Source of the DNA: a virus
Lineage: Duplodnaviria; Caudoviricetes
DNA: 46,660 bases
Virus record (IMG/VR): IMGVR_UViG_3300042347_001156
Coordinates: 1-46,660 of that record
Strand: one strand, 5' to 3'
Positions 1 to 46,660 of the stretch are shown piece after piece (within the stretch, counting starts at the first letter, position 1; each line of letters begins with the position of its first letter). The notes below the pieces were generated by a model. It was not told where the DNA came from, ran no database searches, and worked only from the letters and a program-made list of their open reading frames with translations. Made by a program: the position numbers and the translations under genes.

Positions 1-898
1 CCAGATCAAGAGGGTTTTGTATAAAGGAGTTTAACTGATTGGCTCCTTGAATAATTTGATTAGTGAAGCCGAGTACCTGGGTTTGTGCTCCAAATATTTG
101 CGCAACACCACCAATTTGATTGGCAAAGTCGGTTAACTGATTTAGGAACTGAGGTAATCCAGGAAAGAGATTATCTAAGATACTATTAAAGAAAGTTTGT
201 AATACTTCAAATAGAGTGTTTATAAAGTCATTAAATTGTCCAATGAGCTGGGTGTATCCTTTATAGATATCGTTTATAATTCCAATAGGAAGACCAATAA
301 TTGTGTCAACAGATCTTGCAAGTTGCTGGGCACTTCCAAAGAGCTGCCCCGGCATTTCAGCTAATTTGTCGATATTGTATTTGGCGTAAGTGGCCGTGTA
401 CTTAGACTTCAGGGACGGGTTAAGCCGGTCCATCATTGAACCAATAGTGTTAGGCAGGTTGAGAGTGCCTCCAATAGGATCAGCCATAATACCTGTCAGG
501 GTACCTAGAGTAGAACCTACAAAGGAGGATACCGGTTTAAGGGCTTGAGCAATTTGCTGTGAAGCAGCGTTAGTAGACTGAATAATGTCTGTTGTTAGAC
601 CTTCAAGGGGACCCCCTATGCTTTGAACCGCTGTTGCTACGTAGAGGTTAGCGTATTGAGCTTTTAGACGTCTATAGACATCTTCATTGATTTGCCCAGA
701 TAAATTAACACCGTTTATAGTGTTTCCAAAAGCTGTAACAGACTGATCAAGACCTGATACAGTAGACTGAATAGGGCCAGAGGCACCAAAGAAATTTAAA
801 ACAGAGTCAATTACATCGGTTCTATCAGGTTTCTGTACCGATGCTGCAGCTCTTACAAGACCAGTTTGATTTTGTGGTATATAGGCCTGGGTTGCCAT
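1..898 (-). CDS. Partial (runs off window start) helical, low-charge virion protein, possibly tape-measure/ejection-like
   Basis: Not in ORF track. Hand translation from ATG 898 is open to position 1 (MATQAYIPQNQTGLVRAA...LIGQFNDFINTLFEVLQTFFNSILDNLFPG...FIQNPLDL). TAAATA box at 906-911. Confidence 0.6.
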   Translation of the reverse strand, partial: MATQAYIPQNQTGLVRAAASVQKPDRTDVIDSVLNFFGASGPIQSTVSGLDQSVTAFGNTINGVNLSGQINEDVYRRLKAQYANLYVATAVQSIGGPLEGLTTDIIQSTNAASQQIAQALKPVSSFVGSTLGTLTGIMADPIGGTLNLPNTIGSMMDRLNPSLKSKYTATYAKYNIDKLAEMPGQLFGSAQQLARSVDTIIGLPIGIINDIYKGYTQLIGQFNDFINTLFEVLQTFFNSILDNLFPGLPQFLNQLTDFANQIGGVAQIFGAQTQVLGFTNQIIQGANQLNSFIQNPLDL

Positions 899-938
899 TG
901 TATATTATTTAACTAGAAGTATCTAGTCAAACAACATA

Positions 939-1127
939 TTAACCTACGATGTCTTTGAACCAAGTCTTAACCTTCTGCCAAAGAGATACAGAGTCGTTCT
1001 TGATTGCTTGAGGAGCTTCTTGAACTGCCTCTACAACGTCAACAACCTCTTTCTTAATCTTTTTGACTACCTTTTTAGTTCCGGTAGGTTTTTTTGTGTA
1101 AGTGCGCTTTGTAGTGTACTTTGCCAT
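939..1127 (-). CDS. Small basic late protein with amphipathic C-terminus
   Basis: Lys-rich N-terminus, C-terminal SLWQKVKTWFKDIVG, TAAATA at 1136-1141 upstream. Confidence 0.65.
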   Translation of the reverse strand: MAKYTTKRTYTKKPTGTKKVVKKIKKEVVDVVEAVQEAPQAIKNDSVSLWQKVKTWFKDIVG

Positions 1128-1138
1128 AGCGTTATTAT

Positions 1139-2719
1139 TTATGCTCTCTCTAAGAGATTCATTACACCGTAAAGGGTGGTGCCAGCTCCTACCCCTCTTC
1201 CCGTTAGAACTATAACGTCAGGGGTGCCATTAATACTAGAACCTAGACGAGCTAAGATACCAGGAATAGGTAATGACTCTGCAGTAGTTGAGCCGCCAAT
1301 ACCAGCAGCCATAAAGCTACTAAAGAGTACTTGACCAGCGGAAATTTGAGTTGTTGCTGAACCATTGGCATATTGAATAGCTGTGTTAGGTACATCTATC
1401 CAGGTTGGCTGGGTACCGGTTATATTAGGGTTATAATATATTTTATAAAGAGCGGGGTTGTTACCAGCGTTTAAGACCTCAGCTGATTTTACATATGCTA
1501 CAGAATCTAGTTTATCAGGATTGTATCTCACAAAGAGGAGTGGTCTATCTTCTGTTGTTACTAGTGTAATACCATTGTCACTAATAGAAATTGGCTTACC
1601 CACGTCTTCTTCTCCGCCTTCAATCATAACAGTAGAGCAAATATGATTCATAGATCCAGAACCAGCTCCAGTCTGTCTGATTTCATAATGAACAGGTTGG
1701 TTGGGAGATTTTAAATAAGGAGATACTAGTTCGTTGGCGTGATTAACATAATGAGCATAATATGTCTTACCTGACTGTACAAAACCAAACCGTACTCTAC
1801 CGATACCTAGCCATTCATAGTCAATGGTAAATATTTGGGCTTTTGTAAAATCAATTGTAACACCTGAAGGACCAGTACCGTCTAACTTGTCAACATTCCA
1901 GGAAGATTGAGGTACTACGAGAGTAGTTGTTGCATTCTTTGCTATACAAAATCGCGGACCTGATCCTACAACCTCTAAATAAATTCCGTCTTCAATATTG
2001 TAAGGAGCAGCTGATAGAGATTGCATTAAACCGACTCTTTTTATAATATTAGTTTCAGGTGTAAAGGTGCCGGTAAAGAGCCCTTGCAAGCCTTTGCCAG
2101 GCTGATAATTGTAATGGATCCGGGTTTGACGGATAACATAATCGTTAGCAGACTGAGTCTTCATTACTACCATCGACTCCCCAGCTGAAAAGGTAGAAGT
2201 GGCAGTTCCGTTTACAATTTCATCAAACACTAAAGGAAGCTTATCGTGAAGATGTTTAGCGTCTAATAGTGTTTCAGTTTGAGATACTCTTAGACGACCA
2301 AAGGCATCTAAATTAGCTGAATCGTTTAAATTAGTTACATTAACTCTTAGAGCTGATAGTTCCGGCACTACATCAGCATAATGTCCTTGTTTGTCACCAA
2401 TTGTTATATCATCAATGTCAGATTGAAGGTCTTGTGTAAGGACTTGAAGCCCGGCACCATAATCAGGAATATTGACTACGTCAGCGTTGAGTCCTGAGTT
2501 ATTATCCTTTATAGTAACAGCACCAATTGACAACTCAGAAGCCGACAAATAGATCGACATATCTGAAAAGTTAGTAATGTAGGAAGCCCTTGCATAAAGA
2601 GGTCTGCCTAGAGCGTCTCCAACGACCGGTATCCAGGAATAGGTTTCAGCTATGCCAACGTTGTAGGTCTGAGGAGTATTAGCTGTAGCTGTAAGTATAG
2701 GTGTTAATACGGTTCCCAT
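1139..2719 (-). CDS. Beta-rich virion structural protein of a type seen in aquatic T4-like phages
   Basis: Motifs DAFGRLRVS, RQT...YQPGK, IDYEWLGIGRVRFG; late box at 2727-2732. Confidence 0.6.
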   Translation of the reverse strand: MGTVLTPILTATANTPQTYNVGIAETYSWIPVVGDALGRPLYARASYITNFSDMSIYLSASELSIGAVTIKDNNSGLNADVVNIPDYGAGLQVLTQDLQSDIDDITIGDKQGHYADVVPELSALRVNVTNLNDSANLDAFGRLRVSQTETLLDAKHLHDKLPLVFDEIVNGTATSTFSAGESMVVMKTQSANDYVIRQTRIHYNYQPGKGLQGLFTGTFTPETNIIKRVGLMQSLSAAPYNIEDGIYLEVVGSGPRFCIAKNATTTLVVPQSSWNVDKLDGTGPSGVTIDFTKAQIFTIDYEWLGIGRVRFGFVQSGKTYYAHYVNHANELVSPYLKSPNQPVHYEIRQTGAGSGSMNHICSTVMIEGGEEDVGKPISISDNGITLVTTEDRPLLFVRYNPDKLDSVAYVKSAEVLNAGNNPALYKIYYNPNITGTQPTWIDVPNTAIQYANGSATTQISAGQVLFSSFMAAGIGGSTTAESLPIPGILARLGSSINGTPDVIVLTGRGVGAGTTLYGVMNLLERA

Positions 2720-2738
2720 CTATATGTATTTATCAAAA

Positions 2739-3008
2739 TTATTGATAAATTGGAACGTAACCTATATAGCTTCCGGAGGTATTAAAAACACTAAGAGAAC
2801 CTACTAATGTGCCTAACGTGCCAAGAGATCCGACGTTATTTGGGTTGAAGGAGGTATCAATTCTTGCAACAGTAGAAGAAAGAGTGCACAAGCTGGTTCC
2901 TAAATTTGTAATGTTATTGTTAATAATAGGTCTTGTATCACCTATACAGTCTGTACCATCAATAGCTGTTAGAGATGTACATGTTACTGAAGTAATTTTT
3001 GTTGCCAT
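2739..3008 (-). CDS. Short fibre-family protein with CIGD..IN.N anchor module
   Basis: DCIGDTRPIINNNITNL matches the N-termini of four other genes in the window. Confidence 0.6.
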   Translation of the reverse strand: MATKITSVTCTSLTAIDGTDCIGDTRPIINNNITNLGTSLCTLSSTVARIDTSFNPNNVGSLGTLGTLVGSLSVFNTSGSYIGYVPIYQ

Positions 3009-3014
3009 ATATTA

Positions 3015-3704
3015 TTAGTATTTAATGCAGTAAACAAGGGCTACGTTTTTGGGACGGGTTTCGGTACCGTCGTTTATCTGGTTTGTTGTACCGGTGTCTC
3101 CGCTAGCTCGGTTTACTGTATAAGTGGCTGATATGCTACCAGCACCGTCAATAGCTTTTGTTAGCCAGGTGCCTACCCCCGACCATGCTCGACGAATAAA
3201 CCATCCATCATTTCCTGTACTACCTAATTCGCCTACGCCGTGATAGTGATTAGGGTATCTATCTGCCTGATAAGAACCGAGCCCACGACCGGAATCTAAA
3301 CCTTTTCCTTGGTCTAGACCTCTTACAAACACACCTCGTAAGTCGGGTAATGTTCCGGCAGCACCATATGTAGTACCAAGGACTGCTCTAAGATTTGCAA
3401 AGTTAGCAGTTTGGCCCTGCACGGTTCCTACACCGTTAGGTACTACAACACCGTTACAAATAAGCCAGCCTGCAGGTGCAGTAGCTGCAGCATATTGAAT
3501 TATGGTTCCTATCGGTACCACTAAAGCTGTAACCTGTTGTACTGCGCTCAAAGAAGCATTTAAGTTTGCACTTAAAGTTGCAACATTTGATATAGTACTA
3601 CAAAGATTGTCATCCAGATTAGAAAAGTTTGTATTAATCTTTGTAAGAGAATCACCAATACACTCTTGCTGCTGTATTACTTGCGTAAAGTTACACGTAG
3701 ACAT
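3015..3704 (-). CDS. Tail-collar domain (short tail fibre) protein
   Basis: PIGTIIQYAAATAPAGWLICNG...LPDLRGVFVRG...ETRPKNVALVYCIKY. ATG 3704 preferred over TTG 3710 because TATAAATA lies at 3712-3719. Confidence 0.85.
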   Translation of the reverse strand: MSTCNFTQVIQQQECIGDSLTKINTNFSNLDDNLCSTISNVATLSANLNASLSAVQQVTALVVPIGTIIQYAAATAPAGWLICNGVVVPNGVGTVQGQTANFANLRAVLGTTYGAAGTLPDLRGVFVRGLDQGKGLDSGRGLGSYQADRYPNHYHGVGELGSTGNDGWFIRRAWSGVGTWLTKAIDGAGSISATYTVNRASGDTGTTNQINDGTETRPKNVALVYCIKY

Positions 3705-3711
3705 TATCAAT

Positions 3712-3719
3712 TATTTATA
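3712..3719 (-). promoter_or_regulatory. T4-type late promoter TATAAATA
   Basis: Exact T4 late consensus 7 nt upstream of ATG 3704. Confidence 0.75.
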
Positions 3720-3740
3720 CTCTCAGTACCAAGAAACAAC

Positions 3741-3768
3741 TTGATTCAACTATTAAAGCAGATATATT
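3741..3768 (+). promoter_or_regulatory. Possible sigma70-type early promoter
   Basis: TTGATT-N16-TATATT just before GTG 3775. Confidence 0.35.
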
Positions 3769-3774
3769 TAAGGC

Positions 3775-4311
3775 GTGAATATATTCGTAACAAGCGAAGA
3801 CCCGGTTATTGCAGCACAAGAGCTCTGTGATAAACATGTCAGATCTAAGATGCAAATTGAATCTGCTATTATGCTACAGAACTGTTTTACAAATGAACAG
3901 TTACAAGATCCAAAATGTCCGAGAACTAAGGCCGGTAAAGCTCGTAAAGCAGGTAAAGGATATGCTAAACACCAATGCACTCTTTGGACTATGGAGTCGA
4001 GAGCTAACTTTATGTGGCTGGTGGAACATGCTTTAGAAATGTTCGACGAAAGAGATTATCGCTGGCCGGAATCTAACCCTCATTTTACTAGAGAGTTTAT
4101 TGAATGGTGTAAACAAAACAAAGATAAGACTATTCATACGTCTAACAAGCAGACACCTTTTACTGTTGCTATATCTCAAGATACTGAATGCCGGAAAATT
4201 AATGACTTTGATAAACTTTCAGTTATTGAACAATACCGGCAGTACATTATTAAAGATAAACCTTTTGCTTCCTGGACTAAAAGAACTAAGCCCTTTTGGT
4301 ATACAACTTAA
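3775..4311 (+). CDS. Pyrimidine-dimer DNA glycosylase (endonuclease V)-like protein
   Basis: MNIFV..DP..AA..LCDKHV..KM..ESA.ML, H.CT.W, YRQY...K.FA.WTKR..PFW family signature. Confidence 0.75.
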   Translation: MNIFVTSEDPVIAAQELCDKHVRSKMQIESAIMLQNCFTNEQLQDPKCPRTKAGKARKAGKGYAKHQCTLWTMESRANFMWLVEHALEMFDERDYRWPESNPHFTREFIEWCKQNKDKTIHTSNKQTPFTVAISQDTECRKINDFDKLSVIEQYRQYIIKDKPFASWTKRTKPFWYTT

Positions 4312-4319
4312 GTATTTTA

Positions 4320-4613
4320 ATGCCTAAACGCACATCAATGTATATACCTCTCCCGATGCCTCCTACGTCGGAAGAAAAGTTTGCTGTCTATTTAAACATT
4401 GATGGTGACTTGGAGATGTTGCTCTATGACGGAAAACAAGTTTTTACCCCTGACTTCCCTGATGTACCAATTGTAAGAATAGATCTTAAGGACGGTAGAG
4501 TTATAAGACAAGAAACATTAGCTAGACTTTGTCGGCATCTAATGAACCGTAGTATGGTAGCTTATAACGAAGAATACAAGATCTGGGAAGCAATTACTCT
4601 TGATCCTTTTTAA
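4320..4613 (+). CDS. Hypothetical protein
   Basis: ORF following the glycosylase gene; ATG 4320 avoids overlap with it. Confidence 0.55.
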   Translation: MPKRTSMYIPLPMPPTSEEKFAVYLNIDGDLEMLLYDGKQVFTPDFPDVPIVRIDLKDGRVIRQETLARLCRHLMNRSMVAYNEEYKIWEAITLDPF

Positions 4614-5683
4614 GTTATTCTAAAAACTAATAATATTTCGCAAGAGTTGCTATGTTTTGATAAGTGGGATTTATTTTTTGCTAACTTTTGTTCAAGCAAA
4701 AGATCAAACTTTTGAAGCGGTTTTTTAATTATTTCTTTATGCTCGCTATCAATAACAACACCAAAATATTTACAATTAGTTTGTAAACAGTTTTTAACAA
4801 CTTTGTTCCACCAATTTGTAAAGTCATTTATATCTTTGAAGTTTTTATTGTTGTACGTTTCTTTATTGTAGTACGGTGGGCAAGTAAATACTGCATCGAC
4901 ACTATGAGACGGTACGTATTCTTCTGCTCGATTATTTGTTAATACAGTTTTGCTCTCAAGATTAGCAAACTTTGCAATCTGTTCTACACCTTTAACAGTT
5001 CTTAGATCGAAATCGTTGTAGTAATATTTATCAATACTAGTTCCTAATATGCCTAGTAAGCGGTGTCCCCAACCTCCGCACGGATCGTAAATTGTTTTAA
5101 CACTAAAATCATTTATAAATTTTTTAAACCATAGAGGAGAAAAGTGCGAATATCCGTAGTGTAACCCTGATATTTTGAACCCACGAAGTATTTCACCTTG
5201 TGTTATCTTGTGTATATTTTTTTGTAAATATTTTTCACGGTTTAATAGCAGCTTTTTAGCTATTTTTTTATTAGTATAGAGTTCTCTTTCTTTTTCGTAA
5301 AAATGCTGCTGAAAGGTGAGTATGTTTCGATTATAAACTGGTAGTGTATCGTAGCTGCCAGGTGCTTTTAGCAATGTATCTAGTTCAATTTGTCTCTGCT
5401 TATCGGTATAAAATATGCGTGGTTCAATTTTAATTTGTTTGAGAGTGCGTTGGTATTGTTTAAAATATTCTCTCTTTTGAGGATCATAAGGCTTTCGAGG
5501 CAGATTTTGTTTTATAAGAGAATATTTTTTATTTTCTTTTTCTAGTGTCTTCTGTCGATGATCAGGGTCTGACCAATAGCGAATGGTATCCGGGTATATT
5601 TTAAAATGTTTAGCTGTTTTTGTAATACCGTTTTGTTTGTAGTACTTTAGTACAGATGTTTTAAATTCTTGTGTATATGCCAT
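4610..5683 (-). CDS. DNA amino-methyltransferase (m4C/m6A type) with N-terminal HTH
   Basis: Motif I YDPCGGWGHRLLG, motif II YYYND, motif IV variant FTCPPYY; N-terminal YTQEFK..VLKYY...IRYW HTH-like segment. Confidence 0.8.
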   Translation of the reverse strand: MAYTQEFKTSVLKYYKQNGITKTAKHFKIYPDTIRYWSDPDHRQKTLEKENKKYSLIKQNLPRKPYDPQKREYFKQYQRTLKQIKIEPRIFYTDKQRQIELDTLLKAPGSYDTLPVYNRNILTFQQHFYEKERELYTNKKIAKKLLLNREKYLQKNIHKITQGEILRGFKISGLHYGYSHFSPLWFKKFINDFSVKTIYDPCGGWGHRLLGILGTSIDKYYYNDFDLRTVKGVEQIAKFANLESKTVLTNNRAEEYVPSHSVDAVFTCPPYYNKETYNNKNFKDINDFTNWWNKVVKNCLQTNCKYFGVVIDSEHKEIIKKPLQKFDLLLEQKLAKNKSHLSKHSNSCEILLVFRIT

Positions 5684-6438
5684 TATGATGTAATTTTATT
5701 AGACTTCTTGAGGTTTTCTTCTTTCCAAAGTGGTTGAAGATTGGTGTAATGAAAGCATTTTTTGAGCTCTTCCTCTTTAGTTAAGTCAAAAGAAGAGCAA
5801 GGAATAATATGATCAACGTGCCACTCTTTTCCATAATTTTGATCTGTCATTCCTGGCTTATACTGTTTACGGAGATGTTCTGCTAGCTCGTCCCGGCTAC
5901 ACCCAAGCAATGCCTGTGTTTTAATAGTCTTTTTATTTGCTAAACCGTTGTAGGCTTTTTTAAGCTGTTGGTAAACATACACTCGGGTATTTTCAAGTAT
6001 TTTAAAGGCCATATCCGTCTCTTTACGGTGTTTGATTTTATTTTTAATTTGCTCTCTGTTGAGTGCCCTTCTTTTCCGATCATACTCCCGAACGTGCTCA
6101 ATATTGTTAAGTCTCCACTCTTTGGTCTTTTGATATCTCTCTTTTTTAAACTCAGGATCAGTATTCATCAATGTTCTATACCGAGTATTAACACTATAAT
6201 ATAGCTCTTTATATTTTTCAGGGTTTTTTTCTTGCCACTTCTTATTTGCCTCATTAGATCTTGTGGTTATTTTTTTTCTATAAACAGGGTCAACCCACGA
6301 CCTAACAATATGAAAACCTATTTTAGGGTACAGCTCTCTAACCTTTTTAACAGTTGCTTTAAGATCTTTACAGTTATTGTAATAATTTACAATATTATTT
6401 TTAAATTCTTTGGTGTACTTGTGTCCTACTTTACTCAT
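5683..6438 (-). CDS. HNH (endonuclease VII-like) nuclease with N-terminal HTH
   Basis: LGCS...GMT..NYG.EWHVDHIIPCSSFDL...CFHYTNLQPLW..ENLKK; its TAA overlaps the MTase ATG (TAATG). Confidence 0.85.
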   Translation of the reverse strand: MSKVGHKYTKEFKNNIVNYYNNCKDLKATVKKVRELYPKIGFHIVRSWVDPVYRKKITTRSNEANKKWQEKNPEKYKELYYSVNTRYRTLMNTDPEFKKERYQKTKEWRLNNIEHVREYDRKRRALNREQIKNKIKHRKETDMAFKILENTRVYVYQQLKKAYNGLANKKTIKTQALLGCSRDELAEHLRKQYKPGMTDQNYGKEWHVDHIIPCSSFDLTKEEELKKCFHYTNLQPLWKEENLKKSNKITS

Positions 6439-6481
6439 ACCTATTAATAAACCTTTAAAAACATAAATCTATAGACTATCT

Positions 6482-6497
6482 ATACATAATTATGTAT
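6482..6497. promoter_or_regulatory. Perfect 16-bp palindrome ATACATAATTATGTAT, candidate operator
   Basis: Self-complementary; overlaps the -10 of a minus-strand TTGCAA-N16-CATAAT promoter candidate upstream of the HNH/MTase pair. Confidence 0.4.
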
Positions 6498-6548
6498 TAC
6501 TACTATAATTTTGCAACCTATTTTTAAGTTTTTTGGTTACTATAAATT

Positions 6549-6580
6549 AAAAAGAAACTCCCGGCTTTCACCGGGAGTTC
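6549..6580 (-). terminator. Rho-independent terminator of major capsid transcript
   Basis: Minus strand AACTCCCGGT-GAAA-GCCGGGAGTT followed by TCTTTTT. Confidence 0.9.
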
Positions 6581-6612
6581 TTTGAATTTGTTGAGGGCTG
6601 TAACCTCTTGTA

Positions 6613-8055
6613 TTAGAGGTATGTAGCTGCTTGACCTGGTACGAACGATTGACCAAGACCTGTGCAGATTACCATGTGGTAGTAGAGCGAAGCGCCAAAG
6701 ATATGATCCACCACTCCGTAGCGGGTCAAGAGACCAACACGAGGTGAGAAGTCATTTGGGCCAATTGTTCTTTGTACCATTACAGGGATGTACGGACAGT
6801 ACACGATACCTGTATCATAATATTCTGGGCCTTTGTAACCTAACAGAGCATAGTCAACAGTTGTGGCGCGGCCTGTGCTGTAACCAGCATTGGCGTACGA
6901 CTGTGTTGATTGTGCTTCTGTGCGTGTGTCACGATAGATCTGGAAACGGCCACCTACTGAACCCACTTTAGCGATGCCGACAGGTGCTGTGTTAACATTA
7001 CCTGTGACGGGCTGCCATGTGAAGTTAGGAAGTGTTTCGAGGATTGCGCAGATACGTGGTGTAGCGATGATGAAGTTAGCAGCGCCACGACGGTTGCGAA
7101 CAGCAACGCGGTTTGCTTCAACAACAATTCTGTTGTAGAAGTCACGGGCACGCTCACCTGACCAACGGCCGTCAGCTGAGATAGCTGACCATGTTGAATA
7201 ACCGACGCCAGCGCCAGCATTCAAGCATGTTTGGATCATACGAGCAATCATTTCACGGTCGATCTCAGCTTGAATTTCATATGACATAGCATTTGTCAAT
7301 TCAGCGTCGATGTCGATACCGTTCATGTTCTTCAGATCTTGTTCGAGTTCAACAGACCACTTAGCAGCGAGGCGGCGTGTGCCAGCTTCAACTGCGGTCT
7401 TTTCAAAGGCAACAGTGACTTGAGGGATCTTTGAGGTCAGCTCAAACTGAGAGAGAAGAGCGGCTACACCGGAGTCTTCGACCAAGCCGTTGAAGGCTGT
7501 GCCGGAAGCACCGAGACCTGAAAGCTTAGCACTGGATGTACCAGTGAAGGCTGTGTTCAGGTAGTTATAACCGATTTCTTTACCGTCAGAGATTGCTGTG
7601 TTACCACTAAATGCACCAGCACTGTTTGAACCGTCGCCAGCTTGTGAGCTATAGCCAAGAGCGTCGCTCTCGTATTTATAGCGCATTGCGAAAGCCAATC
7701 CAACAGGGCCTGTCATGGGCTGTACACCAACGATCTCATTTGTGATGAGCTCGGGGAATGTACGGCGGATCATGGGGATCAGGACCTTAGGAAGGCGGTA
7801 ATCGCCAGTAGCATAGGTATCAGTGTTAGGAATGCCAGGAAGAGCACCGGCCGGATATGAATTCGGACCGAATACGCCACCTGCAGTGTTTGACTCAAAG
7901 CACCACTTCTCTTGGTTTTCCAAGAGAATGGCTGTATTCAAACGAGTGTGCTCGTCTGAGATAGCAGCAACTTTGTCTGAGGTGTAATCCAGGACTGGAG
8001 TCCACTTCTCAACCAAAGCTTCGGCCTTTGTCTTATCGATATGCAGAAGTTCCAT
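6613..8055 (-). CDS. gp23: Major capsid protein (T4 gp23 family)
   Basis: EKWTPVLD, LLENQ, GVQPMTGPVGLAFAMR, RRLAAKWSVELEQDLK, EIQAEIDRE, YCPYIP, TRYG; AAGGAG SD upstream. Confidence 0.98.
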   Translation of the reverse strand: MELLHIDKTKAEALVEKWTPVLDYTSDKVAAISDEHTRLNTAILLENQEKWCFESNTAGGVFGPNSYPAGALPGIPNTDTYATGDYRLPKVLIPMIRRTFPELITNEIVGVQPMTGPVGLAFAMRYKYESDALGYSSQAGDGSNSAGAFSGNTAISDGKEIGYNYLNTAFTGTSSAKLSGLGASGTAFNGLVEDSGVAALLSQFELTSKIPQVTVAFEKTAVEAGTRRLAAKWSVELEQDLKNMNGIDIDAELTNAMSYEIQAEIDREMIARMIQTCLNAGAGVGYSTWSAISADGRWSGERARDFYNRIVVEANRVAVRNRRGAANFIIATPRICAILETLPNFTWQPVTGNVNTAPVGIAKVGSVGGRFQIYRDTRTEAQSTQSYANAGYSTGRATTVDYALLGYKGPEYYDTGIVYCPYIPVMVQRTIGPNDFSPRVGLLTRYGVVDHIFGASLYYHMVICTGLGQSFVPGQAATYL

Positions 8056-8113
8056 AGTTATTAATTTCTCCTTATAGAGTTTTTTCGACCTTAATGTGAG
8101 TATGAAACGGACC

Positions 8114-9079
8114 TTAGTGTCTAAGTTTTAGCTTAGAACCGTCCAACTTTTTCATCTCATTCAGATATCCGCCAACAGGTGAAGCACTTTCAACTGCTGG
8201 TGTAGAAATAGCTTCTACTAATTGTTCTGCTTCAGGGCGGTCAACGGCCTCAACGATCCGCTTTGCGACCTTCTCTTTAGCATCTTCAACTAGTTCGGAA
8301 GTTTCTTTCTCGAACATCTCAACTACGTACTGATAGTTCTCTTGAATATACTCAGGCGACTTGCCTTTGAGTAATTTACTAACATATGCCTTTGTTGCCT
8401 CGGGCATATCTTTTGTCTTTTCTTCAAGCAAAAGTTTGGCTTCAACAGACTGAACTCTTGCGTTCAATGTTGTATTAGCTTCTAGTGCTTCATTCAATTC
8501 CTTCTTTAAGGAATCAATAGTTGTTTTACCATCAATAAGAGCTTCTTTGATCTCTTGATTGATAAATTCTTCGTTAATACCAACAAGCTTACGAATTTCA
8601 TCGAGAACTTTGCGTGAGCGGATGTTTTCAACAGCTTCATTTACTTGCTGTGTAGGTACTACCTTTTCGAGGTAGAGATCCATATAATTGGAAATTTCTT
8701 CTACCAAACGTGAGCGGAATGACTCAGCTTCTTCTGTAAGAGCTGTTTCATATTTTTCTACAACAGCTTCAAGCTTGGCTGTGTGGTCTTCGTCGATCTT
8801 TGTAAGAACGGCTTTAAGCTTTTGAGCGTGATCAAAATCAATTGTCTCGACAAGCTTTTGTAACTTAGCTGTGTGATCAGTATCGATTGACTCAATAAGG
8901 TTTTGAAGCTTTTCAGCATGATCTTCATCGAGCTTAGTTACGGCTGCTTCTACTGCGAGCTCAGCTCTCTGTTCAGCTTTCTCATTTACTGCTGTTTCGA
9001 AAGCTTCGTGTACTGCGGTTAAGGTCTCTTCTGTGATGAGATCTTTGAACTGTTCTTTGAGAATTGATTTGAAGTCCAT
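8114..9079 (-). CDS. gp22: Prohead core scaffolding protein (gp22-like)
   Basis: Acidic coiled coil with FETAV and LVEEISNYMD motifs, directly upstream of gp23. Confidence 0.85.
   Translation of the reverse strand: MDFKSILKEQFKDLITEETLTAVHEAFETAVNEKAEQRAELAVEAAVTKLDEDHAEKLQNLIESIDTDHTAKLQKLVETIDFDHAQKLKAVLTKIDEDHTAKLEAVVEKYETALTEEAESFRSRLVEEISNYMDLYLEKVVPTQQVNEAVENIRSRKVLDEIRKLVGINEEFINQEIKEALIDGKTTIDSLKKELNEALEANTTLNARVQSVEAKLLLEEKTKDMPEATKAYVSKLLKGKSPEYIQENYQYVVEMFEKETSELVEDAKEKVAKRIVEAVDRPEAEQLVEAISTPAVESASPVGGYLNEMKKLDGSKLKLRH
8756..8935 (-). repeat. Four 15-aa (45-nt) tandem repeats, x(I/L)DxDHxxKL
   Basis: KLDEDHAEKLQNLIE / SIDTDHTAKLQKLVE / TIDFDHAQKLKAVLT / KIDEDHTAKLEAVVE. Confidence 0.85.
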
Positions 9080-9110
9080 ATTTGTTGTATATTTATTTAT
9101 TCTAAATGAG

Positions 9111-9260
9111 TTAATTTTCTTCTTGATTTATGCTGGAACGAATTTTATTTTTAATCTTTTCTTCGACAGCATTTTGTAATGTCTGTTGAGCTTGAGAGTA
9201 ATCTTTATTAGCAATACTACCAATAAAGCTTTGAATAGTCTTTTGTTCGTCTTGTGTCAT
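9111..9260 (-). CDS. Small prohead core protein (gp67-like), 49 aa
   Basis: Not in ORF track: MTQDEQKTIQSFIGSIANKDYSQAQQTLQNAVEEKIKNKIRSSINQEEN. Pattern resembles gp67; TAAATA at 9270-9275; adjacent to gp22. Confidence 0.65.
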   Translation of the reverse strand: MTQDEQKTIQSFIGSIANKDYSQAQQTLQNAVEEKIKNKIRSSINQEEN

Positions 9261-9268
9261 ATATGTAA

Positions 9269-9805
9269 TTATTTACCAAACCCTAATTTGCCCATAAATT
9301 TTTGAAATCTGGATTGTGGTTTAAAGGGTTTAATTTTATGTGCTGGCTGAGATTGAGTGGGGGTTGATTGAGTTTGTGTATTTTTTGCTTGTTGTTTTAA
9401 AATGTTTGAAACTTCATTACCTAAGCGGTGAAGCCCTAAGTACATTCTGTCGTTCGGATTTGTAATATATTTTTTAGCTAACTGCTCAGCAGCTGCTACA
9501 ATCTGATCAGGGGTACTTTGAGCTGTTAAATTAAGATCTTTTTTATCCCACGGATTTGAATTATTATAACGCTCTAAGAATTGTTTAGGATCTTTAAAGG
9601 TAGCTATTACTTGTCGTTGTACATCACTTTCCCATTGCTGCCACGAAGATTGACGCTCTCTTTCTTGTTCTTGCTCTCTTGTTGGAGCTGTTCTATAATC
9701 AGGATGTACATCTTCAATGTCTCCATATTGATTACGAACTTCAGGGCTTGCTTCTACAATTTTTTGATAGGCTTCTTCTAAAAGTATTTGATCTTTCTTT
9801 TTCAT
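9269..9805 (-). CDS. Putative internal head protein (KDQ tag)
   Basis: N-terminus MKKKDQILLEEAYQKIVE; lies between gp21 and the scaffold genes. Confidence 0.55.
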   Translation of the reverse strand: MKKKDQILLEEAYQKIVEASPEVRNQYGDIEDVHPDYRTAPTREQEQERERQSSWQQWESDVQRQVIATFKDPKQFLERYNNSNPWDKKDLNLTAQSTPDQIVAAAEQLAKKYITNPNDRMYLGLHRLGNEVSNILKQQAKNTQTQSTPTQSQPAHKIKPFKPQSRFQKFMGKLGFGK

Positions 9806-9813
9806 GTTAATGC

Positions 9814-10488
9814 TTATCCCAATTTAATTTTGTTAATGAAACTAATCAAGGCCTCTCTTAAGAAAGAGTCAGTGCCATGTTTAGGCATTACAGAAAGAGT
9901 TTCTTTAAGTTGTGCTTGAGCAGCTGCTGAGCACTCAACAATAGTACCATCAGGACGAATCATATACTCTCTTGACTCCATGACAGACTCAAGCATAGCA
10001 TTCTGTACTGAAGGTTGATGTACTACGTCAAGACAGATAAGATGGAAATTTGAAACGTGTTTGGCATCTGAAGTTTCGTTGATGTTGCCGAGAGCACGTG
10101 AAGAGATGCCCATTTTAATTCCATCGGTAATAAGCGACTTAAGAAGTAAGCCCATAGGTGTGTTTAGTACTTGTGACTTACCCATAAAGTAATTACCGTT
10201 TTGTTTTAATTCTGTAACCAAGTGACAGGCATTAACAGGGTTAACTTCTGTTGATTGCGGGTGATTCATTTCACCGATAGCACGACGGGACTTGACCATC
10301 TCATCAGTGTAACGATTAACCTCTTTAACCATCTCATCTAGTTTGTAGATGCGACCGTTTTGATTTTTTTGCTCGGCCATTAAGAATGGTCCGGTGATGT
10401 AGAGTTTTTGTTCTCCTTGGCGGTTTTTCTCCTCGATCATGAAGTCGAGACCGTCGTGGATATCTTCAACTAAGAATTTAAGTCCCAT
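9814..10488 (-). CDS. gp21: Prohead protease (gp21)
   Basis: LYITGPF..AE.KNQNGRIY, GEMNHP, NTPMG, GISSRALG, DVVHQPS. Confidence 0.95.
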   Translation of the reverse strand: MGLKFLVEDIHDGLDFMIEEKNRQGEQKLYITGPFLMAEQKNQNGRIYKLDEMVKEVNRYTDEMVKSRRAIGEMNHPQSTEVNPVNACHLVTELKQNGNYFMGKSQVLNTPMGLLLKSLITDGIKMGISSRALGNINETSDAKHVSNFHLICLDVVHQPSVQNAMLESVMESREYMIRPDGTIVECSAAAQAQLKETLSVMPKHGTDSFLREALISFINKIKLG

Positions 10489-10523
10489 ATGTTTCTATTA
10501 TTTAATCTACTAGACTGTCATTT

Positions 10524-10844
10524 CTACCCTATATATTGTGTAGGTATAAGGGCAACCTGTGTATAGTCAGTGGCTTTTGGGAACACATAAACTTTTGTGT
10601 TACCTTCAGCGTCAATATCAGATCCGACATGTGTTTTATCAAAGTCTTGTTTAAGAGCGCAGTGAGCTGTTTTAAATTCCATACCTCTATTTGTTGCTTG
10701 TCTGAGTCTTTCAAGAAAGCCATCTAAATCAGCAAGCCATAAAACATACTCATAAGGCCCGGTATAAGGAACAGCGTTTTGGGCTTGTTCATTTACTGAA
10801 ATTTTTTTATAAGCTTCGGCAATTAATTTTTGATCTTTTAACAT
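10524..10844 (-). CDS. Putative internal head protein (KDQ tag)
   Basis: N-terminus MLKDQKLIAEAYKKISVNE; TATAAATA at 10850-10857. Confidence 0.55.
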   Translation of the reverse strand: MLKDQKLIAEAYKKISVNEQAQNAVPYTGPYEYVLWLADLDGFLERLRQATNRGMEFKTAHCALKQDFDKTHVGSDIDAEGNTKVYVFPKATDYTQVALIPTQYIG

Positions 10845-10849
10845 GTAAT

Positions 10850-10873
10850 TATTTATATTAATTTGATTAAATA
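10850..10873. promoter_or_regulatory. Divergent late promoters
   Basis: TATAAATA on minus (10850-10857) and TAAATA on plus (10868-10873), each just before an ATG. Confidence 0.7.
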
Positions 10874-10881
10874 TTGCCAGT

Positions 10882-11766
10882 ATGTTTACAGCACTATTAG
10901 CCTTTACAGCACTCTTGGTAGCAGGATGTGCAGCTTATTTCTCAGTACTTGGTATCGCAACTTTATTTTCCGGGCACTTTTGGTCGGTTGTTATTATGGC
11001 CGGTTCTTTAGAATTAGGCAAATTAGTCTCTACTTCTTTCTTATATCGTTATTGGAAGAAAGTAGTTTGGTTCTTAAAAATTTATATGATATCAGCTGTA
11101 TTGGTGCTCATGGGTATTACATCCCTTGGTATTTATGGTTATCTGTCTTCTGGTTACCAGGTTAATGCTGGTAAGACCGAACTCATCGACAATAAAGCAT
11201 CCCTTATTGTACAACAGAAAGATAATGTTACAAAAGAAATTGAACAAATTAATGCACGTATTAGTACATTAAATGAAGCTCGTAAGTCTCAAGAGGCTCG
11301 TTTACCTTCTATGTCTCGTCTTGCAGCTCGACCTGTTTATGAAGACATGGCAAGAGCTGCTGAAGAGATTAAAGGTTTGACAGCTCGTGTTCAAGAACTT
11401 CAGACCCTAGTGTTTGAAAAGGATAATGAACTTATTGTTTTAAAGTCTGAGGGTAATGAAGTACATGATATAGGTACTTTTAAATTTGTAGCTGAATCTG
11501 TTGGTTTACCTCTTGATACAGTTGTAAAGATTTTTATCTTAATAATTGTTTTAGTATTTGATCCGTTAGCTGTTGCTTTAGTTCTTGCTTATAACATTGC
11601 AAGAGGTGGTTCAGTATTAAAAGAAACTAAACAAAAGCAATTACTTGTAGACGAGCCGGTACCTGCTCAGACAGTACCTCAAACAAGAACAAGAATTATA
11701 GAAGAGACTATAGAAGAGGTAATTCCGGGTTCAGAAAAGACTAGAAAATATACCTCAAAGACCTAA
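10882..11766 (+). CDS. Late membrane protein: three N-terminal hydrophobic segments, coiled coil, one C-terminal TM
   Basis: Hydrophobic runs in aa 1-90, heptad region, IFILIIVLVFDPLAVALVLA. Confidence 0.8.
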   Translation: MFTALLAFTALLVAGCAAYFSVLGIATLFSGHFWSVVIMAGSLELGKLVSTSFLYRYWKKVVWFLKIYMISAVLVLMGITSLGIYGYLSSGYQVNAGKTELIDNKASLIVQQKDNVTKEIEQINARISTLNEARKSQEARLPSMSRLAARPVYEDMARAAEEIKGLTARVQELQTLVFEKDNELIVLKSEGNEVHDIGTFKFVAESVGLPLDTVVKIFILIIVLVFDPLAVALVLAYNIARGGSVLKETKQKQLLVDEPVPAQTVPQTRTRIIEETIEEVIPGSEKTRKYTSKT

Positions 11767-11771
11767 GTGTT

Positions 11772-12293
11772 TCAAGCATTGCCCAGTGACTTCATTATTT
11801 CGTTAAATTTTTGTTGAAATTGAGTTAACTGTTTACCGAGCTCAGCCATACCTTGTTGTATTTGCTGAGTGTTTTGAGCTGGTTGTTGGTTGGGGGTAGG
11901 TTGAGTTTGTTGTGCCTGCTGAGCTTGAGATTGTTGAGTCTGAGGTGTTTGTTGAGTTGTTTGACTGGGGTTTTTTGCTGCAGCGTATTGTGGGCTGCTT
12001 TTCCAAGCCTGTAACGAATTAAATCCTGCTGCTTGTAAGCGTTGTTGCTGTTGCTGAGGTGTATTACTTTGTTGAAATCTTTTTTCTCCTTCTGGTGTTA
12101 ACGGTAAACCTGTATTGCTATCAAAAGGTTCATTTCCCGTTTTTTGTCGTGGAGCTGCCGGGTTTGTTCCTAATTCTTTATTCCATTGATTTTGTATGTA
12201 TTGCTGCAATTGACCGCGCATCTGTTGTTGCATGGGATTAGCTTCCATAACAGATTGATAGTTCTCAGCTAAATTTTTTTGATCTTTATTCAT
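11772..12293 (-). CDS. Gln-rich putative internal head protein (KDQ tag)
   Basis: N-terminus MNKDQKNLAENYQSVME; Q/T/P low-complexity body. Confidence 0.55.
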   Translation of the reverse strand: MNKDQKNLAENYQSVMEANPMQQQMRGQLQQYIQNQWNKELGTNPAAPRQKTGNEPFDSNTGLPLTPEGEKRFQQSNTPQQQQQRLQAAGFNSLQAWKSSPQYAAAKNPSQTTQQTPQTQQSQAQQAQQTQPTPNQQPAQNTQQIQQGMAELGKQLTQFQQKFNEIMKSLGNA

Positions 12294-12591
12294 TATTTAT
12301 AAGTTGTCTATATAACTGATCAAATTTTTTTGATTCAAACCAAGAGCGATCATTTGCACCACTACCTTCATTGTACCTGCCTCCTTTTTCGCAACCACTA
12401 ATTAAATCTAAAAGCTCTTCATCTTTCAACATTACAGGGTTATATATTTCTAGACTATTCATTATATCATCCCCGTAACCGATAGACATTCTAAAGTCTT
12501 GTTTGTTCCTATAGTTATCTAAAACATAATTTTGAACATCTTTAACATTTTCAATATCGTAGCCAAATGTAAATACTTTTATAGGTTTCAT
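12286..12591 (-). CDS. Hypothetical late protein
   Basis: TAAATA at 12597-12602; C-terminus ESKKFDQLYRQLINNE. Confidence 0.65.
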   Translation of the reverse strand: MKPIKVFTFGYDIENVKDVQNYVLDNYRNKQDFRMSIGYGDDIMNSLEIYNPVMLKDEELLDLISGCEKGGRYNEGSGANDRSWFESKKFDQLYRQLINNE

Positions 12592-12602
12592 TGTATTATT
12601 TA

Positions 12603-13061
12603 TTATAAGCCAAGATGTTTCTCAGTCAAGATTGAAAAGGAGTAGCCTTTTTTTTCGCACCACTGCTGTGCACTATCCCACTTTGCTCTATTTTTAACAT
12701 ACTCTGCTTGCCGTCTAAGCAACGATCTGGTATTTTTTCCGGGTTTAGGTGGCATGGTTTGAATAGAGGGTTTAATTTCTATTAGAAATTTTTTAAGAGT
12801 TCCATCTTTTGTTTTAAGTGTAACGTTAAAGTCTACAAAGTAACGAGATACTTTTCCAGTAAGAGGGTTATGATAGGGGATAATAACAGACTCTGAGCCC
12901 CATTTTATTACTGCAGGGTTATGGTCACACCATCTGCAGTATTTAAGTTCATAGGAAGATCTCCATAATATCGGAAACGTACCTACATATTTGTCTGGGT
13001 TCTGAGGCTTAAAGATGCCTTGTTTAAACTTTCGATTACGTTTAGGTCTTATCGTGTTCAT
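12603..13061 (-). CDS. gp4: Head completion nuclease (gp4)
   Basis: FKQGIFKPQNPDKYVG, RSSYE, WGSE, RYFVDF, IEIKP, NRAKW, ILTEKHL. Confidence 0.93.
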   Translation of the reverse strand: MNTIRPKRNRKFKQGIFKPQNPDKYVGTFPILWRSSYELKYCRWCDHNPAVIKWGSESVIIPYHNPLTGKVSRYFVDFNVTLKTKDGTLKKFLIEIKPSIQTMPPKPGKNTRSLLRRQAEYVKNRAKWDSAQQWCEKKGYSFSILTEKHLGL

Positions 13062-13941
13062 ACAATTTAAAAAGTTCCTCTTTAGTTATAGAGCATTGTT
13101 TATGTTTCTTTAAATTATCCTTTTGTTCAAGCATTTGTAAATTATATTTTGATGCTATTATTTCACATGGTATTTTGTCTATAAAACCTTGCAATACACT
13201 ATATTTGTGATCTATGTGATATAAACCAGAACCAAACCCTCTTTTTAGTTTTGTAGGGTTTATTATGTCTTTGTATTTTTTGTAAGTTTGTTGTGTTAGA
13301 TAAGTTACCTCGGCTCTATAGTCTTTAAAAAGAGTTAATACCTCTCTTTGGTTTTTAAGCTTCATTGTTTGTGCTCGCTTTTTAAAAATTTTATTTTTTT
13401 CTTCTTCTGTGGCATTCTCCCACCATTTATGAGCCCCTGTTTTAAGTAATACTTCTTTAACGAATTTTTTCTTGTCTTTTAAGGAAAGTCTGTTTAACCA
13501 GCCAAATTTTTCTTTTCTTTCTTGTTCTGTTAGTTTTGCAGTATTATTTTTTCTTGTATTAGAAATTTTTTGTCGGTATTCTATTTTTTCTTGAGGTGTT
13601 CTATTAGCATGCTTATTCTTTAAATTATTTTTAACCTTATTAATATAAATTTGATACTTATTTGGGTCATTTTTTAAATTTTGTTGATGCATTATACCCC
13701 CGCATTTATGACTACAAGTTTTTTTATAACCATCTTTTATATTAATAAATTTAGTAGCACTATTGCATATAACACAACCACTATAACAATTATTTAAAAT
13801 ATACTGATTGTAATATTGTTGACTTGTTATTTTATGTTGATGTTTTATATGCTTAGCAAAAGACAGAAAGTTTTTAAACCACTGTTTACAAATACAGCAC
13901 ACAAGACTTACTTCTCGCGGTTCACAAACTAGCATTTCCAT
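13042..13941 (-). CDS. HNH homing endonuclease with N-terminal zinc fingers
   Basis: C2H2 finger CICKQWF...HIKHQH, CVIC...TCSHKC, C-terminal YHIDHKYS...NLQML...N..K; start uncertain (ATG 13941 or 13935). Confidence 0.8.
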   Translation of the reverse strand: MEMLVCEPREVSLVCCICKQWFKNFLSFAKHIKHQHKITSQQYYNQYILNNCYSGCVICNSATKFINIKDGYKKTCSHKCGGIMHQQNLKNDPNKYQIYINKVKNNLKNKHANRTPQEKIEYRQKISNTRKNNTAKLTEQERKEKFGWLNRLSLKDKKKFVKEVLLKTGAHKWWENATEEEKNKIFKKRAQTMKLKNQREVLTLFKDYRAEVTYLTQQTYKKYKDIINPTKLKRGFGSGLYHIDHKYSVLQGFIDKIPCEIIASKYNLQMLEQKDNLKKHKQCSITKEELFKLYEHDKT

Positions 13942-14234
13942 CTTCTTCTTGCTGCACAACCTCTTGTATCTTTACCTGCACAGCCGCCAGCTGGTATCCA
14001 AGCTTTACTTCTTGCACAAAAACTTTTTCTACGTTTAGAAGCTTTAGAACCTTTTTTAACTTTTCCGGTTACAGGGGCTTTAAGATTAGAGCCAGTAGCT
14101 CGATTATATTTTGCTCTACCCTTAGCAGTTAAGCCACCTCCACGGCTTACAGGTAATTTTTCTCCGCGTTTGATAGATAGACTAGGGGCTTTCTTTTCTT
14201 CAAGTATTTCTAATACTGTATTATTGAAGTCCAT
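13929..14234 (-). CDS. Small basic phage protein (DUF6321-like)
   Basis: GGLTAKGRAKYNRATGSNLKAPV...RRKSFCAR...RRRWKC; family name recalled from memory. Confidence 0.7.
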   Translation of the reverse strand: MDFNNTVLEILEEKKAPSLSIKRGEKLPVSRGGGLTAKGRAKYNRATGSNLKAPVTGKVKKGSKASKRRKSFCARSKAWIPAGGCAGKDTRGCAARRRWKC

Positions 14235-14242
14235 AATAGTAA

Positions 14243-15106
14243 TTATCCAATAAAGAACATAGCACCAGTTACATCTTCGTAAGTGTTCTTTAATTCGTTT
14301 TCTAGAGTATCTCTTTCTTGTATACCTTGAGACATAAAATCTGAATAGTTAACCTGGCCGCCACCAAAGAGATTAGTACCTGAGAACTTACCTCTCACAT
14401 TGCCAACAGTGATTTTTGATAAGGCGAGGGCATAACGGTACACCCAGCGCTCGTTTATAATATCTTTAATAGGTTTCTCTAAATAGCACCCTACAATACC
14501 CAAGTAAGTTTGTTCAGGAATAGGTTCAGGAATGATTCTAAGAATTTGTGTCTTAGGGTCAAAGCGGTAATGAGGTGTCATTGCTAGTACTTTGTTGCGA
14601 GTATCGATAAAGCCTTTAAGTACTTCCCAAGTTACTAGATCAAAACCGAAGCCGCCATTTACCATATAGCTGCTGTAAATCTGCTGCGCCATAGCTTGCT
14701 CAAGAGTAAACAGAGTATTAATACCTGTTGTTTCACCGTATGTAAATGAAAAACAATCCAACACCCGACGATAGGCTCCCATATCATAATCGTAACCAGC
14801 TGACATACCAGGGGTAAACGATGAATACATTTCTTGAGTTTGATTTATTAAAGTGTCAACTTTAATACCTTTTCCCTTTTGATATAACTTGGAATCAAAA
14901 ACAAGAAATTCTTCAGTATACCCAGCATACTTTGTAAAGAACTCCATAGACTGAGCTATGCAGTCGTAAATTTGTTCATTAGCGATTTCAACGTTGACTA
15001 AGGGCTCACCCATTTGACGACGTATACGCTGTGCTAAAGCATCATAAGAATCTATAACAGGGTTAGCATTAGTAGATCCAGGGGTGTACCGGGGCAATAC
15101 GTTCAT
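14243..15106 (-). CDS. gp13: Neck protein gp13
   Basis: LAQRIRRQMGEPLVNVEI..EQI.D.I, WVYRYALAL.K...G..RGKF....GGGQVN; TAAATA at 15113-15118. Confidence 0.9.
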   Translation of the reverse strand: MNVLPRYTPGSTNANPVIDSYDALAQRIRRQMGEPLVNVEIANEQIYDCIAQSMEFFTKYAGYTEEFLVFDSKLYQKGKGIKVDTLINQTQEMYSSFTPGMSAGYDYDMGAYRRVLDCFSFTYGETTGINTLFTLEQAMAQQIYSSYMVNGGFGFDLVTWEVLKGFIDTRNKVLAMTPHYRFDPKTQILRIIPEPIPEQTYLGIVGCYLEKPIKDIINERWVYRYALALSKITVGNVRGKFSGTNLFGGGQVNYSDFMSQGIQERDTLENELKNTYEDVTGAMFFIG

Positions 15107-15130
15107 ATTGATTATTTAATCACTAGAGAA

Positions 15131-15212
15131 TAAATAATAAAGACGGTTAGGTAAGTAGCTCTAACTAATTACCAACTCCCGGATAACTAGGAGCTGTCCC
15201 GTCGCTCTAATT
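15131..15212 (+). promoter_or_regulatory. Late promoter plus structured 5' leader of the GIY-YIG gene
   Basis: TAAATA 15131-15136; pairings GACGG/CCGTC, GGTAA/TTACC, CTCC/GGAG. Confidence 0.5.
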
Positions 15213-15842
15213 ATGGATAATATTTTTAATAATCAAACTAACAAAGGTGTATATAAAATTACATGCCTTTCTAATAATAAGTTTTATATAGGTAGTTCTA
15301 CCAATATTCGATACCGTATTCAAAGGCACTTTAAAGAGCTAGAACAAAATATACATCTAAACAGATATATGCAAGCCTCTTTTAACAAATATGGTAAATG
15401 TAATTTTGTAGTTGAGTGTGTGGAATGCTGTTCTGAAGAAATTACAGATAAAGATCTTTTAAATCTCGAACAAAAATATCTAGATAATTTTAAACCATAT
15501 AATGAAGATATTGGTTTTAATATTTGTCAAAAAGCGGCTTTTCCGCCCAATCGTAAAGGTAAGAAGTTAACAGAAGAACATAAACAAAACATTTCAAACG
15601 CTCGTAAGGGTATAACACATAAACAAATAAGCTCATTAAAAGGTAAAACCGCAAAAGAAATTCACGGACAAGATTGGGTTGATTCTAGAAAAGGTAAAAC
15701 CGCAAAAGAAATATACGGTGATAATTGGGTTGATCCCCGCAAAGGTAAAACATATAAAGAAATTTACGGTCCAAACTGGATTGAACAACGTAAAAAATTA
15801 TCAATAGCAGCAAAAAATAGAAAACGAAAAATAATTTTATAA
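15213..15842 (+). CDS. GIY-YIG homing endonuclease with NUMOD3-like and repeated DNA-binding motifs
   Basis: GVYKI...FYIGSS, R...H, EQKYLD, GFNI; KKLTEEHKQNIS; inserted antisense between gp14 and gp13. Confidence 0.92.
   Translation: MDNIFNNQTNKGVYKITCLSNNKFYIGSSTNIRYRIQRHFKELEQNIHLNRYMQASFNKYGKCNFVVECVECCSEEITDKDLLNLEQKYLDNFKPYNEDIGFNICQKAAFPPNRKGKKLTEEHKQNISNARKGITHKQISSLKGKTAKEIHGQDWVDSRKGKTAKEIYGDNWVDPRKGKTYKEIYGPNWIEQRKKLSIAAKNRKRKIIL
15639..15791 (+). repeat. Three 51-nt (17-aa) tandem repeats KGKTxKEIxGxxWxxxR
   Basis: Units start at 15639, 15690 and 15741. Confidence 0.9.
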
Positions 15843-16541
15843 TTCTGGAAGATTTCCGTAATACCCATAAGGCTCGGAAATATCTCTAGCATCTTCATCT
15901 ATAATACACTTGGCTGCTGCATCATTAGATTGTTCATAAGGTGTTACTAGCTCTTCAGGGTTCTCACCACCAGGCATACGACCACCTGGACTATCATCAT
16001 TAAACTGAACATTAAGAGGTTCTTTGGGGGCTCCAGGCTCGGAAGAGTATTCCCAACGTTTACATTTCATAACCCAAATATAGTGCCCCATAAGCTGGTT
16101 AGCGTTAAATTGTAAATTCTGATCATCACGCTCGGTTATTTCATACACCGGAGCTCCTCTGCCGCCAGGTCTATCTCCAAATCCGCCATACTCTTTTAAT
16201 TCAATTAAGTCTCCAGCTTTTGGTTCTCTATACTGACCAAATGTCTCTTGGAAGGAAGATATATGCATGACACAGGTCATATCACAGTCAGCCATAATAC
16301 CGAACTTTGAAAGCATAATGGCATCATTAGTGATATCAGTAAACATGACCATAGGTCCTGCACTTACAAAAGTAGCCGTGGTGTCTTCACCGTATAGATA
16401 GAAATGGGTGGAGAGAGTGTAGCCGTGAGTATAATATGTTACCTCAGCACCGTAATGCTCAATCTGCTCCTTCCAATAACCAGAGACGAGGTTTCTCTCG
16501 TTATCATTTATTTTTTTATCTAGATAACGAACTTTTTGCAT
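15837..16541 (-). CDS. gp14: Neck protein gp14
   Basis: EQIEHYG.EV.Y, LYGED, LSKFGI, EPKAGDLI, YEIT, KCKRWEYSSE. Confidence 0.85.
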   Translation of the reverse strand: MQKVRYLDKKINDNERNLVSGYWKEQIEHYGAEVTYYTHGYTLSTHFYLYGEDTTATFVSAGPMVMFTDITNDAIMLSKFGIMADCDMTCVMHISSFQETFGQYREPKAGDLIELKEYGGFGDRPGGRGAPVYEITERDDQNLQFNANQLMGHYIWVMKCKRWEYSSEPGAPKEPLNVQFNDDSPGGRMPGGENPEELVTPYEQSNDAAAKCIIDEDARDISEPYGYYGNLPEL

Positions 16542-16542
16542 A

Positions 16543-17118
16543 TTAGACTGTAGTTATTTTTTTAACTCCTTTTTTAAGGGAATACTTACGAAATTTTCTA
16601 GGAGCATCTTTATGAAGAGGTTCTAGATCGGTTTTAGCTTCTCCGAGATAGCGAGGCTTTTTAATCCATTTATCAGTGTAAGGGTGATATACGGCTAAGT
16701 GATCCTGAGGGTCAAATTTTCTAACAGTAGGTATATAATAGATGGGGTGTAAAGAGCCCGTTGCTAGTCTTCCGTTAATCTGTTTGATAGTATTGAGTAT
16801 ATGTTCTTTAAGCAGATCGGATAAGTTAGTTGTGTTAATCTGAACTATAATGTTGATAGGAGCTTTTTCTGATGAACCTTCTTTTAAGATAGGACCTACT
16901 AAGAAGTAATCCCATACTCTAGTTTTAACAAATTGCTGTTCAGCGGAATTGATTCTATCAATATCGTAAATTATTTGAGCTTTAATCTCTGGTTGTAAAA
17001 TAGGTTCACCGCCTTGAGGGGCAAAATACCAGACTCGAGGATCTAATGAATTAGGTGCAATAGGTTCAGTATGATACTTTAAATAAGCTTTTTTAATTTC
17101 TTTTTCAAATAACTTCAT
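16543..17118 (-). CDS. Nucleotidyltransferase-like protein, apparently catalytically degenerate
   Basis: LDPRVW, LQPEIK, DYFLVGP...PINIIV, AVY....KWIKKP follow the layout of phage Pol-beta-type NTases; TAAATA at 17124-17129. Confidence 0.5.
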   Translation of the reverse strand: MKLFEKEIKKAYLKYHTEPIAPNSLDPRVWYFAPQGGEPILQPEIKAQIIYDIDRINSAEQQFVKTRVWDYFLVGPILKEGSSEKAPINIIVQINTTNLSDLLKEHILNTIKQINGRLATGSLHPIYYIPTVRKFDPQDHLAVYHPYTDKWIKKPRYLGEAKTDLEPLHKDAPRKFRKYSLKKGVKKITTV

Positions 17119-17140
17119 AATAGTATTTAAGCTATCTCTG

Positions 17141-17172
17141 TAAACAGAAACAGCCCCTATTGCTAGGGGCTG
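17141..17172 (-). terminator. Rho-independent terminator
   Basis: Minus strand CAGCCCCTA-GCAA-TAGGGGCTG followed by TTTCTGTTT. Confidence 0.85.
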
Positions 17173-17195
17173 CTAAATTCTGTAAGATTATAATC

Positions 17196-17981
17196 TTACT
17201 TGAAGAACTCGCCAACTTTTACTGTTGACTTAACTTCAGGCTTAGCCTTCGGGCTTTGAAGAGCTTTGTCATGAGCTTTAGCAGGCTTAAGTTTAGGATC
17301 TGACTCAACATCACCGCCGTGAGCTTTGCCGCCGTGTACCTTAGGTGCACCACCAACTTTGTTGTTTTTGCCCATGAGCACTTTACCCTTATCACCAAGA
17401 GGTTTTAGCTCGGTTGCCTCTTTAACCGGTTCATCTTCGACTTCAGCGTCCTCTTCTCCGCCGAACTCCATCTCCTCTTCACCTTCTTCACCTTCTTCTT
17501 TGGATTCTACTTCGTTGGAGATCTTGTCAAGAATGGACTGAAGATGATCCATTACTGACTTAAGATCTGAAACGAGATCAGAAACTTCGTCTTCTTTGTC
17601 TTCGAGCTCATCAACCATCTCTTCGTTTGAGGTAGGAACTTCAACGTCCATTTCCATGTCCATAGCAGGCTCTTCCTCCATTACATCTTCGTTAATAGTA
17701 GCTTTAAAAAGTCTTTCAAATGAACCTTCAAAAGCAGCTTTTGGAGCTTCTACGCTGTCTTTGAGTGTTTCAGCTTTAGCTTTTGAACCGTCTGAATACT
17801 TTTTGAGCTCTTCTGGTTCCTCTAAATCTTTAACTTTTTCAGCGCCTTGACCAGCAACAGGTTGAGCTTTTTTAGCATCAATCATTGCGTCAAGTTTCTT
17901 AGCGTCTTGAACGACGTTGTCTTTTTCTTCGTTAAGAAGAACTTTGTTTTCGTAAATGTCCGATAGAGGATTTTTCTTCAT
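17196..17981 (-). CDS. Highly charged late protein, likely head core/internal protein
   Basis: Very acidic middle, Lys-rich C-terminus, own late box (17995-18000) and terminator; LLNEE and TINE candidate cleavage sites. Confidence 0.55.
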   Translation of the reverse strand: MKKNPLSDIYENKVLLNEEKDNVVQDAKKLDAMIDAKKAQPVAGQGAEKVKDLEEPEELKKYSDGSKAKAETLKDSVEAPKAAFEGSFERLFKATINEDVMEEEPAMDMEMDVEVPTSNEEMVDELEDKEDEVSDLVSDLKSVMDHLQSILDKISNEVESKEEGEEGEEEMEFGGEEDAEVEDEPVKEATELKPLGDKGKVLMGKNNKVGGAPKVHGGKAHGGDVESDPKLKPAKAHDKALQSPKAKPEVKSTVKVGEFFK

Positions 17982-18019
17982 ATGTTTGTAATTATATTTA
18001 TTCTAGAGAGGGTAAATTT

Positions 18020-18247
18020 TTAGGGAATAATAAGAGAAGATAACTCTCTAAACTGAGTACTTAGCGTTGTATATGTTGTTGCTGGGTTAGCTGCAAAGGC
18101 TGTTAAAGTTCTTATTAAAGTATTGTATGTTACTTTAGTGTCGCATGCAGCCACATCAAGAGCACTGAAATTAGCATTTATAGTGTCTAGAGAATCTCCT
18201 ATACACTGATTTTCGTCTATGGTAGTTGTGAAATTACAAGATGACAT
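18020..18247 (-). CDS. Short fibre-family protein with CIGDS anchor module
   Basis: CNFTTTIDENQCIGDSLDTINANFSALD. Confidence 0.65.
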   Translation of the reverse strand: MSSCNFTTTIDENQCIGDSLDTINANFSALDVAACDTKVTYNTLIRTLTAFAANPATTYTTLSTQFRELSSLIIP

Positions 18248-18255
18248 ATTGTTTG

Positions 18256-18924
18256 TTAGTATTTAATGCAGGGTAAAAGTGCTATGTTGTGAGGGCGGGT
18301 TTCGGTTCCACCGGTGTTATTAAGAGAAACAGTATGAGAGTGAGCTCCTGCTGAACCGGTTGCACCGGAACCCAGTCGACCGGCGACGCCTCCCTCAGCT
18401 TGGGTACCGATTGGGTAGACTTGACAAGCTGTATGTGTATGTGCTCCCGCTGTATTTGTAGTACCCGTATGGGTGTGACTCTCAAATGCATCAGCCTGAT
18501 ACAGGCCTATTCCACCAGAAGCCACTGAAGGGTTTAATGTTCCAAAGCTTCTTACAAACGTACCTCTTAAATCAGGCAACCTAAAAGTTGTTGATCCGTT
18601 TCCGGGGCTAAAACGACCTACAGCACTTAGAGAGAACCAGCTAGCATCAGTTGTTGTTATATTGCCGCTATTACTAGCAAACGTCCAAAGATTTGAATAC
18701 TCGGCTCTTGAAAGCACACTACCATTCAGCACAAGCCATCCCGCGGGCGCAGTCGTTGCAGGGAAATAAGATACTACCCCGACAAAGCTATTCAATAAAG
18801 CCTGTATCTGCTGAGAATTATCACAGGCAGCATCTTTAAGAGAAGCGAAATTAGAGTTAATAGTAACAAGTGAGTTACCGATGCACTCAGTTTTTTGAAT
18901 TGTTGTTACTGTAGGACAGGACAT
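18256..18924 (-). CDS. Tail-collar domain protein
   Basis: APAGWLVLNG..LSR..Y..LW, TFRLPDLRG.FVR, SHTH/AHTH/AHSH motifs, ETRPHNIALLPCIKY. Confidence 0.88.
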   Translation of the reverse strand: MSCPTVTTIQKTECIGNSLVTINSNFASLKDAACDNSQQIQALLNSFVGVVSYFPATTAPAGWLVLNGSVLSRAEYSNLWTFASNSGNITTTDASWFSLSAVGRFSPGNGSTTFRLPDLRGTFVRSFGTLNPSVASGGIGLYQADAFESHTHTGTTNTAGAHTHTACQVYPIGTQAEGGVAGRLGSGATGSAGAHSHTVSLNNTGGTETRPHNIALLPCIKY

Positions 18925-18935
18925 TGTTTATATAT

Positions 18936-21900
18936 TTATCCGTTAGGACAAGAAGGATCAAAATAATTTATTACTGATGACAGATTAGTCCACAGATAGC
19001 TAATAACTCTATTAACTACTGCAGAAGTTACTATTTCGTTTTGACCAATTAATATGTCATTTTTACTATAAACGGGGGCAACATATTTTCTGCATCCGGT
19101 GTTTTCAAAAATTAAAGAATGTCTAAAAAACTCAATATTATCCCATAATCTCTGGAACGCTTTATTGTATACCCAGTTTTGTACGTATTCATTTTTGTGA
19201 ATGAGTAGACTGTTTGTTGGCCAGTAAGTGCCAGGTAAAGGCCCTTTTATATCTGTTACTTGCATCACATCAAAATATTTTACTACCTTGTCGCCAGCCG
19301 CTATTAACACGTTGCGGAATTCATCCTGTACAACATCATTAATATCTGTAACACAGGGTTTATTATTAATAATTTCGCCGTAATATACTCCGTTTCTAAA
19401 AAATTTGTAAACCTGGCTATTAAGTACTACGTAAATAACTTCCCTGTTTTTGTTTGTTTTAATTCTTACTGGTATTTCGCTTGTGAGATTGTTAAAGTAG
19501 TAGCTTGTTAAATATTCACCACTGTACGTATAAATTCTAATTTCTTTTTTAGTGAGTACATGAAGATGATTGTCACTATCAACAACCACGCTCAGCGGTT
19601 CATTCTCTTGAAAGAAATCATCTTTTATAGTTTGAAGCCATGAACCGGAATTGGAATACTGTTTTATACACTTATTACCGGTATCGGCAATCCAAATATT
19701 ATCTATTAAGTCAATATGAAGATCATTAGGGGTAAAAAATTTTGTTTGAGAGTTTGAAGTACCTACACCGCCCCAAACGGTAAATATCTCCCAGCTGGCT
19801 GTATCTGGGTTAAAAATATACGACCCAACTTTACTCAACCCCGCGTCTAAAATATAAAGTTTATTTTGACTATCTACGCCCAGTCCTTTAATATTTCTAA
19901 ACGAAGAAACATCGTCTAAGGTCAGCCTACTTGCAATAGGGGTTGCAGCATAATCAGAAGAAAGAACCTTAAGTTCAGTATTAAGACCGATATAGATTAT
20001 ATTGTTACGGCTTTCAATGTATCGATAAATACACTTAGTAATAGGGATACAATTGTTTATTGGGTCGTAATATTTGTTTAAATGGGTTATGTTGACATTC
20101 CAATAACCTTCGTCGCAGTAATTACCTATAAGGATTTCACCAGTAGTTGTCTCACAGGGCTCAAAATACCATTTTTTAGCAAATGGTTGATTACATCTTG
20201 TGTCTTTCCAGGTAATAATTTCTTTTGCAGTTGCGCACTTACGACTTTTCCACTTCCACTCTATACAGTGTTTACCTAAGCAGTTTGGGTTTTGTAATAG
20301 AGAGCTACAAGTCTGTTGTTCCCAAGTACCGCATGTAACTAATTTACCATCAGCAGTAATTTCAGGTTGATTAGTATCAAGTTGCTGAACATCTACCCAA
20401 GTAACACTTTCATTATTCTTAAAACAATCAAGATCTTCCCACGTATACACTGGACAACCGGTGCCGGTTATAGCTGGAGTACCCAGCCAGCCTATATAAT
20501 CAGTAACTGCACTTGAATATTCTCTACCTCTATTTTGCAGATAGCTAAGATTGTCTATAAACTTTGTTATAACTGAATTAATATTATTTTCAGTAACCCA
20601 TTCGTTAGGACCTATAACAGGTTTTTGAAGCCAAGGAAGTACAAGTGCAGAGTTTTTTGTACGATAATTTTCTACAACAACGTCATCGTACCTCGTAACA
20701 ACATCAACGATATCTGTAAATGTAGTTACAAAAGACTGCCCAGAGTTTGAGAACACAGTTGCTTGCACAGTTTTTTTGCCAGGCACAAAGTATGTTGTAT
20801 AAATGTCTTTTGTAATATCTGCACCTGATAATATTATTGTCTCGGGGCTTAACGTAGGTATAATATTTTCTCCTAAATCAATAACAACTCTATCAACATC
20901 TGCTAGATTTACAGATAAGTTTTGAAACTTTACCTGAGTGCCTGTTAGCGGGTATTTATTTGCAGTATATAGCTTAAACCGTTTTTCAGGTACAATAGTA
21001 GCGTTGCCGCTATCGGTTAGTAGCAACTGTTTTTGCTGCCAATCATAGGGAAATGCGGAAATAATACCAAAGATAGTCTGAGAGCCTGAAATATATATAG
21101 GGGTTACGTTATTAATACTGGCTGTAAAGGGGGTGGATCCGTCGTCTTCATACCTTAAAGTGTATATATAGTCTGTTATGGTAGAGGGTAGTGTTGTGTC
21201 TACTTCCCAATACGGGGTGGAGAGGGTCCAGTTTAAACTAGAAGCTGTGTAATATACCGGACTAGGAGTGAACTGTGTGGCGGAAAGTGTTCCCTCGTTT
21301 CTCCATCTTTTAGGGTATTTTCCAGCGGGAGCGCTTGTAGCGGATAACGGGCCTACCGTGCCGGCAGAAACAAGACATTGAGTATTTGCCCAACTTGATG
21401 GTAACTGGCTCGCTGTCGAAAAAGCGGAACACTCTGAAAAAGTTGACCACTTCCAAAGTAATCCATACTTATCTAAGCAACCTCCTATTGCACCTTTACC
21501 TGATAAAGCAACAACCAAAGAGGCGGTGTAAGACTGGGCTTGATTATCCTCGGGAAGCTCAACCTCACCTTCAATTCCCGGTGAAAAAGACGACAGCGGT
21601 GACTCGTAACTATTAACTTTTATACTCTGCTTAAGATACGTATTAACAACACTTTCATTTCCCTCTACGTCTAAAGTAGTACTATAGTATGGGTAAAAAG
21701 AAGGTCCGCCTGAGAGATTTTCGGGATAGTATACAACAGGGCTACTTGTTAATATATCAGAGTTGGTTACTAACAGTGATACGGGTATTCTAGGGTAATA
21801 ACCTATTTCAGTATTAATATTTACTGCAGCTCGAGCTCCTGAAAGATCTACTGTAGACACTTGATATATTACTGTATCGCTGTCTCCTACTGTCCAAATA

Positions 21901-22799
21901 TACCTTTGAATATTACTATTTAAAGCTGCCGATAAATTAATTTTCTCGGTGTGCCCTTCCCCGTAAAAACATATCCCCGGTGATGTAGTGTAGTTACTGC
22001 TTGTAAGAGTTACTTGGGTTTGAAAATCGGCAAAATAATACGTTGGGTAGCCAATAAAGTCTGCTGTTAAAAAGTTTCGTAGAAATTTAGCAGATAAGCT
22101 ATTTGTGTAAAGATGAGAAGAGTACCAAGACGAGAGTGAGTCGATTGCTGAGATAGCTGAGACATAAACTTGTACACTACTAACCCTAGGTAAGTTAGAA
22201 TCAAAGCTGGTAAGAGATGAGAAGGACGTAATAAGAGTATCGGTGTTATTAACAGTTGACCAGCTATCAAAATAATCCCCTCTGTATTGAGCTACCCCTA
22301 AATTGAAGAAAGGACTGGTAGCATAATAGTTAAAAACGTAAGGAGAGGCAGCTGTTAACCTATAAAAAATTGTGCTATTGTTAGTGTTTTCGTAATTTAT
22401 ATAAATTGTAGTCATTCCCTCTACAAAAGGAAATGTATCATAAACTATATCGTAAGCACTTGTTGAGATTACACTTAAAGGGGAACCTGATAAAAATGCT
22501 CCAGTAATTCCGGTTTGAAGTAGAGTGTAGTTTTCAATAGTAAAATCATAAGTGTCTGCAGTAACATAAAACACCATAGTTCCGAGAGCTGAAACTGATG
22601 CGGTGGTACCTGATGTATAGGTATCTCCGCTAAGCGTGGCAGCCCATACGGTAGTAGGGTCAAATGTCCACCTCACAATGTCCGCTCCAGTGGCAGGTAT
22701 GTATTCTGTACCCGACAAGAAAAGCATAGAAGCCGTTAAAGAACGTACAAACGGCTCATTATCAAATCTTACAGGTAGGATGGTTAAAAAATTAGACAT
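18936..22799 (-). CDS. Large virion protein with NHL beta-propeller, Ig/PKD-like and Cys/Trp-rich modules
   Basis: FFTPNDLHID...IWIADTGNKCIKQY NHL repeat; WxW/TW/KKW repeats; late box 22808-22813. Confidence 0.7.
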   Translation of the reverse strand: MSNFLTILPVRFDNEPFVRSLTASMLFLSGTEYIPATGADIVRWTFDPTTVWAATLSGDTYTSGTTASVSALGTMVFYVTADTYDFTIENYTLLQTGITGAFLSGSPLSVISTSAYDIVYDTFPFVEGMTTIYINYENTNNSTIFYRLTAASPYVFNYYATSPFFNLGVAQYRGDYFDSWSTVNNTDTLITSFSSLTSFDSNLPRVSSVQVYVSAISAIDSLSSWYSSHLYTNSLSAKFLRNFLTADFIGYPTYYFADFQTQVTLTSSNYTTSPGICFYGEGHTEKINLSAALNSNIQRYIWTVGDSDTVIYQVSTVDLSGARAAVNINTEIGYYPRIPVSLLVTNSDILTSSPVVYYPENLSGGPSFYPYYSTTLDVEGNESVVNTYLKQSIKVNSYESPLSSFSPGIEGEVELPEDNQAQSYTASLVVALSGKGAIGGCLDKYGLLWKWSTFSECSAFSTASQLPSSWANTQCLVSAGTVGPLSATSAPAGKYPKRWRNEGTLSATQFTPSPVYYTASSLNWTLSTPYWEVDTTLPSTITDYIYTLRYEDDGSTPFTASINNVTPIYISGSQTIFGIISAFPYDWQQKQLLLTDSGNATIVPEKRFKLYTANKYPLTGTQVKFQNLSVNLADVDRVVIDLGENIIPTLSPETIILSGADITKDIYTTYFVPGKKTVQATVFSNSGQSFVTTFTDIVDVVTRYDDVVVENYRTKNSALVLPWLQKPVIGPNEWVTENNINSVITKFIDNLSYLQNRGREYSSAVTDYIGWLGTPAITGTGCPVYTWEDLDCFKNNESVTWVDVQQLDTNQPEITADGKLVTCGTWEQQTCSSLLQNPNCLGKHCIEWKWKSRKCATAKEIITWKDTRCNQPFAKKWYFEPCETTTGEILIGNYCDEGYWNVNITHLNKYYDPINNCIPITKCIYRYIESRNNIIYIGLNTELKVLSSDYAATPIASRLTLDDVSSFRNIKGLGVDSQNKLYILDAGLSKVGSYIFNPDTASWEIFTVWGGVGTSNSQTKFFTPNDLHIDLIDNIWIADTGNKCIKQYSNSGSWLQTIKDDFFQENEPLSVVVDSDNHLHVLTKKEIRIYTYSGEYLTSYYFNNLTSEIPVRIKTNKNREVIYVVLNSQVYKFFRNGVYYGEIINNKPCVTDINDVVQDEFRNVLIAAGDKVVKYFDVMQVTDIKGPLPGTYWPTNSLLIHKNEYVQNWVYNKAFQRLWDNIEFFRHSLIFENTGCRKYVAPVYSKNDILIGQNEIVTSAVVNRVISYLWTNLSSVINYFDPSCPNG

Positions 22800-22819
22800 T
22801 ATTACATTATTTAACAGGT

Positions 22820-25330
22820 TTATTCAATCCATTCTATACTCAAAAGCTCTGAATATGCCGGTTTGATTTGCTCTACTGCAGCTCTAATAGTAGTTTCTAT
22901 TGTTTGTCTAGTAGCGGTATCAGCAATCTGAGACCCTGCTAATCTTATTTTAAAAAACTGACTTTTTGAACCGGGTAGTTTATGTTTAAAAAACCTGTCA
23001 ACTATTTCAATATATTGAAGATTGGCAGTTGGTATATTCCAGACAAGATCTTCAGCTAAAAATAACTCTCTTACAAATATCTGCAAGAACGAGCTTTTTA
23101 TTGCGTAATTGTAAAATCTTATTTTATCTATTAAACCGTCAAATATAAGAGCAGTAGAATTTATTTCTTTATTAAGGTTTGTCGTTTTACCGCAAGGGGT
23201 TCCGATGTATAGATCGTTTTTTCTAGTATTACTAATAATATAAGAGTTGGGTATAACAAGTTCATCTCTTAAACGAGAATCAATATAGATTCTCATTGTA
23301 CGGTTTTGTAATGTGCAGGTTATAAAATGCCAAGTGTCGCTTGTAAGATAGTTTACTGGCACGGACAGAATTTGCACGGATTGGGGTAGCCCTGTATTGA
23401 AACGTCTTACTGCCTGTTTAAATTGTATTTGAGGGTTGTTATTGTAAAGAACTTTATGAAATATTCTCTTCCACTCATAGCCAGTAAAATCACCCTTACC
23501 GTTAAAAGTTAAATTATTTTTATCTTGTATAGTTGGAGGGGATATTTGGATATCAAGCTTTGTCGGTATAAGTGTTGTTTTATGTATTTTGCCGTTAAGA
23601 GTTACTTGATATAGAGTTTTTTCGTAGCTGTGGTAAATTAATGCATACCATTCTTTAGTATCAGCTAGTCTATCATATGTATATATAAAACTTATATTTT
23701 TAATATCTGACGGAACATCCACTCCTATTTCAAATGAGTCTATAATTTGTTTTGATACAGGGTTAATTTTATAAATCTTATTAGTACCATAAAGAGCCCA
23801 TATATTATTTTCAGGATCTATAGCTATATTTGTTACGTTATTTACTATACCCGATAGGGAAACATTTTCACAGTAGAGATCGCCGTTTGTTTTTACGGTC
23901 CATTTTTGATTAGTATTATCAAATTTTAGATCTAAACAAGACGCCTCTCTGACAAGAGTGCCTGTTGTATCAAAGGCTATAAGCTCATTATCCTGATATC
24001 CCAGACCTGCTGACAAACTGACAAATATTAAGTCTTTATCGAAGTAGTAAGTGTCGGTTGTAGTTATTAGATAGCATCCATCTTTTCCATCTATAGCTAT
24101 AAGTTTTGGAATACCTGTTATATTGTAATTTGTTCCTACTGAGTTTTTAGTGGTAGCTATAACATCACCGAGATGGTTTAGTTTATATATTCTTTTTTGG
24201 TTACCGGCATCTGCCACAATAGTTTCGTTATTACTATTAATTGCAACCTGAACAATGCTACTTGTGCCAGTGTTTACATTATCTGTTGACCCGACCTGGG
24301 TGCTTTTGTCTAAGTAGTTATTCCCTTCTGAATTAAAATAAAAGACATGGCCGTAAAAGGTTTCAGGCACAACGAAATAAGGGTAATACTTTAAATTATT
24401 AAAAAATACACCGTATCCCCCGTCGTTATAGTTACCTATAAGTTGAGTACCGGGGGCATTTTGCCAATCATCATTTTGTGCCCAAAAAGTTAAAGTATAC
24501 TCATCAGGATTGTTGTAAGCGGTACTATAAACAACTCTTGTATCAATAAAATCAGTATTTTTAAAACTTAAAACTTCTTTTTGAATTGTACCAGGTGTTG
24601 TGTCGTTAACTATCCATTCACTCTTAAAATTTTGTGTTATTATAGAGGTATTGTAAATAGAGGTGTCTCGTGGCAAAGGAGACCAATTTTCTATATTGAG
24701 AGTTAATTTACTTTTATCATCTCCCGCAAAACTATTAACTATTTCAGCAGCAGATTTTTCACCGTTGTGAAAATATTGATACCATACACCAGGTTCAAGA
24801 AGCATTGTTGAAGGGATATCAACAAAGATAGGATCGTTGATAATGTAGTCATCGAAGTTTGCATCACCCTGCAATGCTTCTTCGTACGCTATTCTACCCG
24901 GGTTATAATATCTATCAAACCATTGCGGGCTTTCTCCGGATACTGAATATAGCCAGCTGCACAGCCAAGTGCCGTCAGTAAAGCCGTTTAATGGATTAGA
25001 ATTACTAGTTACAGCTGGTGTACCTGTAAAGGTTCTTTTACCTGAAGGGTTGCCCCACGGAGTATTTTGTCCGTACCCTCCTAACTTTTGCTGTATTCGG
25101 TCAGACATTGCAGGTATAGGGCCAGGTGTTGCTCCGTCTCCCGTAATGTTGTTGTTGCTAAGAGCCTGAACCTGAGTAAAAAAAGGTACGTGAAAATATG
25201 TGTGATAGTCCTTTTTAAATGTAATTTCTACAGAATCTGATTCGTAACCGAGATGTATTTTATCTAATCCTCCTTCTTGGTTGGTACCTGTAAAAATTTT
25301 GTAATATTCTCTTTGTTTTAAATTATTCAT
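22820..25330 (-). CDS. LamG/concanavalin-A-like domain virion protein with inserted propeller
   Basis: YTLTFW; TWHFITCT...IYID...LYIG...FDGLIDKIRFYNYAI; IAIDPENNIW repeats. Confidence 0.7.
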   Translation of the reverse strand: MNNLKQREYYKIFTGTNQEGGLDKIHLGYESDSVEITFKKDYHTYFHVPFFTQVQALSNNNITGDGATPGPIPAMSDRIQQKLGGYGQNTPWGNPSGKRTFTGTPAVTSNSNPLNGFTDGTWLCSWLYSVSGESPQWFDRYYNPGRIAYEEALQGDANFDDYIINDPIFVDIPSTMLLEPGVWYQYFHNGEKSAAEIVNSFAGDDKSKLTLNIENWSPLPRDTSIYNTSIITQNFKSEWIVNDTTPGTIQKEVLSFKNTDFIDTRVVYSTAYNNPDEYTLTFWAQNDDWQNAPGTQLIGNYNDGGYGVFFNNLKYYPYFVVPETFYGHVFYFNSEGNNYLDKSTQVGSTDNVNTGTSSIVQVAINSNNETIVADAGNQKRIYKLNHLGDVIATTKNSVGTNYNITGIPKLIAIDGKDGCYLITTTDTYYFDKDLIFVSLSAGLGYQDNELIAFDTTGTLVREASCLDLKFDNTNQKWTVKTNGDLYCENVSLSGIVNNVTNIAIDPENNIWALYGTNKIYKINPVSKQIIDSFEIGVDVPSDIKNISFIYTYDRLADTKEWYALIYHSYEKTLYQVTLNGKIHKTTLIPTKLDIQISPPTIQDKNNLTFNGKGDFTGYEWKRIFHKVLYNNNPQIQFKQAVRRFNTGLPQSVQILSVPVNYLTSDTWHFITCTLQNRTMRIYIDSRLRDELVIPNSYIISNTRKNDLYIGTPCGKTTNLNKEINSTALIFDGLIDKIRFYNYAIKSSFLQIFVRELFLAEDLVWNIPTANLQYIEIVDRFFKHKLPGSKSQFFKIRLAGSQIADTATRQTIETTIRAAVEQIKPAYSELLSIEWIE

Positions 25331-26264
25331 TTCTGGTAACTAATACCTCCTCGTACGAGTTATCTACCGGTGCGGGTCCACCTGTAGGGGTGTAGGTTGT
25401 TTTAAGGTTAGCAATATTAATTTTAGCTTTTCCGGTATTTACTGCTTCTTCAACAGGGAAGTCTATAAGATAGTTGGTAGGGGCATTATTAAACACTTTG
25501 TTAATAGCTACTGTTTTATTGTTGGTTTGAGATTCAAAATCTTCAAAGTATGTTACCCAAGTATTTGTAGGGATAAAGTTTTTATCGAGAGATGTAGTAG
25601 TAACGTCTGTAACTTTAAGAATGTAGTCGTTCAAGACCGAGTCGTTTAGTATACAGCCTGTTGCTCGTAAAATATTGTCGTTGTTAAAAGCTAAATAACG
25701 AAATTCAGAGCCTATTAAATCTTCGTTTACTTTTACCTTTAACGTTAAAAGATTGTCTTGATATGTAATATAAAAACGTTGAAGATATAGTTGAGAATCT
25801 AATATTTCTTCATTACTTAAAAAAACTCGGTAAGGGTATGTAGGTTGTATGCGTACAAACTTACTATCAACTTTTATTTCTACTATATTTTCTCCAACCG
25901 GGTAAATAAAAAAGTTTGTTGCACTAGCTGGCGAGAGAGTAACAAAATTACCCTGAGCGTTGTAAAAAGCGTAATTTACGTTTGTGTTTCTAGGTTGAAA
26001 CTTAACTGTGCAGGGAACTGTACCTATACTAACTCTTTCAGGAGGAACGAAAAAAGAGGTTAAGGGTACTGCAGAGGTTAATATAAAGCAGGAACTTCTG
26101 TTTATTGAAATATCCTTAAAATCGGTTGTACCATCAATACTGTAGACTGTTAGTCCTTCAGCGTAGCTTGTTTTTTGAGCCTGTAATTGCTCTTGACTAT
26201 TATAGCTATACTGTAACTCTACAGGCTGTAAAGCTGTTAAAGACTTATAGTTAACCGATACCAT
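25323..26264 (-). CDS. Beta-rich structural protein, unknown
   Basis: Within structural operon; TAAATA at 26271-26276. Confidence 0.6.
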   Translation of the reverse strand: MVSVNYKSLTALQPVELQYSYNSQEQLQAQKTSYAEGLTVYSIDGTTDFKDISINRSSCFILTSAVPLTSFFVPPERVSIGTVPCTVKFQPRNTNVNYAFYNAQGNFVTLSPASATNFFIYPVGENIVEIKVDSKFVRIQPTYPYRVFLSNEEILDSQLYLQRFYITYQDNLLTLKVKVNEDLIGSEFRYLAFNNDNILRATGCILNDSVLNDYILKVTDVTTTSLDKNFIPTNTWVTYFEDFESQTNNKTVAINKVFNNAPTNYLIDFPVEEAVNTGKAKINIANLKTTYTPTGGPAPVDNSYEEVLVTRNE

Positions 26265-26287
26265 TACTAATATTTAATACCGATTTT

Positions 26288-28168
26288 CTAGACTGACAAA
26301 TAAACAGTCCAGGTCGAGCTACCTCCAAAGCCATTATCCTTAGCTTGGAATAGTATCACTTCGGTGTTGCTTAGAGTGTCATAGTATGTAAAGTTGTGAG
26401 CTCCGTTATCCCCGTTAGTGCTACCGCACGGACTACCGACTGTGTTCCAATTAAAAGGATACGCCCCCGGTTCATAGACAGATCCGTTAACTACAAACTC
26501 ATCATCTACAGATCCTTCAACTTTAACAGAAACGTTTGTTCCGGCATTATTAATAAAGGTTATACCTGTAGAAGTTACGCATGAACCAAGGGTGGTATTG
26601 TAGTTTGCTTCAATTATACAGGAACTAATAGCACTATTTAGTATAGTGTAGGTTTGTCCGTTAGATATAGTGAATACCGTAACACAGGCAGCTCCCGCCG
26701 AAGATGCCAAAGACCACTCGTCCCACGGCGGTGATACATAAATTGTTTCACTAGGAGTAACCGTATAAAAAACTTCCCAGTCAGCCCATTTACTTCTAGG
26801 TATGGGCGGGAAACAGGTAGGGGTATATATAGGTGGGTAGTTTGTTCCAGGGTTACCTTTATAGATTACAGGAGAACCAAAAGAGTTCCTAATAATATTT
26901 TGTGGTTTATTTAAAGTGTAGGTTGCATTATTGCTTCCGGTTTGTGTTGTTACAAACGTAACATTGTTATCTATTTGTAAACTATATAAGTTACCGGTAG
27001 GTGTGTTTCTGCCTTTCAGTAAACTTATATTGTTTGAGTAGCTCGATAAAGCAACAGGGCCTACTGTTAAAGAGCAGCTATCTTTAGTACCTGTTGAGCT
27101 GCTATATGCAGTTATAGAGGGATAGAACATTGAATATGTGTCTATTGTTCTCTTGTAAGTGTGCAAAAAGTCATAATTACGCGGGTCAGGCATATCGGCT
27201 GAAAATGCACTGGTGTAGGTAAATAAATTAGAATTAGGTGTGGTGTACCTAGTTACAGTTTTTATAGGTGTTCCATCACCAGGGTCCCAATCAATACGGT
27301 CTATAGGAAAACTACCTGCTATTGTATTACGCGGGGATATCTGTACCGATAGTGGTGAAATACCAGATACGGGCTGAGACACTAAATAGAGCTTAGCAAC
27401 GGGTATCAGCTCAAAAACTTCTACTACCGCTGTTTTAATAGTAGTTTGAGATTGAGTAATAACTGTATTAATAAAAGTAGTGTCTGTGTTTGAAGTACAT
27501 ACAGTATCGTTTGCTTCAAATGCCCATTTTTTGGTAAAAGTAGCTTGAGGACCTACGCTCATAGTCTGTTCCCAAGTTACCGGGTTTGCAGCTTCACTCG
27601 CGCTCCGTAAATCATACCAAGACCAAAACTTACAATATTTTTGAAAACATTGTGTTTCGTTATCCCACCATTTCGATCTTATACCGTTACAGGCCGCCTC
27701 ATCCCAGGTCACGGTTTCCGCTCTATCACAAACTAGGTTATCCCAGTACCACTGATAGTTATATTTACCCAAACATTGGGTTTCTCCAACAAACGCCCCT
27801 GTTTGTTCCTTTGACTGTATTAGTGTAAGAGAGACAGTATACTGGCCGGGCATGATGTAGGTATGCTCTACATCTGCTAAACAGCATAGTGAAACGGTAT
27901 TATTTGAATCGTTGTAAAAATCACCAAAATCCCAATTATAATTTATAAAGCTAAAATCAGGGTCGCTTGAAGAGTTGTTTTTAAAAAAAACTCTAAACCC
28001 GGGAGCGTAACCAGAAATATAAATAGAAGTCGAGTCGTTTATATCTGAAATTGTAAGAGTTTGTGGGTTAGTTTTAGCGGAAAGACCTACAGTAAACGGT
28101 AGACCTTTATCCCAGTTATAGTTCTGGGTTACGGTAATTCCTGATAATACTGTAAAGTCTGTAGTCAT
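26288..28168 (-). CDS. PKD-domain virion protein with Cys/Trp-rich insert
   Basis: YNWDFGD...HTYIMPGQYTVSLT and DWDPGDG PKD signatures. Confidence 0.75.
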   Translation of the reverse strand: MTTDFTVLSGITVTQNYNWDKGLPFTVGLSAKTNPQTLTISDINDSTSIYISGYAPGFRVFFKNNSSSDPDFSFINYNWDFGDFYNDSNNTVSLCCLADVEHTYIMPGQYTVSLTLIQSKEQTGAFVGETQCLGKYNYQWYWDNLVCDRAETVTWDEAACNGIRSKWWDNETQCFQKYCKFWSWYDLRSASEAANPVTWEQTMSVGPQATFTKKWAFEANDTVCTSNTDTTFINTVITQSQTTIKTAVVEVFELIPVAKLYLVSQPVSGISPLSVQISPRNTIAGSFPIDRIDWDPGDGTPIKTVTRYTTPNSNLFTYTSAFSADMPDPRNYDFLHTYKRTIDTYSMFYPSITAYSSSTGTKDSCSLTVGPVALSSYSNNISLLKGRNTPTGNLYSLQIDNNVTFVTTQTGSNNATYTLNKPQNIIRNSFGSPVIYKGNPGTNYPPIYTPTCFPPIPRSKWADWEVFYTVTPSETIYVSPPWDEWSLASSAGAACVTVFTISNGQTYTILNSAISSCIIEANYNTTLGSCVTSTGITFINNAGTNVSVKVEGSVDDEFVVNGSVYEPGAYPFNWNTVGSPCGSTNGDNGAHNFTYYDTLSNTEVILFQAKDNGFGGSSTWTVYLSV

Positions 28169-28169
28169 T

Positions 28170-31100
28170 TTATATGATATTAAAGTTTATAGAGTAGTAT
28201 GAAGGACCCACACTATTATTTACTGCAAAAGGTATATAATACATACCAGTTTCCGTTGGGGCTGTACCGGTGAATAAACCTGTTCCATTAACTACAATCC
28301 AGTCAAAGGGTTCGGTAATTACAAACGAAAGAGGGTTATTGGTTGCAGTTACCTGGTAAGAAAACATATTACCTGCAGTTATTGTTGCAGTTAAGGTTTG
28401 TTGTATAGTTGGAGGGTATATATTTTCTATTGCTTTTTCAGGCTGATAAACGTTGACCTCTTTAAGATTGTTTGTTGAGGTATTTGTTATAACAAACTCA
28501 ACAATATTGGTCTCGTTAGCGTTGTTTTTGCCTGTTAAGGTTAATAAAAATTCTTGTTTTAAAGAATTGTAGGAAAGTATCGGTTCCTGTATTGATATTA
28601 GATTAAGAGAAGAAAGTGAGTTTACTGTATAGGTATCTTCGTTTGTAATCGGAAACACTTTATTAAAGAATCTTGTATTTAAATCGAGTCTATAAAGAGC
28701 AGGAGTTAAAAAAGTACCACTCAAACCACATACACTTATAAACACTAATTTTTCTTGAGGAAAGAACCACGTTTCACCGACTTTTGCAAATGTAAAGCCT
28801 GAGAGCTGGGTGTTGGTAAATTCTCTCTGCAAGGATGCGCTGACGGGAAGAGCTAATGATAGATATCTAGCTTCGTCTGTAATACTGCTGATTTTATCAG
28901 AGTCGTAGTCGTAAATTATTTTTTCAAATAGTACTAAGCCGGATGTTTGAACGTATAAGGTGTCAAAAAACACATCAATATGCTTAATACCTATACCAGT
29001 TAGCTCTCTGTACTGCACTGTGTTTTTGTAAGTATCAAAAACAGCACTTAGGGACGAACTGGCAGGTTGTACATTTTGCCCGTTGGTTCTTGTCCATAAC
29101 TCACCATACATTTGTTTTCTCTCGAGTAGACTACTATCTTTTATTTCTTTGTATAGACCGTACTGATTACCAAATATGTCTGTTGACCAGTTATCGAGCT
29201 GCTTACTTGTTTGTTTTAGTACTTGAGACTGTGCCCAGGCATCGACGTTTACTACTCCAGTAAAGCTTTCTGGTTTATTGTTTATATCAGTCCAGACGGC
29301 ATCTTGTTCACCGCCCCATGGGGTCTGTCTACTTGTAGGTAAAACAAGACCCACCTGCATTTTTGGATTGCTCTCATAAGCAGACTGATACGGTATAAAT
29401 TTTTGATACTTTTTAGCTACACTCTTTTTAATATTACCTGCAATAGGCCCGGTTATAAATGTTTCTTTTAGCCAGGTATTGTTATCTATTATCTCTTCGT
29501 ATGGTGTAGGTTGATCGGTTTTAGTAAGACCACGGCCCGCTACAAATTTTTCGACATTGTCAAAGATAGAAGTCAAATACTGAGAGGAAGTTGATAAAGA
29601 GACTGTATAATCTTGATTTACGTAAACAGAAGCTCCTAAGTGATTAGAGGTAAAGAATCCGCCCGAATCGGTTTCAGTGTATAAATCTTCAACGGTGGGT
29701 AGAAGAGTCACTGTCGGAAAGTATCTATTTGTAAGTGAATTCCAAGGTCTTTTAGCAACAAACTGCAAACTTGCCGACGGAGAACTATAAAAAGTTTCAT
29801 TTATAAGGGGAGTAGCAGTAATTGACCAAGTAAATGGCTGTACGGCATTGTAGTATACTTCAACAGGTTCATTGTCAACAATATTGCGTAATTTGATTGG
29901 GGAAGGGTTGTTAGTGGGTAGGGCAACTAAGTCTGTTTTTATGTTGTCAATAATATCAGCTAAGTTAGAGGTCGCAGTAGTGTTTATACTAATAGTTGAC
30001 CATATTTTTTCATTAACTTCGGAGTTAATTGTTATTGGCTGATCCCAAATAAAAGACGAGGTGTATTTTCTATCGTACTCAAAATAATTTCCTACTGCAG
30101 GCATTATATCGGAAAATTCAGGCTGGGTAATAATATTATAACCGTCAACAATGCGGAAAGGCTGTCCCCAGCTATCGATACCCTTATAATCTGTTTCTGG
30201 TGTTTTTTCTGTATAGCTTTTTGCCCAGAATGGTTTTGTACCGACAGAGTTTGCATCGCTTTTTCCTGTATTATAATTCCATCCAAATAAGGATGCATTA
30301 ATAACGAATCCCGGAGCTGGTAAACTGTAACTGGTTAAAGAAGGTGTTATGGTTATTGGATTAACTGCTGTAATTGGGGGTATATTGGTAAACTGATAGT
30401 TACCTTTAGGGCCTGTCGGGGTACCGGTTATAGCTGTTACAGACACTGTATAAACCCCAGTCAGGGCCGGGACAAAACTAAACGATGGGGTGTTATTAAA
30501 AAATATTTTTGTTCCTTTAGGGTCAGTTAGGGTCCATCTGTAACCGCTTACAACATCAAAAAATGTAACAGCGGGGTATTGTCTATAAGAATCCTGTGCA
30601 TTTAATGATGTAATATCTGTATAGGATGTTGAAGGAAAATTTATATAGACTTGTTGTGGGTTGCCCGCAACATCGTTTCCAATAGAAACATAATCATAAA
30701 GCGACCAAATACTTCCTCTGTTTTCAGTTATAGGTTCATTTGTTATTATTTGACCTGTGACACTTACTGTGGTAGATTCAGCCTTTTTATAAAGTAATAA
30801 ATCTCCAGGGTATAAAATCATATCTGAAGGAACATTGAGAGTGTCCCAAGTGTCATCTTGATTTTTTATAGCCTTAATCCAAACCGGGTTGTTAACAGTA
30901 TTATAGTTGTATTTTACAACGAGTGGTGGTAGGGTAGTTTCATCGAGATTTTTATCTTTATAATTGGCTCTATAATAAATGTAGGGCTTACCTTGACGTA
31001 AATACAATTTATTTTCAATAGAGGTAACTCCCGTAAACCACGTACCATCTCCCCAACCCAGTTTACTGTTTGTTTTGTACCAGCCAAAAGCAGAACTATT

Positions 31101-33152
31101 TGCAAAGCTGGTATTAGTTGAATCTCTCCAAGTGTTAATATCGAAATTAAAAGGTGAAAAAGTATCCTCGGCTATAAAGTCTCCAAGTAAATTATTATCA
31201 GTGTATGAAGTTCCGGGATGACCAAACGGAGTAAAAAGCACTTGCTTACATGTACAAAGTTCAGGGGTCGTGTAGCTTGCACTTGCGGTGGTTGCAAAAG
31301 TGCAGTCTGGTTGGTGGGTGCGAGTTTTAAATACTGTTTCAGCATCTGTAAGGTCTTCCCCATCCCAGATAAATCTTGTAATCTGCCCGGGCAAAAATAC
31401 CCCGTTGAGACCGGTTTGGGATATACCTACAAAGTTGTTTTGAGCAAACTGTCTACCGGATAGCCAGGCTCCTTCTATAGCAGTTTCAGGTGTATCTGTG
31501 TAGTTGTTTAGTTTATAAAAAACATCTGAACTACTAATGTTATCTGAACAGGTACTCCCGGGTAGCGGTACACTTGAAAGAGCTATGGGTCGGCAAACAT
31601 TACTAAAATCTTTGGGTAAAAAAGTAGGAAAGCTTTCTTCAGGGTTTATTTTGAGATAGGGCCAAACTATAGTACTAGTACCCGAGGGTGCTACTGAAAT
31701 ATCGGTACGATCAGCCCGATACAGCCATGCCTCCTTAACATCTCCTGAATAAGCCCCGGCTTGGAAAGACGGCGGATTATCCCAGACTTTAATTTTATCT
31801 GCTAAAGCATATACGCTACTTGCAAATCCACCCCCTGAAATCATTGTCATAGCATTAAGACTCAAGGGGGATACTGTAGAGAGGGACGTATTAAAGCTCC
31901 AGTATTCGTTTTCTATAGCTTTCTTTACAGCATCATCGAGGTAAAAATATTGAGAATTATATCTCACACTAGGGCCTGTCCAGTCAATATCATCAGCCGA
32001 TAGGCCAAACCCCGCAAAGGGATATTTAAAACCTGTTTTTTTATTGCCTTCAACATACACCGACATGACCCGGTCGTTGAAATCAAACTTTTTAAGTCTA
32101 AACCACGCACCCTCAGTCCCGGAAATAGATTTAACAAAAATGGTATCTGCTCCTTGTATGTCTGTTCCTGCTGTAGCTACGTCTTGGAGCCCGGAAGCGC
32201 TTAAAGCTAGCGGCGAGTATCTGGTGTTATTGAGAGCACTTGTTCTATAGGGCCCTGTAGGCCAGAAGAAAAAGTTATTACCGGTTTGTATGTTTTGAGT
32301 AAAAAATTCTGAACCAGTACTTACAGAAGGAAGAGATGCTGTATATTTGTCACCAGCTATATATTTTTCTAAAAGCTCAGCTGAGTAATTGATACCGTCA
32401 ATTACCACATCATCTGAGATATCGAAACTACCTGCTTTATAAATCCAATCTGTAGCTGTCAGAGGTAGGTTTTTAGAAAGAAAATATTCTTCAACAGCGG
32501 GATTAGTAAGATCGTAGTAAGCTGAAACCGGTACCGTAGAGCTTTGATCAAAATAACTGTGGTCATCAAACATTTCTTCTACCTGTATCATTAGTGTATC
32601 TTTAATACTGCTAAGTTCAGGTACGCCTTTGAAAATAGAAGAGGGTATAACTACAGGTGCATTGTTATTTTTTGTAAATGCAGTTAGTAATTGTTCTCTA
32701 AGTTGCTGCACTACTCCAGTATTTGTACCTCTAAGATTATATTTTAGCTTAGTTTTTTTAATCTCTTGTCTAAGTTGTATATAATAAAGAGAAATATCTC
32801 TTAATTTTTTTGCAAAATAGGGTATCGCTAATAATAGTTCTTTTTCATCCTGAATATTAATTCTATTATACCATTTTTCTGCCTCTTCATTAGAAAAGAA
32901 AAGCTGTAACTGCTTTAAGAGAGTCAAAAAATTAATCTGTAACTGATTTTGATTGTCTTTTTCTTTTGTATTTTTATCTCTATACCAATTTAAAAGATAC
33001 TCATTATATTGTCTGTAGTCCTGGCCAGGGATAATGCCGGTACGGGACTTATACCAGTCAATATAAGACAAGGGCTGGTCCTCGCTTTCGCTGGAAGCCT
33101 GTAAAGCGGGTCTTGCATAGCGTTCAAACTGTTGTTGTTTACTTGTTTCCAC
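28170..33152 (-). CDS. Giant (1660 aa) baseplate-associated protein with C-terminal Ig-like domain
   Basis: GTG start after TAAATA 33170-33175; C-terminal FSYQVTA...TGLFTGT..GMY Ig-like motif; lies in the gp25-gp6 block. Confidence 0.65.
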   Translation of the reverse strand: METSKQQQFERYARPALQASSESEDQPLSYIDWYKSRTGIIPGQDYRQYNEYLLNWYRDKNTKEKDNQNQLQINFLTLLKQLQLFFSNEEAEKWYNRINIQDEKELLLAIPYFAKKLRDISLYYIQLRQEIKKTKLKYNLRGTNTGVVQQLREQLLTAFTKNNNAPVVIPSSIFKGVPELSSIKDTLMIQVEEMFDDHSYFDQSSTVPVSAYYDLTNPAVEEYFLSKNLPLTATDWIYKAGSFDISDDVVIDGINYSAELLEKYIAGDKYTASLPSVSTGSEFFTQNIQTGNNFFFWPTGPYRTSALNNTRYSPLALSASGLQDVATAGTDIQGADTIFVKSISGTEGAWFRLKKFDFNDRVMSVYVEGNKKTGFKYPFAGFGLSADDIDWTGPSVRYNSQYFYLDDAVKKAIENEYWSFNTSLSTVSPLSLNAMTMISGGGFASSVYALADKIKVWDNPPSFQAGAYSGDVKEAWLYRADRTDISVAPSGTSTIVWPYLKINPEESFPTFLPKDFSNVCRPIALSSVPLPGSTCSDNISSSDVFYKLNNYTDTPETAIEGAWLSGRQFAQNNFVGISQTGLNGVFLPGQITRFIWDGEDLTDAETVFKTRTHQPDCTFATTASASYTTPELCTCKQVLFTPFGHPGTSYTDNNLLGDFIAEDTFSPFNFDINTWRDSTNTSFANSSAFGWYKTNSKLGWGDGTWFTGVTSIENKLYLRQGKPYIYYRANYKDKNLDETTLPPLVVKYNYNTVNNPVWIKAIKNQDDTWDTLNVPSDMILYPGDLLLYKKAESTTVSVTGQIITNEPITENRGSIWSLYDYVSIGNDVAGNPQQVYINFPSTSYTDITSLNAQDSYRQYPAVTFFDVVSGYRWTLTDPKGTKIFFNNTPSFSFVPALTGVYTVSVTAITGTPTGPKGNYQFTNIPPITAVNPITITPSLTSYSLPAPGFVINASLFGWNYNTGKSDANSVGTKPFWAKSYTEKTPETDYKGIDSWGQPFRIVDGYNIITQPEFSDIMPAVGNYFEYDRKYTSSFIWDQPITINSEVNEKIWSTISINTTATSNLADIIDNIKTDLVALPTNNPSPIKLRNIVDNEPVEVYYNAVQPFTWSITATPLINETFYSSPSASLQFVAKRPWNSLTNRYFPTVTLLPTVEDLYTETDSGGFFTSNHLGASVYVNQDYTVSLSTSSQYLTSIFDNVEKFVAGRGLTKTDQPTPYEEIIDNNTWLKETFITGPIAGNIKKSVAKKYQKFIPYQSAYESNPKMQVGLVLPTSRQTPWGGEQDAVWTDINNKPESFTGVVNVDAWAQSQVLKQTSKQLDNWSTDIFGNQYGLYKEIKDSSLLERKQMYGELWTRTNGQNVQPASSSLSAVFDTYKNTVQYRELTGIGIKHIDVFFDTLYVQTSGLVLFEKIIYDYDSDKISSITDEARYLSLALPVSASLQREFTNTQLSGFTFAKVGETWFFPQEKLVFISVCGLSGTFLTPALYRLDLNTRFFNKVFPITNEDTYTVNSLSSLNLISIQEPILSYNSLKQEFLLTLTGKNNANETNIVEFVITNTSTNNLKEVNVYQPEKAIENIYPPTIQQTLTATITAGNMFSYQVTATNNPLSFVITEPFDWIVVNGTGLFTGTAPTETGMYYIPFAVNNSVGPSYYSINFNII

Positions 33153-33168
33153 AGAAAGATTATCTTTA

Positions 33169-36100
33169 TTATTTAACTACTAAATTTTTAGTTAACAAAT
33201 AATTAAATACATTTTCTATGGCTCCACTTTCTCCGTACCACTCAGCATTGGTTGACGCGTAAGGATTAAGAGTTGTATAAGGGTTTTCCCAATCTATTAT
33301 ATTTTCTATAAATTTATCTGAAACAACCGGACTATACGAATAGAAAAAGTAATTTGCAGGGGCTGGTTGTATTAAACCGTAACCTTCAAAAGCAGATAGA
33401 GGGTAAATTGTTGCACCGGTTGTTAGTGGTTGTACTTCAATTAGGGAGGTAGTAGAGTCAAATTTACTCTTTACAAATATTTTAGTGCCCGCTGTCAGAT
33501 AAGCAGTTTGCGGGTTTAGTTGTGCACCTACACTTTGGGCAAGTATGGGTTGTGGTGATAAAATACCCCAAAGCTTTTCTCGGGGTATAGATGCAATATC
33601 GAGATATTTCTTAATTTCAGTGGGAAAGTCTGTACCGTAAGTACTAGCGTCAAGACCTACCTCACTAGCAAGAGAAATAAGCTGATCTATGTTACAAGTG
33701 TCAGGGTCTGCATGATTACTGACGAAGTTAGCTATTCTCTCGTAAGTATTTTGACCAATATCTTCATAAGCGCTTGGCATGCTAGTACCAACCGCGGCAG
33801 AAAAGAATTGATCAAACAAATTTGTGTTGTTTTTGAGGTTTTCAGGAAGAGCTAAAGATTTATAATACTCGGCAGTATTAAAGTCTTCATTTATTCTTTG
33901 TATTTGAAAGGAGTTTTCAAAATCATATACCGTAAAAGGCACTGATATACCGGAAACGGGTTGAGCAGACAGAGCGCTAGAATATTTTTGGTACCATTTA
34001 TTACCTGTCCAGTCTCCTACAGCTCGTGCTGAAGGATACTCTTGTTCCCTTTCTATAGTGTAAGAAAAAGATAAGTCATCATTTAACCTATAACCTAAAA
34101 CTGAATTTGGTAATACTTTAATAGTTCTCTTTGTAGAAAAGTCAGCATAAGGATCAGCAGTGACAAGATGTGTCTTATTGGTTGTATTATCGATAACCCA
34201 AAGCCTGTTGTAAACATCTATACCTAAACCTCCAAGCTCTTCATCATCTCTCAAATAGGAAGCGCTTAGAGGGGTGGGTATTGTTAGAGGTACAAATGTT
34301 CCATCGGTACTAACAAACCACGAAAATGTTTGCCCTGTTTCAGTTATAAGCCCTATGCTTCTTAGGTCATGAACGAACCATAAGCTGTTATTTCTGTCAA
34401 CGTGTAAATAACCCGGTCTAGTAAAACCGGTTATTGAGCTCATTAATGTACCAGTAGTAGAATTATAAAGATCAATAGCTCCGTAATTCTCGGTAACGTT
34501 AAAGCTTTTAGCTACCCATATATTATTATCTACATTTATTGCTAGACTTACGGGTACAGAATAGTTATTAAAGGGTATTTGTTTAATGGGTACACCTGAA
34601 GGGTTATACTGTACCATAAAACTACAGAGAGGGTGAGCGTAAGTTGTCCAAACATTACTGTTAATATCTGTCTCTACTACAGGAGGTTTTATTAAAAAAT
34701 CACTTTCAAACTCACTAAAAATATTTGAACCGGATGGTGCAAAAGCTTTAACAAAACTTAAATCTTTATCAAATTTAAGAACTGAAACTGAATTAAAGAG
34801 CGAAACGTAAACGTTATAAAACCTATCTATTGCAATATTACTCGGTGTATAAGCTCCTGACAGAGGTGAGTAATCTCCAAAACTTGAAAGTTGTACTGTG
34901 CAAAGCAACTGACCAAACGTAGAATATTTGTAGATTCTATCTAGCTCAACATCAGTAATGAGTACGTCATATTTTCTAGGGTCTATAGCTATTCCATATA
35001 CACCAGAGAAGCCCGACATTAGATAGTTAAAAGTATTTGTTGTGCTTAAAGAGGGCACTTCGTATGTTTTAATATAACCATCAACAAGTAATCCGTTTTC
35101 TTTATAGTATTTTATAGTCTCACAGTAAGACGGGTAGGGAACTAAAGAAATCTTATTGAGTCTATTTTGTTCCGGATTAGCTATCCAAACAAACGGGTTA
35201 GGAGCATGGCCGGTTGGAAAATTAAACTTACCCTCAGCAATAGTGGTATCAAACACGGTACTACTTGCCTGTATAACTGTTGAAGCTATAGGGGATAAGG
35301 GAGTAACAGTAGTAAATACATATCCCCCTGTTTTGAAGCCTTCTTTATCAAGTGTTTGGAAATATAAAGGAGCTTCATCGACTGTGTAGTAACTATCGGG
35401 CACTCCTGATAGACTTAATTTTATGTCAGCGCTTAATCCTACTGAATTACTTGGAGGGTAAGAGAAAATAATATTAGAATCTGTTTCTCCTGAACCAGGT
35501 ACGTAAAATTCTCTACTGCTGTGGCAGGTAATAAGTATTGGTATTTTTACGTTTGTCCATTTACGAGAATAAATTTCATCCACGTAGTTACCTGTTACTT
35601 TTAAGAAACTTGGCTGTAGATCGTTAACTTGCCAAACAATAACGGCCTGCGCGACCGTACTATTAGAGTAGCTCAGGTAGTTAAAAGCACGGGAATCTTC
35701 AGGGAAGTTAAAGGCAGATGTTTGAAGAGTAGCAGCTAAAAGTAAAGGACAGTTAATTGTAGGATTGCCGGTGCTGGTATCGTCAATAAAATAAAATTCG
35801 GCTTCTCCAGAGAGACCTACTTGTTTATTGTTTTTGAATATCTTTACCGGTTCGACAGATAGACTTGTAATAAAATTATCTTTACTGTCTAAAAATCTCC
35901 AAGTAGGTACTAAAAAGCTCCACTGTTCAGGGACGTATTCAAAAGGGATTGAATTTGAATTAGCAGCAAAAAGATTTACAGTTAAGGGAGAATTTAACTG
36001 AGAAGTAACAACCGCTACACGAAACGGTTCGGTAGGCTTGCTGCCTGGGTCTGAGTATTTGTCGGGTATTTGTGTAAAAGATACATAGTCCCTGAAGGGG

Positions 36101-36348
36101 TAGTCAGTAATTATTTGGTTAGATGCTACACTACTATTACCGTTATTATCAATACAGGTTAAATTTATAGTGTATGTGCCTGGGTAGTTGTATACGTGAG
36201 TAAACTCTGTTACGTTATACTTGTAATTACCGTCGCCGAGGTCCCAGACTCTACTTACTATATTACCGCTAGTTTCATCGGTAAAAGTAAAGTCTGTGGC
36301 GTAAACGTCTCCAGTAAAAGGGGTGACAAAAAAATTAGCCGTTACCAT
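33169..36348 (-). CDS. Baseplate wedge (gp7/P2 gpI-like) protein with PKD and beta-propeller domains
   Basis: WDLGDG...HVYNYPGTYTINLT; IAID repeats; DPDTCNIDQLISLA resembles the gpI core; follows gp6. Confidence 0.65.
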   Translation of the reverse strand: MVTANFFVTPFTGDVYATDFTFTDETSGNIVSRVWDLGDGNYKYNVTEFTHVYNYPGTYTINLTCIDNNGNSSVASNQIITDYPFRDYVSFTQIPDKYSDPGSKPTEPFRVAVVTSQLNSPLTVNLFAANSNSIPFEYVPEQWSFLVPTWRFLDSKDNFITSLSVEPVKIFKNNKQVGLSGEAEFYFIDDTSTGNPTINCPLLLAATLQTSAFNFPEDSRAFNYLSYSNSTVAQAVIVWQVNDLQPSFLKVTGNYVDEIYSRKWTNVKIPILITCHSSREFYVPGSGETDSNIIFSYPPSNSVGLSADIKLSLSGVPDSYYTVDEAPLYFQTLDKEGFKTGGYVFTTVTPLSPIASTVIQASSTVFDTTIAEGKFNFPTGHAPNPFVWIANPEQNRLNKISLVPYPSYCETIKYYKENGLLVDGYIKTYEVPSLSTTNTFNYLMSGFSGVYGIAIDPRKYDVLITDVELDRIYKYSTFGQLLCTVQLSSFGDYSPLSGAYTPSNIAIDRFYNVYVSLFNSVSVLKFDKDLSFVKAFAPSGSNIFSEFESDFLIKPPVVETDINSNVWTTYAHPLCSFMVQYNPSGVPIKQIPFNNYSVPVSLAINVDNNIWVAKSFNVTENYGAIDLYNSTTGTLMSSITGFTRPGYLHVDRNNSLWFVHDLRSIGLITETGQTFSWFVSTDGTFVPLTIPTPLSASYLRDDEELGGLGIDVYNRLWVIDNTTNKTHLVTADPYADFSTKRTIKVLPNSVLGYRLNDDLSFSYTIEREQEYPSARAVGDWTGNKWYQKYSSALSAQPVSGISVPFTVYDFENSFQIQRINEDFNTAEYYKSLALPENLKNNTNLFDQFFSAAVGTSMPSAYEDIGQNTYERIANFVSNHADPDTCNIDQLISLASEVGLDASTYGTDFPTEIKKYLDIASIPREKLWGILSPQPILAQSVGAQLNPQTAYLTAGTKIFVKSKFDSTTSLIEVQPLTTGATIYPLSAFEGYGLIQPAPANYFFYSYSPVVSDKFIENIIDWENPYTTLNPYASTNAEWYGESGAIENVFNYLLTKNLVVK

Positions 36349-36356
36349 ATATTTTG

Positions 36357-38174
36357 TTAGTACTCAGTGTTTCCGTATAAGGTGTTATTGGTAAGTACCT
36401 TAATCTTGTTTGATAAAAGGGCAATATTGTTAAAGTAAGGATATTCAAAGTATTTAAATGCTACGTTATTTTGTGTAACGATTTTATCGTTGCCTGGATA
36501 AATTGGGTTCCAGACAAATAGAGATAGTCCCTCAGTTCTTATAGTAGGGTCATCAGTTCTTGTAGTAAAAAACGTTGATACTCCGTCTATACCTAGAATC
36601 TGCTGTGTGAGGTCTCTTATGTTAAGAACTTGACCAAGTTTTAGGTTGTTTCTGCTAAAGTAAGAAGAAATAATATTTACAATATCGTTTATAATAGCTT
36701 GGTTATCTCTTCGAGAATTGCTTGCTTTTGTGACAGTAAGCTCACAAAGATCTTCATCAGCAGGGGTGAAGCTAGAATCTCCAACCCCTAAAGATACTGC
36801 TTTATAGACTGGATCTATAAATGTTGTTTCAGTTGTGGCCATTTTTGTATTTTGTACACCGGAGTTGATAAGTTCTTTCTGAGCAGGGAACAAATAATTG
36901 AATTGACCATTAGACGCAGTCTTTGGGACAACAATTAGGTAAACATTATTAAAATTACATGCATCTGAAAACAGCACCTGATTGAGTAGAGCACGATCAG
37001 TCTTTGCAGGGGCATCAATACCTATATCGTAAAAGTACTTGAGATATCCTGAAACATAATCCCAGTTATTTACAGCCTTTACATCAGACAATAAATTAGC
37101 AAAATTAGTTTTTACGAAGGTTTCATAATCTGTTGTAGTAACAAGACGGTACTGACTACGATAAAGTGCAGGTGCAGCTGCTCGAATCTGCTCGACTGTT
37201 TCTTTTTCTTGAGATAGGGTAGAAGATGTTGTGTTAACAAATTTTACGTTTGTCATCTCAGAATTTGTAAGGTAGCGATACTGGTTATTGAGTGTATCAG
37301 TTAATATCTGATTAAACTGAGTGGTATTATAGTTTACAAGAACTGAGTTATTATTAAGAACGTTAGGTCCGATTTCACCGTTCGCTCCGTTACTAACCAG
37401 ATAATATACTGCTATTTGATCTCCAGTTTCAAGCTTTTTGCCGTTTACATTGTTTCCGAATCTGATTTCATAGCGATTATTGCTATTCAGTCTTATTTCA
37501 TATCTTTCAGCCGAGCTATTTTCTAGATAAAGATTTGCAGTTTTTGAATACTGTCTCCAAGTACCGGTGAGAGCGGGTTTAACATAAACATCAATATTAA
37601 AGTGGTCAACTAAAACGTTACTAACATCGAGTATTAATGTTTCGTTACTGTCGCCGGCTGCTGTATACACCGGGTACTCCTCATAACGACCTTGGAAAAG
37701 TAGTTTTTGTTGAGAGAGTTCGTTAAGGTCTTCAACTCCATTTGTTTCTTTTACAAATGTTATGTCTTCATTAAAAGAAAAAGGTATGTTGTTTGCTATA
37801 ATGTAGGAATAACGGGGTATTGTGTAAATGCCCTGAGTTAGAGCTGCTTGTGCTGAGCACCCGAACGTTAGGGTAGATGTCTGAAAGCCAACCGGGCTGT
37901 AATCTACTAATTTAACAATGCGATTCATGTTTTCATACAACTGCGCTTCAGTAAACATTGATTCCGTAGACGTTTTGTTAAGATAGTAGATAAGAGTGTT
38001 ATAAGAATAGGCAACAATATCAATAACTGCAGCTAGATTTGAACCTATGAAGTTTTGATCTGTAAAGACGTTTTGCTGATTAAGTCGCTGAACAATAAGC
38101 TGTCTTAACGATAATGCATCAAAGGCTACATATCCGCCCTTAGGTATTTCAAAGTTGCTGTTGTTGTTTGCCAT
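36357..38174 (-). CDS. gp6: Baseplate wedge subunit gp6
   Basis: FTDQNFIGSNL...DIVAY, ESMFTEAQ, YEIRFGN...GKK, ETVEQIR..AP..Y.SQ.RLVT..DY. Confidence 0.93.
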   Translation of the reverse strand: MANNNSNFEIPKGGYVAFDALSLRQLIVQRLNQQNVFTDQNFIGSNLAAVIDIVAYSYNTLIYYLNKTSTESMFTEAQLYENMNRIVKLVDYSPVGFQTSTLTFGCSAQAALTQGIYTIPRYSYIIANNIPFSFNEDITFVKETNGVEDLNELSQQKLLFQGRYEEYPVYTAAGDSNETLILDVSNVLVDHFNIDVYVKPALTGTWRQYSKTANLYLENSSAERYEIRLNSNNRYEIRFGNNVNGKKLETGDQIAVYYLVSNGANGEIGPNVLNNNSVLVNYNTTQFNQILTDTLNNQYRYLTNSEMTNVKFVNTTSSTLSQEKETVEQIRAAAPALYRSQYRLVTTTDYETFVKTNFANLLSDVKAVNNWDYVSGYLKYFYDIGIDAPAKTDRALLNQVLFSDACNFNNVYLIVVPKTASNGQFNYLFPAQKELINSGVQNTKMATTETTFIDPVYKAVSLGVGDSSFTPADEDLCELTVTKASNSRRDNQAIINDIVNIISSYFSRNNLKLGQVLNIRDLTQQILGIDGVSTFFTTRTDDPTIRTEGLSLFVWNPIYPGNDKIVTQNNVAFKYFEYPYFNNIALLSNKIKVLTNNTLYGNTEY

Positions 38175-38177
38175 ATT

Positions 38178-38678
38178 TTAATTGTTTCGTGATGTTTCTA
38201 TAAACACAAAAGACTGCTTCTTTATATCAAAAAGAAAGTTTGTATCTGTGATTATGTTGAAAACGGGTACCTCAATAATTATTGAGACAAAATACTGATT
38301 GTTGTCAGGGTCTGCTGCTACCCTAACTTGTTTTGGTATAACTCGAGGTTCGTAAGTCTTAATACCATTGTAAATAACATTACCAATAAGATCGCCGTTT
38401 TCGACAGTTACTGGAGAAAATAAAAATTGATATAAGTCTAAACCGTATTCAGGGAATAAGAATCTTTGACCGGGTAAAGTGTTAAATAAATTAGTTAAAG
38501 AGTTCTTTATGGCTCCTAAATCAAAGTCAGCTTTAATATCGCTGCCAAGAGTGGATTGAGTGTATCCAGGAGTTATTTGACGACTAAACTCAAAATCTAA
38601 AAATAAGTCTTTGTAGACGTATTTTTGATCTACAAAGGTTTTAGAGGCATCTTCAAGACTTTTGATTTTTATGGCCAT
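38178..38678 (-). CDS. gp25: Baseplate wedge subunit gp25
   Basis: YKDL.LDF, AIKNSLTNLFNT.PGQR...PEYG, YEPRV. Confidence 0.93.
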   Translation of the reverse strand: MAIKIKSLEDASKTFVDQKYVYKDLFLDFEFSRQITPGYTQSTLGSDIKADFDLGAIKNSLTNLFNTLPGQRFLFPEYGLDLYQFLFSPVTVENGDLIGNVIYNGIKTYEPRVIPKQVRVAADPDNNQYFVSIIIEVPVFNIITDTNFLFDIKKQSFVFIETSRNN

Positions 38679-38687
38679 TTACACTAT

Positions 38688-38713
38688 TATTTAGTTAACA
38701 AATTGCATAAATA
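38688..38713. promoter_or_regulatory. Divergent late promoters
   Basis: TAAATA on minus (38688-38693) and on plus (38708-38713). Confidence 0.7.
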
Positions 38714-38727
38714 ATATCACAATTACT

Positions 38728-39273
38728 ATGGAAACTAAATTTAACGTACTTTACGAAAATCTATTAGAGCGCTATCAACAAGGGGGTTTTCTTATCGGGG
38801 ACCGTGTTCGCTTCAGAAAAGACGCTCTTAAACTTGACTTCTTTAGAAACAAAGGTCAAAATTTTCTAGATATCGTTAAATCATGTATGGATCCCAGCTT
38901 TGATCTCAATCTGAGAATCTCTGCTATTAAATCCATCTATCCTACTACAACACAAAACTATCGTGGTGGTACTGAGTCTCCAGATGCTATTTTTGCAGAC
39001 GTTATTGTTGAGTATGCCCCTGGTCTTTATCGTACCCCAATGACGGTTCCTATTGAAGCTCTTGAACTTCAAGACGACGGAATCAACACCGGCCCGGTAC
39101 CTGATTCTGTAAAACGTAAATCAAAAATTCAAATTAAGCCAGAAGAGCAAAAAGCTGAACAATCAGCTGATTTCGAGATCAATCTCGATAATAAAAATGT
39201 AAAGCTCCCTAATGGTAATTCCTGGGATGATTCCAAACCAGGTGCTGGAAATACACCAAAGAAAAAATACTAA
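38728..39273 (+). CDS. Hypothetical late protein
   Basis: Late box upstream; N-terminus METKFNVLYENLLE. Confidence 0.7.
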   Translation: METKFNVLYENLLERYQQGGFLIGDRVRFRKDALKLDFFRNKGQNFLDIVKSCMDPSFDLNLRISAIKSIYPTTTQNYRGGTESPDAIFADVIVEYAPGLYRTPMTVPIEALELQDDGINTGPVPDSVKRKSKIQIKPEEQKAEQSADFEINLDNKNVKLPNGNSWDDSKPGAGNTPKKKY

Positions 39274-39342
39274 GTAGATTTGCTAGTATTTGGGTGTAGA
39301 ATCGATTAAATTAAATCGAACGTTTTCCTATCTAAAAATTTT

Positions 39343-41337
39343 ATGAGTACCACAAACTATTCCTCTGATCTGTTACCAGAATCATTCCTACAACAATATG
39401 TAAACAAAGAAGTACCTTGGGGCTTTAACGGCTTAGGCTACATTGTCTACAAGAGAACATATGCTCGTAAGATCGAAGGTACAGACAATACAGAAGAGTG
39501 GTGGCAGACAGTGGCGCGCTGTATCAATGGTGCACAAGAGATTGGAGCTGGTTATACCCCTGCTGAAGCACAGCGTCTTTACGATCTGGTTTTTAATCTT
39601 AAGTGTAACTTTGCTGGCCGTATGCTTTGGCAGCTAGGCACAGAAACAGTTAAGAGGTTTGGTGCTAACTCTTTGCTTAACTGCTGGTACGTTTCTATCA
39701 ATGACCCGAAGACCTTTTTGTTCGTCTTTGAAAACCTTATGTTAGGTGGTGGTGTTGGTTTCTCTATTCGCAGAGAAGACATTCACGAACTTCCTAAGAT
39801 TAAGAGAGGGGTAACCGTAGAACATCACAATACTAAGGATGCTGACTTTATTGTTCCTGATTCACGTCAGGGCTGGGTAGAACTGCTTCGTAAGACATTA
39901 CAAGCTTACTACGACACCGGTAAGTCATTCTCTTACTCAACTATTCTTGTTAGAGGTGCTGGTGAGAGGATTGCTGGTTTCGGTGGTACTGCTTCCGGTC
40001 CTGGTATTCTTATTGAAGGTATTGAAAAGATTTCTAAGATCTTCCAATTAAGAGAAGGTAAAAAGCTAAGATCAACCGACGTACTTGACATCTGCAATAT
40101 TATTGGCAGTATTGTTGTTGCCGGGAACGTTCGTCGTTCAGCTCAGATCGCTCTAGGTGATCCTGATGACTATCTCTATCTCAGAGCTAAGAACTGGTCT
40201 TTGGGTAACATTCCTAACTGGAGAGCTATGTCCAATAATACGATTTATGCTGATGACTTTTCCCATATTTCATCTGAGATTTGGACTAACGGTTATGTAA
40301 CTGATAAAGAGACCGGGTTTGCTAAAGGTGAACCTTATGGCTTCTTTAACCTTCCCTTATCACAAAAGTTTGGTCGTCTTAAAGACGGTCCTATGAAGTC
40401 ATCTAAGCTTTATCCTACTAACGAAGATAACGTTCTGGGTACTAATCCTTGTGCTGAGATTTCATTAACCTCTTACGAGTGTTGTAACCTCTCTGAGCTC
40501 TATCTCAATAACATTTCTTCTGTAGAAGAGCTCGTCGACTGTGCTACTCTGTTATACAAGACACAGAAAGCAACAGCTGCTATGCCTTTCATTCACGACG
40601 AGACAAATAAGATTGTTCATAAGAACATGCGTTTAGGTCTCGGTGTAACTGGTATCTGTCAGTGTTCAGATGAGAAGATTGAATGGCTTGATAAAGCTTA
40701 TGAAGCTCTTCGTAAGTTTGATAAAGAGTGGTCAAAGACTAAGGGTTATCCTGAATCAATTAAACTGACTACAGTAAAGCCTTCAGGTACTTTAAGTCTT
40801 TTGGCAGGTTCAACTCCAGGGGTACACCCAGCTTATTCACCGTTCTATATCCGTAGAGTGAGAATGGGTTCTGGTGATAAGCTGGTTAACATCTGCCGGG
40901 AGCTCGGTTATCACGTTGAGTTTGTTCGCGGATTTGACGGTAAAGAAGATCATTCAACTGTTGTTGTCTCCTTCCCTTGCTCTGCAGGACAAAGCTGTGT
41001 TGTAGCTAAAAATATGACAGCAGTTCAGCAGCTTGACTTAGTTAAGAAGATTCAAACCTATTGGTCGGATAACGCTGTATCAGTTACGGTTTATTATCGT
41101 CAAGAGGAACTTGAAGAGATTAAAGCCTGGCTCGAATATAATTACGAAACTTCTATTAAGTCTGTCTCATTCTTGCTCCATAACGAGCATGGGTTTGCAC
41201 AAGCTCCTTACGAAGAAATTTCTGAAGAAGAATATCAAAAGCTAACTCAGAAAGTTAAACCAATTACTTCAATCAATATCGGACAAGGTGACATTGAGAG
41301 CATGGAATGTGAAGGCGGTGCATGCCCGATCAAGTAA
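39343..41337 (+). CDS. nrdJ: Class II adenosylcobalamin-dependent ribonucleotide reductase (monomeric RTPR type)
   Basis: YKRTYAR, GRMLW, NCW, LMLGGGVGFS, DSRQGW, NVRRSA, TNPCAEI, CNL, KPSGT, C-terminal CEGGACPIK. Confidence 0.95.
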   Translation: MSTTNYSSDLLPESFLQQYVNKEVPWGFNGLGYIVYKRTYARKIEGTDNTEEWWQTVARCINGAQEIGAGYTPAEAQRLYDLVFNLKCNFAGRMLWQLGTETVKRFGANSLLNCWYVSINDPKTFLFVFENLMLGGGVGFSIRREDIHELPKIKRGVTVEHHNTKDADFIVPDSRQGWVELLRKTLQAYYDTGKSFSYSTILVRGAGERIAGFGGTASGPGILIEGIEKISKIFQLREGKKLRSTDVLDICNIIGSIVVAGNVRRSAQIALGDPDDYLYLRAKNWSLGNIPNWRAMSNNTIYADDFSHISSEIWTNGYVTDKETGFAKGEPYGFFNLPLSQKFGRLKDGPMKSSKLYPTNEDNVLGTNPCAEISLTSYECCNLSELYLNNISSVEELVDCATLLYKTQKATAAMPFIHDETNKIVHKNMRLGLGVTGICQCSDEKIEWLDKAYEALRKFDKEWSKTKGYPESIKLTTVKPSGTLSLLAGSTPGVHPAYSPFYIRRVRMGSGDKLVNICRELGYHVEFVRGFDGKEDHSTVVVSFPCSAGQSCVVAKNMTAVQQLDLVKKIQTYWSDNAVSVTVYYRQEELEEIKAWLEYNYETSIKSVSFLLHNEHGFAQAPYEEISEEEYQKLTQKVKPITSINIGQGDIESMECEGGACPIK

Positions 41338-41342
41338 ACTAA

Positions 41343-41810
41343 TTAAAAACCTATAGCTAAATAGTCGATGGAACGAGTGCCGGAAGTAACACCTGCAGGT
41401 GTACCTTCAGCTCTAACAGTTATTTGTGTACTATTGTAAGATATAACCCGAGCAAAAATATCATCATTAGTAGTACTGGTATTTTTTATAGACACAAATG
41501 CCTTTAAGCACACATTCGGGAACGGTATCGGAAAAGTTAGCGTTTGGTTGACGTCTCCACCAAGAGAACCAGACTCGCCCCACTGCATAATAAGACCACC
41601 CGGAATTATTTGATAACCATTTGAAGATAACGATCTCGTAAATGATGATGATAGAGAAACAAAGTTAGTTGAAACGGTATTAATTCTGGTATCGAAGTTA
41701 TCGAAGTTAGCGTTCATGTATCCCAATGAATCGCCCATGCACCATTCTCTATTAATAGCATAAGGTGCATTACCGGAAGGTGGAAAATTAGGATCAGTAT
41801 TAAGAGGCAT
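41343..41810 (-). CDS. Small tail-fibre protein (anchor module + gp53-like C-terminal domain)
   Basis: WCMGDSLGYMNANFDNFD; GYQIIPGGLIMQWG...TFPIPFPN...YLAIGF. Confidence 0.75.
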   Translation of the reverse strand: MPLNTDPNFPPSGNAPYAINREWCMGDSLGYMNANFDNFDTRINTVSTNFVSLSSSFTRSLSSNGYQIIPGGLIMQWGESGSLGGDVNQTLTFPIPFPNVCLKAFVSIKNTSTTNDDIFARVISYNSTQITVRAEGTPAGVTSGTRSIDYLAIGF

Positions 41811-41815
41811 ATCAA

Positions 41816-42319
41816 TTATTTATCTTCTTTTTCTTCTACTATGGTAGATTCTATTACTTCTACAGCAGGTTCTTCTTCTAGATTATTTAAAAGTTGTTTA
41901 AAGATTTCTTCTCTAGAAGCTACTAAATTGACCGTATTATTAGTGACATTGTTGCCTGGCAACATTCCTGCCACAGCTTTCTTACCTTCAATATCAATTG
42001 CTTTAAGTTCTTTATCTGTTTTAGCTTTTTTATTTTGTAAATTAATTCTGTTAAGAGCTTCGATAGCTTTTGTAGTAGAAGAGATAAGTTCGGAAAGAGC
42101 TGCTATCTCATCGGGGTTTTGACCTTGTACAATAAAATCTTTTAAGTCGTTTACAGCTCCGAGACCGGTGTCAATTAGAGCTCCGGTTTTTTGAAGAATG
42201 TAATCATTAATATTATCTTCAGTAATAGTAGTAGGGGTGCCTCGAGGTACAGACTTTGCTGTTGTTTGAGGCATAGAAAAAGATGACAGTTCGTCTAAAA
42301 GAGTATCTATATCGGACAT
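41816..42319 (-). CDS. gp16: Terminase small subunit (gp16-like)
   Basis: P.EIAALSELI helix followed by NNVTNNTVNLVASREEIFKQL tail typical of T4-like small terminases. Confidence 0.7.
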   Translation of the reverse strand: MSDIDTLLDELSSFSMPQTTAKSVPRGTPTTITEDNINDYILQKTGALIDTGLGAVNDLKDFIVQGQNPDEIAALSELISSTTKAIEALNRINLQNKKAKTDKELKAIDIEGKKAVAGMLPGNNVTNNTVNLVASREEIFKQLLNNLEEEPAVEVIESTIVEEKEDK

Positions 42320-42374
42320 CAGTATTAATTAAGCCTGTAGTTGCTTTCTTCAAACTTTATGATATTATATCTAG

Positions 42375-42539
42375 ATGGAAACTATCGTTAATACAATTAA
42401 TGGAACGTATATCGTCCCCGCAGACAAATTAGATCAGTTAATTCAATGGTTAGAAATTAATGCCGTAAAACCTGGTGCAAAACCTATTGGAGAAATCAAA
42501 GAAGGGGTATATACTGGACGTCAGCTTATCAATGAATAA
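42375..42539 (+). CDS. Small hypothetical protein, 54 aa
   Basis: Not in ORF track: METIVNTINGTYIVPADKLDQLIQWLE...GRQLINE; preceded by TTGCTT-N16-TATTAT. Confidence 0.6.
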   Translation: METIVNTINGTYIVPADKLDQLIQWLEINAVKPGAKPIGEIKEGVYTGRQLINE

Positions 42540-43338
42540 TGTATGTCCTCTTTCTTCGGCGTAAATTGCCCCAAATACCGGTTTGTAAAAATATTTGAGC
42601 ATTAAGTCTTCTTGTTTTAAGCATTTGTTGTACGTTAGGGTGTTGGCTTTTTTGTTTTAAAAATAAAGTAAACTCTTCTTCAGACATTTTAGCTAAAACT
42701 AAATCTCCCTTTTTGCCGTTTTGATTACCTTTTAACTTTTCAGAAGTTATTTTTCTACCTAAATTATTTTCTTTTGTTTTACCTAGTTTTTGTTCTCGTA
42801 AAATTTGATTTATTTCATTACGTTTTTTCTTTTGAGTTTCTCGAGATTTTTGTAACGCTATATCAGGTAGACATTTACCCTTCATTCTTAAACTGTGTTC
42901 TTTATCAGCTTTAAGTCTTGCAAGAGATCGCCCATTTTTATATTTTTTAGCATCTCCGATTTTTTGAGCTTCGGTTCGTTGCTCCCCTTTCAGTAAAACT
43001 TTATAATGGGTTTTTGCATAATTTTCTTTTGGGTATACCTTGCTTAAAGTAGTCCATCTTGCATTGCCGTTTATGCGGTTATAAAAATTTTTATTTTGAG
43101 CTGCGTTAATTTTTTGTAAATATTTCTCTTCCGCTATAATTGCGTCTTTTTCATCTTCATAGTACCTTACAATTGTTTTTTTGAAATTTTTTATTCCGTA
43201 TTTTTTAATATCTTCTTTAAGATATTTACTACTTCCGTAATAATTGCCGTTATCTTTTTTAATTGTTTTATAACCAAAGTAAAATTTAGGGCCTGGCTTT
43301 TTATTTGTTCTCACTATAATATACGTGTATGCATTCAT
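42529..43338 (-). CDS. Seg-like GIY-YIG homing endonuclease
   Basis: YTY...FYFG, YYGSS...IKKYG..NF, E..YL, FYN; basic C-terminal region. Confidence 0.85.
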   Translation of the reverse strand: MNAYTYIIVRTNKKPGPKFYFGYKTIKKDNGNYYGSSKYLKEDIKKYGIKNFKKTIVRYYEDEKDAIIAEEKYLQKINAAQNKNFYNRINGNARWTTLSKVYPKENYAKTHYKVLLKGEQRTEAQKIGDAKKYKNGRSLARLKADKEHSLRMKGKCLPDIALQKSRETQKKKRNEINQILREQKLGKTKENNLGRKITSEKLKGNQNGKKGDLVLAKMSEEEFTLFLKQKSQHPNVQQMLKTRRLNAQIFLQTGIWGNLRRRKRTYIIH

Positions 43339-43805
43339 TTAATAATACTTATACCTCAATAGGCACAGTCAATGATGAAGTTGAAGTTAAATTTGTAAAA
43401 ACTCATCCTGACGCAAAACTACCAACAAAGGCGTATGAAGATGATAATTGTTTCGACTTGTACAGCGTAGAAGAGGTCTCGATATATGCTAAAGATAGTG
43501 CAATAGTGCCTGTTGGATTAACCTGTGCATATATCTCGCCAGGGTTCGGTTTTGTAATAAGACCAAGATCTGGTTTAGGTTTTAAGGCTGGTTTACAACC
43601 ACATCTAGGAGAAATTGATAACGGCTATAAAAATGATTTAGCAGTAAAAATATACAATTTTTCAAACACAGATTATAAAGTTAGCAAAGGGGATAGAATT
43701 GCTCAAATTAAAATCGAAAAAGTCTGGAAAACAAAAGTTTCTTTTGTAGAAAAAATAGTGCCTTCTTTGCGTGGCGAAAAAGGCTTTGGTTCTTCAGGGA
43801 AGTAG
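43329..43805 (+). CDS. dut: dUTPase (trimeric)
   Basis: FDLY, RPRSGL, GEIDNGY, GDRIAQ, RGEKGFGSSG. Confidence 0.95.
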   Translation: MHSFNNTYTSIGTVNDEVEVKFVKTHPDAKLPTKAYEDDNCFDLYSVEEVSIYAKDSAIVPVGLTCAYISPGFGFVIRPRSGLGFKAGLQPHLGEIDNGYKNDLAVKIYNFSNTDYKVSKGDRIAQIKIEKVWKTKVSFVEKIVPSLRGEKGFGSSGK

Positions 43806-43819
43806 TATATACTGTCTAC

Positions 43820-44728
43820 ATGTTTCAGAACCTTTTTGTAGAAAAATACCGTCCTAAGACGCTTACTGATATTGTTCTTACTGATGAAGAGCGTCAGTAC
43901 TTTGAGTCTTTAAAATCTAAAGAAGAAATTCCTAACTTACTCTTTGCCGGTAATCCCGGAACTGGTAAGACAACTCTTTCAAAGATTATTGCTAACGATA
44001 TCTTAGACTGTCAGTATCTTTACATTAACGCTTCTGACGAAAATGGCATTGATACGATTCGTTCTAAAGTTATTGGTTTTGCTTCTACTAAATCTTTGGA
44101 CGGTAAACTGAAATTAGTTCTCTTTGACGAATGTGATGCTCTTACACTCGATTCACAAAAAGCACTTCGCAATGTTATTGAAGAGTACTCTGATAACACT
44201 CGGTTTATCTTTACTTGTAACTATCTCTTTAAGATCATTCCTGCTCTGCAATCGCGGTGTCAGATCTTTAACTTAACACCTCCTCTTGATGGAGTATTGA
44301 ATAGAGTAGTAGCTATACTTAAAAACGAGGGAATCACTGTTCCTGATACCGAGAAACCTAAGCTCGTTGAACTTGTTAGATCTGGTTATCCTGACTTACG
44401 GCGTATTATTAATGATATTCAGAAGTTCTCTTTTACGGGAACCCTTGTTATTAAGGACAATCAAGTTAAGGGTATTGCAAACAAAGTCATCGAAAAGATT
44501 ACCGGTAAAGTTACGCCTTTTGAGCTCCGTAAATACGTTATTGAAAGAGAGCAGGACTTCTCGGGAGACTATCTTCAGTTACTCAAGGAAATGTTTGAAG
44601 TAGCTTACAATAACAATCTAGACCCTAAAGCGCTTCTTACTATTTCAGAAGGCATGTATAAGGATGCTATTGTAGTAGATAAAGAGATTAACTGGTTTAG
44701 TGCCTGTATACAGCTCTACAACTGTTAA
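43820..44728 (+). CDS. gp44: Clamp loader subunit (gp44 / RFC small)
   Basis: VEKYRP, GNPGTGKTT, NASDE, DECD, SRC. Confidence 0.95.
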   Translation: MFQNLFVEKYRPKTLTDIVLTDEERQYFESLKSKEEIPNLLFAGNPGTGKTTLSKIIANDILDCQYLYINASDENGIDTIRSKVIGFASTKSLDGKLKLVLFDECDALTLDSQKALRNVIEEYSDNTRFIFTCNYLFKIIPALQSRCQIFNLTPPLDGVLNRVVAILKNEGITVPDTEKPKLVELVRSGYPDLRRIINDIQKFSFTGTLVIKDNQVKGIANKVIEKITGKVTPFELRKYVIEREQDFSGDYLQLLKEMFEVAYNNNLDPKALLTISEGMYKDAIVVDKEINWFSACIQLYNC

Positions 44729-44964
44729 CGGCCACAGCATCTACCGCGTGTAACCGGAGCAGGAGCTGGTACATGAGATGCTGTATTAGTAATTGTCTGA
44801 GGGGTATTTTGCTGTCCTGTAAGATGACCTGTTATATCTTGTACGGCTTGTATTTGAGAACTATAAGGTTTTGTTTTATACACCTCTTGATTTGTAGAAG
44901 AACTAAAAACTGTTCCTACAAATTTTCCGTCTTGTAAATCAATAGTTGTGTAGTATTTTTTCAT
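44725..44964 (-). CDS. Small hypothetical protein
   Basis: ATG 44964 (MKKYY) follows the upstream stop; ends RGRCCGR. Confidence 0.55.
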   Translation of the reverse strand: MKKYYTTIDLQDGKFVGTVFSSSTNQEVYKTKPYSSQIQAVQDITGHLTGQQNTPQTITNTASHVPAPAPVTRGRCCGR

Positions 44965-44968
44965 GCTA

Positions 44969-46660
44969 TTAATTATCAATTGTACCTACGAAGTTCAAAG
45001 GTAAGGAATCAAAGCGGTGTATTTTTATAGCTGTTATATCATTATAATAAAACTCTGTTTCAAATACATGCTTTACGTTTATTATAAACCACTGACCAAA
45101 GAACTTATCTTCAAAAGGCCCTGACTCTACTCCTTCTGTTTTGTCTATAGCAATAAAACGGCCTGGCTCTCTGTTAGTCAGCCCTAAAGTGCGGAAATTA
45201 ACACAAGCATTTTGGAAAACTCCAACATAGAGCAACTTTTGAAGACCGCTACTCTGTCTAATAATTGGGTCATCTCCGTAACAAGAAAAAGAAGGTTGTA
45301 CGTTTTTATTTTTTTTATCTTGATCAAGAGTTATCAAAAAGAGTTTTTCGTTGTCAGTATTCTTACGGTACAGCTCGTTAATATACTTTTGAGACATAAA
45401 CTCTCTTGCTGCTAAAACAGAGTTATTTTTAAATTCAACATTAAAAACTCTATTTTTGAAGTCAAACGAATATACAGGGGAGTTGCAAAACTTTGTGGTG
45501 TTTGTTAAAGCGGATATATCTACAAATCGGTAATTAGTTATTTGGTTATATTTTAATGTCTTAAGGTCAACAACATCATTAGGTTCGTTACTAATAGGGG
45601 CACGTAGGCTTTTTGTAGCTCTTTCCTGGTTGTTAGGTACGTCAGGGTCGTTTATTTTTGATGTATAGCTACTACCGTAGCTTTGTAAAAAATAATGTTC
45701 TATTTGGTAGGGACCAGGTACGTTTTCTCTGTTACCAGCATTTTGAAAATAAGATGACATCGATTTAAGTGTTAGCTGGCCTAAATCGGTAGCCTTAGGT
45801 CCTCGCTCTTTTACTAATATACTAAAATCATACAAGTCGTTTTGTGACACTGTGCCTCCTCGGGGGGCAGAAGCAGTAGGAGGTTTACCGAGCTTTGAAC
45901 TACTAACATGTTTGTCGTAAACATACATTAAACTCTCATAAGCATTATGACCTGCTGGTGCAGTAAAGAAAATATTGGTAGCTCCAGGATCCCATTCCGG
46001 GCCTATTGGGGGTGTAGGATTATACGAAAAGTTTAAAGAGGGTGCTGGGGTTATAAAGGTGCCTGTGTATTTTTCTTGTGAAGAATCTTGACTTAAACTT
46101 AAATCTATAATCTCCTTCATTGCTTGCCCGGTAGATAAAGTACCGGGGTTAGCGTATTTGCCTTGTTGTATATCCGCTTTAGCATTCGAAAAAATAGATA
46201 GCCCGGTTGAATATTGTAGTCTGTTAGATAACATTCTTTGATACCAGGAATCCCAGAAATAAATTTTAAGAGCTTTGACTGTGGCAGAAGCCTGGTTACG
46301 GGCACCCGGCGGCAAATCTATATCTTCAATGTCGTATATGGAAAATAGATAAGACAGAGTCCAATGTCTATCATCAGTAATTCTTAGTCCATCCGTTAAA
46401 TTAAAAACATCTAAATTAGAAGAACTACCGTCAAGCACCGGGTTAATACGAATTCTTAAAAGGTCATTACCATCGTTTCTAAAAACATAAAAACCTTTTT
46501 GTTCTGGTGTTAAAATGCCTGTCGAATTAGATATCTGTCCTAGTCTTTCATCGTAAATACCGATAGCAGCTTCTGGGTTATAAAAAAATGTCATATGACC
46601 TCGAACTACCCAATCAGCTAAAGTATCTTCTATAGTTAAATTAACTATTGTATTGGGACT
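44969..46660 (-). CDS. Baseplate hub (gp27-like), 5' end beyond window
   Basis: Frame is open to window end (SPNTIVNLTIEDTLADWVVRGHMTF...); C-terminal G....EPGRFI.I...GQWFIINVKHVF hub motif. Confidence 0.65.
   Translation of the reverse strand, partial: SPNTIVNLTIEDTLADWVVRGHMTFFYNPEAAIGIYDERLGQISNSTGILTPEQKGFYVFRNDGNDLLRIRINPVLDGSSSNLDVFNLTDGLRITDDRHWTLSYLFSIYDIEDIDLPPGARNQASATVKALKIYFWDSWYQRMLSNRLQYSTGLSIFSNAKADIQQGKYANPGTLSTGQAMKEIIDLSLSQDSSQEKYTGTFITPAPSLNFSYNPTPPIGPEWDPGATNIFFTAPAGHNAYESLMYVYDKHVSSSKLGKPPTASAPRGGTVSQNDLYDFSILVKERGPKATDLGQLTLKSMSSYFQNAGNRENVPGPYQIEHYFLQSYGSSYTSKINDPDVPNNQERATKSLRAPISNEPNDVVDLKTLKYNQITNYRFVDISALTNTTKFCNSPVYSFDFKNRVFNVEFKNNSVLAAREFMSQKYINELYRKNTDNEKLFLITLDQDKKNKNVQPSFSCYGDDPIIRQSSGLQKLLYVGVFQNACVNFRTLGLTNREPGRFIAIDKTEGVESGPFEDKFFGQWFIINVKHVFETEFYYNDITAIKIHRFDSLPLNFVGTIDN

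Follow-up and report, generated by a model that had tools for sequence, protein, structure and literature searches.

A nuclease-methyltransferase gene pair after the capsid gene of a T4-like lake phage is a candidate self-protecting homing element

A two-gene insert directly downstream of the major capsid gene, gp23, of an uncultured T4-like lake phage appears, from comparison of filled and empty alleles, to be an optional, mobile element that is likely self-spreading. One gene is predicted to encode a homing nuclease and the other a SAM-dependent amino-methyltransferase (MTase), and we hold it to be an evenly balanced proposition that the insert combines a nuclease acting against the capsid gene of rival phages with methylation-based protection of its carrier. 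The stretch of DNA analysed, referred to here as the window, is 46,660 nucleotides long. The records holding its sequence are lake metagenomes, and its gp23 matches the best cultured counterpart at 34%. RNA runs contained only 0.06 of the words.

Both genes lie on the minus strand, as does gp23 (6613-8055), the predicted target gene and left homology arm. The gp23 gene is followed by a terminator-like hairpin (6555-6580, scored on both strands), and the insert starts just past the T-run of this hairpin. A sigma70-like promoter, identified by consensus match only (TTGCAA-16-CATAAT, 6489-6516, minus strand), lies ahead of the cassette; the TAAATA motif seen ahead of most related cassettes is absent before that of the window. 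The upstream gene (5683-6438, minus strand) encodes the predicted free-standing homing endonuclease, a protein of 251 aa with an HTH, long basic helices and a C-terminal HNH-type (beta-beta-alpha-Me) nuclease, while the downstream gene (4610-5683, minus strand) encodes the 357-aa MTase, with an HTH, a helical domain and a Rossmann domain. The initial annotation had placed the two reading frames after the gp23 terminator with a 1-nt overlap, and both are present as described, meeting at a TAATG stop/start read from the sequence (5681-5685, minus strand). Translation is probably coupled at this overlap, and most related nuclease/MTase pairs overlap too, by 1-19 nt. The genes had also been called very AT-rich; their GC content is indeed below that of the whole window (31.4% for the MTase gene and 33.9% for the nuclease gene vs 37.2%), but the difference is too modest for the word 'very', and three other homing-endonuclease-like genes are lower still, at 27-30%. 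The right flank is a convergent small gene (4296-4613, plus strand), which in empty alleles comes immediately after the gp23 terminator. TTAA occurs at both ends of the insert, and is too short to be read as a target duplication.

Empty sites downstream of gp23 were looked for in relatives and were found. A gene was called downstream in 50 of 80 gp23 loci, and 47 of these 50 were without the cassette; the three that carried it were two loci identical to the window and one truncated locus, L197. In the empty alleles L189, L191 and L195, the first of which has a gp23 94% identical to that of the window, the gp23 terminator runs straight into the convergent small gene, and in L193 and L194 a different small gene follows gp23. 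One lake run contained cassette contigs at ~97-98% identity together with one empty-allele contig joining 4522 to 6572, a weak observation at depth 2.

Filled and empty alleles also differ within the capsid gene. Codons 407-473 of the window gp23 form a foreign synonymous patch of ~200 nt (6637-6835, minus strand), a candidate co-conversion tract within which the target site of empty alleles is predicted to lie. Synonymous identity between the window and L189 is 23/64 in codons 406-472 vs 135/156 in codons 241-405 (Fisher p 2e-13), 39 of the 73 fixed gp23 differences fall within 67 of 480 codons, and the dip is deepest at codons 421-450. Over the same region, five of six close alleles, counting L190 with only 34 bases downstream, agree mutually at 51-62 of ~64 positions, typically about 56/64, and L194 at 38-42. 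The last gp23 codons and the terminator match the empty alleles again, so patch and insert do not form one simple continuous tract. A second lineage is represented by L025 and L031, which have a cassette in common and whose gp23 genes are 0.94 identical at the 3' end vs 0.77 mid-gene; in this lineage the cassette and the 3' end of gp23 move together. The gp23 3' ends of the empty allele L208 and of L010, a carrier of a fused cassette, are 0.92 identical, which fits loss of the cassette as well as it fits immunity by methylation only. Base differences between carriers and empty alleles along gp23 were confounded by kinship, and GACTT at codon 435, present in 11/12 carriers vs 21/30 others, gave no clear signal.

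The locus shows several features of a homing endonuclease gene, namely an optional gene with empty alleles, a co-conversion-type sequence signature, and an intact motif with purifying selection. Selection was measured on related cassettes only, the cassette of the window lying outside the comparison, and dN was well below dS for both genes (for L025/L030, 0.056/0.37 and 0.060/0.62). Free-standing nucleases reportedly cleave at a distance of hundreds of bases from the gene that encodes them and co-convert the flanks, and T4 segD sits between genes 23 and 24 (PMC2988022). Attack on host DNA had been one of the functions first suggested for the pair; the gp23 patch points to homing instead.

The AlphaFold model of the nuclease (pLDDT 88.9) has a three-helix start, a chain of long basic helices and a C-terminal domain containing the predicted active-site region (residues 205-245; 5704-5826, minus strand). 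The motif there reads VDHIIP, CxxC zinc pairs are missing, and D209-H210, N233 and N242 are invariant in 16/16 aligned homologues. The description 'endonuclease VII-like HNH' in the initial annotation agrees with a PHROG match to phrog_1035, labelled endonuclease VII (E 5e-7), but the motifs that define that family, a DHDH core and CX2-4C / CX2C zinc ligands, were not found in the protein. Membership of the DHHRN (F-CphI / Endo VII) family was rejected on the VDHIIP motif and the lack of CxxC pairs. Pfam and NCBIfam at cut-off gave the nuclease no name, a solved-structure sequence search returned no meaningful match, and Foldseek with the model against the PDB returned nothing under E 0.001. 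The structural neighbours of the model are viral HNH and intron-encoded endonucleases, and the protein is predicted to be a free-standing homing endonuclease.

The model of the MTase (pLDDT 89.2) resolves into the HTH, a helical domain and a Rossmann-fold catalytic domain (4619-5137, minus strand). The helical domain (residues 94-172; 5168-5404, minus strand), conserved in the alignment and present in the model ahead of motif I, is a candidate target-recognition domain. DPCGGWG (5066-5086) and CPPY (4871-4882), the motifs from which an amino-MTase had been proposed, are invariant in 28/28 aligned homologues. Amino-MTases usually have S, D or N at the first position of motif IV; the protein has the class I SAM-binding fold, and its motif I precedes a motif IV of the (S/D/N)PPY type in which Cys takes the place of S/D/N. 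Neither Pfam nor NCBIfam named it at cut-off, and a solved-structure sequence search with the MTase alignment found no match. By structure, the best solved matches are the RNA MTases Trm14, TrmN and Trm11 (Z about 18, rmsd 2.3-2.4, 169-171 residues aligned), so the fold does not fix DNA as the substrate. With tRNA and rRNA amino-methyltransferases as the top solved structures, and with the cassette sitting beside late structural genes, the enzyme might act on RNA, or leave a regulatory or packaging mark unrelated to protection from the nuclease. We consider this very unlikely, as it is opposed by the DNA-binding arms and DNase partners of the MTase, by nearest Atlas clusters that bear the automatic name N4-cytosine DNA MTase and in which a minority of members have PF01555, and by PHROG and PADLOC matches that are DNA MTases. 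The enzyme is likely an amino DNA MTase, probably of the N4-cytosine (or N6-adenine) kind.

A nuclease and an amino-MTase linked in one operon also recall a Type II-like restriction-modification pair, in which a short, frequent site would be cut, host DNA degraded or competitors excluded, and the phage guarded by its MTase. The MTase has weak matches to Type II MTase profiles, and restriction enzymes with an Endo VII motif, such as Hpy99I, adjoin methylases (PMC6083498). We regard this explanation as improbable. The cassette holds a fixed position next to conserved structural genes, the recoded gp23 patch is local, the arms are extended and of homing type, and the relatives of the nuclease are HNH or intron-encoded endonucleases; moreover, PADLOC had no match for the nuclease and no clear avoided palindrome or motif was present in the 46-kb window. 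The 4-6-mer bias of the window yielded no candidate methylation motif.

The two proteins are related at their N-termini. The HTH of the nuclease occupies residues 8-50 (6289-6417, minus strand; BLASTP, AlphaFold model and profile-profile comparison) and the paralogous HTH of the MTase residues 3-40 (5564-5677, minus strand; alignment, AlphaFold model and profile). Their alignment, first seen by eye, is borne out by BLASTP (18/55 identical, 33%, E 9e-5), with a score reached in 0/5000 shuffles, and by profile-profile comparison (94.8% probability over 58 columns); each AlphaFold model opens with a three-helix unit. The MTase N-terminus matched BrkDBD and HTH_28 weakly, below cut-off. The further proposal, that a matched pair of HTHs steers cutter and protector to one site, found no support in that form: the partner HTH ranked first or second in only 3/15 nuclease/MTase pairs, the window MTase HTH scored 63 against its own partner vs up to 111 against nucleases of other cassettes, and five split MTases are without any arm. 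The MTase HTH nonetheless appears to have a job, because it is conserved about as strongly as the MTase core, and dN was well below dS for it in 5/6 comparisons among related cassettes. In some cassettes the MTase bears a copy of its partner's arm (76/111 identical in L013, and 46/115 in L053, where the arm is of an unrelated type). The best interpretation of the duplication is that fusion, splitting and recombination produce it repeatedly; the MTase arm we take to be an accessory unit, serving DNA binding or autoregulation, that is now and then renewed from the partner. An operator for the MTase HTH was sought in the cassette promoter and was not supported; a 16-bp palindrome over the -10 box was matched by 325/3000 shuffles, is not conserved in other carriers and does not resemble the gp23 patch. 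MTases with regulatory N-terminal domains (PMC3978073) and autorepression by I-TevI (PMC2988022) are both known.

Single-chain relatives suggest how the paired genes may have arisen. Of the 438 MTase homologues, 120 were listed; the MTase shares its chain with an HNH motif in 20 of these and with a motif of the PD-(D/E)xK type in 5. Single-chain HTH-HNH-MTase proteins are encoded directly after gp23 in L010 and L011, and in L089 a fusion faces gp23 from the opposite strand. In quick trees of 46 selected proteins, for which the two-gene label was mostly inferred from architecture, the Rossmann domain of the window MTase falls in a clade with 98% support that contains 14 fusion-type and 5 two-gene-type proteins, where it is interleaved with fusions; the helical-domain tree gives the same grouping with 82% support. 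Fusions from which the HNH is deleted also occur (P0012 and P0016), and another fusion (P0241) shares its arm and core with the split MTase of L270. These observations fit the window pair being the split form of a single-chain HTH-HNH-MTase at the same site, with recombination continuing. The HNH would have been lost from the MTase-bearing gene of such a fusion beside an intact nuclease gene, and this presumed loss would account for the paralogous HTHs.

How general the pairing is was assessed from both partners. In 58 of 60 non-redundant MTase loci a nuclease of one of at least four types is fused or adjacent (55 by profile or motif and 3 by eye), in a census that was seeded with an HTH-MTase alignment, required 1.1 kb or more of sequence upstream of the MTase core and excluded more distant relatives. 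A nuclease of the Vsr/PD-(D/E)xK-like family, a name assigned from its motifs, is fused in 32/60 loci and adjacent in 7/60 by a custom profile. The window-type HNH is adjacent in 12/60 and fused in 1/60; a zinc HNH is fused in 2/60 and a LAGLIDADG nuclease in 1/60 (Pfam). The two loci without a nuclease are L051 and L122. Of 55 gene neighbours, hand-picked from 104 listed, 34 were major head proteins, and tail sheath or tube proteins made up 6; contigs from lake, marine, rumen and gut sources all have this MTase core next to capsid and tail genes.

Approached from the nuclease, the coupling proposed for the two genes was upheld, in that a search with the HTH arm of one nuclease subfamily found the MTase following in 18/18 loci and same-order fusions exist; these 18 loci amount to about 9 distinct cassettes, the query was drawn from MTase-linked nucleases, and the contigs had all already been found via the MTase. 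The wider HNH family is accompanied by the MTase in 2/82 loci, one of them the window's own sequence, and a few of these loci have <1 kb downstream. Context searches with the window-type nucleases P0124 and P0130 found no loci, so the support for linkage in the subfamily closest to the window nuclease comes from the window, the truncated L197 and contigs of the same size (P0005/P0122 and P0029/P0129). In L331 the HNH stands alone after gp23. A further member of the window-type HNH family, P0253, is fused to Mom, an unrelated DNA modifier (E 5.5e-13). A literature search for work on Mom-nuclease fusions gave no match; a published precedent for such fusions may exist.

The mechanism that we favour has two steps, which are held with different confidence. 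The HNH protein would use its HTH and basic helices to bind a long site and, in a co-infecting phage, would nick or cut an empty gp23 allele within its final ~200 nt, after which repair from the carrier would copy the patch and both genes into the recipient. That the nuclease attacks the 3' part of empty gp23 and that repair copies patch and cassette together is very probable. The MTase, for its part, would modify an exocyclic amino group, likely N4 of cytosine, by methylation within or close to the nuclease site. Carrier DNA would arrive methylated and stay at least hemimethylated while rival DNA would arrive unmethylated, and converted recipients would become immune. Methylation of the site, or of a motif inside it, may thus spare the carrier, a step for which we see the case as finely poised. 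The HTH of the MTase would aid DNA binding or autoregulation, and would not be the sole determinant of specificity.

The strongest argument for protection is convergence, since one MTase core occurs on several nucleases and two unrelated modifiers occur on one nuclease family. The strongest argument against it is that the recoded gp23 patch, which covers the candidate target, may already confer immunity, in which case the MTase would be anti-restriction cargo; immunity via a recoded target has been proposed for MobE (PMC2790892). An ordinary homing endonuclease would then be kept off its own genome by the patch, the MTase would be a hitchhiking orphan enzyme with a short motif, the fusions would reflect a gene boundary lost at a hotspot, and the HTH would be a retained DNA-binding or autoregulatory domain. 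Such an arrangement is possible, and we think it rather less than probable. The HTHs are unmatched to their partners, the one conserved MTase core stands next to nucleases of unrelated types, and the post-gp23 site also houses GIY-YIG and Vsr-like nucleases without this MTase. The HNH-deleted fusions and the bare MTases of L051 and L122 show that the MTase can persist alone, and homing of passengers in trans is known (PMC2790892). Against hitchhiking, only 2/60 loci of this MTase clade are without a nuclease, the MTase repeatedly bears a copy of its partner's arm, including an arm of unrelated type, and the same HNH family is also found fused to Mom.

Should protection by methylation be correct, the insert may represent a class of phage selfish elements that join homing with the logic of restriction-modification, and the MTase of the split form may methylate one long site; this broader reading is tentative. 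A portable MTase (or Mom) module would be exchanged between homing nucleases of the HNH, Vsr-like, LAGLIDADG and further types, the window MTase would have been equipped anew with a copy of the arm by which its partner binds DNA, and epigenetic immunity would let the element attack the most conserved phage genes without a resistant allele. The cassette may shape competition between phages and also the mosaicism at the 3' ends of capsid genes, which serve as markers. If true, an MTase directed to a long site by a swappable arm would be a useful tool, a natural rare-site methyltransferase. The two-gene form separates cutter from marker and, with filled and empty alleles and a 200-nt candidate target, makes the question testable in vitro.

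Full-text literature, with few subscription papers covered, yielded no description of homing nuclease-MTase cassettes, and none is described in the available part of a jumbo-phage survey (PMC7824862), whose supplements may bear on the point. The described routes by which free-standing homing endonucleases spare their own genome are, in the portions of the sources available, target polymorphism or an intron. Methylation-based immunity would, if true, be a third route linking homing with restriction-modification. The window adds a two-gene HNH form, an account of the duplicated HTH, and a set of filled and empty alleles in which a candidate target has been mapped.

Among known systems, restriction and modification are joined in single chains in Type IIC/IIG/IIL enzymes such as MmeI. 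Type II systems share with the cassette a nuclease and an amino-MTase, as an operon or a single chain, and the proposed distinction of self from non-self by methylation. They differ in that the window has a homing-type nuclease with a predicted long single site, found in lytic-type phages at a fixed gene, and in that four or more interchangeable nuclease types occur here on one MTase core. The free-standing Seg/Mob endonucleases of T4-like phages, which spread by intronless homing, resemble it as optional nucleases between conserved genes, with empty alleles in relatives (PMC2988022, PMC2790892), and also in the conserved neighbour with a co-conversion-like tract and in the position just after gene 23 (PMC2988022). 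The coupled or fused MTase is a feature of the window, 'methyl' having 0 occurrences in PMC2988022, and the DNA-binding arm is N-terminal and the HNH C-terminal, the reverse of the Mob proteins. Collaborative homing by F-CphI of the DHHRN family likewise involves a free-standing nuclease with a C-terminal beta-beta-alpha-Me domain and an endonuclease VII-like label, and a second element proposed to act against self-cleavage; the window nuclease is without DHDH and flanking CxxC, and its proposed protector is an MTase, whereas that of F-CphI is an intron (PMC6083498). M.SsoII and M.Ecl18kI also carry a separate N-terminal domain on the MTase, one that could autoregulate the operon, but they are C5 MTases of bacterial restriction-modification systems (PMC3978073 and PMC2760811), whereas the MTase HTH of the window is paralogous to that of the nuclease and an operator was not found. 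Finally, in the ShiLan element HNH endonuclease and DNA methylase sequences also occur together in phages, but the HNH is embedded out of frame in the methylase gene that hosts it (PMC11855218), whereas the genes of the window stand in tandem, those of its relatives are fused in frame, and the predicted target is gp23.

At one related contig locus (L044:3114-6711), the major capsid gene is followed by a tandem of two complete nuclease-MTase fusions, each a single chain and the two differing in nuclease type, an arrangement that could represent an intermediate toward the split pairs, where nuclease and MTase are separate genes. Among the homologous proteins, the MTases P0040 and P0109 retain small pieces of the motif from the C-terminal part of the HNH, P0040 at its C-terminus and P0109 at its N-terminus; these are apparently scars of rearranged tandem cassettes. 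Position counts for more than co-transcription, because the fusions at loci L089, L045, and L117 are encoded on the opposite strand and point at the 3' end of the capsid gene. The motif TAAATA, a probable T4-type late promoter, occurs no more than 60 nt upstream of the start in 18 of the 36 window genes of at least 150 aa; it is absent before the window cassette, yet found before most related cassettes. At its 5' end (window 7900-8055), gp23 likewise departs from close alleles, with 15 fixed differences in codons 1-49, and this stretch may be a second exchanged tract.

Other nucleases are also found after gp23. Two long Vsr-like/DUF7487 nuclease genes lie there in tandem in L230 (4989-8032) and L255 (2818-6028), and the C-terminal domain of each gene product is conserved and resembles Hef-type proteins; a GIY-YIG gene occupies the same site in L246-L248. 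A 178-aa gene (window 3775-4311, + strand) weakly resembles pyrimidine-dimer glycosylase (Pfam E 0.014; phrog_624 E 4e-31); in L191 and L193 it is kept next to the empty site, which lacks the cassette.

Elsewhere in the window, a second HNH-type gene (13042-13959, - strand; 27% GC), which overlaps the next gene and encodes an N-terminal zinc-finger-like region, probably specifies a homing endonuclease of the free-standing kind. A GIY-YIG endonuclease gene (15213-15842, + strand; Pfam E 3e-10) runs on the strand opposite to that of its adjoining genes, and its product has three tandem 17-aa repeats close to the C-terminus. A SegE-like GIY-YIG endonuclease gene is located at 42529-43338 (- strand; 29.5% GC).

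The HNH family of the cassette nuclease also appears in other protein architectures. P0253 (485 aa), found on 13 contigs, combines an HNH of this family with a Mom DNA-modification domain (Pfam E 5.5e-13) at the C-terminus of the same chain. The family is likewise found within longer proteins annotated with PF14890 (P0244, P0245, P0247, P0249, and P0250), the intein splicing domain, a context consistent with a homing role.
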